Source of the DNA: a virus
Strand: one strand, 5' to 3'
IMG/VR virus record: IMGVR_UViG_3300021963_000040
Span: 32,001 to 96,000 of that record
Length of the DNA stretch: 64,000 bases
Every line of letters begins with the position of its first letter. Position 1 is the first letter of the stretch. A program made the translations under genes and the position numbers. Shown here piece by piece: positions 1 to 64,000 of the stretch. The notes beneath the pieces were generated by a model. The model was not told the origin of the DNA, made no database searches, and was given only the letters and a program-made list of their open reading frames with translations.

Positions 1-164
1 AAAGTATCCAAAAAACTATCCGTAAGCCCGCCGAAAAGATCAAAGAGTTTATGACTGTTACAAAAGCACAAACTAAGAAGTTTATGGCCGGTATCAAAGC
101 TGTGGATATTAAGCTAAACGGACGTTTGAGCACAGACATTCTGATTCTTAAAGTATTCAAATAA
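1..164 (+). CDS. 3' end of a conserved T4-like phage hypothetical protein (partial)
   Basis: Open frame from position 3 (SIQKTIRKP...NGRLSTDILILKVFK) to TAA at 162-164; runs off the window edge. Confidence 0.7.
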   Translation, partial: SIQKTIRKPAEKIKEFMTVTKAQTKKFMAGIKAVDIKLNGRLSTDILILKVFK

Positions 165-177
165 GCCCACAGGGCCA

Positions 178-185
178 TATAAATA
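178..185 (+). promoter_or_regulatory. T4-type late promoter TATAAATA
   Basis: Exact T4 late -10 consensus upstream of the neck gene; the TAAATA core recurs before most structural genes (about 2184, 4697, 8113, 9905, 11471, 24236, 32481, 38564, 38964, 39444, 41074, 42886). Confidence 0.75.
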
Positions 186-208
186 CTAGATTAACATTTG
201 GTGTATAT

Positions 209-943
209 ATGGCCCGTGAAAGCATAATTAAAGAAATCGAACTCCGTTTAGGCGGGGGAATGGTAGACGTAGAGCTAGATAGAGAGCACTACGATTTAGC
301 TATTGACAAGGCGTTGTCTAAATTCCGTCAGCGTAGTAGTCGCTCTGTTGAAGAAGCATTTATTGTACTGCCCTTAGTTCCAGGTGAAAGCGAATATATT
401 CTTCCTAACGAAATCATGGAAGTACGTGTGGTATATCGTCGTGTAGCAGGCGGCCTAGCTACAGCAGGACAAGACATTGAACCATTCGAAGCAGGTTTTT
501 TAAATACCTATCTATTAAGCTCTTATCGTGCAGGCGGTATTGCTACTTACGAACTATACACACAATATCGTGAAATGCTAGGACGTATGTTCGGCGCCCA
601 TATGTTGTTTACGTGGTACCCGCAACAGCACAAGATCCTACTACACCGCAATATCAGAACCGACGACGAGTGTATTCTTCATGTCTATATGCACCGCCCG
701 GAGGATTTCCTATTAGATGATCCGTATGGCGGCCCGTGGTTACGTGACTATGCACTAGCACAAGCTAAAATGATGCTAGGACAAGCACGTAGCAAATTCA
801 GTCAAATTGCAGGGCCCCAAGGCGGAGGTCAACTAAATGGCGATGCCTTAAAGCAAGAAGCACTTGCAGAACTCGAAAAATTAGAAACAGATTTAATACA
901 ATGGGTAGAAGGCGGTACACCTTATACCTTTGTTATTGGCTAA
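209..943 (+). CDS. Neck protein (T4 gp13-like)
   Basis: RLGGGMVDVEL N-terminus, WLRDYALAQAKMMLGQARSKF and GGQLNG motifs; structural context. Confidence 0.8.
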   Translation: MARESIIKEIELRLGGGMVDVELDREHYDLAIDKALSKFRQRSSRSVEEAFIVLPLVPGESEYILPNEIMEVRVVYRRVAGGLATAGQDIEPFEAGFLNTYLLSSYRAGGIATYELYTQYREMLGRMFGAHMLFTWYPQQHKILLHRNIRTDDECILHVYMHRPEDFLLDDPYGGPWLRDYALAQAKMMLGQARSKFSQIAGPQGGGQLNGDALKQEALAELEKLETDLIQWVEGGTPYTFVIG

Positions 944-986
944 TTAATTTGTAGACAAAATTTGACATCAAGTATAAAATACTTGT

Positions 987-1484
987 ATGGATATCTACTT
1001 AGACATGGACGATGTTGTAGCTGATTGGATGGGCTATGCTCGTGCATACTTAAAGCAACCCCAATGGAAAGAAGGGGAAATGCTTCCTGATACTACTTGG
1101 CGTAGACTTAAAGACGACCAACGTATGTATTCAAAACTCCCACTCAAAGAAGGCGCATATGATTTAGTCGATTGGTGTAGAACATACACTAAGAAAAATA
1201 ATTGTGGCTTATACTTTTTAAGTGCTATTCCTCACGGAAATGATATGCCATGGGCAGTACAGGACAAGGTATTTTGGGGACAAGAATACTTTCCAGATGT
1301 TCCTGTATTTCTAGGACCATACAGTCATCAGAAATATATGCACGTTCGGAATCCGGGCGATATATTAATTGACGACCGTAAAAGTAATTGCGAAGAATGG
1401 GAACGTGCCGGCGGTAAGGCACATAGATATAAAACTTGGCTAGAGTGCAAAGTTTGGCTAGAACACACATTGGGGTCACTATGA
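987..1484 (+). CDS. HAD-family 5'(3')-deoxyribonucleotidase
   Basis: IYLDMDDVVAD (DxD motif I) and ILIDDR motif. Confidence 0.8.
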   Translation: MDIYLDMDDVVADWMGYARAYLKQPQWKEGEMLPDTTWRRLKDDQRMYSKLPLKEGAYDLVDWCRTYTKKNNCGLYFLSAIPHGNDMPWAVQDKVFWGQEYFPDVPVFLGPYSHQKYMHVRNPGDILIDDRKSNCEEWERAGGKAHRYKTWLECKVWLEHTLGSL

Positions 1485-2131
1485 TTATAGGAATTTGCGG
1501 GTTCATTGGTAGCGGTAAAGATACTATTGCAGACTATCTAGTTAACACACATCAATTTAGGCGTGAGAGCTTTGCTAACACACTTAAAGATGCAGTTAGT
1601 TCTGTATTTGGTTGGGATAGAGATATGGTTGAAGGCCGTACTAAACAAGCACGTGAATGGCGCGAACAAGTGGACCCGTGGTGGGCAGAACGATTGAATA
1701 TACCTAAACTTACACCACGATGGGTACTGCAATATTGGGGCACAGAAGTATGCCGCAAAGGCTTCCATGACGACATTTGGATTGCTAGTTTAGAAAACAA
1801 ACTGCGTACCAGCAAAGACGATGTTGTTATAAGTGATTGCCGATTTCCTAATGAAATCAAAGCTATCAAAGATGCGGGCGGGATGATCGTATGGGTTAAA
1901 CGTGGTCCATTACCAGAGTGGTATGATGCCGCAGAAAGCATGAATCGCGGAGATCGAGGTAACCTAACTTGGGCCATAAGTTCAGACAAAATTAAAAAGC
2001 TAGGGATCCATGCTAGTGAAACTTCGTGGATAGGTACAAAGTTTGATTCAGAGCTAGACAATAATGGCAGTTTAGACGAGCTTTTTGTCCAAGTTGAAGC
2101 ACTATTAGCTAAAACAGCGGTGCAGGCCTGA
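1481..2131 (+). CDS. Deoxynucleoside monophosphate kinase (T4 gp1-like)
   Basis: P-loop GFIGSGKDT, SFANTLKD, PRWVLQYWGTE, ISDCRFPNE, HASE; likely start is ATG 1481 (ATGA overlap). Confidence 0.9.
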   Translation: MIIGICGFIGSGKDTIADYLVNTHQFRRESFANTLKDAVSSVFGWDRDMVEGRTKQAREWREQVDPWWAERLNIPKLTPRWVLQYWGTEVCRKGFHDDIWIASLENKLRTSKDDVVISDCRFPNEIKAIKDAGGMIVWVKRGPLPEWYDAAESMNRGDRGNLTWAISSDKIKKLGIHASETSWIGTKFDSELDNNGSLDELFVQVEALLAKTAVQA

Positions 2132-2228
2132 TTGCTGATTTTTAAATTTTGGCTAAATAACCCGCTTTTCCTTAAAATACGATAAATATTTGGAGTAATC
2201 CATATATGGATCGAACAAGGAAAAGAAT

Positions 2229-4598
2229 ATGCCAACACTAGTTTCCCCAGGCGTTGCAGTATCAGTTATTGATGAGAGTAGCTATGCTACCGCAGGTAAC
2301 GGTACTGTACCCTTAATTATTTTAGCAACAGCACAAGACAAAACAGTACCTGGCGGGACTGGTTTAGCTACAAAAACAGCAAAGTCAGCGGCCGCCCAAC
2401 CAGTACTGGTTACTAGCCAACGAGAGTTAGTACAATTATTTGGTACACCGATTTTCAAAACATTAAACGGTACACCACAACATGGTAACGAATTAAACGA
2501 ATACGGTTTATTAGCAACATACAGCTACTTAGGCATTGCTAACCGTGCTTATGTTTTACGTGCAGACATTGATGTAGGTCAATTAGAGCCTAATGCAGTA
2601 GAACCAAAAGGTCCACCAACAAATGGTACATACTGGTTAGATACAGCAGATACAGTATGGGGTCTATTTGAAGGTAACGGTGACGACTGGGTAGCAAAAG
2701 CAGTACATGTATATACTGCTTCTCAGGCAGGCCAAAACGGTGCTCCACTAAGCAACTTAGGCTCTGACGGCGACTATGCAGTATCAGTGGCAAACACTGA
2801 TAACAAATACTATAAAAAAGTTGTAGGCGCATGGTCTGAAGTTACAACAGGAGCCCTAACACAAGCAATGGGTCATTCAGTAACTGTAACAGCGGCCCCT
2901 CACTATCAAGTTCCTACTCCTAACGACGGTGACGTATGGTTTAAGTTAACAACTCCTAACAGCGGTTTTGCACCAGCAGTTAAGCGTTACAGCTCAACAA
3001 CTGGACAATTTACAGAACTATCAGTTAAGGCTTATATTGATGATGCCGCCGCAACAACTGGTTTTGGTTCTTCTTTAGTAGTAGGTAGTTTGTATGCTAA
3101 CTACGATGCAGATGCCGCTCGCTTTAGTCTAAAACGTTATGATGGCTCAACATGGTCAACATTAGTTTATGAAGCAAGTGCAACAGCACCTCAAGGTACA
3201 ACACCAGACGGTACGCTATGGTATAATCCAGACTTACAAGCCGACATTTACATCAAGCAAGCCGGTAAGTGGAGACCAGTAAGTGGTGAAGTAACCATTG
3301 ATACAGCTGAACCAGAAGGTGCTAGTACAGGCGACATTTGGGTTGATACTAACGATATTGAAAATTATCCACAAATTAAACGTTACAATGGTAGCGAGTG
3401 GATTCTACGTAATAATGCAGATCAAACAACACCACAGGGTGTTCTATTTGCTGACCTAACTTCAACAGCAGGTGATACAAGTGATAACGGTGGTGCAACT
3501 CCATACGATCTAGAAGACACACCTGATCCAGAAATTTACCCAGATGGTATGTTGCTATGGAACAGCATGGTATCTACTTACAACGTTAAGAAGTACAATG
3601 CCGCTACAGGTAAATGGAACACTATCAGCGGTAACATAAGTGCAGGTCCTAATGCAGGCGCTCCTTACATGGGCCGCAAAGCACAACGTCAATGTGTAGT
3701 TGTTGCTTTACAAAAGGCAGTAACAGAATGCCAAAAACTACGCGAAGAAACAATACGCTTTAGTTTAATTGCGGCACCTGGCTACCCTGAACTAATTGAC
3801 GAAATGTTAACTCTAAACGTAGACCGTAAAGAAACAGCATTTGTTATTGTTGACAGCCCATTACGTCTAACCACAGATGCACAAGGCTTAATTGATTGGG
3901 TAACTGGTGTTAACGCTGGTACAAACGGCGAAGACGGTATTGTTACTAAGTCAAGCGAAGCCGCAGTATACTATCCATCAGTTCTAACAACTGACCTAAA
4001 CGGTTATGATGTTACTGCTCCTGCTAGCCATGCAGTTCTACGTACATACGCATACAACGACAATGTGAGCTATCCATGGTTTGCTCCAGCTGGTTTAACA
4101 CGCGGTGTTGTAGCTAACTGCGCTAACTTTGGTTATGTAAACAATGAAGGCGAATTTGTACCAGTTGCACTAACACAAGGTCAACGTGATACACTATACG
4201 CTAACAAAGTAAACCCATTAGTTAACTTCCCAGGTCAAGGTCTTGTTGTTTGGGGTCAGAAGACACTAAGCCCAATCGCAAGCTCATTAGACCGCGTAAA
4301 CGTAGCACGTCTAGTTGCTTACTTACGTGAACAGTTTGACCCATTAGCTCGTCCGTTTGTGTTCGAACCTAACGATCAAAAAACACGTAGTAACGTTAAG
4401 ACACTATTTGACAACTTCCTAGCTGATATTCGTCAGAAGCGTGGTGTTTATGACTTCGTAGTAGTTTGCGATGATACAAACAACACACCAAGCCGTATTG
4501 ATGCTAACGAACTATGGATTGACATTGCGATTGAGCCAACAAAGGCCGCAGAATTTATCTACATTCCAATCCGCTTAGTCAATACAGGTACACTATAA
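2229..4598 (+). CDS. Contractile tail sheath protein (gp18-like)
   Basis: LVSPGVAVSVIDES N-terminus; PWFAPAGLTRG, WGQKTL, RVNVARL, FVFEPND, PTKAAEFIYI. Confidence 0.95.
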   Translation: MPTLVSPGVAVSVIDESSYATAGNGTVPLIILATAQDKTVPGGTGLATKTAKSAAAQPVLVTSQRELVQLFGTPIFKTLNGTPQHGNELNEYGLLATYSYLGIANRAYVLRADIDVGQLEPNAVEPKGPPTNGTYWLDTADTVWGLFEGNGDDWVAKAVHVYTASQAGQNGAPLSNLGSDGDYAVSVANTDNKYYKKVVGAWSEVTTGALTQAMGHSVTVTAAPHYQVPTPNDGDVWFKLTTPNSGFAPAVKRYSSTTGQFTELSVKAYIDDAAATTGFGSSLVVGSLYANYDADAARFSLKRYDGSTWSTLVYEASATAPQGTTPDGTLWYNPDLQADIYIKQAGKWRPVSGEVTIDTAEPEGASTGDIWVDTNDIENYPQIKRYNGSEWILRNNADQTTPQGVLFADLTSTAGDTSDNGGATPYDLEDTPDPEIYPDGMLLWNSMVSTYNVKKYNAATGKWNTISGNISAGPNAGAPYMGRKAQRQCVVVALQKAVTECQKLREETIRFSLIAAPGYPELIDEMLTLNVDRKETAFVIVDSPLRLTTDAQGLIDWVTGVNAGTNGEDGIVTKSSEAAVYYPSVLTTDLNGYDVTAPASHAVLRTYAYNDNVSYPWFAPAGLTRGVVANCANFGYVNNEGEFVPVALTQGQRDTLYANKVNPLVNFPGQGLVVWGQKTLSPIASSLDRVNVARLVAYLREQFDPLARPFVFEPNDQKTRSNVKTLFDNFLADIRQKRGVYDFVVVCDDTNNTPSRIDANELWIDIAIEPTKAAEFIYIPIRLVNTGTL

Positions 4599-4639
4599 AC
4601 AACCCAGGGATGGGAAGACAGACGCCGAAAAGGCGCTTT

Positions 4640-4664
4640 AGCCCGGAGAAATCCGGGCTTTTTT
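4640..4664 (+). terminator. Intrinsic terminator after the sheath gene
   Basis: AGCCCGGA-GAAA-TCCGGGCT followed by a T-run. Confidence 0.85.
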
Positions 4665-4731
4665 ATGGGTATTTAATTTTTTGGTGAAGAATAGGATAAA
4701 TAGAATTATGTCCGTAAAGGAGTTAATCTAA

Positions 4732-5373
4732 ATGGCACAACTATCAAAATTCGGCGTACCTGGTGGTGAACTACCTGTACTAATGCCTAAATTAGCTTAT
4801 CGCTTCCGTGTATCCTTCTTAGGTGTCGGCGGTGCTGAGCTACCCCTAGTAAGTACATTTACTAGCCAAATCGTAAGCTGTGGTCGTCCTAACATGCAAA
4901 CCCAGGCTGTTGAAGTAGACGTTTACAACAGTAAAATCTACCTAGCTGGTAAGCACACATGGCAACCACTAAGCATTACAATCCGTGATGATATCAATAA
5001 CAACGTTGCAAGTTTAATTGCGGCACAAATTGGTCGTCAGATTGATATTGCTGAGCAAAGCGCGGCCCGTGCAGGTGCTAACTATAAGTTCGGTATGTTA
5101 ATTCAAACACTAGATGGCAGTCAAGATGATGTAACCGGCGTTTTAGACACATGGTCTATTAACGGTTGTTTCATTACTGATGTTAACTACGGTGAAATGA
5201 ACTACACTAGTAACGACGCTGTTCAAATTACACTAAGTATTCAGTACGATAGTGCTGATTATCATATCGGTAACATTGTTCTTGCTAACCTACCAGGTCA
5301 GCTTGGTGCTCTTGGTGGCGGCGTTGCTCTACGCGGCTTGAACGAAGGCGACACAGCAACCAACGCATTCTAA
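4732..5373 (+). CDS. Tail tube protein (gp19-like)
   Basis: Follows the sheath gene; YRFRV, AGKHTWQPLSITIRDD, GCFITDVNYGEMNY, ITLSIQYD. Confidence 0.9.
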   Translation: MAQLSKFGVPGGELPVLMPKLAYRFRVSFLGVGGAELPLVSTFTSQIVSCGRPNMQTQAVEVDVYNSKIYLAGKHTWQPLSITIRDDINNNVASLIAAQIGRQIDIAEQSAARAGANYKFGMLIQTLDGSQDDVTGVLDTWSINGCFITDVNYGEMNYTSNDAVQITLSIQYDSADYHIGNIVLANLPGQLGALGGGVALRGLNEGDTATNAF

Positions 5374-5385
5374 GGATTGGCTTAA

Positions 5386-6831
5386 ATGGCTTTAGTCCTT
5401 GGTTTCAAAAACCACGTTACAGAATACGTAGGCACAAATGAGTACGACACTGGGGAGTATAATACCCCCAGTGTTTGGCTCACTAACATCCCACGAATGA
5501 AGTTTAACTGGACTGTTGAGTTCATGTTAAACAATCCTGATCCTAAGATACAAGAATTGTTAGACGGCAACGACCTAGTCGGATCTATGACTAATGTTGC
5601 TAAAACAGTTCAGTTACCGGATCTAAATTTTGACACGCAAACATTAAACCAATATAACAAGCGCCGACACATACACGTTAAAGGCGAATATCAACCAATA
5701 CAAATGTCCTTCCAGGATGATGTAAGCGGTCGATTTGAAAAGGTATTAGAAGCATATAAAAAGTTTTATTGGGCCAGCGATTCTTATCCTGGCTTAGATC
5801 ATATTAGACAACGAGATCAAACCAGCGACCAATTTGTAAGTAACTTTGGTATGTTGGCCATTAACAACACTAACGATAATTTCTTTAAGTCTATTGCTAT
5901 TAATAGAGAATGGATGGGCAAAGCTGATCAGTACCTACTCATTAATCCTAAAATAACAGCAATCCAACATGATACATTAGATTATGCTAGCAATGATACA
6001 GCACAATGGACTATTACTGTTATATACGAAGCACTAGAAACAAGATGGCAACAACCTACAACAGGTTATAACCGCCCAGGACTGTCATCACTAACCTACG
6101 CTAGTTATCAAAGCGATGCACAAGCTCAAGCCGCGGTCGGTACCGGTTTAGAAAATGCTAGCAATACTGGTGGACAAGAACCTCCAGCTGGAGAAGTTGA
6201 TGGCGGCTTCTCAGGAGAAGATACTAGCGACCTTAACGACTGGAACGAAACTGGAGTAGGTGATGCCAGTCAAGATTCTATGGCGGCCTATGATGAGTTT
6301 GCAGGCCTTGACGAAGCAGTGGCAAAACAAGAAGCAGAAAAAGCAAGTTGGAAAAATCAACTAGCAGAAAAGTTCAGCAGTCTTAAAGAAAACGTTGCAG
6401 GCGCATATCAAAAAGCACAAGACTTTAGTGTAGGTGGAATTCCAGTTGGTAAAGCTATCAATCCACAAAACATAGGGACTACTATTGCATTAGGCACAGC
6501 TATAGCCACATCAAAAGGTAGAGCATTAAAAAATCCTGCATTCCTATTAGGCGCCGCAGGAAAAGTTGCTCAAGGTATCCCAGGAGCAAGCCAATATATG
6601 GGTGGCATTACAGCAGGTGTAGCTGGTTATTCTGCTTATAAAGCAGGTGGCTTAAAAGGTCTTGCCACAGTAGGCGCAGTTTCTGCGGCCTATTGGTTAG
6701 GTAATCAAAAGTCACCAAACACACGACCTGCACAAGCAGACTGGGCAACTAATCCTAGTAAAACTCCCTATTCACCTATGCAATCTTTTATTGGCGGTGA
6801 CGGTAATGCCGCAAATGGTAGGAGATTCTAA
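5386..6831 (+). CDS. Tail tube-fold/baseplate junction protein with long Gly/Ala-rich C-terminal extension
   Basis: KTVQLPDLNFDTQTLNQYNKRR...YQPIQMSFQDD...HDTLDY...ITVIYE resembles the gp19/gp54 fold. Confidence 0.6.
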   Translation: MALVLGFKNHVTEYVGTNEYDTGEYNTPSVWLTNIPRMKFNWTVEFMLNNPDPKIQELLDGNDLVGSMTNVAKTVQLPDLNFDTQTLNQYNKRRHIHVKGEYQPIQMSFQDDVSGRFEKVLEAYKKFYWASDSYPGLDHIRQRDQTSDQFVSNFGMLAINNTNDNFFKSIAINREWMGKADQYLLINPKITAIQHDTLDYASNDTAQWTITVIYEALETRWQQPTTGYNRPGLSSLTYASYQSDAQAQAAVGTGLENASNTGGQEPPAGEVDGGFSGEDTSDLNDWNETGVGDASQDSMAAYDEFAGLDEAVAKQEAEKASWKNQLAEKFSSLKENVAGAYQKAQDFSVGGIPVGKAINPQNIGTTIALGTAIATSKGRALKNPAFLLGAAGKVAQGIPGASQYMGGITAGVAGYSAYKAGGLKGLATVGAVSAAYWLGNQKSPNTRPAQADWATNPSKTPYSPMQSFIGGDGNAANGRRF

Positions 6832-7145
6832 TGGCTGGCACAATAGCAGGCACTGATACACCTATTGCAATTAATCAACAAAATTTTGAGTTTATTCTAG
6901 CTCAATTACAAAAGCGCGGCATAACAAATCAAATAGCAAAAATGTTAGCGTATGATATTCTTATCATTACACAGATCACAGGGCAAAATTACAGAGATGT
7001 TATTAACGAACAAATCTCTGAAAACGGATTAGCTATAAGCAAAGAGTTTATAGATCAACTTAACATCCTTAGATCAGCAACAAACAAATTACACATCGAG
7101 GACACTGAACAAACGAATGTCCATGTTGCTCGATCTATCGTCTAA
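6831..7145 (+). CDS. Hypothetical protein
   Basis: Translationally coupled ORF (TAATG junctions). Confidence 0.6.
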   Translation: MAGTIAGTDTPIAINQQNFEFILAQLQKRGITNQIAKMLAYDILIITQITGQNYRDVINEQISENGLAISKEFIDQLNILRSATNKLHIEDTEQTNVHVARSIV

Positions 7146-7582
7146 TGGCAAAGTATTCACAGGGTTACTATACTGTTCAAAATAGCACAAAATATGTAGG
7201 AAGAGGTGAGCCTACATATAGAAGCGGTTGGGAACTTACAGTAATGAGATATTGTGATAACCATCCAAATGTTATTAATTGGGCAAGTGAAAGCCTACGC
7301 ATTCCTTATGTAAATCCATTTACAGGAAAGCCTACATTTTATGTACCTGACTTTTTAATTATGTACAAAGACAAAAACGGACAGACAAAAACGGACGTAA
7401 TTGAAGTAAAGCCAAGAAAACAAGCAGTTATCGGGCTAGCACGTAGTCAACAGGAAAAAGCCGCAGTAGTATTGAATATGGCTAAATGGGAAGCCGCAAA
7501 AGCATGGTGTAAAAATCATGGCGCTACCTTTCGTATTCTGACTGAAGAGGATATATACAACAGAATGGGTGAAAAACGATGA
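7145..7582 (+). CDS. Head completion nuclease (T4 gp4-like, TnsA-like endonuclease fold)
   Basis: YRSGWE, WASE, YVPDF, IEVKP, NMAKWEAA, FRILTE. Confidence 0.9.
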   Translation: MAKYSQGYYTVQNSTKYVGRGEPTYRSGWELTVMRYCDNHPNVINWASESLRIPYVNPFTGKPTFYVPDFLIMYKDKNGQTKTDVIEVKPRKQAVIGLARSQQEKAAVVLNMAKWEAAKAWCKNHGATFRILTEEDIYNRMGEKR

Positions 7583-8112
7583 CACGTAAACTAGACGATT
7601 TCTTTAATGTTCCTCCTATGCCAGATCAAGTTAATTTTGATCCTTTACCAATTGATGTTCCTCCGGTAGAACAATCATTACAACTTATCGAAGAACAGAA
7701 AGAAGCATTAGACTTAGCTAATAGAATTGAACAAGCATTGCCAAGAGTAAAAGACATAGAAAGTACCGATGTCGATTTTGACGAGTACGCTAAAAAAGCA
7801 ATGGAAACTTATGACAGGCTAGTAGATTTAGGAATGAATGTAGACGACCGCAATGCCGGTATGATTTTTGATGTTGCTAGCAAAATGATGGGAAACGCAA
7901 TCACAGCTAAAAATAGCAAATTAGATGCAAAATTACGTAGAGTAGAACTTCAACTCAAGGCCGCAAAATTACAATTAGAAAAAGATAAAGTACAAAACAG
8001 TAAAACGGGCGGCAATGGTCAAGTAGTCGAAGGTGAAGGGTACTTAGTTACTGATAGAAATGCTTTACTAGAATCCTTAGCTAAAAAAATTAAAAATGAA
8101 AGCCAAAACTGA
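7579..8112 (+). CDS. Probable terminase small subunit
   Basis: Helical protein upstream of terL; LVDLGMNV...AGMIFDVA and a C-terminal DRNALL motif. Confidence 0.55.
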   Translation: MTRKLDDFFNVPPMPDQVNFDPLPIDVPPVEQSLQLIEEQKEALDLANRIEQALPRVKDIESTDVDFDEYAKKAMETYDRLVDLGMNVDDRNAGMIFDVASKMMGNAITAKNSKLDAKLRRVELQLKAAKLQLEKDKVQNSKTGGNGQVVEGEGYLVTDRNALLESLAKKIKNESQN

Positions 8113-8137
8113 TAAATAACACTATCCGGAGCATATA

Positions 8138-8740
8138 ATGAAGAAAACTCTATTAGAATACGTACAAACAAACGAAAAAGAGTATCCTGTTCGAATTAAA
8201 ACAACATTTGAACTAGACGATGATAAACTTGATCGTATTGAACGTCACCTTAAAAAGTATGACGTAATTGAAGTTAATAAGCCCGAGCGTGTAATGCTCC
8301 AGGCTAACCCTATTGATTTCCCAGAAAACAACGGCTGGGAAATTTATATTATTGATGCAGTAACTCGTTTACCTGTAAGTTACGATGTTTTACAAGCAGA
8401 GCTTGTAAAAATGTTATGCGTACACGCTTCCCAAATTAAAGTTCGCAATCCTAATGCTCCGCGAGAAGAAGAAGCAGAAGCACAAGAAGAAACTAAAGAA
8501 GAAGAGTATCATGTACGCTTAACAGATCCAAAGTATGCTGAAATCGAGCAAGACAAAAAGAAATACTTTGGTGATGACTTTAATGCAGAATTTTTAAAAG
8601 GCTTACAATCTAAAGAACGTAAGCCAGTATTTGCTAAAAGATCAGATGTTAAACCATCTAAGCCTTTAAAGTCTGAAAAATCATTTAGTCCTATTAGCGG
8701 CCGTAACCAACGTCCTGATAGAAATCAACTAGGAAAATAA
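8138..8740 (+). CDS. Hypothetical late (virion-associated) protein
   Basis: ORF with upstream late promoter and GGAG SD. Confidence 0.6.
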   Translation: MKKTLLEYVQTNEKEYPVRIKTTFELDDDKLDRIERHLKKYDVIEVNKPERVMLQANPIDFPENNGWEIYIIDAVTRLPVSYDVLQAELVKMLCVHASQIKVRNPNAPREEEAEAQEETKEEEYHVRLTDPKYAEIEQDKKKYFGDDFNAEFLKGLQSKERKPVFAKRSDVKPSKPLKSEKSFSPISGRNQRPDRNQLGK

Positions 8741-8741
8741 T

Positions 8742-9860
8742 ATGACATCTAAAATTGATTACAGCATGGACCTTGGTGCTTTAGAAAAGCAAACAGTAGG
8801 CGCCGCTGTTAATAAACTTTTAAAACACGCCGGTGTTAAAGTAAACGAACAAGCACTTAAAGAATGTGGTATGGACATGGGTATGCCTATGCAACAAGAA
8901 GAAAAAGAGCGTTTCAGTTTAACCATCACTAGCAAAGATAGAACTATCACAGTTAGCACGACTGACCCAGAAGATGTTCTACACATGATGAAACTCGGCG
9001 GCATGGATATTGACAGCCACGAAGTAACACCAATGACCGTAGGTGGCGGTGGTGCAGGTTCTCTTGTACCTGCTGGCGGTATTGAGATTGATGTTCCTGT
9101 AACAGACTTATCTAGTATGCTAGGTGGTTCTGATCATGAGGAACACGAAGAACACGAAGAGGAAGAAAAAGAAGTGGACGAATCTGCTCGTATACTTCAG
9201 TTGGCTGGTTTAAGTGAAGCCGGTGCTACCTCAGGTGATTACATTGACTATGTAAACATGAAAGGTGAACAACCTTCTGAAGATTTAACCGGTCTACCTG
9301 GCGTCGAATATGATCCAGACACTGGTATTATCTCTGTTAGAAATGCTACATCATTAGCTAACACTCATAGAGCAATTGAAGCCGCAGGTTGGCAAAAACA
9401 TGCACTAGCCGCTCGCAAAAACCCTGCAAGCAATCGCCAAGCAGGAATCGCAGGTGATACTGCATATCAACTTGAAAGCTCAGACGTAGAAGAAGCTAAA
9501 GAGCCGTTTGGCAATAGTCCTGCTACAACTAATAATTTCCGTCCACGTGTAGTCGGTAATACAGAAGATTTCGGTATGACAGGTACTGGTGAAGGTAACG
9601 ACCAGTACGGTAAGCGCCGTGCTCCTGGCCAAGGTGACAATCCTATGGGTTGGGAAGACATGGAAGAAAGCTATAAATCATTTAAGGCACAAAAACTAGA
9701 CGAAGCTAAAAAGGCAAAGCCAGATTTCTTAGACGTCGATAAAGACGGCGATAAGAAAGAACCAATGAAGAAGGCACTCAAAGATAAAGAAGAAGTTAAA
9801 GAATCACAAGGTTTATTTGCAGAATCATTATCACTATTAAAGAAATACGCAGGCATTTAA
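8742..9860 (+). CDS. Acidic low-complexity virion/prohead-core-like protein
   Basis: Repeated L/V-x-E sites, RILQLAGL and KPDFLDVDKDGDKKEPMKKA motifs. Confidence 0.55.
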   Translation: MTSKIDYSMDLGALEKQTVGAAVNKLLKHAGVKVNEQALKECGMDMGMPMQQEEKERFSLTITSKDRTITVSTTDPEDVLHMMKLGGMDIDSHEVTPMTVGGGGAGSLVPAGGIEIDVPVTDLSSMLGGSDHEEHEEHEEEEKEVDESARILQLAGLSEAGATSGDYIDYVNMKGEQPSEDLTGLPGVEYDPDTGIISVRNATSLANTHRAIEAAGWQKHALAARKNPASNRQAGIAGDTAYQLESSDVEEAKEPFGNSPATTNNFRPRVVGNTEDFGMTGTGEGNDQYGKRRAPGQGDNPMGWEDMEESYKSFKAQKLDEAKKAKPDFLDVDKDGDKKEPMKKALKDKEEVKESQGLFAESLSLLKKYAGI

Positions 9861-9864
9861 TCAT

Positions 9865-9888
9865 AAGGGGACTTTGGTCCCCTTTCTT
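9865..9888 (+). terminator. Probable intrinsic terminator
   Basis: AAGGGGAC-TTTG-GTCCCCTT followed by TCTT. Confidence 0.65.
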
Positions 9889-9918
9889 ACCTCCGCAAAT
9901 TTGTTAAATACATGTATA

Positions 9919-11469
9919 ATGGCACAACAACAAGAATACGTATTAGTTAAGAAACCTTATCAACAAGAAAGGTTTACGCCCGAACAAGTTGAAGAATTTG
10001 TTAGATGCGCCAGCGACGCAAAATATTTTATTAGCAATTATGTATGGGTACAGCATCCTACTAAAGGTAAAGTTAGATTCGAACTATACGATTATCAAAT
10101 AGAACTCATTGACGTTTATCACAACAATCGTTACAGCATTAATATGCTAGGGCGTCAGATGGGTAAGTCAACTTGCGCGGCCGCATACTTACTTTGGTAT
10201 GCTATGTTTAATCCAGATGCAACAATACTGATAGCGGCACACAAGCATACGGGCTCGCAAGAAATTATGCAACGTGTACGCTTTATGTATGAACACGTTG
10301 ATGATTTTATACGTGCAGGTAGCACAAGCTATAATAAAGGTAGTATTGAATTTGAAAACGGCAGTCGTATTGTTTCAGCAACAACTACTGAAACAACCGG
10401 TCGTGGTATGTCCTTAACACTAGTTTACCTAGACGAGTTTGCTTACGTTCCTCCACGTATTGCCAAAGAGTTCTGGACAGCAATTAGCCCTACATTATCA
10501 ACAGGTGGTAAGTGTATTATTACAAGTACTCCTAACCAAGACGATGACCAGTTTGCACAAATCTGGAAAGGTGCAGAAAAAACAGTTGACGAATTTGGCA
10601 ACGATACTGGTATTGGTGTTAACGGCTTTAAGGGCATTAAGTTTACTTGGGAAAAACATCCCGAGCGTGATCAGAAGTGGGCAGACGAAGAACGCTACAA
10701 GATTGGTGAAGAGCGTTTCCGTCGCGAGCACATGTGTGAATTCGTTACTAATGATGAAACACTAGTTAACCCAATGAAATTATTAATGCTACACGGTATT
10801 GATCCAATCATGAAAGCAGGACAAGTTCGCTGGTATAAAAATGTTGAAGCTAATCGTAGTTATGTTTGTGGATGGGATCCTAGTCTAGGTACAGGCGGCG
10901 ATATGGCGGCAATACAAGTGTATGAATTACCTACTATGATTCAAGTAGCAGAATGGCAACATAATAAAACAGACATTAGGGGACAATTACGAATCCTAAC
11001 CGGTATTACAACCTACTTAGTAGACGAAGTAAAAAAGCTAGGCAAGCAGGATGTATATTGGTCAGTAGAAAATAATACCCTAGGCGAAGCCGCCTTAGTA
11101 GCTATTACAGAGTACGGGGAAGATCGTATTCCTGGCCTGTTTATTAGTGAGCCCGGTAACAAACGTAGGGGATTTACTACAACACATAAAAGTAAGTTAC
11201 CATCATGTGCTACACTCAAGCACTGGATTGAAAGCGATAAACTAACTCTAAAGAGCAAAAATCTAATAAGAGAAGTTAAAAACTTTGTTGCTAAGGGCAA
11301 CAGTTTTTCGGCCAAGGAAGGCGAAACAGACGATTTAATTATGGCAACTATACTTTGTGTTCGTTTAATAGATTATTTGAGCAATTATGATCAAAATCTT
11401 TACGAATCATTAAAGCAAAACGGCGTAGAAACGCACGATTTGATAATGCCTATGCCCATAGCACTTTAA
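9919..11469 (+). CDS. terL: Terminase large subunit (gp17-like)
   Basis: GRQMGKST Walker A, VYLDEFA Walker B, ITSTPN, GWDPSLGTGGD nuclease motif, DDLIMA; ATG 9919. Confidence 0.95.
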   Translation: MAQQQEYVLVKKPYQQERFTPEQVEEFVRCASDAKYFISNYVWVQHPTKGKVRFELYDYQIELIDVYHNNRYSINMLGRQMGKSTCAAAYLLWYAMFNPDATILIAAHKHTGSQEIMQRVRFMYEHVDDFIRAGSTSYNKGSIEFENGSRIVSATTTETTGRGMSLTLVYLDEFAYVPPRIAKEFWTAISPTLSTGGKCIITSTPNQDDDQFAQIWKGAEKTVDEFGNDTGIGVNGFKGIKFTWEKHPERDQKWADEERYKIGEERFRREHMCEFVTNDETLVNPMKLLMLHGIDPIMKAGQVRWYKNVEANRSYVCGWDPSLGTGGDMAAIQVYELPTMIQVAEWQHNKTDIRGQLRILTGITTYLVDEVKKLGKQDVYWSVENNTLGEAALVAITEYGEDRIPGLFISEPGNKRRGFTTTHKSKLPSCATLKHWIESDKLTLKSKNLIREVKNFVAKGNSFSAKEGETDDLIMATILCVRLIDYLSNYDQNLYESLKQNGVETHDLIMPMPIAL

Positions 11470-11481
11470 CTAAATATACAT

Positions 11482-12756
11482 ATGGCAATTAACTATTCAC
11501 AAGTATCTAAAAGAATTTTTGACATTCTGACTGGCTCAGATTACGAAATTCTTATGGGCGATGCTGACGCTAAAAAAACATTAAACGTTAAGGAAGCAGA
11601 ACGTTTCTTTATAACAGATCTGCATAGCATGATTTTCCTTGATAAATCTACTAATACTTTAAAACTATACGTTAGTAACGCAGGAGATCCTGATGCTATA
11701 GAAAAGCTCATCGATTCATCTAAAAAGACAGCAGAGCATTTTATGATGAGATTTAGTGTTAAAAATTACGGTAAAAAGTTAGAGCCTAAAGATTTTGCGT
11801 TCCAGATTGCAGTTAAAGAAAGTCATGACATGACTGGTACTACTAAGAGTAGCTATCAACACATCAATGGCGGCAAACTTATTATTCGTCATACAAAGTC
11901 AATCAATACAGAAAATCGCGGCTCTCGTAGTCGCAGTATTAAAACACTTTATGTAGAAAACAAAGACGGCGAGCGTTTTCAGTTTCATCCTAAATGGCTT
12001 ACTGGTGCCCGTGCAATGGCACGTCACGTGGGCGCTGGCGGATATCCGTACGATGAAACAGGAACAACTATTAAAAGTTTAAGTGAAGAATATACTGCAT
12101 TACGTAAGTTTATTAGACACGCCACTGTAAAAGGTTTTGTTAACGAAGAAACCGAAGGCTTAATTGAGTTTGCTAAAAAGAAAACCATTGCAATTGAACA
12201 CGCAATGCGTCGAATGAATTTTGAAGGTCTTAAAGTAACACTAGCAGAAACAGATGCTGACCGCTCAGCTGAATTAAAAAATTCTTTTACCCAACATATC
12301 ACTAGTCAAGCAGTTGAATCAGCATTACCATACCTTCACCAACTAATGTTAGAAAAAGAAGAAATGGACGTTAGCCAGCAGGCCTTACAAACTATAGATG
12401 ATGTTGTACGCAACACGCCTAAGTTTGATGTAAGTACTATGGATAGAAATGATCATGACAACCCTATTAATTTAAGTTTCAATGATAACGATACAGCTAT
12501 TAAACATACAGCAAAATATATGATGAATCACATTACTGACCAACCAGCCAAAGATGCGATTGAGTCAGCACTACATCATTACGATCGTTGGGACCAAGAA
12601 AATAAAGACCAGTTCAACCAAATTATTAGAAACATGATTCGTAAGGTTGTACGTATAAATAAAGAAGATACACAGGTTCCAATTGACCTTGAAGTATTTG
12701 AATCAATCAAGAAGACCGCAATGGACTTTAAAGTTGAACGAATCCTTTCAAAATAA
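11482..12756 (+). CDS. Conserved phage hypothetical protein
   Basis: Long ORF with GERF...LTGARAMARHV..GG.PYD motif; late promoter immediately upstream. Confidence 0.65.
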   Translation: MAINYSQVSKRIFDILTGSDYEILMGDADAKKTLNVKEAERFFITDLHSMIFLDKSTNTLKLYVSNAGDPDAIEKLIDSSKKTAEHFMMRFSVKNYGKKLEPKDFAFQIAVKESHDMTGTTKSSYQHINGGKLIIRHTKSINTENRGSRSRSIKTLYVENKDGERFQFHPKWLTGARAMARHVGAGGYPYDETGTTIKSLSEEYTALRKFIRHATVKGFVNEETEGLIEFAKKKTIAIEHAMRRMNFEGLKVTLAETDADRSAELKNSFTQHITSQAVESALPYLHQLMLEKEEMDVSQQALQTIDDVVRNTPKFDVSTMDRNDHDNPINLSFNDNDTAIKHTAKYMMNHITDQPAKDAIESALHHYDRWDQENKDQFNQIIRNMIRKVVRINKEDTQVPIDLEVFESIKKTAMDFKVERILSK

Positions 12757-12864
12757 TTGGAAAAAGACTTGACTTACAGAGAGTGAATCAAGTATTATTG
12801 TGGGACTGTACTACTTAAGGTACAGTCACTCTTGGCACATAACGGCTAATATAGGAGAAACATT

Positions 12865-13824
12865 ATGGCAACTTTGGCTGAAATTAGAGCTCGACTAGCA
12901 GAGCAAGATCAAAAGTCCGGCAGAGCCGGCGGCGGTATGGATAATGCAATTTATCCGTTCTGGAACATTCCAGAGAATTCAACCGCAGTACTACGCTTCC
13001 TTCCTGATGGTGATGACAACAACACCTTCTTCTGGAAAGAACGTCAGATGATTAAGATTCCATTCGCTGGCGTTAAAGGTGGCGACACTAATAAACAAAT
13101 TTTTGTGCAAGTTCCTTGCGTTGAGATGTGGAATGAAACATGTCCTATCCACGCAGAGATCCGTCCTTGGTTTAAAGATCCACGTATGGAAGATACTGCA
13201 CGTAAGTACTGGAAGAAGAAATCTTACCTCTTCCAAGGGTTTGTAACATCTAACCCGCTCAAGGAAGAATCTACTCCTGAGAATCCAATCCGTCGATTTG
13301 TAATCAACCCATCTATCTTCACTATCATTAAGACTGCGTTGATGGATCCTGATATGGTTGAACTACCAACCGATTTCACACAAGGCACAGACTTCCGTCT
13401 TACCAAGACCACTAAAGGTCAATACGCTGACTACAGCACAAGTTCATGGGCACGTAAAGAACGTAGTTTGAACGAAGAAGAACTAGGCGCTGTTGCCCAG
13501 TTTGGCTTGTACAATCTAAACGACTTCATGCCTAAGAAACCTACAGCAGAAGAACTAAACTTGATCTTTGAAATGTTCGAAGCAAGTGTAGAAGGTGAGC
13601 TGTTTGATCCTGCACGTTTTGGTCAGTTCTATAAAGCGGCAGGGGCAACTCCCGCCGCACCTTCAACTGCTCATACAGATGACGATGAACCAGTAGCACC
13701 TCCAGCTCGTCCTGCACCAGTAGCACAACCTGCCCCGGTTGCAGAAGCTTCTGTTTCTGCACCAGCCGGCAATAAGCCAAGTGTAGATGAACTACTTAAT
13801 ATGATTCGTAATCGCAAGCAATAA
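12865..13824 (+). CDS. Single-stranded DNA-binding protein (gp32-like)
   Basis: AVLRFLPD, CP, GTDFRL...YADYSTS motifs; strong SD AGGAG. Confidence 0.9.
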   Translation: MATLAEIRARLAEQDQKSGRAGGGMDNAIYPFWNIPENSTAVLRFLPDGDDNNTFFWKERQMIKIPFAGVKGGDTNKQIFVQVPCVEMWNETCPIHAEIRPWFKDPRMEDTARKYWKKKSYLFQGFVTSNPLKEESTPENPIRRFVINPSIFTIIKTALMDPDMVELPTDFTQGTDFRLTKTTKGQYADYSTSSWARKERSLNEEELGAVAQFGLYNLNDFMPKKPTAEELNLIFEMFEASVEGELFDPARFGQFYKAAGATPAAPSTAHTDDDEPVAPPARPAPVAQPAPVAEASVSAPAGNKPSVDELLNMIRNRKQ

Positions 13825-13829
13825 ACCGG

Positions 13830-13856
13830 ACTTGGGTCTTCGGACCCAAGTTTTTT
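13830..13856 (+). terminator. Intrinsic terminator
   Basis: ACTTGGGTC-TTCG-GACCCAAGT plus T-run (cUUCGg tetraloop). Confidence 0.9.
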
Positions 13857-13895
13857 ATGCTTAAAAAACATTTACTTTCAAATAGTAGGTTTGAT

Positions 13896-14168
13896 ATGAC
13901 TTTACCAGACGAACGATATCGTGCTGTGGCTTCAGCCAGGGAATTGTTAACAGAAATTGCTAACCCCCGAGGCCAATGGAAGCGTGTACCAAAACTATTG
14001 CGTTTACACGCAATACATTGTTTACGACATTACCCTTCTGACTATGATATGGATCGAGTTTCTGAAAAATCACCTGAGACTTTCCAGAAGAGAATGGAAC
14101 CGTTGACAAGGATGCTTACAGAGTATAAAATAGAGCAAGAGGAAGAACAAAATGACAAAACCGTTTGA
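13896..14168 (+). CDS. Conserved hypothetical protein
   Basis: MTLPDERYRAV...LRHYP; ATG 13896 after AGGT. Confidence 0.7.
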   Translation: MTLPDERYRAVASARELLTEIANPRGQWKRVPKLLRLHAIHCLRHYPSDYDMDRVSEKSPETFQKRMEPLTRMLTEYKIEQEEEQNDKTV

Positions 14169-15231
14169 CGTTTCAAAATTTAGAAAGACAATTACTAAGT
14201 CAATCGATGGACTAAGTGTTGGCTTTAATGATCCTACAGATTGGATCAGTACAGGTAACTATGTACTAAACTATCTAGTAAGTGGCGACTTTAATCGCGG
14301 GATTCCACTAGGTAAAGTTACAGTATTTGCAGGAGAGTCTGGCGCAGGTAAAAGTTTTATCTGTTCGGGCAATCTTGTACGTAACGCACAAGAGCAAGGC
14401 ATTTATGTATTTTTAATTGATACAGAAAATGCCCTTGATGAAGATTGGTTAAAGGCTCTAGGCGTTGACACACACGAAAGTAAGATGCTAAAACTTAATA
14501 TGGCTATGATTGACGATGTGGCTAAGCTAATTAGCGATTTTGTTAAGGAATATAGAGCCATCCCAGAGGAGGATAGACCTAAGGTCTTATTCGTACTAGA
14601 CTCTTTGGGAATGTTGCTAACACCAACAGACGTCAATCAGTTCGAGGGCGGCGACCTTAAAGGCGATATGGGTCGTAAGCCTAAGGCGCTTACTGCTTTG
14701 GTTCGTAATTGTGTCAATATGTTCGGTTCGCTGAACATTGGCCTAGTAGCTACAAACCATACCTATGCAAGCCAAGATATGTTTGATCCGGATGATAAAA
14801 TCTCCGGCGGACAAGGTTTTATCTATGCTTCTAGTATTGTTGTTGCTATGCGTAAACTCAAACTCAAAGAGGACGAGGATGGCAACAAAATTTCAGAAGT
14901 TAAAGGTATCCGTGCCGCTTGCAAGATTATGAAGACTCGCTACGCAAAGCCTTTTGAATCAGTGCAGGTCAAGATCCCATATGAAACAGGTATGAATCCA
15001 TACAGCGGACTCGTGGACATGTTTGAAGGCAAAGGCATGCTCAAGAAAGAAGGCAACAGCTTGGTCTATACTACCACAGACGGCGAAGTTATCAAACAAT
15101 TCCGAAAAGCATGGGAACGAAATGATAACGGATCATTGGATAAAGTAATGGCTGATGTTACATCGAACCCATCGTCACTTGATGGCACAGAGCTAAATAT
15201 CACCGATAGCGAATCATCTAATGAGGATTAA
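14152..15231 (+). CDS. uvsX: RecA-like recombinase UvsX
   Basis: GESGAGKS Walker A, IDTENA, VLDSLG, TNHTY, SGGQGFIYASS. Confidence 0.95.
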   Translation: MTKPFDVSKFRKTITKSIDGLSVGFNDPTDWISTGNYVLNYLVSGDFNRGIPLGKVTVFAGESGAGKSFICSGNLVRNAQEQGIYVFLIDTENALDEDWLKALGVDTHESKMLKLNMAMIDDVAKLISDFVKEYRAIPEEDRPKVLFVLDSLGMLLTPTDVNQFEGGDLKGDMGRKPKALTALVRNCVNMFGSLNIGLVATNHTYASQDMFDPDDKISGGQGFIYASSIVVAMRKLKLKEDEDGNKISEVKGIRAACKIMKTRYAKPFESVQVKIPYETGMNPYSGLVDMFEGKGMLKKEGNSLVYTTTDGEVIKQFRKAWERNDNGSLDKVMADVTSNPSSLDGTELNITDSESSNED

Positions 15232-15234
15232 TTT

Positions 15235-15507
15235 ATGCAAGAGGATGCAGAATTTCTAGCAACAATATGGCAAAGTTTAAAGCCATACATTCCAAAAAAA
15301 GAAACACTTGAGGCCGCAAATGTATTTTTGCGTACATTAGAAGACTATGCCAACGTCGACGAAGTTATAGACGACTTACGTGGACACGACGGTACGTTAG
15401 ATGCGGCCATTAACGATATCTACGGTAAGCCCGAAGAAATCGAAAGTGATGATTATGAGGAAGAAGATCTAGATTTTGACGGCGATTACGACTACGATGA
15501 AGAGTAA
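15235..15507 (+). CDS. Hypothetical acidic protein
   Basis: ORF between uvsX and uvsY. Confidence 0.65.
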   Translation: MQEDAEFLATIWQSLKPYIPKKETLEAANVFLRTLEDYANVDEVIDDLRGHDGTLDAAINDIYGKPEEIESDDYEEEDLDFDGDYDYDEE

Positions 15508-15510
15508 TTA

Positions 15511-15972
15511 ATGTCTACATGGTTCTATAAAGTCACACAGGATCTAACTGAGCTACCTAATTGTATCGTTTGGTACGAAGCTCAGTTAGACGAGGCAAGA
15601 AAAGAAATCAAATTAAAAGGAAACCTAGAACAACACAGCCGTGAGCTTCCAGGAACTTTTGAATATAGATTTAATCAACTACAAGAAATTGAAGCAATAT
15701 TAGAACATCTGAACATTGACTTACGTAAGTTAAGATCAGAAAAATTTAAGAGATTTATAGAGCACTACAATCGCGCTCTAACTTCTCGAGATGCTGAAAA
15801 GTATGTCGACGGAGAAGCCGAAGTAGTCAGCCTAAGTAAACTCATTAACGAGTTTAGTCTTTTACGTAACAAGTATTTGGGGCTAATCAAAGCACTTGAT
15901 ACTAAACAATGGCAAGTTACAAATATTGTTAAACTACGTGTTGCTGGTATGGATGATGCTAATTTAGGTTAA
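15511..15972 (+). CDS. uvsY: Recombination mediator UvsY-like
   Basis: Helical 153-aa protein with RDAEKYVDG...KQWQVTNIVKLR; next to uvsX. Confidence 0.75.
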   Translation: MSTWFYKVTQDLTELPNCIVWYEAQLDEARKEIKLKGNLEQHSRELPGTFEYRFNQLQEIEAILEHLNIDLRKLRSEKFKRFIEHYNRALTSRDAEKYVDGEAEVVSLSKLINEFSLLRNKYLGLIKALDTKQWQVTNIVKLRVAGMDDANLG

Positions 15973-16076
15973 TTATAGATTGCTTTAGCTTGAGCAACTT
16001 TACCTGAACGAGCTAGGGCCGCGGCAGTTCTTGCGGTAATAAATGCTTCGAGTATTGCTTTTAGATATTTTTTCAT
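15969..16076 (-). CDS. Small basic protein (35 aa, MKKYLKAILEAFITARTAAALARSGKVAQAKAIYN)
   Basis: Read by hand; AAGGA SD, ATGA overlap with the upstream minus-strand ORF. Confidence 0.6.
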   Translation of the reverse strand: MKKYLKAILEAFITARTAAALARSGKVAQAKAIYN

Positions 16077-16228
16077 AGTTGTCCTTTCATTTTTTGATCA
16101 TATTCTCTTTGCCAGTATTCTACATCTCCTGGACTTGTTGGGTTTTTTGATTTGATATATTCCTCTAAACGTGATTGATAGTCTTGCTTAGGAAACATTT
16201 CAGATAGTCTTTCTAACAATTTAATCAT
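16073..16228 (-). CDS. Small DUF3563-like protein (51 aa)
   Basis: MIKLLERLSEMFPKQDYQSRLEEYIKSKNPTSPGDVEYWQREYD; AAGGA SD and minus-strand TATAAATA upstream. Confidence 0.6.
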   Translation of the reverse strand: MIKLLERLSEMFPKQDYQSRLEEYIKSKNPTSPGDVEYWQREYDQKMKGQL

Positions 16229-16305
16229 TATGGTTTTCCTTATTATGGTTACTACTGATATTTATATTGCATAGCAACATATTTTAACCCTATATAAATA
16301 AAGAT

Positions 16306-16554
16306 ATGAGTACTATATTTCCACCGAACATACAAGAAATTTTAGATCTACTAGAAGATGACCGTACTAGGACCAGTAGATTGTTTAGAGATTTGGCATA
16401 TAGAATTAAATTAGAACACGACACTGATAAAAGACGAAAGTTAGCAGAAGAAGTAGCATCATTATGCCAATCAAAATATCCTAGATTTGGCCGTTATAAT
16501 TTCATGATACAATGCGGCCTTGCTAGTGCAAGAGAAGCAGATAAAGACTTTTAA
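16306..16554 (+). CDS. Hypothetical protein
   Basis: ORF 5 nt after TATAAATA. Confidence 0.55.
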   Translation: MSTIFPPNIQEILDLLEDDRTRTSRLFRDLAYRIKLEHDTDKRRKLAEEVASLCQSKYPRFGRYNFMIQCGLASAREADKDF

Positions 16555-16576
16555 AACCAAAGTATTACTTTTTACT

Positions 16577-16630
16577 AACCCTACAGACTGTAGGGTTTTT
16601 CTTGACTAAAAAATCGTTTGGCTTTACAAT
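16577..16630 (+). promoter_or_regulatory. Terminator hairpin followed by a sigma70-type early promoter
   Basis: AACCCTACAG/CTGTAGGGTT plus T-run, then TTGACT(16602)-17 nt-TACAAT(16625). Confidence 0.75.
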
Positions 16631-16659
16631 ACACAAATCATGCACCAACAGGAGATCTT

Positions 16660-16782
16660 ATGCGTTTTGTAACTGACCGAATTCGTGTATTCCTGTTTGG
16701 AATTTGCATCAGCGTGATGGGACTGTTTAGCCCAAACAAAGCCCTACGAACTGCCCACGAAGTGCTAGATCGTCGTGGTTGA
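16660..16782 (+). CDS. Small hydrophobic early protein (40 aa)
   Basis: AGGAG SD; MRFVTDRIRVFLFGICISVMGLFSPNKALRTAHEVLDRRG. Confidence 0.6.
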   Translation: MRFVTDRIRVFLFGICISVMGLFSPNKALRTAHEVLDRRG

Positions 16783-16832
16783 CCAATAAATCCAATTCTG
16801 TTATAGTAGTTGAAACTAACAAGGAGTTAATA

Positions 16833-17231
16833 ATGGGTCTCGATATGTACGCATTTGCAGTCAAACCTGAAGATGCTATTGACGCTACTACACTTAAAGA
16901 TCGCGATGAACGTTCGGGCGATTTTGAAGAACTTTTTTATTGGCGCAAACATCATGACCTTCATGGCTGGATGGAAGAACTTTGGATTACTAAAACAGGC
17001 GGAAATCCTGCAGGTGAAACCTTTAACTGCCGGCCTGTACGTCTAGATGAAGATGACTTGTTTGAACTAGAACAAGACGTACGGCGCAAAGCATTACCCG
17101 AAACTACTGGTTTCTTTTTTGGTAATAACCCCCAAGATGCAGAATCTATTGAACGTGATTTGGAATTCATTGCTAAAGCACGTACAGCTATTAGCGAAGG
17201 CTATTTGGTCTACTATGATAGTTGGTGGTAA
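16833..17231 (+). CDS. Conserved phage early protein (MGLDMY...YWRKH...YYDSWW family)
   Basis: AAGGAG SD before ATG 16833; motifs common in phage proteins. Confidence 0.8.
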   Translation: MGLDMYAFAVKPEDAIDATTLKDRDERSGDFEELFYWRKHHDLHGWMEELWITKTGGNPAGETFNCRPVRLDEDDLFELEQDVRRKALPETTGFFFGNNPQDAESIERDLEFIAKARTAISEGYLVYYDSWW

Positions 17232-17247
17232 ATGGATAACTGCCTGC

Positions 17248-17276
17248 TTGACAAAATAAGCAGGCGGTGCTATACT
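17248..17276 (+). promoter_or_regulatory. Sigma70-type promoter overlapped by an inverted repeat
   Basis: TTGACA-17 nt-TATACT. Confidence 0.8.
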
Positions 17277-17305
17277 ATGATTACTAAATTTGTGAAAGGA
17301 ACACT

Positions 17306-17461
17306 ATGTTCGAATCATTAGAAGTGCGAAACGTTAAAAACGGTGTTATTGTTACCTTGACTGACAATGACGGAGGTACAAGCGAATATGTCTTTGACAC
17401 TACTCGCAAGGCCTTGCGATTCATTAAACAGATCATCGAAGGCAACAAGGCCCCAGAATGA
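17306..17461 (+). CDS. Small hypothetical protein (51 aa)
   Basis: AAGGA SD; MFESLEVRNVKNGVIVTL...; ATGA overlap with the next gene. Confidence 0.7.
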   Translation: MFESLEVRNVKNGVIVTLTDNDGGTSEYVFDTTRKALRFIKQIIEGNKAPE

Positions 17462-17826
17462 AACTACTAGCAGTTATTCAAGCCGCAGATGGCAGAGTGT
17501 CAGGTGGCGATCCTTATCTGTGGGAGTGCTATGGTCCAAATGCACACTTTATGGAGTTTAGGGACGACCAGGGACAAGGATATTCGCATTGTGTCTTTGA
17601 CACTAAAACATACGATGTCTACGAAATTCATGCAGAAGTACCCCATAAAGATATTGCTTATCGTTGGGTACATCCTAAGTTTCTTAATAAGATGCTTGCA
17701 GAAGCCAAACGTCGACGAGTTGATCCTGATCTAGCATGGGACGAAGTAGTGTACAACAAAGTTGACGACTATTTTGTTATGTTGCAACACGTTAAAAATA
17801 TTGGTGTCACAAAGGAGGTAGTATGA
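17458..17826 (+). CDS. Hypothetical protein
   Basis: Coupled ORF with GGDPYLWECYGPNA motif. Confidence 0.7.
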   Translation: MKLLAVIQAADGRVSGGDPYLWECYGPNAHFMEFRDDQGQGYSHCVFDTKTYDVYEIHAEVPHKDIAYRWVHPKFLNKMLAEAKRRRVDPDLAWDEVVYNKVDDYFVMLQHVKNIGVTKEVV

Positions 17827-17969
17827 CTCAAGTAGAACTTCATGCATCAACTGAATCTAAACTAGCAGAAAAAGTTGACAGTTATACAAAGGATTATCCC
17901 GGGTGTAACTTTAAAATTTATTACTGTACTTCTCGTAAACTTTGGCGTGCCAGCGCCGTAAGGATTTAA
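17823..17969 (+). CDS. Small hypothetical protein (48 aa)
   Basis: GGAGG SD, ATGA overlap. Confidence 0.6.
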   Translation: MTQVELHASTESKLAEKVDSYTKDYPGCNFKIYYCTSRKLWRASAVRI

Positions 17970-17981
17970 TAAGGATTTAAA

Positions 17982-18170
17982 ATGAAATATCTTCTTATTG
18001 CACTATTTGTAATCTTTCTTTTTATCATTGGCCCATGTGCTACTATTTGGGCACTGAACACTTTGTTTCCGTCCTTGGCTATTCCACTTAACATTGAAAC
18101 CTGGGTAGCGGTTGTAGTCCTTTGGGCACCTCTAGGCGGAACGGGTATTTTTGGTTCTTCTAAGAAGTAA
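17982..18170 (+). CDS. Small membrane protein
   Basis: Two hydrophobic segments; AAGGA SD. Confidence 0.7.
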   Translation: MKYLLIALFVIFLFIIGPCATIWALNTLFPSLAIPLNIETWVAVVVLWAPLGGTGIFGSSKK

Positions 18171-18175
18171 ATATT

Positions 18176-18415
18176 ATGATGCAAATTAACGAATTCACTC
18201 AATTCAATAAATTGGCCAAAGGCATCCACGAGGATTTACAAGCCGAGTTCAGGCAGTCTTGGATCGAAGACTTACAGTCAGTTTACGATGCAGACACATC
18301 AGGCCCTCTGATCAATGGTGCTAATTCCATTCTCAAATATTACGGATCTAAACTTCGTGTAAAGGACGTAGGCTGGGACGAAGCAACTAGTTCGTTAGTT
18401 TGGGAGATGAAATAA
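18176..18415 (+). CDS. Hypothetical protein
   Basis: ORF in an early operon. Confidence 0.6.
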   Translation: MMQINEFTQFNKLAKGIHEDLQAEFRQSWIEDLQSVYDADTSGPLINGANSILKYYGSKLRVKDVGWDEATSSLVWEMK

Positions 18416-18750
18416 TGGAATTTGATTTTGTAACATTATTGGTGGGGGTTGGTATTGGATTGGCTATTGCGCTCCATATTGGAATGTCTATCCTAACTAC
18501 CCTTGCTAAAAGACTTGAAGAAATTCACAAGCAAAGAAACTCACCTGAAATGATAAACGGCAAAAGTGTAGTAGAAGCAACTATTACAGAAGAAAAAGGC
18601 GTTTACTATATGTGGGGTAAAAATAACGACTTTTTAGCCCAAGGCAAAACTCTTCAAGAGTTACATGCTCATTTAGAAGCCCGATTTAAAGATAGCGTTT
18701 TTAGGGTAGAAAAAATCCCTGACGAGCTTAAATCCTCGCTTAAATCCTAA
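18415..18750 (+). CDS. Membrane-anchored hypothetical protein
   Basis: N-terminal transmembrane helix; FLAQGKT motif; probable ATG at 18415 (TAATG). Confidence 0.65.
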   Translation: MEFDFVTLLVGVGIGLAIALHIGMSILTTLAKRLEEIHKQRNSPEMINGKSVVEATITEEKGVYYMWGKNNDFLAQGKTLQELHAHLEARFKDSVFRVEKIPDELKSSLKS

Positions 18751-18782
18751 AAGTAATACTTTTGTTGTATAAAAACAACACT

Positions 18783-18812
18783 AAAAACCCTTGTTTTTCA
18801 AGGGTTTTTCTT
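18783..18812 (+). terminator. Intrinsic terminator
   Basis: AAAAACCCTTG/CAAGGGTTTTT hairpin with T-rich tail. Confidence 0.75.
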
Positions 18813-18816
18813 TCGG

Positions 18817-18946
18817 TTGACGGAAAATTCGTATTTTGCTATAATACTTGTATTGCGAAATTAGAAGTTAGCCAGTAAAAGATGTTGCAAAAAAGCAACA
18901 CAGCTAGTTGACACAAAATTCCAATTTTGCTATAATACTTGTATTG
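18817..18946 (+). promoter_or_regulatory. Tandem near-identical strong sigma70 early promoters
   Basis: TTGACG(18817)-17-TATAAT(18840) and TTGACA(18908)-17-TATAAT(18931); both share ATTTTGCTATAATACTTGTATTG. Confidence 0.85.
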
Positions 18947-18974
18947 TAAACAAATCCACTGCAAAGGACACAAA

Positions 18975-19994
18975 ATGGCTTCAGTAACAATTATCAAAGG
19001 TGTGTACGGTAAAAAAGAAGTAGTTAACACTACTTTCCCCCTTGTTAAACAACTTGCCTTTTTGCCCGACGGGCAAGGCTATGTTACTGTTGACGGTACT
19101 GCCGTAGACGGTTACCCCGATCGCCAACTTCGTATTAAAGTTGACAGCATTGCTGACTATACTATTGCAGGTGTAGAAGCTCAAGTTGGCAAGGCAGAAA
19201 CTGCTCCTGCTATCGAAGAGACAGACGAAGAAGTTATGACTCGTTTGCGTGAGCGTTTTAGCATCCTTGATGAGATGACCCAAGCAAGTGTGGACGGTGT
19301 CGTTCGTGCTATGATTGTGTCTGGCCCTCCCGGAGTTGGTAAGAGCTACGGTGTTGAACGTGTTCTTGAACAGAACTCGTTCTTTGACAAATTGGGTGAG
19401 CGTCCCGCTCGTTTCGAAGTTGTTAAAGGTGCGATGTCGGCTATTGGCTTGTATTGCAAACTGTTCAGCTTCGCTGACGCAGGTAACGTTCTTGTGTTTG
19501 ACGACTGTGACAGTATCTTGCTTGACGACCTGTCGCTGAACATTCTTAAGGCCGCACTTGACAGCGGTAGCAAACGTACTATCAGCTGGAACACTGACAG
19601 CTCTATGTTGCGTCGCGAGGGCGTGCCAGATCGTTTCGAGTTCAAAGGCTCTGTGATCTTTATTACCAACATCAAGTTTGAACACGTTCGTAGCCAAAAG
19701 CTCAAGGATCACTTGGACGCTCTTGAAAGCCGTTGCCACTACCTGGACCTGACTATGGACACGGTGCGTGACAAAATGCTTCGCATCAAGCAGATCATTC
19801 AAGACGGTATGCTTGACAAGTATGATTTTGAAGACGCTCAGAAAGAAGCTATTGTTAACTGGGTGTGGGAAAAGAAAGATCAATTGCGCGAGATTAGCTT
19901 GCGTACTGTTTTGAAGGTTGCTGACTTGGCTAAGATGAAGCCTATGGGTTGGGAGCGTTTGGCAGAAACTACCGTAATTAAGCGTCATGCTTAA
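18975..19994 (+). CDS. P-loop AAA+ ATPase (early)
   Basis: GPPGVGKS Walker A, LVFDDCD Walker B, IFITN sensor, ALESR arginine finger; AAGGA SD. Confidence 0.85.
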   Translation: MASVTIIKGVYGKKEVVNTTFPLVKQLAFLPDGQGYVTVDGTAVDGYPDRQLRIKVDSIADYTIAGVEAQVGKAETAPAIEETDEEVMTRLRERFSILDEMTQASVDGVVRAMIVSGPPGVGKSYGVERVLEQNSFFDKLGERPARFEVVKGAMSAIGLYCKLFSFADAGNVLVFDDCDSILLDDLSLNILKAALDSGSKRTISWNTDSSMLRREGVPDRFEFKGSVIFITNIKFEHVRSQKLKDHLDALESRCHYLDLTMDTVRDKMLRIKQIIQDGMLDKYDFEDAQKEAIVNWVWEKKDQLREISLRTVLKVADLAKMKPMGWERLAETTVIKRHA

Positions 19995-20018
19995 TTAAAC
20001 TTTGCAGTGGTAGTGTTT

Positions 20019-20044
20019 AGAGCCCTTCGGGGCTCTTTTTTTTT
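20019..20044 (+). terminator. Intrinsic terminator
   Basis: AGAGCCC-TTCG-GGGCTCT plus long T-run. Confidence 0.9.
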
Positions 20045-20103
20045 GGAGGAATTTGGTGAAGTAAAACTTGGTTATTTATGATAACTAATATATACTACAC
20101 TAT

Positions 20104-21558
20104 ATGACTACTTGCACAATACACATTAAAGATGAAGTCAATGTAAAAGTAGCAGGTCTAGATGTGGGCACTCGCCGAGATCTAGAAAAGAAATTAAAGT
20201 TTTTTCAACCGTATGCGCGACATGTTCCGGCATTTAAACTAGGCCGCTGGGATGGATGCGTTAGTTTCTTTTCAGTAGGTGGCAACACTTATCTTAACCT
20301 GCTAGATCGTATCCTTCCAACTATCGTTGACGAAGGCTATACTATTGAGATTGATGATCAAAGAATAAAGCATGAACTTACTTTTCCTGTTGTAACAGAA
20401 ACATTCCACGACGGTAAGTTATGGCCTATAGGACATCCTGCTGAAGGTGAACAAATAATGTTACGCGACTATCAAGTCGAAATCATTAATCAGTTTTTAT
20501 CCAACCCACAAAGCATACAAGAGATTGCCACAGGCGCAGGCAAGACGTTGATGACTGCAACGTTGAGTCAGCTAGTTGAGCCCTACGGACGAAGTGTGGT
20601 AATTGTCCCAAACAAAGACCTTGTACGTCAAACCTATGATGACTATGTTAACCTTGGACTTGATGTAGGTGTTTACTTTGGGGATAAAAAAGAACTAGGT
20701 AAAACACATACCATTTGTACTTGGCAAAGCCTTAACAGTCTAGAAAAGAGATTCAAAGACGGCGAAAGTGAACTAGGTTTAGATGAATGGGGTAAGGATG
20801 TTAATTGTGTTATAGTAGATGAAGTGCATATGGCCAAAGCTGATGTACTACGGCAATTACTAACAGGACCCTTTGCTAACGTACCTATACGCTGGGGACT
20901 AACAGGAACGATCCCAAAAGAAGATCACGAATTTGTTAGTTTAATTGCTAGTATAGGCAATATAACAGCACGTTTAGGTGCAAAAGAACTTCAAGATCAA
21001 GGGGTATTAAGTAACTGCCATGTTAATGTAGTACAGCTACAAGATACAGTAGAATATCCTACCTATCAAGAAGAATTGACATATCTAACAACTAACAAAA
21101 AACGTATTGACCATATTGCAAAGATGGCTAACGCTATTGCCGAGTCAGGTAACACATTGATCCTAGTTGATCGAATTGAAGCAGGTAAGTTGCTAGCAGA
21201 ACGTATTCCGGACAGTATCTTTATTAGCGGTAACATGAAATCTACTACCCGTAAAGAGCACTACACCGAAGTGCAAGAAGCAGAAGGTAAAGTTATCATT
21301 GCTACATACGGTGTAGCGGCCGTTGGTATTAATATTCCCCGTATCTTTAATTTGATTTTAGTAGAACCAGGTAAGAGCTTTGTGCGAGTCATTCAGAGTA
21401 TTGGCCGAGGTATTCGTAAGGCCAAGGACAAAGATTTTGTACAGATCTGGGACATAACAAGTAGTGCTAAATTTGCTAAGAAGCATCTTACTATTAGAAA
21501 AAAATATTATGCGGACGCAGGTTATCCGTATGTTGTTGAAAAGGTAAATTATAAATGA
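20104..21558 (+). CDS. uvsW: SF2 helicase UvsW-like
   Basis: LRDYQ, ATGAGKT, DEVH, GLTGT, QSIGRGIR. Confidence 0.92.
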   Translation: MTTCTIHIKDEVNVKVAGLDVGTRRDLEKKLKFFQPYARHVPAFKLGRWDGCVSFFSVGGNTYLNLLDRILPTIVDEGYTIEIDDQRIKHELTFPVVTETFHDGKLWPIGHPAEGEQIMLRDYQVEIINQFLSNPQSIQEIATGAGKTLMTATLSQLVEPYGRSVVIVPNKDLVRQTYDDYVNLGLDVGVYFGDKKELGKTHTICTWQSLNSLEKRFKDGESELGLDEWGKDVNCVIVDEVHMAKADVLRQLLTGPFANVPIRWGLTGTIPKEDHEFVSLIASIGNITARLGAKELQDQGVLSNCHVNVVQLQDTVEYPTYQEELTYLTTNKKRIDHIAKMANAIAESGNTLILVDRIEAGKLLAERIPDSIFISGNMKSTTRKEHYTEVQEAEGKVIIATYGVAAVGINIPRIFNLILVEPGKSFVRVIQSIGRGIRKAKDKDFVQIWDITSSAKFAKKHLTIRKKYYADAGYPYVVEKVNYK

Positions 21559-22058
21559 GCAGAATTTTAACAGTCGACAACGCATCGTTCGACATGAACA
21601 ATCTTCCGGACGAGATTGATGACCTACGTTACTGTGTTTTAGACTACAGTGATCCGGCTAATGCAGATTACCATTGGGTACCATTAGTGTTCTTAGAGTC
21701 ATTTAGTGCGCCCGCCGCAGTCTTAAAAATAGGCCAATATACTATTCAAATGCCTTTGGACTGGAGTATCGTTATCGGGGAACCAGAAATAGGCGAGCCC
21801 GAAGTTGTTCCTATCATGAGCGTAAACGATCGTGGCTTCAAAGCATTCCACTTCAATCCGTTTACCAGCTTCCGTCCTAACTTCCAAACCATTGAAATCG
21901 TAAATGTGTTCACTGAGATCAAATGGTACTTTCCTAAGTTAAAGTTTGGGCACATTTTAGCTGTACCATTATGCGACGGACCAAACCCGCCTTGTGCTTT
22001 CTTTATAAAAGAAACACAAAAGGTTCCTGAAGTACTTGCATTAGATAAGATGTTCTAA
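21555..22058 (+). CDS. Conserved hypothetical protein
   Basis: Coupled ORF; PLVFLESF, KWYFPKLK. Confidence 0.7.
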   Translation: MSRILTVDNASFDMNNLPDEIDDLRYCVLDYSDPANADYHWVPLVFLESFSAPAAVLKIGQYTIQMPLDWSIVIGEPEIGEPEVVPIMSVNDRGFKAFHFNPFTSFRPNFQTIEIVNVFTEIKWYFPKLKFGHILAVPLCDGPNPPCAFFIKETQKVPEVLALDKMF

Positions 22059-22069
22059 TATAATACTGT

Positions 22070-22552
22070 ATGGCAACTAAAAAAGAACCAGCTATCCCAT
22101 TAAGTGAAATGTTACTGGCCCTTGATCGCAGAGACCGAGGTTGGTATAGCCGCCTTACTGACGAACAGAAAAAAGCGTTTAGTCCGTGGCTGACTATGCG
22201 ATATGCGTCGAGTGTGCAAGATAGCCCTGTATTGGAGGAGCATTACTTACTACATACCAATGCGTTTTGTAATAGAAACTTTAGTGCTATTAGTGCAAAA
22301 GAACACGCAGAACTTCATTGGCTTACCATGCAAACCGCTGGCGTTGGTCGTAAGATGTTACATCCTTTTATTAAGCCCCCTAAAGGTATCAAGAAGAATA
22401 AAGTAATGAAGTGGGCAGAAACTGTCTGGCCTACTTTAAAAGACGATGAATTAGAACTGCTTATAAGTATGAACTCTACAGAGCAACTAGTAGACCTAGC
22501 AGAGCAGTTGGGAATGGAACCTAAAGAAATTAAAGATACGTTTGATGTTTAA
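22070..22552 (+). CDS. Hypothetical protein, possibly clamp-loader small subunit-like
   Basis: FSPWLTMRYAS...HAELHW weakly recalls the gp62 family; replication context. Confidence 0.45.
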   Translation: MATKKEPAIPLSEMLLALDRRDRGWYSRLTDEQKKAFSPWLTMRYASSVQDSPVLEEHYLLHTNAFCNRNFSAISAKEHAELHWLTMQTAGVGRKMLHPFIKPPKGIKKNKVMKWAETVWPTLKDDELELLISMNSTEQLVDLAEQLGMEPKEIKDTFDV

Positions 22553-23225
22553 GTGTAAATATTGTCCGGCAACGTTCGTTAAAGAAACTACACTTTCGGC
22601 TCATATGTGTGAAAGAAAGCGCAGGCTATTAGCTGAACATAATAGAGAAAATCAAATAGCATTACAGATCTGGCTCAAGTTTCTTAAGTTTACAACTCCT
22701 AACTCTAAAAAACAAAAGACCTATTCTGACTTTATTTCTAGTAGAGTGTACACTGGCTTTGTTAAATTTGCACGTCATGTTATTGACCTAAACCCTTATG
22801 ATTTTGAAAGCTTCATTGACTTTGTATTTCGGTATGGAGTAAAGTTAGATGATTGGTGTAAAGCCTATGTATATGAAGCATGGATTAGAGAGTACAACAA
22901 AAAAGAAACAGTAGATAGAGCCGCAGAAAGAAGCATATTGCTAATGCGTACTTGGGCAGAAACAACAGGGGAAGATTGGCACAAGTTTTTTAAATTAGTA
23001 AACACTAATCAAGCTGTACATTGGATTAGGACAGGTCGTATTAGTCCGTGGGTATTATATGCTACAAAAGCAGGCGAGAGCCTAGTAGACAGATTCAACG
23101 CAGAACAAATTGAAATGGTTGCAGAATACATTGAACCAAAGCACTGGCAATTTAAAGTAGCACGTCAGGCAGATGACGCCAATTGGATAGAAAAAACATT
23201 TGATAACGCAGGGATAGAAATATGA
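22545..23225 (+). CDS. Hypothetical protein with N-terminal zinc finger
   Basis: FKCKYC...HMC motif; GRISPW. Confidence 0.65.
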   Translation: MFKCKYCPATFVKETTLSAHMCERKRRLLAEHNRENQIALQIWLKFLKFTTPNSKKQKTYSDFISSRVYTGFVKFARHVIDLNPYDFESFIDFVFRYGVKLDDWCKAYVYEAWIREYNKKETVDRAAERSILLMRTWAETTGEDWHKFFKLVNTNQAVHWIRTGRISPWVLYATKAGESLVDRFNAEQIEMVAEYIEPKHWQFKVARQADDANWIEKTFDNAGIEI

Positions 23226-23806
23226 AATTAGTATCTACGGATATTGACATTGACTTAGCAGACAGACAACTGTTACTGAATGTAGTACCTCATACACCTG
23301 CTATGATCAAAGACGGCCCAAAGAAACGTAAGCATAATACAGGTGTATATTTTCACGAAGTTCCTGCAGATCCGTTTAATGGATGGTGTACTGTTGACTA
23401 TAAGGAAGCAGAAGACATTGGATACTTTAAGATGGATATTCTTAATGTAAGTCTGTACAAGGATGTTAAGAGTCCTGCTCATTTAGATGAGCTAGCTAAC
23501 AAAGAACCTATGTGGGAATTATTAGAACAGCCGGAGATTGTATCTACACTATTTCATTTAAGTAATCATGCAGACATTACTTGTAAAATGAAACCTAAAA
23601 GTTTAGAAGAACTTGCTATGTTGCTGGCGATTATACGTCCCGGTAAAAAGCATTTACAGGGCAAATCATGGAACGACATAGCTAAAGACGTTTGGATTAA
23701 ACCCGAAGATGATACGTACTACTTTAAGAAGAGCCACAGTTTGGGTTATGCTTTGGCTATTATAGTACAACTTAATTTGCTTTGTGAGCAAGCAAATCTA
23801 GTCTAA
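23222..23806 (+). CDS. Short DNA polymerase III alpha (DnaE)-like protein
   Basis: DIDIDL, HNTGVY, GYFKMDIL, LAIIRPG, YYFKKSHSLGYA match C-family polymerase motifs. Confidence 0.75.
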   Translation: MKLVSTDIDIDLADRQLLLNVVPHTPAMIKDGPKKRKHNTGVYFHEVPADPFNGWCTVDYKEAEDIGYFKMDILNVSLYKDVKSPAHLDELANKEPMWELLEQPEIVSTLFHLSNHADITCKMKPKSLEELAMLLAIIRPGKKHLQGKSWNDIAKDVWIKPEDDTYYFKKSHSLGYALAIIVQLNLLCEQANLV

Positions 23807-24178
23807 TTTTTTAACTAACTGAATTTGACGCCGCTTGATTCGTTTGGTAATTATGTTACTGAGCGATACAGAGTGTCCGTATACTATTTCAAAATCTTTA
23901 GCGTTAAAAGTTTTTAACGAGTAGCTAAAGATCTTAAACTTTTCCCCTAGGATGATATTAATGGGTAGCAACCTATTGCTGGCCCACCACCATTCGTCTC
24001 CAAATTCTAAAAATTGCTTCTTATGGTCAGGCGAGGTCAGCAGGCTATAGATGTACATACTAGCTATGCCTGCATCATGGTTTTGAATTATACCTACATA
24101 TTCGTTTCCGCCGTATCTACATAGGCTAAGAAAGGGAAAACGATCTAAAAGTTCTTGATATTCGTGTTTTATGGTCAT
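23798..24178 (-). CDS. Conserved hypothetical protein
   Basis: FPFLS...EYVGIIQN...WWWASNRLLPINI; minus-strand TAAATA at 24203-24208; ends in TAG. Confidence 0.75.
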   Translation of the reverse strand: MTIKHEYQELLDRFPFLSLCRYGGNEYVGIIQNHDAGIASMYIYSLLTSPDHKKQFLEFGDEWWWASNRLLPINIILGEKFKIFSYSLKTFNAKDFEIVYGHSVSLSNIITKRIKRRQIQLVKKLD

Positions 24179-24245
24179 TATTAACAATAATTGCGCCAAA
24201 GTTATTTAGCTCGCACCCAATTGATAAATTTTAGGTAAATACAAG

Positions 24246-24785
24246 ATGATTACTATATTTCAGCATGTACCACGAATTCAGGTTCTGCTAGTGACTTCAC
24301 ACAAGAACTATAATACGCCTATGAACGACAAAAAATTACAAGCAGTCAAGGGGCTTGATAATCCCTTGGAGATTCAAATCCTTAACAGCGATCGTAAGCC
24401 AGTTGATCTAACAGGCAAAACAGTTAAGTTTACTATTAGCAGAATTAAAGCTAACAGCATATTTTTTGAAAAAGAAATGACAGCACAAAATGCCGCTAAA
24501 GGCATTTACAGCGGGGTAATTACAACAGACGAAATTTACGAAATTCCAGAAGGGCTAGCTCAGCTAGCTTTTTATGTAGAAGACGATGAGACAGGCATAA
24601 AAACCCCACTATTAAAGAATATATCTGGAGGATATACTATTGACCTTGACATTATTAACGGTCCTTATGTTATTCCAGAAGTTGATACTTATGACGATTA
24701 TGGTAGTGTATCTACATTTAACAACTCAGTAGAAGACCTAGGGTCAGTTAGCGATTATGTAGAACACACTGAAACGAATATTTAA
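24246..24785 (+). CDS. Virion structural protein (BppU N-terminal-like)
   Basis: LEIQILNSDRKPVDLTGKTVKF...KG; immediately upstream of the fibre gene. Confidence 0.55.
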   Translation: MITIFQHVPRIQVLLVTSHKNYNTPMNDKKLQAVKGLDNPLEIQILNSDRKPVDLTGKTVKFTISRIKANSIFFEKEMTAQNAAKGIYSGVITTDEIYEIPEGLAQLAFYVEDDETGIKTPLLKNISGGYTIDLDIINGPYVIPEVDTYDDYGSVSTFNNSVEDLGSVSDYVEHTETNI

Positions 24786-24794
24786 GGAAAAAGA

Positions 24795-27700
24795 ATGCCA
24801 GTAGACCAAAATAATAAGCGCACAAAACAGTTACGTTTACGACGAGGAACAACTGCCGAACACGAAAATTTTGTAGGCGCATTAGGCGAAGTAACATTTG
24901 ATACTACAAAGAATACACTTAGAGTACACGACAGCACGTTAGAAGGCGGTCATGTCATTGCTACTGAATCTTTTGTCAGCGGTGTATTTGATGGTGTATT
25001 AGATATAATAGAAGGTCAAGTTGGACCACAAGGACCACAAGGACCACAGGGCGAAACTGGACCACAAGGACCGCAAGGCGAAACTGGCCCACAGGGCGAA
25101 ACTGGCCCACAAGGACCGCAAGGCGAAACTGGCCCTCAGGGTGTATCTATAACACTACAAGGAATGGTAGCAACATCTGCCGACTTACCAGAAACTTCTA
25201 CATTAAACAATGCCTACATAGCACAAGACACTGGAGATCTTTGGGTTTGGTCAGCCGCAAGCCAATGGGAAAATGCAGGTCATATTGTAGGACCACAAGG
25301 ATTACAAGGACCACAGGGCGAAACTGGCCCACAAGGACCACAGGGCGAAACTGGCCCACAAGGCGAAACCGGCCCACAAGGCGAAACTGGACCACAGGGC
25401 GAAACTGGCCCACAAGGCGATCCAGGACCTGCTCCTTATCAACAAGGTAATCCGTTTGCATGGTCAGGTACTGCCCTTTACAACGCCAACGATGTTGTTT
25501 CTTACGGTGGATCTTTTTGGATTCTAAGTGATCCTACTAACTATATACAAAGTCCTACTCCAGATGCTGGCTACGGCTGGACACAGTTTTATCTAACAGG
25601 AACAGGCACCGATACAGGTAATTTTAGATTTAATAATAACATTTTATATACTAATGCCGGACAAAGCATTTACATTGACCCTAGCAACGACGAAGGAGAT
25701 ACCGGATTTATCTTTGTGCCTGGGCCAGGCACAGCTGATATAGATCCTGTACAAATTTACAATCAATTGTCAGGCGGTGTACGAATTGGTAGTAGCAATA
25801 GTCTTTGGACATTTGGTTCAAGTGGTACATTAACATTACCAAATAACACAACTGTTGGCAACAATCTAGAAGGTACATATTCAAGTACATTCCTTTGTTT
25901 ACAATATGGTGTCACCGATCAAACCAGCGGATACTTTTCATCTAATAGTATCACACGCCCAATCTTTAATCCTCTTATCTCCACAATATCTGTTGGATGG
26001 TTTGTAAGTGGGCCGGGATTAACTGGCGTTAAAGAAATTATAGACATAGTAGAAATGGGCGAGGGGGATCGAGCATTCATAGTAGATCTAACCGATGGAT
26101 CACTTTGGGCAGATCTCAGCGTTGATATTCCTTACAGATTCTATTCACCAGATTATGCTCTTACACTCAATGGTACTAAATTAACAGTTAATTCAAACGA
26201 GTGGAAGTTTAATCAAGCCGGTCATCTAACTGTGCCTGGTGACATTCATGAAAAGGTCGGTAACGATTTAGAAATAGCCGTTCATAATAATCGAAACAAC
26301 GATGGTACACCCGGTAGCGCAGTTTTATCATTAACAAACAATGATGCCGTTGACTTCCAGACCTATACAACACTTGAAGTAGGCGCTTACGATATTAAAC
26401 TGAACACTGACTACGAGGGTGTGTTTACTGGTGCTAGACGCACATGGGAATTTAAACGAAACGGTACATTAACATTTCCAGATTTAACAGAACAAACTAC
26501 CGCTTGGACTGGTTCAGTATCTTCAATAAGTAGCGGACCTACGGCACCCGGTAGTGCTGTTGTGGCTGGCGAAAATGATGTAGATTTTAATTTTAGTGAC
26601 GGTGTTGGTACAGCAGTTAGTGTTACCAGAGACAGTGAAATTGTTTCATCAAAGCCAGTAGGATTAACACTAGCGTCAAATTATGATGTAAAGATTGTAA
26701 CAGATTTTACAGATAACAATCGTACCTGGACATTCGAAGGCTCAACAGGAAATGTAGAGTTACCGAGAGGTAGTATTATTGGAGAAACAAGCAATACTAC
26801 AATTATCACACCTCCTACAGCAACTCCAGACCAAAGCCTAGTTATTCGTCCAACTGCATCTCAGTGGACTATAGAGTCTAGTGGTTTTGTTGTTTACGGT
26901 AGTCCTATTACAATTACTTTAACTTTGCAAAACTGGACATACTTTGGAACAGTTAACTATGAAATTACTGGTCCGGGTGTAACCGAGCAATCGCTGGGTC
27001 GTCCATTGACTGGTAAATTAATTTATGCAGGAGTTGTGGGCGGGCCCGACGCACAGTCTGTTACCTGGACTATACCTGCTGACAGCGTTATCACTGAGTT
27101 TACTTTTACAGTAACTGGAGTTGATGGTACTCAATCTACTAATTATCTAACAGAAAATGATCCGGCGTTGTATTATAACTTCGAATGGAATGCAATGCCT
27201 ACTGGTTATTCTACTACAGTAACTAACAACGGCATATCTAACACAGAATTCAGTCATATACATTTAGTAGCCGGAGATCCTGCAACAGTTGACCTTTATC
27301 TAGGCGATGACGATCAATATGTTAAGATTGAAAAAAATGCTGGCGATGTAGTAATCGGCACTAACGCAAATACTAAAAATTGGAGATTTGACACAGACGG
27401 TACTACAACATTCCCTGCTGGTAGCAAGATATCTAACTATCCAGGATACCCAGGTGGTGACAGTTGGTTTGTAACTCCTGCCATCAACGCAGGCGGTGTA
27501 GCCAGTGCCGATGGTCAACAGTATATACAGGTAAACAATGGCTATGGTGTAGAAATAGGTACAGGATGGCCTGCAACTTCCCACGCTTGGCATTTTGGCT
27601 TAGATGGTAAGTTAACATTGCCAAGCGGAAGCAGTATTCTTGATCTTCAAATCACAGGAGGTCCAACTACTGATAGCTTAATGATATTGGGTGCCGGTGC

Positions 27701-29204
27701 CACTGTTGCTGAAAATCAAAGAGCGGCTCGTATAGCACTAAACGGTGATGTTGAGGGAGTTGCTATTGGTGCTGGTACTAAAGATTGGCAGTTTACTAAT
27801 AATGGTAATTTAACAGTTCCTAATAGCGGCATAATTACTACAACTCAAGATGGTTCATTAAGTGTTCGTGCTTATATTGAAAACACTAATCCTAATGATG
27901 GTGATATTTTATCAGGCGGACTATTTGTAAACGGACAACAAGTCAGCATTAGTTATACACAATATAGTACAATGCAAGGTGGCCCTTTCCCAGGTAAACA
28001 ATGGGATTTCAATCCTACTAGCGGTGAAACACAAATCCCTGGCGGTATTAGATTTAAAACAGACAACAGTCTGCAGACCACAGCCTGGACTGGTTCTATA
28101 TCTTTAAATCAAATAGAAAATTTTAACGTTTCGGCTACTCCTACAGCAGGACAAGTATTAAAGTTTGATGGTACTAACTGGGTCAACGGCGCAGACAACA
28201 CTGGTGCCGGCGGTAGTGGCATAGCACTAACAGATCTAAGTGTAGGTACTCCTAATGCCGCTAGCGGAAGCGGTGCTATTAGTTATAACAATACCAGCGG
28301 GGTATTTAAATACACCCCTCCTGATTTAAGCAGTTATGTAACTTCTAGCTCACTAACAACTACACTAGGTAATTACGCAACCACTAGCTCATTGAGTAAC
28401 TATGTAACCAGCAGTTCACTGACAACTACATTGGGCGACTATGTTACAAATAATTCATTAACAACTACATTAGGTAATTACGCGACTACTAGTTCGTTAA
28501 GCAATTACGTAACTTCTAGCTCACTAACAACTACATTAGGTAATTACGTTACAAGTTCAACTCTGTCAGGATATAATTACATTACTACAGGTAGCCTAAG
28601 TGTAACACAGAATAGTCCTGCTACTACAGGTTCTTTAACTTACAGTAACGGTGTCTTTACATTTACACCTACAGCACCTTATACTTTACCAACTGCAACA
28701 GGATCAGTGCTAGGCGGTGTTAAGATTGGGCCAGGTATTGCTATCGACGGTAACGGAGTAATCAGTACCACTAACACCACTAACCAAAATACATCTACAA
28801 CTAGCAACGTAACATTTAACAACGTTACAACAACAGGACAGATTGTAGAAAGTTTCCAAACATACAGTACTTCTATTAGTTCTGGTGCAACAGTAACCCT
28901 TAACTGTACTAATGGTAGCCTATGGAATATTACCAGTACAGTAGCAGGTAACTGGACTGCGGCTGTAACTAACCTTGCAATGACCTTGGGGCAAGCAACT
29001 AGTGTATCTTTAATTATTAACCAAGGTGCTACTGCTTATTTGCCAACAGCACTTTCAGTTAACGGTACATCAGTAACTATTAACTGGCAGGGCGGATCAG
29101 TTCCTACAGGTAACAACAGCAAGAAAGATATTGTATCATTTAGCATATTGCAAACAGGCGCTAGTGCATATCTAGTATTTGGTCAGTTAGTAACATTTGG
29201 ATAA
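24795..29204 (+). CDS. Long tail fibre protein with collagen-like repeats
   Basis: Mtd-N-like RLRRGTTAE...GEVTFDT; Gly-X-Y runs; repeated W-x-F-x-x-x-G-x-L-T-x-P modules; YTLPTAT..LGGVKIG. Confidence 0.85.
25023..25430 (+). repeat. Two collagen-like GPQGET repeat blocks
   Basis: ggaccacaagg/ggcgaaact tandem units at about 25023-25141 and 25290-25430. Confidence 0.9.
28330..28562 (+). repeat. Degenerate [10 protein letters not shown](V/A)T coding repeats
   Basis: Repeated [14 protein letters not shown] units in the fibre protein. Confidence 0.85.
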
Positions 29205-29207
29205 TAT

Positions 29208-29996
29208 ATGAGTTTTGGATTAACATCTAGTTTTAGTAGAGGTTTTGTTGCTGGTCAGAGGCCACTGGTAATTAGTTCTGCTAGTCAGTTACCTAACCTA
29301 GAAGTCTGGTACGATGCGGCCGGCGGCACTAACTTTAATAAGACTACATCTATTACCAATGGCACATCAATTACATCATGGCAAAACGGTGGCGGCTTAG
29401 TAAGCCATGATTGGAACTCAACTGGTGGCAACAGACCTGTGTGGAATAGTAATATTCAAAACGGTCTGGGCGTCGCACGTTTTAATCCAACTGGCGCGAC
29501 TACACAGTTTTTATCTATTAACCCTATTGCATACTTACAGGCATTGCCAGCCGCCACTATGGTGTTGTTGTTTAGAACATCTACAGTTGCGGCAGGTAGA
29601 AGAATTGCAACATCTACAAATACTGGAGGATTCCAATGGGGTCAAAACGGCACACAATGGGTAGGACAATTTTCTGGTGCGTCATTTACTGTGGATAACC
29701 ATATTGCCGATACTAACTTCCATCACATTGCTCTAACATTTGACGGCGCTCAAACAGGTAACACCAATAGACTAAAAGCACGTTTAGACGGTTCAGATAC
29801 TCCTATTACTTACACAACAAACGTTAACGCTACTACTAGCGCCGCGGCGTCAACATTTTATGGCGGGCTTGATCAAACTGGTAACAGCGGATATTGGCAA
29901 GGCGATATCGGCGAACTAATGATTTGGACTAGAGCACTAACAGTATCTGAATTATTATCAGTTGAAGGTTACCTAACTAACAAGTGGGCAGTATAA
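29208..29996 (+). CDS. LamG/ConA-like lectin-domain virion protein
   Basis: LEVWYDA, FHHIALTFDG, GDIGELMIWTRALT..E, YLTNKW. Confidence 0.8.
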   Translation: MSFGLTSSFSRGFVAGQRPLVISSASQLPNLEVWYDAAGGTNFNKTTSITNGTSITSWQNGGGLVSHDWNSTGGNRPVWNSNIQNGLGVARFNPTGATTQFLSINPIAYLQALPAATMVLLFRTSTVAAGRRIATSTNTGGFQWGQNGTQWVGQFSGASFTVDNHIADTNFHHIALTFDGAQTGNTNRLKARLDGSDTPITYTTNVNATTSAAASTFYGGLDQTGNSGYWQGDIGELMIWTRALTVSELLSVEGYLTNKWAV

Positions 29997-30034
29997 ACAT
30001 TGACTTATCTTGGCTAATAGTATAAACTATATAC

Positions 30035-31045
30035 ATGAGCCTTGTCCAGTCGACACTACGTCAATTCTTGCCTACACAAAAGGTAAGTTCTAGCGGCTGG
30101 TTAAGTTTCAATTGTCCAGTATGCACTCAAAATGGTCAAACTAGGCCAGACACTCGGAAACGTGGCGGGGTCCGTTTTCCGGATTCAGACAGTTTCCAAT
30201 ATAATTGTTTCAATTGCCATTTTACTACAGGTTGGAGTCCTGGTCGAGGATTAAGCAGTAGAGCAAAGTTATTATTCAAATCATTAGGTATGCAAGAAGC
30301 AGATGTACAGCGTTTGCAACTTGAATTAATGAGAGAACAAGAACAACAAAACCTACTTGCAGAATACAAACGTAAAGAAGAACGTGTTAAGTTTGTTCCA
30401 AATTGGAATGCAGTAAATTTACCAGCCGGAGCAGAACCTCTATTAAAATCAACTAGTCCTTTTGCTGAAGAAGGTAGAAAATATTTGGAGTCTAGAAACA
30501 TACTAGACTTGACCAATTGGTATTGGAGTGACTTAGAAGCATTTAACATGATGTGTCGAGTTATACTTCCATTAACATATAAAGGACAAGTAGTAGGATA
30601 TCATGCACGTTGGATAGGAACCCCTCCTACAAAAGAGAATGCCAAGGTAATTAAAGAACAGCCCAGGGATTATGTATTTGGTTACGACTTACAAGAAGAA
30701 ACTAGAGAATATGTAATTGTAGTAGAAGGTGAATATGATGCATTATCCATAGGTGGTATGGCTATTGGCAGTAACAGCATTTCAGAAAATCAAGCAGACG
30801 TCATAAACAGTTTAGGTAAACAGGTTATTGCCGTTGCCGACCGAGACAAAGCAGGATTCAAATTTAGCGGAGATGCTATCAAACATAATTGGGCCATGAG
30901 CTTTCCGGAGTGGGACAGTGACATTAAAGACGTTGCTGACGCATGCCAACGTTATGGTAGGTTATTTGTGTTGAGATCTATTCTTGACGCAGTAGAGACA
31001 AATCCAGTAAAATTACAAGTATTAGCGAGAACACATTGTGAGTGA
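30035..31045 (+). CDS. DNA primase (zinc finger plus TOPRIM)
   Basis: CPVC...CFNC zinc motif; VVEGEYDA, DRDKAG, KDVAD. Confidence 0.9.
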   Translation: MSLVQSTLRQFLPTQKVSSSGWLSFNCPVCTQNGQTRPDTRKRGGVRFPDSDSFQYNCFNCHFTTGWSPGRGLSSRAKLLFKSLGMQEADVQRLQLELMREQEQQNLLAEYKRKEERVKFVPNWNAVNLPAGAEPLLKSTSPFAEEGRKYLESRNILDLTNWYWSDLEAFNMMCRVILPLTYKGQVVGYHARWIGTPPTKENAKVIKEQPRDYVFGYDLQEETREYVIVVEGEYDALSIGGMAIGSNSISENQADVINSLGKQVIAVADRDKAGFKFSGDAIKHNWAMSFPEWDSDIKDVADACQRYGRLFVLRSILDAVETNPVKLQVLARTHCE

Positions 31046-32456
31046 TACAGTAGAATATTCAGAAGATATACAAAGGTTATTTTTAGAGTTCTTAGCCAGC
31101 GATAAAGAACTTGTTGCACGTTGCACAAGTATCTTAGATCCTGCTTTCTTTCATAGAACACTACAACCTACAGCAGAGTTTATTAAGAAGTTTGTAGACG
31201 AATACGGTGCAATCCCGTCAGTAGAACAAATACACGCAACCACAGGAGTTCAACTTAAAGGTGTAGGTGTAATTAGCGAAGAACACCAAAAATGGTTCTT
31301 AGATGAATTTGAGCAGTTTAGTAAGCACAAGGCTTTAGAAAAAGCTATTCTTAAGTCAGCAGACTTATTAGAAAAGAATGACTACGGTAAAGTAGAAAAG
31401 TTAATCAAAGAAGCAATAGAAGTAGGGCTTGCTAAGAGCTTTGGTACAGATTACTTTGCTGACCCAATGGGTCGTTTACAAAATTTAAAAAGTAAAAATG
31501 GTGCAACTAGTACAGGCTGGAAAAGCATGGATGAAAAGTTGTATGGCGGTTTTAACAGGGGCGAGCTTAATATTTTTGCTGGCGGATCTGGTGCAGGTAA
31601 ATCCCTGTTCTTACAAAACTTAGCACTAAACTGGGTGCGACAAGGATTAAACGTTGTTTATGTAAGTTTGGAACTTAGCGAAGGACTATGTAGTATGCGT
31701 ATGGACAGTATGCTTACTGGAACTAGTACCCGTGAAATTTACAAGCAATTAGAAGACGTTGATCTTAAAGTCCGAATGGCCGGTAAGAAAGCAGGTAAAC
31801 TACAAATTGTACAGCTACCCAACGGTATTACAGTTAACGACTTAAAAAGCTGGTTAAAAGAGTTTACTATTCAACAAGGTGCCAAAGTAGACTGCGTAGT
31901 TATTGACTATTTAGATTTAATGATGCCCGCAGGCCAAAAAATTAGTGTTGCTGACTTGTTTATTAAGGACAAGCTAGTATCCGAAGAATTACGTAATTTT
32001 GCTATCCAGGGTAACTATTTCCTAGCAACAGCCTCACAGCTAAACAGATCGGCTGTAGAATCAGTAGAGTTTGATCATAGCCATATTTCAGGCGGTTTAA
32101 GTAAGATTCAAACAGCGGATAACGTTATTGGCATCTTTAACAGTATTACTATGCGTGAGCGTGGTAGGGTACAAATTCAGTTCATGAAAACACGTAGTTC
32201 AAGTGGGGTAGGACAAAAGGTAGAATTACTGTTTGATGTAAACACACTATTCATTGGCGATTTAAGCGAAGAAGATCAACAAAGCGGGCCAACCCATGCA
32301 GACGTGCTATACAACGGGCTAAAACGTCAAAGTATGCAAGGACAAGGTGGGCCCTTACCCGGAGTAGCACTAAAACAAGCTGAAAAGGAGAATTCTAGTA
32401 TTAGTTCATCTGTAAGCAATTCAGAGGATTTACGCCGGAAATTGCTTAAAAGATAA
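31038..32456 (+). CDS. Replicative DnaB-like helicase (gp41-like)
   Basis: GGSGAGKS, SLELSE, VIDYLDL, TASQLNR, MKTR. Confidence 0.93.
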   Translation: MSDTVEYSEDIQRLFLEFLASDKELVARCTSILDPAFFHRTLQPTAEFIKKFVDEYGAIPSVEQIHATTGVQLKGVGVISEEHQKWFLDEFEQFSKHKALEKAILKSADLLEKNDYGKVEKLIKEAIEVGLAKSFGTDYFADPMGRLQNLKSKNGATSTGWKSMDEKLYGGFNRGELNIFAGGSGAGKSLFLQNLALNWVRQGLNVVYVSLELSEGLCSMRMDSMLTGTSTREIYKQLEDVDLKVRMAGKKAGKLQIVQLPNGITVNDLKSWLKEFTIQQGAKVDCVVIDYLDLMMPAGQKISVADLFIKDKLVSEELRNFAIQGNYFLATASQLNRSAVESVEFDHSHISGGLSKIQTADNVIGIFNSITMRERGRVQIQFMKTRSSSGVGQKVELLFDVNTLFIGDLSEEDQQSGPTHADVLYNGLKRQSMQGQGGPLPGVALKQAEKENSSISSSVSNSEDLRRKLLKR

Positions 32457-32514
32457 CTAAAGTTGACTACTGAAAAACGATAAATAATCAATATTATTAT
32501 CGTATTGCGATCAA

Positions 32515-32775
32515 ATGAAACGACAAACAAGATCTATACTTGATGAAATTAGTAATATCATACCGAAAAATGATATTCATTCGGTGGTAGAAAGTAAAGC
32601 CACCCAAGTGATCGCCTCAGTAACCAACTTAATCAGCTTAATCGAATCTAGCTATCCTGAACCACAGCGTAGCGAACTACTAAAAAGATTGTTTAATAGC
32701 ATTAAGACCGGTGATGAGCGCAAGTTCCAACGCGGTATAAGAGCTATTAAGGAATCTAAAAATGAAAATAAATGA
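32515..32775 (+). CDS. Hypothetical late protein
   Basis: MKRQTRSILDEI; late promoter at 32481. Confidence 0.7.
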   Translation: MKRQTRSILDEISNIIPKNDIHSVVESKATQVIASVTNLISLIESSYPEPQRSELLKRLFNSIKTGDERKFQRGIRAIKESKNENK

Positions 32776-34951
32776 TTTAGGGCAAGACCCCTTTACAACT
32801 GCATTATACGAAGCAGGCATAGCAGATTGGTTTAATGATGCTTCCGGTGATCGAGAATTCAAGGATTATAAAGAAGGTCTGAAAAAGGACTACTTGCGTT
32901 GGGCTAATTTAACACAAGGTGTTAAAGGTAAAGAAGCCGAAGAAAACGTACAGCTCATTAAACAGTGGTTATCTACTCAATATGGTTTAGGTGATGCTGA
33001 TCTCAAAGGCTTAGGCGGAGAAGAAGCACAAGATCAAGCACAAGATCAAGCACAAGATCAAGCACAAGATCAAACAACCCCAGCACCAGTTGATAATAAA
33101 ACAACCCCAGCGCCTACACCTGCTCCGACTCCTGCTCCGACTCCTGCTCCTAAAGATACTGCACAAGCAGACAAGATTAAAGCTAACGTAGCCGCTAATC
33201 AAGCCGCACGTCAAGGCGGCGGTAATAGTATGGACCTAAACAAATGGTACCAAGACTATCAAGCAGAACAAACCCCTGTTGGTAAGATGAATTTAGTTAA
33301 AGAACTAGTTAACCGTGTTGCTGATTATGGTCCCAAAGACGTTGATTCTATGAAAGCAATTCTAAAACGCATTCGTAGTGATCAAGCAATTGGTAAGCAA
33401 GGTGCTCAGTTCATTGATAGCGCATTAGCTAGAATGGGCCAAGGCAAAGATATGGCCGCTACTCCACAAGGTAACGCTAAACCTCAACAAGCTAAACCAG
33501 CACCACAACAACCAGCTGGTCCTACAGCTTCTGCACAATCAGACCAAGGCAAGCCTGGCTTCTTACAAAACAAAATCAAAGGTGGCGTACAACGTACTGG
33601 TGCACCTGGCTTTGCAAAACAAACAGTTAACAACAGCGTTATGTATCATGTAAACGCTATTGTAGAAGCACTAGGTTACACAATGGACCAGTTAGGTTAT
33701 ACAGTTCTTAAAGAATCTGCAACAACTTCTACAATCTATAACAGAGCAATGTTAACAGAATCTCAGTTATACCAATTGAATGAATTAGTTCCAACAAGCC
33801 CATTACCTCGTCAAGCAGGTACGCTAGGTAATATCGCAGGTGGTCTAGGAGCAATGGTAGGTAAAGCTAAAGGCGCTTGGCAAGGAGCTAAAGATGCATA
33901 CACAGGTCAAAAAACTCTAGGACAGAATCAAGGTCGTGCTCAACAAGCAGGCAGTGACTTAGGTGCTACTGGTGATCAAGCCGCACAAAATCCTGGTGCC
34001 AACACAGCACTAACTGGCGGGCCAGAAGCAGGCATGGGAGCCAAAGGTAAAGCAGGCGGCAATGCCGCAGGCGGCGCAGGTAATCTAGGTGGCGGTGATA
34101 TATGGGATAAAGTTACTCGTCTAATGTATAATACAGGTAGACTAGAAACTAACCCTAGAAATAACATGGGCAATAAGATGGGTAACTGGATGCTGAAAGG
34201 TACCGGCTACGAAATGGATAATACCAAAGGTATGGCTAGAGGTGGTTATAATAACGGTGGTGGAGCACAAGGCCTAGGCGGTGGTGGTAGTCAAGGCGGT
34301 GGACAACAAACCACAGCACAAAAAATGGCTAACATGGCCCAAGGTGGTGGACAAGCCGGCGGCAGAGAATTACCATTCCAACAAGGTGGTGGACAAGCAG
34401 GCGGTAATACTCCAGCGGAACAGCCAACACAAGGCGGTGGACAAGCAGGTGGTAATACCCCAGCAGAACAACCAACACAGGGTGGTGGACAAGCAGGTGG
34501 ACAAGCAGGCGGACAAGCAGGCGGACAAGCAGGCGGTAATACTCCAGCAGAACAACCTGGTACAGAAGAAGGCGGTAAAGTTGAAGGAACTCTTGACGCT
34601 AACCAATTAGCTAAACTATTACCTGGTATAGATTCTAATTCTATTGCTAAAGGTATTGCTGATGTTAAAGCAGGTAAACAACCTGGTGCAAAACAAAAGC
34701 AAGCATTTGGTGATGCTATGGTCGCCCTAATTAAAGCAGATCCTTCTACTACTGCCAAAGTAATGCAAAGTCTAACAAAACTATCATCACAAACCGGCGG
34801 TAATGCTCAGGCATATGATGTTAGCGGTAAATCAGGTCCTGATGCAGGTCAAGAAGAACATAACGCAAACTCTGCCGCAATAGATGCAAGACGCAAGGCA
34901 GGCTTAATGGCCAGTAGAATTTTTGGATCATATAAAAAGAATGCAGGTTAA
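32762..34951 (+). CDS. Low-complexity probable head-internal protein
   Basis: MKINDL start; Gly/Gln/Ala-rich; internal tandem repeats. Confidence 0.65.
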   Translation: MKINDLGQDPFTTALYEAGIADWFNDASGDREFKDYKEGLKKDYLRWANLTQGVKGKEAEENVQLIKQWLSTQYGLGDADLKGLGGEEAQDQAQDQAQDQAQDQTTPAPVDNKTTPAPTPAPTPAPTPAPKDTAQADKIKANVAANQAARQGGGNSMDLNKWYQDYQAEQTPVGKMNLVKELVNRVADYGPKDVDSMKAILKRIRSDQAIGKQGAQFIDSALARMGQGKDMAATPQGNAKPQQAKPAPQQPAGPTASAQSDQGKPGFLQNKIKGGVQRTGAPGFAKQTVNNSVMYHVNAIVEALGYTMDQLGYTVLKESATTSTIYNRAMLTESQLYQLNELVPTSPLPRQAGTLGNIAGGLGAMVGKAKGAWQGAKDAYTGQKTLGQNQGRAQQAGSDLGATGDQAAQNPGANTALTGGPEAGMGAKGKAGGNAAGGAGNLGGGDIWDKVTRLMYNTGRLETNPRNNMGNKMGNWMLKGTGYEMDNTKGMARGGYNNGGGAQGLGGGGSQGGGQQTTAQKMANMAQGGGQAGGRELPFQQGGGQAGGNTPAEQPTQGGGQAGGNTPAEQPTQGGGQAGGQAGGQAGGQAGGNTPAEQPGTEEGGKVEGTLDANQLAKLLPGIDSNSIAKGIADVKAGKQPGAKQKQAFGDAMVALIKADPSTTAKVMQSLTKLSSQTGGNAQAYDVSGKSGPDAGQEEHNANSAAIDARRKAGLMASRIFGSYKKNAG
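33026..33150 (+). repeat. Four copies of GCACAAGATCAA (AQDQ), then PAPT repeats
   Basis: Exact 12-nt tandem at 33026-33073, followed by degenerate 12-nt units. Confidence 0.9.
34339..34560 (+). repeat. QGGGQAGG(NTPAEQPT) coding repeats
   Basis: Repeated ggtggtggacaagcagg units. Confidence 0.85.
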
Positions 34952-34953
34952 TA

Positions 34954-36567
34954 ATGAAAATAAATCAACTAGTACCGTCATCATCTAAACCATTGTTTGA
35001 ATCATATGGATTAACTGATCCCTATTTTGAGTCATGGCAAAAAGACATCCATCCTATGCTGTGCGAAGTAGCAATGGATCCTGCCCAAATTGAAAACTTA
35101 TTCAAATCTGTAGAAAAAGGTGCAGGCCGTACTGGATTAGGTAAAGGGATAGATGCAGTTAAAGGTGCCGCAAGTAAAATCAGTGATGCTTGGTTTAACA
35201 AATTAGGCGGCATGTTACAAAGCAGTGACATTGTACAAGGCTTTGATGCCAAGTGGGAACAAATTAAAACTAGTGTTGCCGCAGAACATCCTGACTTGGC
35301 TAAGTCTTTAGCCAAGTATAAACAGTTCGCAGATAACAATCCTAAAACACAAAAATTCTTATTAGCTATTGCGGCGTCAGTTGCGGCCGCGGCAGGTGTA
35401 GCACTTGCAGGCGGCATTGGTGCTAGTGCTTTAGCAATTGGTACAGGAACTGGTATTGCCGTTGGTATTATTAATATTGCTGACAGATTGCTCAAAGATG
35501 AAAAACTATCTACTGCTGTAGGCCGAGGTGCAACTGCTGGTATCACTGCTGGAGTTACAGCAATCATTGGTCAGCAAGCCGCAAAAATACTAGGCGGGCT
35601 GGTACAAGGTATTGTTAAAGCAGTAGCCGGCGATGGCCAAGTATTGAGATATCAATTTATTAATCAATTCGGGGAAAGTATTTCAGCAGTTGGTACTCCT
35701 GACGATATTAATATGTTTCAAAAATTAGTAAGAAAAATCGCAAATGCATCAAGTGATGGCGCGGCACAATCAGCCGCTGAAGCACTAGTAAGATTACAAC
35801 AAAAAATGACTTCTCCTGAATATCTAGAAATGTTAGGTAAGGTAAGAGAAGCCAAAGCACTATTAGGCACAGCTAAAGAAGTTACAAAAGTTGTCGGTTC
35901 TTTAGCAACAAGCATTGCAAGCGGCGCGGCAGGCACAGCGGCGGCCGATGCAGGCCAAAAGAAAGAATCAATTCAGCGTAAAGGAACAATGCTTTCTGAG
36001 GCGCAATTAAATGAACTATTTGGTATTACAGGTAACAAAGTTGATGCATCTGCACTAATGAAAGCCTGGAAAAAAGCAGGTAGCCCGACTGACAGTAATG
36101 CTGTGGCAAAAATATTAGCAGACGGTGGGGTTGACCAAACAGTTATCTCAAATAGTTTTAAAGAAATAGGTGTAGAAGCCCCAACAAATACGGCAGGTGA
36201 ACCTGAAAAAGTAGAACCTACTATGGACACTCCTACTTCAACTACTACAACACCAACAGATAAAGGAAAGAATATGGCAGAACCAACAACAGATACAACT
36301 TCCGGCGGCGGTGATGCTACCGGTGGCGCAGGCGGTGATCAACAAATGCAAGGCAATCTAGATATAACAAGTCTAGGTAAACTAGTACCAAGCATTGGTA
36401 AAAATCCAACTCCATTTAAAGCCGCCATGGCCGCAATTAAAGCAAATAAACCACTAACTCCTGTAATGAAGTCTGCTATGGGCAACGCATTCATGGACTT
36501 AGTATACATGGACGCATCTACTGTTAGTAAAGTAAGTGCAATGCTTAAAAAGGTTTCAACGCAATGA
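34954..36567 (+). CDS. Probable head-internal/ejection protein with hydrophobic Ala/Gly segments
   Basis: MKINQL start; LAIAASVAAAAGVALAGG segment; C-terminal domain resembles that of the upstream gene. Confidence 0.65.
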   Translation: MKINQLVPSSSKPLFESYGLTDPYFESWQKDIHPMLCEVAMDPAQIENLFKSVEKGAGRTGLGKGIDAVKGAASKISDAWFNKLGGMLQSSDIVQGFDAKWEQIKTSVAAEHPDLAKSLAKYKQFADNNPKTQKFLLAIAASVAAAAGVALAGGIGASALAIGTGTGIAVGIINIADRLLKDEKLSTAVGRGATAGITAGVTAIIGQQAAKILGGLVQGIVKAVAGDGQVLRYQFINQFGESISAVGTPDDINMFQKLVRKIANASSDGAAQSAAEALVRLQQKMTSPEYLEMLGKVREAKALLGTAKEVTKVVGSLATSIASGAAGTAAADAGQKKESIQRKGTMLSEAQLNELFGITGNKVDASALMKAWKKAGSPTDSNAVAKILADGGVDQTVISNSFKEIGVEAPTNTAGEPEKVEPTMDTPTSTTTTPTDKGKNMAEPTTDTTSGGGDATGGAGGDQQMQGNLDITSLGKLVPSIGKNPTPFKAAMAAIKANKPLTPVMKSAMGNAFMDLVYMDASTVSKVSAMLKKVSTQ

Positions 36568-37904
36568 AAATCAATGAACTTACTCTTGCCGGTAAACGCA
36601 AACGTCCAGCTAGAATGAGACCTAAAAGAATGATCCAAAAGGAGTTCTTTGATCAAATCAACGAGGCCAAAGAAGGTAAAAACGTTCACCTAGAACACTT
36701 AGAAGACGAAATCATTAACAAAGGTCATGCAGGCATCGATCAAGTTGTTGCTACCCTTAAAGGACTAAGCAACATGCTTGCAGGTCACGTTGATCAAAAG
36801 TATAAAATATCTACAAAGTGGGACGGTGCTCCTGCTATCATTTGTGGTACTGATCCTACTGATCGTAAATTTTTTGTTGGAACTAAATCAGTATTTGCTA
36901 AAGAGCCAAAGTTAGTTAAGTCTAAAGCTGACGTTAATTCTATGTATGGCGACAAGCCAGAATTGGCCGCTAAACTTTTAACATCATTAACTTACCTAAG
37001 TAAGATTGGCATTCAAGGTGTTTTACAAGGCGACTTACTATATGCTGGCAAAGAAGATCTTAAGACGGCAACAATCAACGGCGAAGAATACCTTACGTTT
37101 CGCCCTAACACAATTACATACGCGGTACCAGCTAACAGTAATCTAGCACAAAAGATTATGTCATCTAAAATGGGTATTGTATTCCATACTGAATACACTG
37201 GCGGTCCTACTCTAGCTGAAATGGAAGCACAATTTGGTTATGATGCCGAACCATTAACGCACAGTACAGAAGTATGGGTTAATGATGCATTAGTTAAAGA
37301 CTTATCTGGTAGTGCAACAATGACAGCCGAAGAAACAAATGCTATTAATACCGCAATTAAAAATGTGGAAGCAAGTGCCAGCACAATTAAGCTAGAAACA
37401 TTTGCATGGATTGATCATGACTTGGGCGGCGTCGAGTTTAAAACTGACTTGAAAGCGCACATTAATAGTATGATTAGGACTGCTGGTGCGTTTGAAAGTG
37501 ACCCTGCCAAGTTTGCAGAAGGTTATGTTAACCGTTATCGTACTAAAATGTTGCAGGCCATTGATATGCTTAAAACTGAAAAAGGTAAAGCAGGTAAGCA
37601 AGCAACAATGGAAGAAGACTTAGAATTCTTAAACAGCCATGTCAACGAGCTTAAAGCATTCTATAATTTGTACATGAGAGCAATAACAGCTAAACTATTT
37701 CTTGTTAAGAAGTTAGCAGAGATTAAGAGTCTCGACAGCTTCTTAGAAACAGGCCCTGGCGAATACAAAGTAACACCTGAAGAAGGTAAAGTTATTATTG
37801 ACCATATGGGTAATGCTGTTAAATTAGTTGACCGTTTAGAATTTAGCCGTGCTAACTTTACTATGCCTAAAAATTGGGGTGGCAATGGATCTGCAACTGC
37901 TTAA
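36564..37904 (+). CDS. DUF6267-like protein with ligase-type nucleotidyltransferase motifs
   Basis: HLEHLED, TKWDGAPA (KxDG motif), QGDLL, FRPNTITY, EGKV, KLVDRLEFSRANF. Confidence 0.65.
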   Translation: MKINELTLAGKRKRPARMRPKRMIQKEFFDQINEAKEGKNVHLEHLEDEIINKGHAGIDQVVATLKGLSNMLAGHVDQKYKISTKWDGAPAIICGTDPTDRKFFVGTKSVFAKEPKLVKSKADVNSMYGDKPELAAKLLTSLTYLSKIGIQGVLQGDLLYAGKEDLKTATINGEEYLTFRPNTITYAVPANSNLAQKIMSSKMGIVFHTEYTGGPTLAEMEAQFGYDAEPLTHSTEVWVNDALVKDLSGSATMTAEETNAINTAIKNVEASASTIKLETFAWIDHDLGGVEFKTDLKAHINSMIRTAGAFESDPAKFAEGYVNRYRTKMLQAIDMLKTEKGKAGKQATMEEDLEFLNSHVNELKAFYNLYMRAITAKLFLVKKLAEIKSLDSFLETGPGEYKVTPEEGKVIIDHMGNAVKLVDRLEFSRANFTMPKNWGGNGSATA

Positions 37905-38541
37905 CGAACTGCACGAACGTAACATTCCTGGTACATATATGGAAAGCAAGTTCTTTCTAAATCCAGGTAATGCTCATGTTATTGATCAGCGTGATTTATC
38001 TCAAATCACGTTTGTTGCCTTAATGGCTCTTTTTGTTTTATATCAGGTTCCTCATACTAGAAACCTTGCGGCAGAATACGCTACTAATACTACTAGATGG
38101 GATATGAGCGGAACTTATGCTAGACATAGAATACAAGCCACAGATCTGTACATAAGTTTACAAGCATTACATGATTACGAGCATAGTCAAATAGCAGGAC
38201 AACTTAAAAAAGCCGACGACATAAACAGAGTACAAGTTAGCACTCAAAAAATTAGTAAAACTAAGCAACCCGTAAAGCGTTATTTGCTAGATATAGCATA
38301 TTATCAGCTAAACTTAGAACCAGTAAGATTTTTCTTTAATTTAGAAGCAAATTTATATATCGTCGATCCTACCCTTAAAAACTTACGTAGACAAGTTAAT
38401 AGCTGGCCTACGCTAAACAAAGGGGAAAAAATATATACTATCACACGTATTGCAACGTGGTTAAAGCGTCATGCACCCAAATATGACCTTAATTCACTAC
38501 TACAAAGAGCTATTTTAGCCCGCAATATTGATGTAAAATAA
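37885..38541 (+). CDS. Hypothetical protein
   Basis: MDLQLLNEL start at ATG 37885. Confidence 0.65.
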   Translation: MDLQLLNELHERNIPGTYMESKFFLNPGNAHVIDQRDLSQITFVALMALFVLYQVPHTRNLAAEYATNTTRWDMSGTYARHRIQATDLYISLQALHDYEHSQIAGQLKKADDINRVQVSTQKISKTKQPVKRYLLDIAYYQLNLEPVRFFFNLEANLYIVDPTLKNLRRQVNSWPTLNKGEKIYTITRIATWLKRHAPKYDLNSLLQRAILARNIDVK

Positions 38542-38615
38542 GCATCAAAATTACCTTCAGTGATAAATAATATTAACAACCTTATAAGGTTTACAATTTT
38601 TAGGAGTCATATATT

Positions 38616-38909
38616 ATGGCAACAGTAACTCGTGTAAATGGTTCAGCTGGTTCTATCGAAGCAGTGGGCCGCGACCTACAATTCTTCACAATCGGTCAAT
38701 CCGATATTACAGCCGCTGAATTAGAAGCAATTCTAAACGCTATCACAATGCTAGGTTTCAGCGTTGAAGTAGTTGGTGCAGTAACATTCGGTACTAGCGA
38801 TACAGTAAACGTTATCCTAAGCGGTAACAGCAAGCTAGCCGCTAGCGATCTACAAACAGCCGCCGCGGCCGCAGTAGCTGGTACAACTGTAGTTGACCTA
38901 GCATTCTAA
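38616..38909 (+). CDS. Small virion structural protein
   Basis: Late promoter, AGGAG SD, MATVTRVNG, terminator downstream. Confidence 0.7.
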   Translation: MATVTRVNGSAGSIEAVGRDLQFFTIGQSDITAAELEAILNAITMLGFSVEVVGAVTFGTSDTVNVILSGNSKLAASDLQTAAAAAVAGTTVVDLAF

Positions 38910-38932
38910 TTTAACCCATTAGAATACAAAAC

Positions 38933-38960
38933 ATACCCTGCTCTGGCAGGGTATTTTTTT
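38933..38960 (+). terminator. Intrinsic terminator
   Basis: ATACCCTGC-TCTG-GCAGGGTAT plus T-run. Confidence 0.88.
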
Positions 38961-38993
38961 GACTAAATACACGTATATAATTATGAGGTACAT

Positions 38994-39446
38994 ATGATTA
39001 CACCAAAAGGAACTGCTCGTGGCGCTGAGAATCTCGGCGGAGACATGGACTTCTTTACTGCATATACTTTAGTAGATATTACAGATACAGGAGTCAGTGA
39101 TCCTGCACCGTCCAAAGGTTACAACCAAGCACAGAATTTAAACGCAATGATACAGATGATAGGATTAAGAACTCAGCCTGTAATGATTAGTGTTGACCGT
39201 ATAGAAAATGATAGTTTAGCAGACTATGATTTTGGTAGTAATTTTTCAGGAACTGCTGATATCTGGATGTTAAAATTTGCAACAGAAAGAAGCGGATATA
39301 CTACTGAAAGCACATTAATATCAGATTCAAATGGACTGCCTGTAGCTACAGGATTAGATGAAACAGTAACTATATCTCCGGCAGTATTAAACAGCACTAG
39401 TGCTACTGCTAAGAACATTTATTTTGTACAACATACTACATTATAA
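38994..39446 (+). CDS. Hypothetical virion protein
   Basis: TLVDITDTG...QAQNLNAMIQMIGLRTQP...GLDET. Confidence 0.7.
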   Translation: MITPKGTARGAENLGGDMDFFTAYTLVDITDTGVSDPAPSKGYNQAQNLNAMIQMIGLRTQPVMISVDRIENDSLADYDFGSNFSGTADIWMLKFATERSGYTTESTLISDSNGLPVATGLDETVTISPAVLNSTSATAKNIYFVQHTTL

Positions 39447-39548
39447 AATAAATAAAGCATACACAGACTATTTGGCAAACTATCCACATTAAACTCTGGC
39501 TCAAAAAAGACACCCGTCGAAATCGAATAACGATAAGGACCATATCAC

Positions 39549-39833
39549 ATGAGTGAACTAGAAAAACAAAATCTTGAAGCGCACGTTGATTTATGCGCCG
39601 AGAGATATAAACGATTAGAAGAAAAATTTATCAATTTAGATCTACGTTTGGACAGTCTTAAAAGCGATGTTGCTGTATTAGAAACCTCCATGGATTCTAA
39701 GCACAAAGAGCTGGTACAGATTATCCAAGAAGCACAATCTGGTAAATTTAAAGTTTTAGTTGCAACTTCAGGCACAGTTATTGCGGCTATCCTTTCAGTA
39801 TTAGGATACCTTATAGCAAATATCAAGCATTAA
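39549..39833 (+). CDS. Coiled-coil protein with C-terminal transmembrane helix (possibly holin/XhlA-like)
   Basis: LEAHVDLCAERY, heptad repeats, hydrophobic C-terminus. Confidence 0.6.
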   Translation: MSELEKQNLEAHVDLCAERYKRLEEKFINLDLRLDSLKSDVAVLETSMDSKHKELVQIIQEAQSGKFKVLVATSGTVIAAILSVLGYLIANIKH

Positions 39834-39834
39834 T

Positions 39835-40206
39835 ATGAGATTATCTGACCTATTAGAAACCAAAGAAAAGTTTTCTATAGATAAGAAAAAAGAATTCCTC
39901 GCCGATGACGAACCATTAGAAATCGAAGTCGACGAGGATCATCTTGACGAACAAACTCGTATAGCTTGGGCACGTAAAGGTCGTAAGTTAGTAAGAAAAA
40001 TTCGTTGTGGATCGGGTAGACGCAAGGGTAGAATAGTAAGTAAAGCAAGCCAATGCGGCAAGGCAATTAATTTAAAGCGTCGATTTATGATGCGTAGATT
40101 GTTAAGACGCAAAGGCGCCGCAATGCGTAGGAAAGCTCTACGCACAAAAAGATTTAACTCAGTAAGTAGACGTTTAAGAGTATTAAACAAAAGAAAGAAA
40201 CACTAA
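39835..40206 (+). CDS. Protein with acidic N-terminal half and Arg/Lys-rich C-terminal half
   Basis: MRLSDLLE...; AWARKGRKLVRKIRCGSGRRKGRIV. Confidence 0.75.
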   Translation: MRLSDLLETKEKFSIDKKKEFLADDEPLEIEVDEDHLDEQTRIAWARKGRKLVRKIRCGSGRRKGRIVSKASQCGKAINLKRRFMMRRLLRRKGAAMRRKALRTKRFNSVSRRLRVLNKRKKH

Positions 40207-40430
40207 TGCGTATTATTGATTTAGGCTCAGTATCTGTAATTGTTAGTAACGAAGAATTTAAATTGTACGAATACATTAAGAAAAAACAACCATGGCCAAA
40301 AAAAGCAGATGTTAGTATGAGAGAAAGAACACAAATGTTAGTTAAGCAATTAGTGGCTAAAGGCTTAATTAAAAGATATAGAGAAGACGGATTCACATTT
40401 TATAAAGCTGTGGAGAATAAAAGTGATTGA
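40206..40430 (+). CDS. Small hypothetical protein (winged-helix-like)
   Basis: QLVAKGLIKR motif; coupled ORF. Confidence 0.6.
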   Translation: MRIIDLGSVSVIVSNEEFKLYEYIKKKQPWPKKADVSMRERTQMLVKQLVAKGLIKRYREDGFTFYKAVENKSD

Positions 40431-41067
40431 CCAAAATGAAATCAACGCCATGAAAAAAGTCATGGCTGGTTTAGGTAAAGTAGAAGCTCAAAGTTTAGGA
40501 ACCTATGTTAAACAAGAACTAGGTCAAGTTGACGGCCAGCCAGTTACAGAAGGCCGTAAATTTACAGATCCTAATGTAGGAGCAATGCACGATATTTTAT
40601 CTAAGCTAAACAATGTAGCAACATCAACAAAAAGAACAATCACAGAGCAATCTAAATCTAATACTAGACTTCGTCAATTTACAGAAATGGAACAAGAGGG
40701 TACTAGTGTTAAGATTAACAAATATGAGATAACCATTAGAGAAGAACAATTTGGTGCTACAACTAAAAACGTATACGATCTTAAAAATACAGTAACAGGG
40801 CAAACACTTTACGAAGGACTTGCCCTGTTTGAATCTGTAATGACCATAACAAAACATTTATTAAAAAACGAAACTACTAGTTTCTTAGCCTGCGATCGTA
40901 TAGCGGGGTTGGACGGCGATTATGCAAGATACTTAAATGAAGCTAGCATATACAAATCTAAAATAAAAAAGGGCGGTTCAGCAGAGTTGCTCGACATATA
41001 CGAGAGTAAGTATTCACGTGCTATAGCAGAAGCTAAGAGCACTAAAACTCATATATTAAAAGGCTAA
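40423..41067 (+). CDS. Hypothetical protein
   Basis: GTG start with GGAG SD. Confidence 0.65.
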   Translation: MIDQNEINAMKKVMAGLGKVEAQSLGTYVKQELGQVDGQPVTEGRKFTDPNVGAMHDILSKLNNVATSTKRTITEQSKSNTRLRQFTEMEQEGTSVKINKYEITIREEQFGATTKNVYDLKNTVTGQTLYEGLALFESVMTITKHLLKNETTSFLACDRIAGLDGDYARYLNEASIYKSKIKKGGSAELLDIYESKYSRAIAEAKSTKTHILKG

Positions 41068-41101
41068 CTTAGCTAAATAATACTATAATTGGAAGATTAC
41101 T

Positions 41102-41830
41102 ATGAAAATTACAGATTTTTCCGTAAGACCGCAACAAAAACTAAGCGAGATTAACGGCTATCTCAAAGAAAACTTTGGCTATACGCTAAAGAGCGATAAC
41201 GTTAATGCACAGAAGTTGCATTCTATCTTAGAACAGATCAAGAAGAAACAATGGAACCTTAGCTGTGAAGTTAAGAACTATCAAAATGATCCTCGCTATG
41301 TAAAGAGTGTACTAATTGCAGAAAGCATTAAGATTATGCTAGCTGAAATTGGTCCTGTTCGTAGCAACCCTAAGGCTAGAGTTAACAAAGCTTCAGTTAA
41401 TGAAAGCGTTCAACAACTACGTGTTCTATTAGAACAAGACTTAGATCAAGCAGAAACACAACTTGCGGCCAAGAGCATGGTCAGCGATCTTCAAGATATG
41501 ACCGAAGATATTGCTAAGATGCAAGTTGAAACTTTAATGAGCTTAGTTGAGCGCATGAAGGAAGTTTTTGGACTTGAGCAGGCAACACAATTCAATACTA
41601 CAGTTGAAGGTGTACTACAGGGCGTATTAGACAACCTTAAAGATGCACATACTCAAGTATCAAATGCTATTCTAACACTAACAGGCGAAGCACCTGCAGA
41701 AGCACCAATGGGTGGCGAAGCACCTGCAGAAGCACCAATGGGTGGCGAAGTTCCTCCTGAAGAAGGTATGGGCGGAGCAGAAGCCGCAAGCGGTCCTGCT
41801 GGCGAGCCAGTTGGCCGAGAGATCAAATGA
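41102..41830 (+). CDS. Probable prohead core/scaffold-like protein
   Basis: Helical; LAAKSMVSDLQDM; Pro/Gly/Glu-rich tail. Confidence 0.55.
   Translation: MKITDFSVRPQQKLSEINGYLKENFGYTLKSDNVNAQKLHSILEQIKKKQWNLSCEVKNYQNDPRYVKSVLIAESIKIMLAEIGPVRSNPKARVNKASVNESVQQLRVLLEQDLDQAETQLAAKSMVSDLQDMTEDIAKMQVETLMSLVERMKEVFGLEQATQFNTTVEGVLQGVLDNLKDAHTQVSNAILTLTGEAPAEAPMGGEAPAEAPMGGEVPPEEGMGGAEAASGPAGEPVGREIK
41684..41750 (+). repeat. 30-nt tandem duplication (GEAPAEAPMG twice)
   Basis: ggcgaagcacctgcagaagcaccaatgggt repeated exactly. Confidence 0.9.
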
Positions 41831-42174
41831 AGTTATTTGAGCTAAAAAGTAACTACGTTGACGAACTTAAATCCACAGCACTAAACATAGTATATACTGC
41901 TAGTGCTAGTGGTGCTACTAAAATGTCAATGCACGATATGATAGCCGACCTGAGTAAGGAAGGCTATTATGTCACTGCTAAAGATTTAATTGATGTTTTA
42001 GGCGGCACACCTAGTATCAAAAATATTAGCGCAAAAGAATTAGAATTAGATACTGGCATTAATCCTAATGCAGAAGAAGAATTAGGAATGCCAAATACTG
42101 ACAAAGCAGAAGCAGATGCACAAAAAGTATCTAATATGGCTTCTGATCAAGCACTAAAAAATATCACCAAATAA
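41827..42174 (+). CDS. Hypothetical protein
   Basis: MKLFEL start; ATGA overlap. Confidence 0.65.
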   Translation: MKLFELKSNYVDELKSTALNIVYTASASGATKMSMHDMIADLSKEGYYVTAKDLIDVLGGTPSIKNISAKELELDTGINPNAEEELGMPNTDKAEADAQKVSNMASDQALKNITK

Positions 42175-42210
42175 CTTGACAGCCTATATAACATTCTGTT
42201 ACTATAGTGT

Positions 42211-42888
42211 ATGTCTATTCTTATTACCAATCCATTTAACTATCAACCTTTAAACCGTGTATCTGAAAATGGTACGCGGTTTTATGTTGATCCAAATAAT
42301 AAAAAGCTACCTAGTGTAACTACCATTCTAGATAAAACCAAGGATAAAACGTTCCTTAACGAATGGAAAAAACGTGTAGGAGAATCCGAAGCAAAACGTA
42401 TTAGTACGGAAGCCGCAGGACTTGGTACTCTAGTACACACACATTTAGAAAAATATGTACTTGGAGAATCTCGTCCTAGCGGAAATAACGTAGTTCATCA
42501 AATGGCTAAGTCAATGAGTGATGTGGTAATTAATCAAGGACTTAGTAAAGTATCAGAAGTATGGGGCTCTGAAGTGGCATTATACTATCCTGACCTTTAT
42601 GCTGGCACTAGTGACTTGGTAGGCATTTACCAAGGAGAACCGGCAATTATTGACTTCAAAAACACCTCAAAACCTAAGAAAGAGGAGTGGATCGAAGACT
42701 ATTTCCTCCAGTGTTGTGCGTATGCACTCGCACACAATACAGTTTATAATACAGACATTAAAAGAGCCGTTATTTTTATGGTGGCTCGAGATAACACTTA
42801 TCAGGAGTTTGATCTACAGGGTGCTAAGTTTGATATGATGTGTGAAAAATGGGGTGATCGAGTAGCACAGTACTACAAACTAAACTAA
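42211..42888 (+). CDS. PD-(D/E)XK exonuclease
   Basis: LPSVTTIL, GTLVH, AGTSDL, IIDFK, YFLQCCAYALA. Confidence 0.88.
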   Translation: MSILITNPFNYQPLNRVSENGTRFYVDPNNKKLPSVTTILDKTKDKTFLNEWKKRVGESEAKRISTEAAGLGTLVHTHLEKYVLGESRPSGNNVVHQMAKSMSDVVINQGLSKVSEVWGSEVALYYPDLYAGTSDLVGIYQGEPAIIDFKNTSKPKKEEWIEDYFLQCCAYALAHNTVYNTDIKRAVIFMVARDNTYQEFDLQGAKFDMMCEKWGDRVAQYYKLN

Positions 42889-42912
42889 ATATAGCATTAG
42901 GAGTTAGATTAC

Positions 42913-43587
42913 ATGACAACAGAATCGTTTATTTCGCGAATTCAGGTACGTCGTGGTTTGCTAGAGGATTTACCTTTATTAGAACCCGGCGAACTTGCAT
43001 ACGCAGTTGACCAAAGACGCTTGTTTATTGGTAACCCACAGCAGACATTTACAGGTAACGGTGAAACAGCAAACTTCACTATCAATCAGAGTCTAGTACG
43101 TACAAGTACAGTCTTTTTCTCGTTAATAGATGGTGTATTGCAAATTCCGCAATACTCATATCTACCTGACAGAACTGTTATTAGTTTTACTAACCCACCA
43201 CCAGATGGTTCTGTTGTAACTATTGGATACAATAGTGAAATTCGTTTGTACGACGGATTCCAAGGCACAGACCTCATTTACTTAGAAGCTAACAAAACTA
43301 ATTGGACCTCTACTGTAGTTGCATTAGAAGTAGACTATGCAAACACAGGGGTATTTGAATATAGTATTAAATCTAGCCAAGGCATGGTTGTTGGTGATTT
43401 GAAATTTATCACTGACGGTGTTATACTAGACTATAATGACACGACACAAAACACTAGTTCTATAGAACCTGTTAAGTTAAGATTACAATTAATTAACAAC
43501 GGTCAGTTTGTAGAATTGCAATACATCAATGCCAGTGCAGAAAACGCAAGACTATATTATAGTACAAGAGTGTGGAAAACAGTATAA
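42913..43587 (+). CDS. Virion structural protein
   Basis: ISRIQVRRG...LEPGELAYAVDQRRLFIGN N-terminal module. Confidence 0.7.
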   Translation: MTTESFISRIQVRRGLLEDLPLLEPGELAYAVDQRRLFIGNPQQTFTGNGETANFTINQSLVRTSTVFFSLIDGVLQIPQYSYLPDRTVISFTNPPPDGSVVTIGYNSEIRLYDGFQGTDLIYLEANKTNWTSTVVALEVDYANTGVFEYSIKSSQGMVVGDLKFITDGVILDYNDTTQNTSSIEPVKLRLQLINNGQFVELQYINASAENARLYYSTRVWKTV

Positions 43588-44021
43588 CCAACGTATGGGC
43601 GTCCGGCCCAATTACCAGATTTCGAGTTTGGAAAAATTTAAGGTCTGGTTTAGAGAACTCGTCTTTCGATAAGGCATTTAATGATGCCTACAAATGGTGG
43701 ACTTCTGCTCCGACTATTAGACGTACATTTGATCCTTGGAAACCAGATCAATGGCCAAACCCCTGGGAACTATTATATAAGGACGACTTTTGTCCTAATT
43801 CAGTATCTTTGGGCATTTGGTATGTACTCAAATTAACCAACCAAGATCTATCTAGACTTAAACTATGCGTAGTAAGCGATAGAGAACAAAAACATAATTG
43901 TTTGGGTTTGGTACTAGACAACAAGGAAGTTTACCTGTATAATAAAAAACTGAGTATTAAATCTCCTATGGTGGAGATATTAAATACGTTCTCTATAGAA
44001 GAAATAGAAGCTAACATATAA
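43572..44021 (+). CDS. Hypothetical protein
   Basis: WPNPWELL motif; GTG start overlapping the upstream gene. Confidence 0.6.
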   Translation: MENSITNVWASGPITRFRVWKNLRSGLENSSFDKAFNDAYKWWTSAPTIRRTFDPWKPDQWPNPWELLYKDDFCPNSVSLGIWYVLKLTNQDLSRLKLCVVSDREQKHNCLGLVLDNKEVYLYNKKLSIKSPMVEILNTFSIEEIEANI

Positions 44022-44096
44022 AATAGTTTTTATTCAGATAGAGAGCGAGAGTAAATAGAACACTTAAGAGAGTTGTGGTTCGAGAAAGATAATAAA

Positions 44097-46388
44097 ATGA
44101 GCAGAAATATCCAAGTACAAAAACGAGACGGGCGCAAAGAAGAATTAAACATTAATAAAATTCATAAAATGGTAGAAGAAGCTTGCCTAGGACTAGCAGG
44201 CGTTAACGTAAGTCAAATTGAAATGAATGCAGACTTACAATTCATAGATGGCATTTCAACATCAGACATCCAAGAAATCTTAATTCGTTCAGCTAATGAT
44301 CTAATTAGCTTAGAACACCCAAACTATCAATACGTTGCGGCACGTCTATTGTTATTTGGATTACGTAAAGAAGTATTTGGACAATTCCAACCACTACACA
44401 TCTTAGACTTAGTAAAGCGTAACATTGATAAAGGTATCTATGATCCCGAGCTAGTTACTTACTATTCTGATGACGAGTGGAATCAGATTAACGATATTGT
44501 CAATCACGATCGTGACTTTAACTTTACCTATGCTGGCATTCGCCAAGTTGTAGACAAGTACCTGGTGCAAGATCGTTCAACCGGTAAGGTATTCGAAACA
44601 CCACAATACATGTACATGCTAATTTCCGCAGTACTATTTTCTCGTTATCCTAAGGAGACGAGAATGTCTTATGTTAAGAGGTACTATGATGCAGTCAGCC
44701 AATATAAGATTAATATTCCTACTCCTGTCATGGCTGGTGTACGTACTCCTATGCGGCAGTTTGCTAGTTGTGTTTTGGTTGATGTGGATGATACCCTTGA
44801 TAGTATTTTCACTAGCGATATGGCCATTGGTAAGTATGTGGCCCAACGAGCAGGCATCGGCATTAATGCAGGGCGCATCAGAGGAATCAATTCAAAGATC
44901 AGAGGAGGCGAAGTAGCACACACTGGTGTAGTACCATTCCTTAAGAAGTTTGAATCCACTGTTCGTTGCTGTACACAAAATGGAGTCCGCGGCGGCTCGG
45001 CAACAGTTCACTTCCCAGTGTGGCACAAAGAGATCGAAGACATCCTAGTTCTTAAAAATAACAAAGGCACAGAAGACAACCGTGTACGCAAATTAGATTA
45101 CAGCATCCAACTAAGCAAATTATTTTATGAACGTGCGTTAAGTGGTGGCAATATTACATTATTCAGTCCACACGATGTTCCTGGATTATATGAAGCATTT
45201 GGCGATAACGAATCATTTGACGCATTATATGTCAAATATGAAAATGATAATAAGATTCCTAAGAAGTCTATTTCAGCAATGGGGTTGATTCAAGACTTAC
45301 TAAAGGAACGTGCAGAAACAGGTCGTGTTTACATCATGAACATTGATCATGCCAACAGTCATAGTAGTTTCTTAGATGCAGTTAAAATGAGTAACCTCTG
45401 CCAAGAGATTACACTACCAACAGATCCTTTACAACACATCGACGGCAAAGGCGAAATTGCACTATGTATTCTAAGTGCTATCAACGTAGGTACACTACGT
45501 AACCTAGATGAACTAACAAACTTATGTGATCTAGCTGTACGTGGTCTAGAAGAAATCATTGACTATCAGCGTTACCCAGTTATAGCCGCTGAGATTAGTA
45601 CTAAAGCTCGTCGTAGCTTAGGTATTGGCTACATTGGCCTAGCACACTATCTAGCACGTAACAAAGTATTCTATGATGATGTAGAAGCCGCACGTTTAGT
45701 AAACCGTCTAACAGAAGCTTTCCAATATAACTTATTAAAAGCAAGTAACCAGTTAGCCAAGGAAAGAGGCGCATGTGAGTATTTCGATCGTACCAAATAT
45801 TCACAAGGAATTCTGCCCATTGACACTTACAAGCGTGATATCGATGAATTCTTAGGTACAGAGTTGCAGTATGACTGGGAAAGTCTACGTGCTGAAATTA
45901 AAGAGCACGGCCTACGTCATAGCACACTATCTGCACAGATGCCTAGCGAATCTAGCTCTGTTGCCAGCAACGAAACTAATGGTATCGAACCTCCACGTGA
46001 CTTGTTATCAGTTAAGAAGTCAAAGAAAGGTACATTAAAACAAATCGTCCCGTCATATCAAAGTCTAAAAAACTACTATACTTTACTTTGGGATATGAAG
46101 GGCAACGAAGGATATGTTCGTATTGTAGCGGCCATGCAAAAATACTTTGATCAAGCCATTAGCGGAAATTGGAGTTATAATCCCTTACAGTTTGCCAATA
46201 ACGAAGTACCTCTAAGCGTAATGTTAAAAGATCTACTGACTACATACAAGTACGGATGGAAGACCAGTTATTATCAAAATACCTACGACATGAAGAGTGA
46301 CGACGAAAGTCCACTACCCATATTAACAGAACAACCAGTAAAACAAGAAGAACAAGGCGAAGAAGTTTGCGACGCTTGCACCATTTAA
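44097..46388 (+). CDS. nrdA: Ribonucleotide reductase class Ia alpha subunit
   Basis: ATP cone (VQKRDG), PTPVMAG, FASCVL, SNLCQEI, C-terminal CDAC; no intron or intein seen. Confidence 0.97.
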   Translation: MSRNIQVQKRDGRKEELNINKIHKMVEEACLGLAGVNVSQIEMNADLQFIDGISTSDIQEILIRSANDLISLEHPNYQYVAARLLLFGLRKEVFGQFQPLHILDLVKRNIDKGIYDPELVTYYSDDEWNQINDIVNHDRDFNFTYAGIRQVVDKYLVQDRSTGKVFETPQYMYMLISAVLFSRYPKETRMSYVKRYYDAVSQYKINIPTPVMAGVRTPMRQFASCVLVDVDDTLDSIFTSDMAIGKYVAQRAGIGINAGRIRGINSKIRGGEVAHTGVVPFLKKFESTVRCCTQNGVRGGSATVHFPVWHKEIEDILVLKNNKGTEDNRVRKLDYSIQLSKLFYERALSGGNITLFSPHDVPGLYEAFGDNESFDALYVKYENDNKIPKKSISAMGLIQDLLKERAETGRVYIMNIDHANSHSSFLDAVKMSNLCQEITLPTDPLQHIDGKGEIALCILSAINVGTLRNLDELTNLCDLAVRGLEEIIDYQRYPVIAAEISTKARRSLGIGYIGLAHYLARNKVFYDDVEAARLVNRLTEAFQYNLLKASNQLAKERGACEYFDRTKYSQGILPIDTYKRDIDEFLGTELQYDWESLRAEIKEHGLRHSTLSAQMPSESSSVASNETNGIEPPRDLLSVKKSKKGTLKQIVPSYQSLKNYYTLLWDMKGNEGYVRIVAAMQKYFDQAISGNWSYNPLQFANNEVPLSVMLKDLLTTYKYGWKTSYYQNTYDMKSDDESPLPILTEQPVKQEEQGEEVCDACTI

Positions 46389-46397
46389 GGAACATAT

Positions 46398-47489
46398 ATG
46401 ACCGTTTTTAATAGAGACAAAGTTGACTTTACAAAAGAGCCTATGTTCTTTGGTGCTCAACAAAATACACAACGTTTTGATGTGTTTAAGTATCCTGTGT
46501 TTGATAAACTTACACAAGCACAATTAGGTTACTTTTGGCGACCAGAAGAAGTTAGCCTTCAAAAGGATCGCGCAGACTATCAACAATTCCGCCCAGAGCA
46601 AAAATTCATCTTTACTAGTAACCTAAAGTATCAAACTCTATTAGACTCGGTACAAGGCCGCGGAGTACTTGCGGCCTTTGGCCCTTATTGTAGTTTACCT
46701 GAATTAGAAAGTTGCATGAACGCATGGCAGTTCTTTGAAAATATTCATAGTCGTTCATATACACACATCATTAAGAATGTTTATAGTAATCCGACAGAAG
46801 TATTTGATACTATTCTTGATGATGAACAAATTATTGCTCGTGCAAAGAGCGTAACAGTAGCATACGATGATTTTATTGATTATGCTAATCGTTATACAGT
46901 CACCGGCGAAGGAGACACGCGAACTCTAAAAAAGAAGTTATACATGGCCATGATTAGCGTGAACGCCCTTGAAGGGATTCGTTTCTTCGTTAGTTTCGCC
47001 TGTTCCTTCGCATTCGGTGAACTAAAGCTAATGGAAGGTTCTGCAAAGATCATTAGTTTAATTGCACGTGACGAAAGTCAACACCTTGCTATCAGTCAGC
47101 ATATTATCAAGAACTGGCAGAAAGGTGACGATCCTGAAATGAGTAGTATCATTGAGGAATGCAAGGATGATGTTATCGAAGTTTACAAAAAAGTAGTCCA
47201 GGAAGAAAAAGAATGGGCCAACTATTTGTTTAAGGATGGTAGTATCATAGGTTTAAATGAACGTCTACTACATGAGTACGTAGAATACATTGCTAACAAA
47301 AGAGTACGAGCCATTGGCTTAGATAACTTGTTTACACGCCATGCAGAAAATCCACTGCCATGGACACAGCATTGGTTATCAAGCAAAGGCCTACAAGTAG
47401 CACCACAAGAGACAGAAGTAGAGAGTTACGTAGTGGGTGGTATTAAACAAGACGTTAACTTAAATGACTTCTCAGGATTTAAACTATAA
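46398..47489 (+). CDS. nrdB: Ribonucleotide reductase beta subunit
   Basis: FWRPEEV, DSVQGR, ENIHSRSY, EGIRF, RDESQH, APQETEVESY. Confidence 0.97.
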   Translation: MTVFNRDKVDFTKEPMFFGAQQNTQRFDVFKYPVFDKLTQAQLGYFWRPEEVSLQKDRADYQQFRPEQKFIFTSNLKYQTLLDSVQGRGVLAAFGPYCSLPELESCMNAWQFFENIHSRSYTHIIKNVYSNPTEVFDTILDDEQIIARAKSVTVAYDDFIDYANRYTVTGEGDTRTLKKKLYMAMISVNALEGIRFFVSFACSFAFGELKLMEGSAKIISLIARDESQHLAISQHIIKNWQKGDDPEMSSIIEECKDDVIEVYKKVVQEEKEWANYLFKDGSIIGLNERLLHEYVEYIANKRVRAIGLDNLFTRHAENPLPWTQHWLSSKGLQVAPQETEVESYVVGGIKQDVNLNDFSGFKL

Positions 47490-47498
47490 GAGGGTATC

Positions 47499-47747
47499 AT
47501 GGTTATAGTTGACAAAGTAGAAATTTATACAAAGGCCGGTTGCCAATATTGCGAGACAGCTAAGAAAGTTGTTAATCGAAGAGAATGGCCTTTAGAAGTT
47601 AAATCGATTGACGAAGAAACTTATATGACAGAAATTACAGATCGTTTAGGCCATACACCTCGTTCTGTACCACAGATCTTTATTAACGGCGAACACATTG
47701 GCGGTTACCAAAAGATGGTAGAGTGGATTGGCAAGAACATAGACTAA
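47499..47747 (+). CDS. Glutaredoxin
   Basis: CQYC, SVPQIFINGEHIGGY. Confidence 0.92.
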   Translation: MVIVDKVEIYTKAGCQYCETAKKVVNRREWPLEVKSIDEETYMTEITDRLGHTPRSVPQIFINGEHIGGYQKMVEWIGKNID

Positions 47748-47768
47748 ACAACAAAACGGAGACACACA

Positions 47769-48083
47769 ATGTTATTAAAAGTACCTTACCGACCAGGTGA
47801 TGTAGTTACTATTAAGTTATCTACAGGCGAAGAAGTTATCGGTAAATACGATGCAGATGAAAATGATGGTATTAGTATTTCTAAGCCGTTAGTACTAACA
47901 GCAGGCCCGCAAGGCGGCATAGCACTAACTCCTTATATGTTTACTGCTGACAGTTCTGCGGTTATCTTTAAAAACCATCATGTAATTTGTGTAGCGGCTT
48001 CATTAAAGCAAGCAAGCGATCAATACTTCCAGGCAACAACAGGAATCCAAACTGTTGCGGCAGGAGCGATTCAAGGGGTATAA
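47769..48083 (+). CDS. Conserved phage protein (Sm-like fold suspected)
   Basis: IKLSTGEEVIG motif; GGAG SD. Confidence 0.65.
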   Translation: MLLKVPYRPGDVVTIKLSTGEEVIGKYDADENDGISISKPLVLTAGPQGGIALTPYMFTADSSAVIFKNHHVICVAASLKQASDQYFQATTGIQTVAAGAIQGV

Positions 48084-48905
48084 ATGCCATACGTAACAGG
48101 CACAGGTGGAATTGACGATGTTTACCATAGTGGTAATGTTTACGTTAACAACGTATTAGTTGCTACATGGCAACCACCTGGCCAAAGTGCTAGCTTCGCA
48201 GGATCAACACCTGATGGTCCGGTTACTATTGATGCCGCCACAGCTTCTGCTAATCAAGCAAAGTACGATTCTTATGCACAGAATCCTAACGCATCAAAAA
48301 ACCCTGCCGCGGCCTCCAACGGTGTAAAAGAAAACTATCCCGGTACTCCTGAATCAGAGGAGACTGGCGGTAGTATTCCTCCTAACACTAACGCTAGCGC
48401 CAGCGATGTTAAGTCTTTCTTAGACAAGATATATGAAGAAGCTAAACGAGGCATGTGGCGAGAGTCTGGACAGAATGGCAAACCAAGTAATCCTAATATT
48501 GTAGGTATTTGGCGAGACCTGGGATATCCTACCACTGCATACTGGTCAACAGACCAAACACCTTGGTGTATGGGATTTGTTAACTTTGCACTAAAGCGTA
48601 GCGGATATCGTTATGTACAAGAAGCAAGCTCATGGGCTATTAGAAATAAACCATCTAGATGGAATGCAACACCTGTAGCAGTTAACCAAGCACAACCAGG
48701 TGATATTGTTCTTTGGGATTTTGGACACGTAAACTTTGTTTATCAAGCTAACAATGGCAAGTTAAGTTTTATAGGCGGCAACCAAACGCCTACAGCAGGC
48801 AAAAACAATAATCCAAACGACGGTGATGTTTCGATCAGTTGGCCAAGTGGTTGGACTTCCAATCGTGGCGGCGTTTCTGGCATCTGGCGGCCGTCCAAAA
48901 CTTAA
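48084..48905 (+). CDS. CHAP/NlpC-P60-like (TIGR02594-type) peptidoglycan hydrolase with N-terminal spike-like segment
   Basis: TPWCMGFVN, PGDIV, GHVNFV, IGGNQ. Confidence 0.75.
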   Translation: MPYVTGTGGIDDVYHSGNVYVNNVLVATWQPPGQSASFAGSTPDGPVTIDAATASANQAKYDSYAQNPNASKNPAAASNGVKENYPGTPESEETGGSIPPNTNASASDVKSFLDKIYEEAKRGMWRESGQNGKPSNPNIVGIWRDLGYPTTAYWSTDQTPWCMGFVNFALKRSGYRYVQEASSWAIRNKPSRWNATPVAVNQAQPGDIVLWDFGHVNFVYQANNGKLSFIGGNQTPTAGKNNNPNDGDVSISWPSGWTSNRGGVSGIWRPSKT

Positions 48906-48913
48906 AATAACTA

Positions 48914-48957
48914 TTGACAAATTTGATCTCCTATGCTAAAATACTAGTATAGGAGAT
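48914..48957 (+). promoter_or_regulatory. Sigma70 promoter with an SD-sequestering hairpin
   Basis: TTGACA-17-TAAAAT; arms 48926-48938 and 48945-48957 include the AGGAG SD. Confidence 0.7.
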
Positions 48958-48964
48958 TTTCTTT

Positions 48965-49429
48965 ATGTTCCTCAAATTTCTAGATAAGGTAGGTCGCAAA
49001 CGTGTTATCCTTGATAGAGAATCAAATGAACCATATCTTGAACGATACTATTTGTTCCTTAAAGACAGAAAGCTATTTCCCTTTAATATCTTTTTACACA
49101 AGTTTCTTAAGTCAGATCCCGATGACGTGCATGATCATCCATGGCCTTATGCTACTTTGATTCTCAAAGGTGGCTACTATGAATGGGTTCCAGAATTTAA
49201 CAGCCTCGGTGAAAAGATTGGCGAGATCCGTTATTGGCGTAGACCCGGTCACTTTCGTACTTGTAGTGCTAACAGCTATCATCGTATTGAGCTTGACCCT
49301 AATATAACAGCATGGACATTGTTTATGCCCGGGCCACAAAAACGAGAATGGGGATTTTTAGTTAATAATAAATGGATTCATAACGACAAATATATAGAAA
49401 TGCGTAAACAACATAAAGGAGCAACTTGA
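48965..49429 (+). CDS. Cupin-fold protein
   Basis: HDHPW...ILKGGYYE...HRIEL...WTLF. Confidence 0.8.
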   Translation: MFLKFLDKVGRKRVILDRESNEPYLERYYLFLKDRKLFPFNIFLHKFLKSDPDDVHDHPWPYATLILKGGYYEWVPEFNSLGEKIGEIRYWRRPGHFRTCSANSYHRIELDPNITAWTLFMPGPQKREWGFLVNNKWIHNDKYIEMRKQHKGAT

Positions 49430-50262
49430 TGCGTAATCACTACTGGACTTGTTCTAAATTTGCAGACTGGCTTCGTGGTACTGCAAAATTACAAGCAGGT
49501 ACATCCGAAGAATGGGATGAATGGACTAATACTGCAAAAATGAAACACAACTTCCGCTATTGGTTAGCAGAAGACGGCCTAGACTACCTTCAACGAATAG
49601 TCTATTACATCCCTGACAAACTAAATGATATCCGTTATTATATTAACAATCGCTGGGTTAGTCGCTCTCATAGTCTTACCGCTCATCCCCGGGATATTAA
49701 GCCTGGCCAGTGGCAAGACGTGGGGAACCGCTTTCTGCCTTGCTTATTCAATGAGCTGGTTGATTTTGTTGAAATAGAACAAGCCTGGCATCACTGTCTA
49801 TGGAGTGATGAAATGAAAACCAAATACAATGTACCTTGGTACCGTAGTGGTTGGCTACGCTGGCGTACTTGGCGTTGTCCAGAAGCTGGACTTGAATATC
49901 TGCGTTGGGCAATGACTTTGACTAACGAAGAATTTCTTGACGAAGATAAGAAGCATCTAGCCGAACCAACTTATCAAGCTAAAGCCGCTAAAGAAATTGT
50001 TGAGCTTTACACTTGGTGGACCGAGACATATCGTAATCGTCCAGACCCATACGAAGCCAGCGGTTGGTCAGCCTACTGCGAAGCTAGCCGTATTGCCAAT
50101 GGCGGCCGCCTAGGCTGGAGTAGTAGTAAAGATACTCCCGAACTTAAAAAGATGTGCAATACTGCACATAAGCTTCTACAAAAGATTGAAAAAGAGTATG
50201 CTAAAGAAGATGAAGCCATGATGATTCGTCTTATTAAAATTCGTGAAAGTCTTTGGACATGA
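49426..50262 (+). CDS. Conserved Trp-rich hypothetical protein
   Basis: LFNELVDFVEIE, ELYTWW, RLIKIRESLWT. Confidence 0.75.
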   Translation: MMRNHYWTCSKFADWLRGTAKLQAGTSEEWDEWTNTAKMKHNFRYWLAEDGLDYLQRIVYYIPDKLNDIRYYINNRWVSRSHSLTAHPRDIKPGQWQDVGNRFLPCLFNELVDFVEIEQAWHHCLWSDEMKTKYNVPWYRSGWLRWRTWRCPEAGLEYLRWAMTLTNEEFLDEDKKHLAEPTYQAKAAKEIVELYTWWTETYRNRPDPYEASGWSAYCEASRIANGGRLGWSSSKDTPELKKMCNTAHKLLQKIEKEYAKEDEAMMIRLIKIRESLWT

Positions 50263-50603
50263 CCACCAGTAGATATCATACCAATGATCGTCGTGAGGAA
50301 TATTGCTTAAGAGTATTACAACAATTTTTAGAAAGATGCCGCGGACATATTACTGATATTTCTAAAAAAGAAATGTACAAGTCTAACCCTTACCAACTTC
50401 ATCCTCTAAACGATACATACTCTGCTTATATAGAATCTCAACGCATACCGTGGGTAAAAATGGAATGCGATTTTATAGAAATAGGAAGAGAACTAGCTCA
50501 TTACTATGAATTTCTTGATATAATGCGTGATCATGAAACACGTCATTTAATTGACCAAGCTAGATTTATTAATAGACTTAAAGGAAAAACAAATGAATTC
50601 TAA
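50259..50603 (+). CDS. Hypothetical protein
   Basis: ATGA overlap with the upstream gene. Confidence 0.55.
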   Translation: MTTSRYHTNDRREEYCLRVLQQFLERCRGHITDISKKEMYKSNPYQLHPLNDTYSAYIESQRIPWVKMECDFIEIGRELAHYYEFLDIMRDHETRHLIDQARFINRLKGKTNEF

Positions 50604-50745
50604 ATGCTCTACATGTAATAGCAATATTATCGTAACATGTGACTGGAACCAAGGACGATGCCCACATCGTCCTGCAATGTTAACAGATTATCACTTTAGA
50701 TTTTATAATTTAGCCAAATGGATTAAAGGTCTGTTCGCTAAGTAA
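50593..50745 (+). CDS. Small Cys-rich protein
   Basis: AAGGA SD; CSTC...CDWNQGRCPH. Confidence 0.6.
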   Translation: MNSKCSTCNSNIIVTCDWNQGRCPHRPAMLTDYHFRFYNLAKWIKGLFAK

Positions 50746-50749
50746 TAGC

Positions 50750-51520
50750 ATGTGGGAAAAGACAGTAGACTCAGACATAGCCAACTTTCATATGAACGGT
50801 TTTCGTCGCCGTTTCAATGCCAACGCATATTATAGTCCTAGTGTAGATCGTTTTTTTGCTGTAGATACTTTTGATCCGTATACGGCTTTAGAAGTAGCGC
50901 AGATTCTTAGCAGTAAAATGCCCGGAATAAGTGTTTGTATCCTACAAGCAACAGATGCAACAATGGATAATACTAATTGTATAAACTACACTATAGAAGA
51001 AAAAAATCTAACAGTAGGGCCTGCAAATATATTATATGGTAGACAAACTCCTACATTAGCTAAAATACCAAAAGGTATGAACATAGTTAAACCTGTTAGT
51101 ACGCAACATGTAGACTTTAATAATAACGAACGTTATCAACAATTTTTAAAGTTTCATGAATATGCTAAGTTTACAATACAATGCTGGCATGCAATTAAAT
51201 TAACCGATGCGTTACAAAACATTTTGCCAACCGAAACTTACGCAGATGATTTATTAGATGTTCCTGAAGGCATGAGTGTACCTCCTGACAGTACTAACGG
51301 ATACCTAACTATCAGCGTTAAAAAATATGCTAAACGCATATTGTATACTAGCAATAGTCCAGAAGAAGCACTAGACAGAATAAAACAGATATGGATAGAA
51401 AACGACACTGGCGCTATTATTCCTTATCGTAAAACTTTTTATGCTTTACTAGAGCTTCCAGAACCTCCAGAATTTACAGATAAGATTCGCATAGATAGAC
51501 TAACAATAGGATCATTATGA
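50750..51520 (+). CDS. Hypothetical protein
   Basis: ORF coupled to the downstream PP-loop gene. Confidence 0.65.
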   Translation: MWEKTVDSDIANFHMNGFRRRFNANAYYSPSVDRFFAVDTFDPYTALEVAQILSSKMPGISVCILQATDATMDNTNCINYTIEEKNLTVGPANILYGRQTPTLAKIPKGMNIVKPVSTQHVDFNNNERYQQFLKFHEYAKFTIQCWHAIKLTDALQNILPTETYADDLLDVPEGMSVPPDSTNGYLTISVKKYAKRILYTSNSPEEALDRIKQIWIENDTGAIIPYRKTFYALLELPEPPEFTDKIRIDRLTIGSL

Positions 51521-52824
51521 TTTATAATGTCAATAGACCTAAGTTAGAGTTATCTGACAAACTTTATTTTAGTAATATTGCCTTTAACATTTATCAAAAT
51601 GACTATTGGCAAGATGTATATAGTAAAACAAGCCCAGGCGGCAAATTTGCTATTAACATAGCTCGCAGGCTAAATCCTAATAGATATGTAACAAGAGATT
51701 CTAGTATATGGACTAATCCGTGGCCGCAACCTATCATACCTAAATATAAAATGATAGCCTATGATTCTAACTTTAGATTAGATTTTGCAGAGGTCAGTAA
51801 TTTAGTTGCTTTAAAGTATAAAGGTAGAATTAACCAAGGCGAACGTTTTGCTGTAATGTACAGTGGCGGTTTAGATAGCACTACTATTATGACTGCTTTA
51901 ATTAAAAATCTTACTCAAGAAGAATTAAAAAATGTAGCGGTATGTACTAGTATTACAGGCATAATGGAGAATCCTGTCTTTTACGATAAGTTCATTAAGA
52001 ATAAGTTTAAGATTATAGATTCGATGACCTACAAATACGATACCGTTATGGCCATGGGATATAATCCAATTACTGCCGACGATGGCGATTGTATTTTTGG
52101 TACTGTATTTGGTATAGGACTTTATTATAACTGGGAAAAGTTTGCTAAGAATTTAAGTTCAGATAGTAGAATACACATTAGTAACTTAATAAGCAAACAC
52201 AACGATCCTGATGTCCACTATACAGAATTCAAAGATTTATTGATAGCTTATTTGGCATTGCCAGCTAAACAAGTCTGGCCACAAGCACCTATACCAGTAG
52301 AGCCAGACTTTGGAAAAGTGTTATTTGAAAAATTTCATCTTAATGCTCAAACAGCGTCGGTACCTGTTAACAGTCTACATGATTTCTTTTGGTGGTTGAT
52401 TTTTAATGTAAAGATGTTAAACTGTGGAGTAAGAGGAGCATTGTATTTTAACGATAGTGTAAATCCTGAAACTGCTATCCATAAGATAGAGAACTGGTAC
52501 TTAGACCCTCTATACCAGAAATGGTCAATGGCGAATAACAATAATGGTCAAAAGATACTGGGTGGTGCGGCAACATATAAACTAGCCGCAAGAGAATACA
52601 TATATAGCTTAGATAATAATGATTGGTATAAGACATTTAAATTAAAGCTCGAAAGTATGGCTCTAGCAGTAGTAAGGCAAGATTTATCAGGACTTGATCC
52701 TAATCATATACCTAATGCACGATTTGGCATTACAGAGAACTATGATTTGTTAAGCATCAACGATAGTGATGTAAAAGACTATATACAATATCATTTAGAC
52801 AATTTTAAGATAGACTGGATTTAA
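51517..52824 (+). CDS. PP-loop (adenine nucleotide alpha-hydrolase, asparagine synthetase C-domain-like) protein
   Basis: AVMYSGGLDSTT, TADDGDCIFG. Confidence 0.7.
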   Translation: MIYNVNRPKLELSDKLYFSNIAFNIYQNDYWQDVYSKTSPGGKFAINIARRLNPNRYVTRDSSIWTNPWPQPIIPKYKMIAYDSNFRLDFAEVSNLVALKYKGRINQGERFAVMYSGGLDSTTIMTALIKNLTQEELKNVAVCTSITGIMENPVFYDKFIKNKFKIIDSMTYKYDTVMAMGYNPITADDGDCIFGTVFGIGLYYNWEKFAKNLSSDSRIHISNLISKHNDPDVHYTEFKDLLIAYLALPAKQVWPQAPIPVEPDFGKVLFEKFHLNAQTASVPVNSLHDFFWWLIFNVKMLNCGVRGALYFNDSVNPETAIHKIENWYLDPLYQKWSMANNNNGQKILGGAATYKLAAREYIYSLDNNDWYKTFKLKLESMALAVVRQDLSGLDPNHIPNARFGITENYDLLSINDSDVKDYIQYHLDNFKIDWI

Positions 52825-52825
52825 C

Positions 52826-53335
52826 ATGCCATTACCAAATGTAAAACAGTTACCAAACGGTAAAGATGTAAACGGCAAAGAATACAAAGTATTCAGTAGC
52901 GACCATGCCGCGGCGCACGACAGCCTTATGAGTTCGTATTTTAAAGCATTTGCATATCTTTTAGACAGGGGATGGGCCATCAGTACAGTATATGCAGTTA
53001 AGAATGAATATCGAGGTATCTGGGTAGAAGATGACAACGGCAAATGTATAGCAGGTGTAGTGTGGGAATGGTTGTCATCTATTAAACAAGGATTCATCAT
53101 CTTAATCTTTACAGATGAGGAATATAGAGGAAAGCATTTATATTCTATTGTACAAGAAGCATTTGAAAATGAAACTATCCGTCTAGGCGGCACTAGTATA
53201 GCAAGTACAGCTCACGTGGATAATGCTCCTCGATTAAAAGCAGGAGTTAGAGACGGCATGTTACCACAGTTCCATAGACTTTACAAAGACCTTACTCCTA
53301 AAATACAAGCTCAAACAAAAAACCAAACCAAATAA
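52826..53335 (+). CDS. GNAT-family acetyltransferase
   Basis: IFTDEEYRGKHLY acetyl-CoA motif A; HVDN. Confidence 0.75.
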   Translation: MPLPNVKQLPNGKDVNGKEYKVFSSDHAAAHDSLMSSYFKAFAYLLDRGWAISTVYAVKNEYRGIWVEDDNGKCIAGVVWEWLSSIKQGFIILIFTDEEYRGKHLYSIVQEAFENETIRLGGTSIASTAHVDNAPRLKAGVRDGMLPQFHRLYKDLTPKIQAQTKNQTK

Positions 53336-53353
53336 TTTGGTAAATATTAGTCT

Positions 53354-53515
53354 ATGTATGAATACATAAAAATAATGTATTCTGACTGGATTTCATCGCA
53401 TCAGAATAATTTGCCTTCATCCCTTGATGAGTTTTGCAAGGCTGTTTCTGTTTTGCTTGCTAGGACAGAAGATGAAATACGGGAACATTGCATAAAACAA
53501 GGATGGTTCAAATGA
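53354..53515 (+). CDS. Small hypothetical protein (53 aa)
   Basis: Read by hand; TAAATA at 53341. Confidence 0.5.
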   Translation: MYEYIKIMYSDWISSHQNNLPSSLDEFCKAVSVLLARTEDEIREHCIKQGWFK

Positions 53516-53589
53516 CAGCAGTATTAGTTATTGGAGTCTTAGTATTTGGTATTGTATGGTACATAGACTATAAAAATATAATGAAATAA
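53512..53589 (+). CDS. 25-aa single-transmembrane peptide
   Basis: MTAVLVIGVLVFGIVWYIDYKNIMK; overlaps both neighbours (ATGA, TAATG). Confidence 0.5.
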   Translation: MTAVLVIGVLVFGIVWYIDYKNIMK

Positions 53590-54173
53590 TGATAGTATAC
53601 ATTCACGGTGCAAATGCAACGGCTGGTAGTTTCACACACATAAGACAATACGTAAGAGATTATTTCGACGAGCCAGACGTAATGTTAGAATACAAAAGTG
53701 AAGATGGCTTTGATAACAATTTAAAAGAAATGAAGGGCCGGCTAGATGATGCTGACCGTTTATTTTTTATCAGTCATAGCCTGGGCGGGATCTACGCTCT
53801 ACATCTAGCCAATTATTATAACGAAACTACTGTTGGCGGTGTAAGTCTAAGCACACCATACGGAGGTAGCGCAGAAGCAGATTTCGCTCGTTACTTTTTA
53901 CCGTTCAACAGGTTAATGAAAGATGTTGGCACAATGAGTCAACCAATGGTTACCGCTAAAAAATTACCCGCACCACCAAATTGGACACAAGTGGTTACTA
54001 CAGTTGGCCAAAGTCCCTGGATAGTAGAAAAAAATGACGGGGTAGTAACATTAGAAAGTATGCGTTATAGAAAAGACTTTGAATTGGTAGAAATGCCGCT
54101 TAACCATTATGAAGTTGTTATAAGCGATCAAATAGTTGAATTAATATTGGATCGGATTAAACGTGCATTCTAA
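53589..54173 (+). CDS. Alpha/beta hydrolase
   Basis: YIHG, SHSLGG nucleophile elbow, STPYGG, NDGVV, NH. Confidence 0.85.
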   Translation: MIVYIHGANATAGSFTHIRQYVRDYFDEPDVMLEYKSEDGFDNNLKEMKGRLDDADRLFFISHSLGGIYALHLANYYNETTVGGVSLSTPYGGSAEADFARYFLPFNRLMKDVGTMSQPMVTAKKLPAPPNWTQVVTTVGQSPWIVEKNDGVVTLESMRYRKDFELVEMPLNHYEVVISDQIVELILDRIKRAF

Positions 54174-54177
54174 TAGG

Positions 54178-54206
54178 TTGACAACACCTGTAAATAAATA
54201 TATAAT
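54178..54206 (+). promoter_or_regulatory. Consensus sigma70 promoter with embedded late TAAATA motifs, driving the tmRNA operon
   Basis: TTGACA-17 nt-TATAAT; the spacer contains TAAATAAATA. Confidence 0.85.
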
Positions 54207-54227
54207 ACGAACACAAAGGAGACAGTC

Positions 54228-54335
54228 ATGCCTAGTCCACGTAGAGTAAGTCAAATCCTAAAAGGTAAAAAACCACCTAAGCCAAAAACTGTAAAGCAAA
54301 TGGCCAAACGAGTTGTCCGTAGAAAGAGTAAATAA
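54228..54335 (+). CDS. 35-aa Lys/Arg-rich peptide
   Basis: AAGGAG SD; MPSPRRVSQILKGKKPPKPKTVKQMAKRVVRRKSK. Confidence 0.7.
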   Translation: MPSPRRVSQILKGKKPPKPKTVKQMAKRVVRRKSK

Positions 54336-54337
54336 TC

Positions 54338-54403
54338 ATGGCATACAGAGCAAAAACTAAAACTCAAGCCGCAGTTCGTAGACAACTACGTAAGCGTAAA
54401 TAA
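54338..54403 (+). CDS. 21-aa Lys/Arg-rich peptide
   Basis: MAYRAKTKTQAAVRRQLRKRK; starts 2 nt after the previous stop codon. Confidence 0.55.
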   Translation: MAYRAKTKTQAAVRRQLRKRK

Positions 54404-54472
54404 TAAGAACAGCGTAAACTGTTATTAAGAAAAGTGTTCTGGACGCCGGTTCGACTCCGGCCAGGTCCACCA
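54404..54472 (+). ncRNA. ssrA: tmRNA acceptor piece (permuted two-piece tmRNA); 5' boundary approximate
   Basis: GGAC, T-arm GCCGG-TTCGACT-CCGGC, acceptor strand CAGGTCC-A-CCA. Confidence 0.9.
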
Positions 54473-54483
54473 TAAGGGGAACT

Positions 54484-54663
54484 ATGAATACTGCTCTAGT
54501 TTGGGTTTTGTCGATTACTGTTTTAGGACCTGTTCCTGAACATAAAATATACGCCAAATATAAAACCAAACAAGAGTGTGAGCAAGCGTTAGAGCAATCT
54601 AAAGCAGAGTACAAGTTGCAGAAAAAGAATGTGTCTGCAACTTGTACTGTAACAATGAAATAG
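54484..54663 (+). CDS. 59-aa protein encoded inside the tmRNA intervening segment
   Basis: AAGGGGA SD; MNTALVWVLSITVLGPVPEHKIYAKYKTKQECEQALEQSKAEYKLQKKNVSATCTVTMK; TAG stop. Confidence 0.7.
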   Translation: MNTALVWVLSITVLGPVPEHKIYAKYKTKQECEQALEQSKAEYKLQKKNVSATCTVTMK

Positions 54664-54675
54664 TATCCTTATGAT

Positions 54676-54855
54676 GGGCCTGCACTTGGTTTCGACAGGG
54701 CAAAGAGTAAGAATAATGGCGCTCGGGAATGTGAAACCCGTAGGATTGGGGTAACCCGGTCGAAGAAGCAAAAACGTAACTGCAAACGACGAACAGTTCG
54801 CATTAGCGGCCTAAACTCCGCTTAGGGTAGGAAATACCTCGTAACAGAAACAACC
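54676..54855 (+). ncRNA. ssrA: tmRNA coding piece with tag reading frame ANDEQFALAA; 3' boundary approximate
   Basis: 5' GGGCCTG-CACTTGGTTTCGAC; resume codon GCA at 54782, TAA at 54812-54814; G3:U70 pair with the acceptor piece. Confidence 0.92.
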
Positions 54856-54882
54856 AATGCCCGCTTCGGCGGGCATTTTTTT
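54856..54882 (+). terminator. Intrinsic terminator of the tmRNA operon
   Basis: AATGCCCGC-TTCG-GCGGGCATT plus T-run. Confidence 0.9.
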
Positions 54883-55006
54883 GGTTAATTTGTTCAAAAA
54901 ACTGTTATTTTTCAATGGTTACTATTGTATAAATGTGGTTACGTACTATATACTATGTATTCGGTGTAACAGCCGGTATACAAATCTTAATATTAAGGAA
55001 AAATAA

Positions 55007-55543
55007 ATGAAGAAACTTTTAGCAATTTTAGCTATGGCATTCGCCTCTTCTGCTTTTGCAGTTAACTACGTATCTGTTGATGTTGACAGCGTTAAGGGCC
55101 TAAATGGCGCTTCTGACAGCACCGCACAATACGTTCGTGCAGGAACAGAAATTGGTGGTATTCAATGGGGCTTACAAAGCCGTACTGCTCGCGTTGAAGG
55201 CGGCGGCCTATTGAACAGCCTAGAGGTAACTGGCGGTAAGGCAATTGGTGCGATCACTCCATTCGTTGGCGTTGGTCATGACAATGGCTTCAACGGTTCT
55301 ACTCCATATAACTATGGTTTAGTTGGCGCAACTGCTGGTGCGAAAATGGGTCCTGGTTTTGCATTGGCTGGTGTTAAAGCTCGAGTTGGTTCTACAGAAA
55401 CCAACATGACACATCAGACTGTTGTTTTTGGTACTTATTCTTTACCGATGACAAAAACAGTTAGTTTGAACTTTAACGCAAGCAAGTCCTACCGAGACAT
55501 TAAAGAAAATGCTTTTGGTCTAGGTCTAGGTTTTAGCTTCTAA
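55007..55543 (+). CDS. Outer-membrane beta-barrel protein
   Basis: Signal peptide MKKLLAILAMAFASSAFA, alternating beta strands, C-terminal GLGLGFSF. Confidence 0.8.
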   Translation: MKKLLAILAMAFASSAFAVNYVSVDVDSVKGLNGASDSTAQYVRAGTEIGGIQWGLQSRTARVEGGGLLNSLEVTGGKAIGAITPFVGVGHDNGFNGSTPYNYGLVGATAGAKMGPGFALAGVKARVGSTETNMTHQTVVFGTYSLPMTKTVSLNFNASKSYRDIKENAFGLGLGFSF

Positions 55544-55562
55544 TTTAGACGTTAAACTTAAT

Positions 55563-55585
55563 AAAAGGGCCTTAGGGCCCTTTTT
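55563..55585 (+). terminator. Intrinsic terminator
   Basis: AAAAGGGCC-TTAG-GGCCCTTTT. Confidence 0.85.
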
Positions 55586-55654
55586 ATTTGTGATCTAGAT
55601 ATTAAATATTTTTGCTCGTGTTATATACACACATTCACACACAAGGAGAAAAAT

Positions 55655-55882
55655 ATGAGCAAAACACCTTACGAGATTCGTCTCGAACTTTTGAAAATGG
55701 CTAACGAAATCCTCGCAACGCCAATCTTCCAATCTCGCGATGCGAAGTTACAAGAATATCATTCTAAGTTAACAGATACTAATCGTGATTCTTTGGCATT
55801 TCCAACTTTACCAGATTTTCCGTCTAGCACAGATATTGTTGCTAAAGCCGAAGAACTGAAAAAGTTTGTCGATATGGCATAA
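55655..55882 (+). CDS. Conserved phage hypothetical protein
   Basis: KTPYEIRLELLKMA...AEELKKFV; AAGGAG SD. Confidence 0.8.
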   Translation: MSKTPYEIRLELLKMANEILATPIFQSRDAKLQEYHSKLTDTNRDSLAFPTLPDFPSSTDIVAKAEELKKFVDMA

Positions 55883-55887
55883 TGAAC

Positions 55888-55926
55888 ATATAGAGACTTG
55901 ACAGTCTCTATATTTTTACATACAAT
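55888..55926 (+). promoter_or_regulatory. Terminator-like hairpin containing the -35 box of the tRNA promoter
   Basis: ATATAGAGACT/AGTCTCTATAT; TTGACA(55898)-17-TACAAT(55921). Confidence 0.75.
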
Positions 55927-55979
55927 ATAGACATGGTTTGGTAGTTTCCCATCATGGACCCCTCCAAAAAACTACCAAT

Positions 55980-56055
55980 GCGTCTGTAGCTAAGTGGAAC
56001 AGCAGAAGCCTCTAAAACTTCAGAAGCGTGGGTTCGATTCCCACCAGACGCACCA
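55980..56055 (+). tRNA. tRNA with CUA anticodon (amber suppressor)
   Basis: Acceptor GCGTCTG/CAGACGC-A-CCA; anticodon arm GAAGC-CTCTAAA-ACTTC (CTA at 56012-56014); T-arm GTGGG-TTCGATT-CCCAC. Confidence 0.85.
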
Positions 56056-56072
56056 ATTTAAAGGTAGTGCAT

Positions 56073-56303
56073 ATGGATATGGACAATGCGGCAGTATTTT
56101 TAGGTGGTACAATCTTGTATGCACTAGCATGTATTATAATTTTAATAGCGATAGTTATAGCAAATAATATTATACACAAGTACTGGAAATCATTTGGATG
56201 GAAGTTAACCCCTGCTTATTGGGACCATCCTACCCCTCAATTTATGACCAAAGAGGAAGCAGAAAAAATTGCTCCTCACTTAGAAGCAGAAAGTAAAAAA
56301 TGA
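56073..56303 (+). CDS. Single-pass membrane protein
   Basis: MDMDNAAVFLGGTILYALACIIILIAIVIA; AAGGT SD. Confidence 0.7.
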   Translation: MDMDNAAVFLGGTILYALACIIILIAIVIANNIIHKYWKSFGWKLTPAYWDHPTPQFMTKEEAEKIAPHLEAESKK

Positions 56304-56461
56304 CTATACGAGAACTAATGGTTGAATACATTCTGTTTGCATTTACAGAGGAAGAACTGTTAACAAAGTTTCATGTGTCCGAGGAAGAACTTCCTGGCCT
56401 TGCAGATGTTGATCTATTAGAAATTTATGATCAAACATTATTGACCCCAATAGAACAATAG
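56300..56461 (+). CDS. Small acidic protein (53 aa)
   Basis: Read by hand; ATGA overlap; TAG stop. Confidence 0.6.
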   Translation: MTIRELMVEYILFAFTEEELLTKFHVSEEELPGLADVDLLEIYDQTLLTPIEQ

Positions 56462-56498
56462 TACAGAATGCGGTACTGCATTAGAAATATTCGCATAA

Positions 56499-56516
56499 CT
56501 GTAATCGAATTGTAAT
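56499..56516 (+). promoter_or_regulatory. Candidate Pho box
   Basis: CTGTAAT-CGAA-TTGTAAT direct repeat at 11-bp spacing upstream of pstS (consensus CTGTCAT-N4-CTGTCAY). Confidence 0.6.
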
Positions 56517-56577
56517 CTTCTTTTAATTAAATAGATTGTGCAATCGCACAATCACTTAACCCTTAAGGAGATTACAA

Positions 56578-57561
56578 GTGAAAAAATTATTCGTGACACT
56601 ACTGGCGGCTTTGGCCGTTTCAGCACAAGCACAGCAAATAGCCGGTGCAGGAGCAACATTTCCTGCTCCGGTTTATTCTAAGTGGGCTTCAGAATACCAC
56701 AAAGAAACTAAAGTACAAATCAACTACGGCCCATTAGGTTCTGCAGGCGGTATCAAACAATTAGAAGCTAATACAGTTAGCTTTGGCGCCACTGACGATC
56801 CTATGAGCGTAGAAGATCTTAACAAGAGAGGGTGGCATCAGTTTCCTGCAGTCATAGGCGGGGTGGTACTGGTTGTTAACCTTAAAGGATTCCAACCCGG
56901 AGAAATCGTTCTTGACGGACAGACAGTAGCAGACATCTATGAAGGCAAAATTCTAAATTGGAACGATCCTAAGATTGCAAAACTTAATCCTAAATTAAAA
57001 TTACCAGACCAACCTATCACTGCGGTAATTAGAGCAGACGGATCTGGAACTACTGCGGTGTTTACAGACTACTTGTCACAGGTCAGCAAGAGTTTTAAAG
57101 AAAGCACTGGTGTAGGTAAGATGGTTAGTTGGAAACTAAAGCAAGTCAGTGCAGGTAAAGGTAACGCAGGTGTTGCCGCAATGGTACAGAACATGAACGG
57201 TGCCATTGGTTATGTTGAATATGCCTTTGCCAAACAAGGTAAGATGACACACGTAGCAATGTTAAACAAAGGCAAAGTCATACAGCCCGACGACTTAACA
57301 TTCAAACAAGCCACAAGTTCTGCTAATTGGAACACTCCAGGAATGGCTGTAAACTTAACCAACAAGGATGGTTGGCCAATCACAGCCGCTACCTTTGTGT
57401 TAGTATACAAAGAAGGCAATGCCAAGACACAGGATGTATTAAAATTCTTTGACTGGGCATTTACCAAAGGCGACAAGATGGCAGAAGACCTAGACTATGT
57501 ACCTTTACCTGACAAAGTAAAAGCACAGATCCGAGCAGACTGGGCAAAGAACATCAAATAG
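56578..57561 (+). CDS. pstS: Phosphate ABC transporter substrate-binding protein PstS
   Basis: Signal peptide; GAGATFPAP, GSAGG, RADGSGTT, GAIGYVE, WPITAAT. Confidence 0.95.
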   Translation: MKKLFVTLLAALAVSAQAQQIAGAGATFPAPVYSKWASEYHKETKVQINYGPLGSAGGIKQLEANTVSFGATDDPMSVEDLNKRGWHQFPAVIGGVVLVVNLKGFQPGEIVLDGQTVADIYEGKILNWNDPKIAKLNPKLKLPDQPITAVIRADGSGTTAVFTDYLSQVSKSFKESTGVGKMVSWKLKQVSAGKGNAGVAAMVQNMNGAIGYVEYAFAKQGKMTHVAMLNKGKVIQPDDLTFKQATSSANWNTPGMAVNLTNKDGWPITAATFVLVYKEGNAKTQDVLKFFDWAFTKGDKMAEDLDYVPLPDKVKAQIRADWAKNIK

Positions 57562-57730
57562 TCCTACCCCACTCTACTTTCATCCATAGTCTTTCGTGAA
57601 AATAATAGGCAACCAATAATATAAGTTGGATGCCTATTGCTATTTTTAAACCTACTATAGGTATTGTTATTGCTAATGCTATTAATCTGAATGTGATTGC
57701 TCTTATAATTGTACGTGTTTTTGTTTCCAT
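57554..57730 (-). CDS. DUF2061-like small membrane protein
   Basis: METKTRTIIRAITFR...YYFHERLWMKVEWG; GGAG SD. Confidence 0.7.
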   Translation of the reverse strand: METKTRTIIRAITFRLIALAITIPIVGLKIAIGIQLILLVAYYFHERLWMKVEWGRTI

Positions 57731-57744
57731 CTATACTCCAAAAT

Positions 57745-57768
57745 AAAAGCCCCTTGCGGGGCTTTTTT
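57745..57768. terminator. Bidirectional intrinsic terminator
   Basis: AAAAGCCCC-TTGC-GGGGCTTTT. Confidence 0.8.

Positions 57769-64000: not shown

Follow-up and report, generated by a model that had tools for sequence, protein, structure and literature searches.

The region analysed contains a transcription unit that probably gives two products (we put the probability at about 0.7), namely a phage two-piece tmRNA and a 59-residue protein encoded in the spacer between the two pieces. The spacer is closed by a stem that the gene would have co-opted, and translation of the gene would be timed. The stretch of DNA analysed, here called the window, comprises bases 32001-96000 (64 kb) of a virus record of 134.8 kb, which is judged to be ~38% complete. 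Unless a related locus is named, coordinates are those of the window, and all features of the unit lie on the + strand.

ARAGORN predicts a permuted tmRNA at 54380-54905 with the tag ANDEQFALAA, and the Rfam family RF04321 (tmRNA_permuted) matches 54411-54814 with 114.7 bits (E = 1.2e-21, cut-off 47), so that the gene is a circularly permuted (two-piece) one. By the ARAGORN domain limits and the sequence, the 3' half of the tRNA-like domain, or acceptor piece (54434-54472; T arm, 3' acceptor strand and an encoded ACCA ending at 54472), lies upstream of the 5' half, which starts the coding piece (54676-54703; GGGCCUG acceptor strand with a G3-U pair), and of the tag reading frame (54782-54814). 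The tag, ANDEQFALAA followed by a stop, has the hydrophobic degradation signal at its end. The G3-U70 alanine identity pair is U-G in 6/6 homologues (columns 6/218). Between the pieces is an intervening segment (IVS) of 203 nt (54473-54675), a length shared by five related loci. The only strong + strand site found upstream of the tmRNA in a promoter scan is a sigma-70-type promoter-like sequence at 54178-54206 (TTGACA-17-TATAAT, 12/12), and an intrinsic-terminator-like element (54856-54885), made of a 9-bp hairpin with 6 GC (54856-54877) and a T run, lies downstream.

A tmRNA can be charged only when its CCA 3' end is free and its G1 mature, so that a working tmRNA from this locus would require cleavage on both sides of the IVS. 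No match to PF01668, the family of the partner protein SmpB, was found in the 134.8-kb record, which is ~38% complete. The phage tmRNA presumably uses host SmpB, and the missing gene has no bearing on the identity of the RNA as a tmRNA. A blastn search of the tmRNA region against phage GenBank records gave no match.

The interval from the consensus promoter to the acceptor piece holds two tiny, very basic ORFs (54228-54335, 35 codons, and 54338-54403, 21 codons). Several DNA contigs from other runs match 54338-54404 at ~90%, and two have joints from ~54404 back to ~54228, an arrangement that points to a module repeated in relatives. Contigs from DNA runs X1 and X5, of other samples, join ~54472-54477 to ~54658-54686 and come from relatives whose tmRNA gene is without the ORF or differs in letters there. 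Further along the window, 56578-57561 carries an auxiliary metabolic gene of a type characteristic of aquatic phages, for a PstS-like phosphate-binding protein (PBP_like_2, E = 6e-36; phrog_5385). The related phage L120 has eleven tRNA genes (624-2489) directly upstream of its tmRNA, and the record of the window has only a tRNA(CUA) and one tRNA-Met.

The gene in the spacer has 59 codons (MNTALVWVLS...; 54484-54663), with its ATG at 54484 and a TAG at 54661-54663. That this intervening ORF is a real gene, as the preliminary description supposed, is clear from its conservation. A search with its protein gave one relative in viral contigs and seven loci in metagenome contigs (including a duplicate record and a fragment). 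In the six DNA homologues Nei-Gojobori dN/dS was 0.12-0.30 in 15/15 pairs, variable columns were distributed 28/19/44 by codon position, the third dominating, and the length was fixed at 59 codons in 6/6 loci. The protein database holds eight clusters of 64-100% identity, all 59 residues long, with 24 invariant columns that include W7, a TKQECEQ block and two cysteines. In addition, L127 has a 55%-identical homologue outside the IVS (875-1051), immediately ahead of the promoter for another permuted tmRNA gene, which has a 28-nt IVS. It ends with TAA, is without the hairpin found inside the window ORF (described below), and its last codons overlap the -35 box of the tmRNA promoter. The protein is therefore kept without the RNA context, and a comparison of L127 with the window indicates that the gene has moved into or out of the spacer.

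An AlphaFold2 model from a 9-row alignment (pLDDT 82.8) has a beta-beta-alpha-beta fold, which also argues for a real gene. Foldseek gave no match to this model in the PDB at E <= 0.001, and in BFVD it matched numerous phage proteins, all small and uncharacterised (best E 0.013, TM up to 0.84). The 59-aa protein fell into no family of Pfam (E <= 0.01) or PHROGs, and so there is no functional link of the protein to the tmRNA. In the ESM Atlas only unnamed viral clusters were found, at 0.85-0.89, below the guide value of 0.9; a lead to DUF1482 (0.80) was dropped as Pfam did not confirm it. The hydrophobic N-terminus was also considered as a membrane helix, a reading rejected because residues 5-26 form beta strands in the AlphaFold2 model, itself built from only 9 sequences. 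A contig of 227 nt from an RNA library (depth 6) spans 54322-54548 with 0 differences and so continues past the CCA end and into the ORF. The contig is compatible with an unprocessed precursor, shows no cut and is a weak hint of transcription, DNA carry-over being possible.

The preliminary description had proposed that the Shine-Dalgarno sequence (SD) and start of this gene pair with its own stop region and extend the acceptor stem of the tmRNA. As claimed, CATAAGGG (54471-54478) pairs with TCCTTATG (54666-54673), through seven Watson-Crick pairs and one G-U, and ACTAT (54481-54485) with ATAGT (54660-54664), through five pairs; each of these pairings forms in the computed MFE fold of 54405-54880. 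The fold has a z-score of -5.0 (0/100 shuffles fold as well) and contains one continuous helix made of the acceptor stem, ACCA/UGAU with one C-A mismatch, 8 bp, a 2x1 internal loop and a further 5-6 bp. The 5' strand of the closing stem (54473-54485) carries an SD-like AAGGGG (54474-54479) and reaches two bases into the start codon. The 3' strand (54660-54675) includes the TAG and then UGAU opposite ACCA, and RNase P is expected to cut after 54675. The UAG stop (54661-63) is paired to C54482-U54483-A54484, which brings both start and stop codon into contact with one helix. The predicted fold thus places SD, start and stop of the IVS ORF in a helix extending the acceptor stem.

Pairing is predicted to hide these signals once the spacer is complete. 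In the full precursor the core SD bases have a P(unpaired) of 0.01-0.04 and the AUG averages 0.23, values that change little in the excised IVS alone; averaged over the SD, the prediction is 0.17 for the precursor and 0.22 for the IVS by itself. In nascent transcripts ending before 54668 the thermodynamic prediction for the SD is a mean P(unpaired) of 0.36-0.59, falling to 0.17 from 54675 on. On this model, a co-transcriptional window of ~190 nt is predicted for ribosome loading.

The same helix is found in the close homologues, a set made up of the window and five related loci with 203-nt IVSs and a gap-free alignment (ARAGORN gives the IVS of L124 as 53 nt, and its 5' domain limits were reset by motif). 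The 21-pair helix is paired in 126/126 cells (100%) of the six loci, against 34-46% in a slid-register control computed over the whole structure tested (helix and hairpin core). Changes in the IVS part of the helix are all one-sided (GC/GU or AU/GU) with no double compensatory change, and the sole two-sided change falls in the acceptor stem itself.

A wider family was collected by a pattern scan of viral contigs, which gave at least 118 stretches. With L001 and L120 added this made 120 loci, in which (among the matches listed, plus L001 and L120) ARAGORN finds 77 permuted and 19 standard tmRNAs. The length of the IVS ranges from 4 to 211 nt among the matches listed. A search for bacterial genes with the same pattern gave 120 loci and 109 ARAGORN tmRNA calls, of which only three are permuted, each with an IVS of 3-4 nt. 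Among the matches listed there are 59 distinct IVSs of at least 28 nt, of which the 55 ending in TGAT, TAAT or TGAC were retained and the other 4 dropped. They were aligned by register (position k after the CCA against position k before the terminal tetramer), not by a model. In these 55 IVSs (among the matches listed) the first 12 positions are 89% paired in register compared with 41-58% when shifted, and positions 5, 7 and 9-11 have four or five pair types. The covariation that the preliminary description had named as a check is therefore found across the wider family, the close homologues having only GC/GU and AU/GU exchanges. To judge from these alignments, the closing helix is a covarying feature of the phage two-piece tmRNA family and is not peculiar to the window.

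Spacers with and without an ORF differ in this helix. The end-to-end duplex is weaker in ORF-bearing IVSs (median -8.4 kcal/mol, n = 24) than in ORF-less ones (-13.1 kcal/mol, n = 29; among the matches listed), with a Mann-Whitney p of 6e-6 that is inflated by relatives within the sets. An SD-like tetramer is present in the first 12 nt of 17/24 ORF-bearing and 4/35 ORF-less IVSs (among the matches listed; Fisher p 4e-6, inflated in the same way). Such related sequences include, for example, the window with L120, and L030/L040/L045, and hence the p-values overstate independence. Of the 39 distinct IVSs of at least 75 nt among the matches listed, 17 have an ATG in the first 22 nt and an ORF end in the last 20 nt; interior shuffles gave a mean of 3.5 and a maximum of 10 in 1000. 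In twelve of these 17 the stop codon is the TGA within the terminal TGAT, a single base ahead of the cut, and in four it is a TAG 12 nt earlier, as in the window (both counts among the matches listed).

Seven further IVS ORFs (among the matches listed; L006, L103, L030, L040, L045, L074 and L076), SD-led or ATG-led, overrun the cut site and run 27-39 nt past the expected RNase P site, so that maturation would leave them stop-less. The unrelated IVS ORFs of L019, L020, L023, L060, L065, L066, L080, L098 and L111 have 22-35 codons and are strongly hydrophobic (best 15-residue Kyte-Doolittle mean 2.6-3.6), resembling single-pass membrane peptides. An ArfA-like non-stop reading was rejected for the window, where the TAG precedes the cut site by 12 nt; it may still apply to other IVS ORFs, those whose stop is the terminal TGA or which run beyond the site.

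As the stem is present, and stronger, in ORF-less spacers of the same tmRNA family, our reading is that it was first a processing structure, which would have been inherited from such spacers and then co-opted and weakened by the gene. The link between stem and gene made in the preliminary description thus stands in part: SD, start and stop do lie in the stem, but the stem is not special to the gene.

The sequences show the gene, a helix that covaries throughout the family and is weaker in ORF-bearing spacers and, by prediction, occlusion; we infer how the steps follow one another, which enzymes act and that any protein is produced. Transcription would run from the promoter near 54178 to the terminator near 54880. 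The ancestral helix continuing the acceptor stem is presumed to have been the handle for excision of the spacer. Its purine-rich 5' strand would have been turned into a ribosome-binding site, with the 3' strand supplying the stop codon; SD, start and stop would therefore be mutually paired once the whole spacer is transcribed. Selection may have loosened the helix and would not have lost it. Ribosomes would load mainly co-transcriptionally, while the 3' strand has yet to be synthesised, or when the weakened stem breathes. The stem would then close and shut off initiation, and nucleases would convert the RNA into the two tmRNA pieces, RNase P cutting at G1 and an endonuclease with 3' trimming producing the CCA end.

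The preliminary description held folding for RNase P maturation and translation of the inner ORF to be mutually exclusive. Exclusion of translation and processing is a prediction only. RNase P generally prefers a single-stranded leader and a free CCA, and a leader-trailer duplex should hinder it. For this reason folding for RNase P is the wrong opposite of translation. The duplex is more likely to be a target for another nuclease, or to be opened by ribosomes, than to be an aid to RNase P. A bolder version, which we think rather improbable, is that about one co-transcriptional round of translation takes place per precursor, and that the ribosome ending at the TAG, 12 nt before the RNase P site, opens the duplex and licenses maturation. 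The spacer would then be an exchangeable slot for small genes, some of which would be stop-less after maturation and become substrates of their own tmRNA. If maturation were licensed in this way, the dose of the protein would be tied to that of the tmRNA.

In mitochondrial tRNA punctuation and in bacterial co-transcripts of the tRNA-tufB type, RNase P cuts mRNA out at tRNA shapes. The locus described here is similar in that tRNA-shaped structures mark mRNA cut sites in a longer transcript. It differs in that the flanks are two halves of one tRNA-like domain, so that excision of an mRNA and assembly of the stable RNA are the same event. The excised spacer could itself be the messenger, a 203-nt mini-mRNA released by RNase P and the CCA-end nuclease, whose end pairing protects it from exonucleases and throttles initiation. 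Such a messenger is a possibility, if an unlikely one: the spacer alone is predicted to keep the end-to-end stem, with an SD P(unpaired) of 0.22 and a free UGAU tail, and in 17/39 long IVSs (among the matches listed) the ORF fills the spacer from about position 11 to the last 1-15 nt, making the excised piece almost one cistron. However, an RNase III-type cut in the closing helix would lose the SD, which is 2-7 nt from the CCA end, and the excised IVS of Coxiella 23S rRNA is described as rapidly degraded in part of the text of PMC4990558. That IVS, in Coxiella burnetii, is the nearest printed parallel checked, being likewise a stem-closed segment with an ORF (S23p) that is cut from a stable-RNA precursor, in its case by RNase III from helix 45 of the rRNA (PMC4990558, the same part of the text). 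The S23p ORF is reported to be decaying and apparently not translated in vivo (PMC4990558, as before), which by analogy counts against translation here. The phage ORF itself is not S23p, as its host RNA is a tmRNA and the 59-aa protein has 0 Pfam families at E <= 0.01. Unlike its Coxiella counterpart, the phage ORF shows purifying selection, and the closing stem contains its SD, start and stop. Selection also speaks against reading the ORF as a passenger, neutral or never translated, that sits as a selfish or decaying insertion in a spacer that tolerates it, as has been proposed for S23p. We regard a passenger as quite improbable in the window. The spacer does tolerate lengths of 4 to 211 nt (among the matches listed), bacterial relatives with the same pattern have only 3-4 nt (3 permuted among 109 tmRNA calls), and the SD is predicted to be mostly paired. 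Nevertheless, purifying selection in 15/15 pairs, 59 codons in 6/6 loci, SD enrichment together with weaker stems in ORF-bearing IVSs (among the matches listed) and retention of the same protein outside the IVS in L127 are not what a passenger would give.

In hok and in AapA1 of Helicobacter, long-range 5'-3' pairing hides the SD of a very small ORF until processing or co-transcriptional timing exposes it. End pairing that hides the SD of a small ORF is common to those systems and to the window, where the pairing comes from a tRNA-like processing helix. The ORF might by this likeness be a type I toxin, a small hydrophobic peptide silenced by the fold-back and activated by RNA processing. In addition to the buried SD, the hydrophobic N-terminus of the window ORF and the many other IVS ORFs that are hydrophobic peptides of 22-37 residues (among the matches listed) would suit a toxin. 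The protein, however, has no Pfam match, Hok included, and none in PHROGs; the AlphaFold2 model turns the N-terminus (strands at 5-26) into a beta-hairpin of a small soluble fold, not a membrane helix; and the promoter scan shows no promoter or antisense RNA of note opposite the ORF. A Hok/Gef assignment was rejected on these grounds, and a type I toxin of any kind seems very improbable. Least probable of all, and close to negligible, is the switch suggested in the preliminary description, in which a neighbouring amber-suppressor tRNA causes read-through of the TAG across the coding piece and ties tmRNA maturation to suppression. The tRNA is real: an anticodon CUA gene with encoded CCA, of the kind carried by stop-codon-recoded phages, lies at 55980-56055 (61 bits over 55980-56052) behind its own promoter-like site (55898-55926). 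None of the tRNAs in related stretches has CUA, a weak negative as these stretches are short. After the TAG the frame of the window is open for ~50 codons, and in L122 the TAG is the only stop between the IVS ORF and the tag frame, which read-through would enter. The IVS ORF is in phase with the tag frame in L120, L122, L124 and L125. These four, out of five full homologues, differ from the window in the frame that follows the TAG; the stops vary among all, and L120 meets a TAA. Moreover, TAG at -15 to -13 is a stem motif of the family, present in 13/55 IVSs (among the matches listed), ORF-less ones included. Code 11 suits the genome well: 89.1% of it is covered by ORFs of 100 aa or more, 15/158 of which end in TAG, and coverage with TAG as sense (92.1%) brings no extra gain over that with TGA as sense (91.8%). 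The phage was accordingly rejected as TAG-recoded, its genes not being broken by TAG. With the frame past the TAG unconserved and the TAG a stem motif, read-through as a switch was not upheld, and the two-product unit with a co-opted stem and timed translation is the reading that we prefer.

The ORF also contains the perfect 15-nt inverted repeat that had been described (54608-54622 / 54634-54648), forming a 15-bp hairpin with an 11-nt loop (54608-54648, -22.5 kcal/mol). Among the 8 pairs listed, it is one of two perfect repeats of at least 15 nt with arms within 60 nt in the 64-kb window; the other, among the same pairs, is a 17-bp inverted repeat with a 35-nt spacer at 63398-63466. Against shuffles the hairpin has a z of -5.6, and the L120 version one of -1.9. 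Relatives have only an 8-bp core (89.6% of cells paired), in which two pairs show two-sided changes and two are broken. The 15-bp hairpin is therefore non-random but lineage-specific, and was rejected as a general IVS feature (z -5.6 in the window against -2.9 at best elsewhere). As it overlaps the codons of the conserved Tyr43 and Cys54, protein and RNA constraint are inseparable there. It could be a nuclease site, a stabiliser or a by-product.

Two-piece tmRNAs are reported to be common in marine and aquatic phages, making up 53/133 unique phage tmRNA structures, for example in the OM43 phage Melnitz (PMC9004378, part of the text). The gene in the window shares with known permuted genes (RF04321, the betaproteobacterial type and Melnitz) the order acceptor piece-IVS-coding piece, the encoded CCA, the G3-U pair and a tag of the ANDxxFALAA type. 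In contrast to the three bacterial permuted genes fetched (IVS 3-4 nt), its IVS is 203 nt long, stem-closed and protein-coding. A 2025 paper on a tmRNA database has a tRNA-Ala gene and a repetitive element within IVSs, and part of its text holds no mention of a protein gene (PMC11915505). Our literature searches found no paper describing protein genes in tmRNA IVSs. Two-piece tmRNAs of aquatic phages are thus already in print, and a spacer-borne, selected protein gene with signals built from the stem was not found there.

Spacers of stable RNAs are regarded as waste, and gene callers and tmRNA annotators disregard their contents. Here the spacer carries a selected gene whose translation signals are built from the RNA-processing helix; making of the protein and of the tmRNA would therefore compete with or succeed each other on one molecule. 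If this coupling is true, a phage would have a compact means of matching the timing or dose of a small protein to its own tmRNA, and the locus would offer a tractable system in which ribosomes compete with RNase P or RNase III for a single RNA. More widely, the sequence data point to the spacer as a slot for many unrelated small ORFs. Such a slot bears on the discovery of small proteins and on the placement of new genes in phage genomes.
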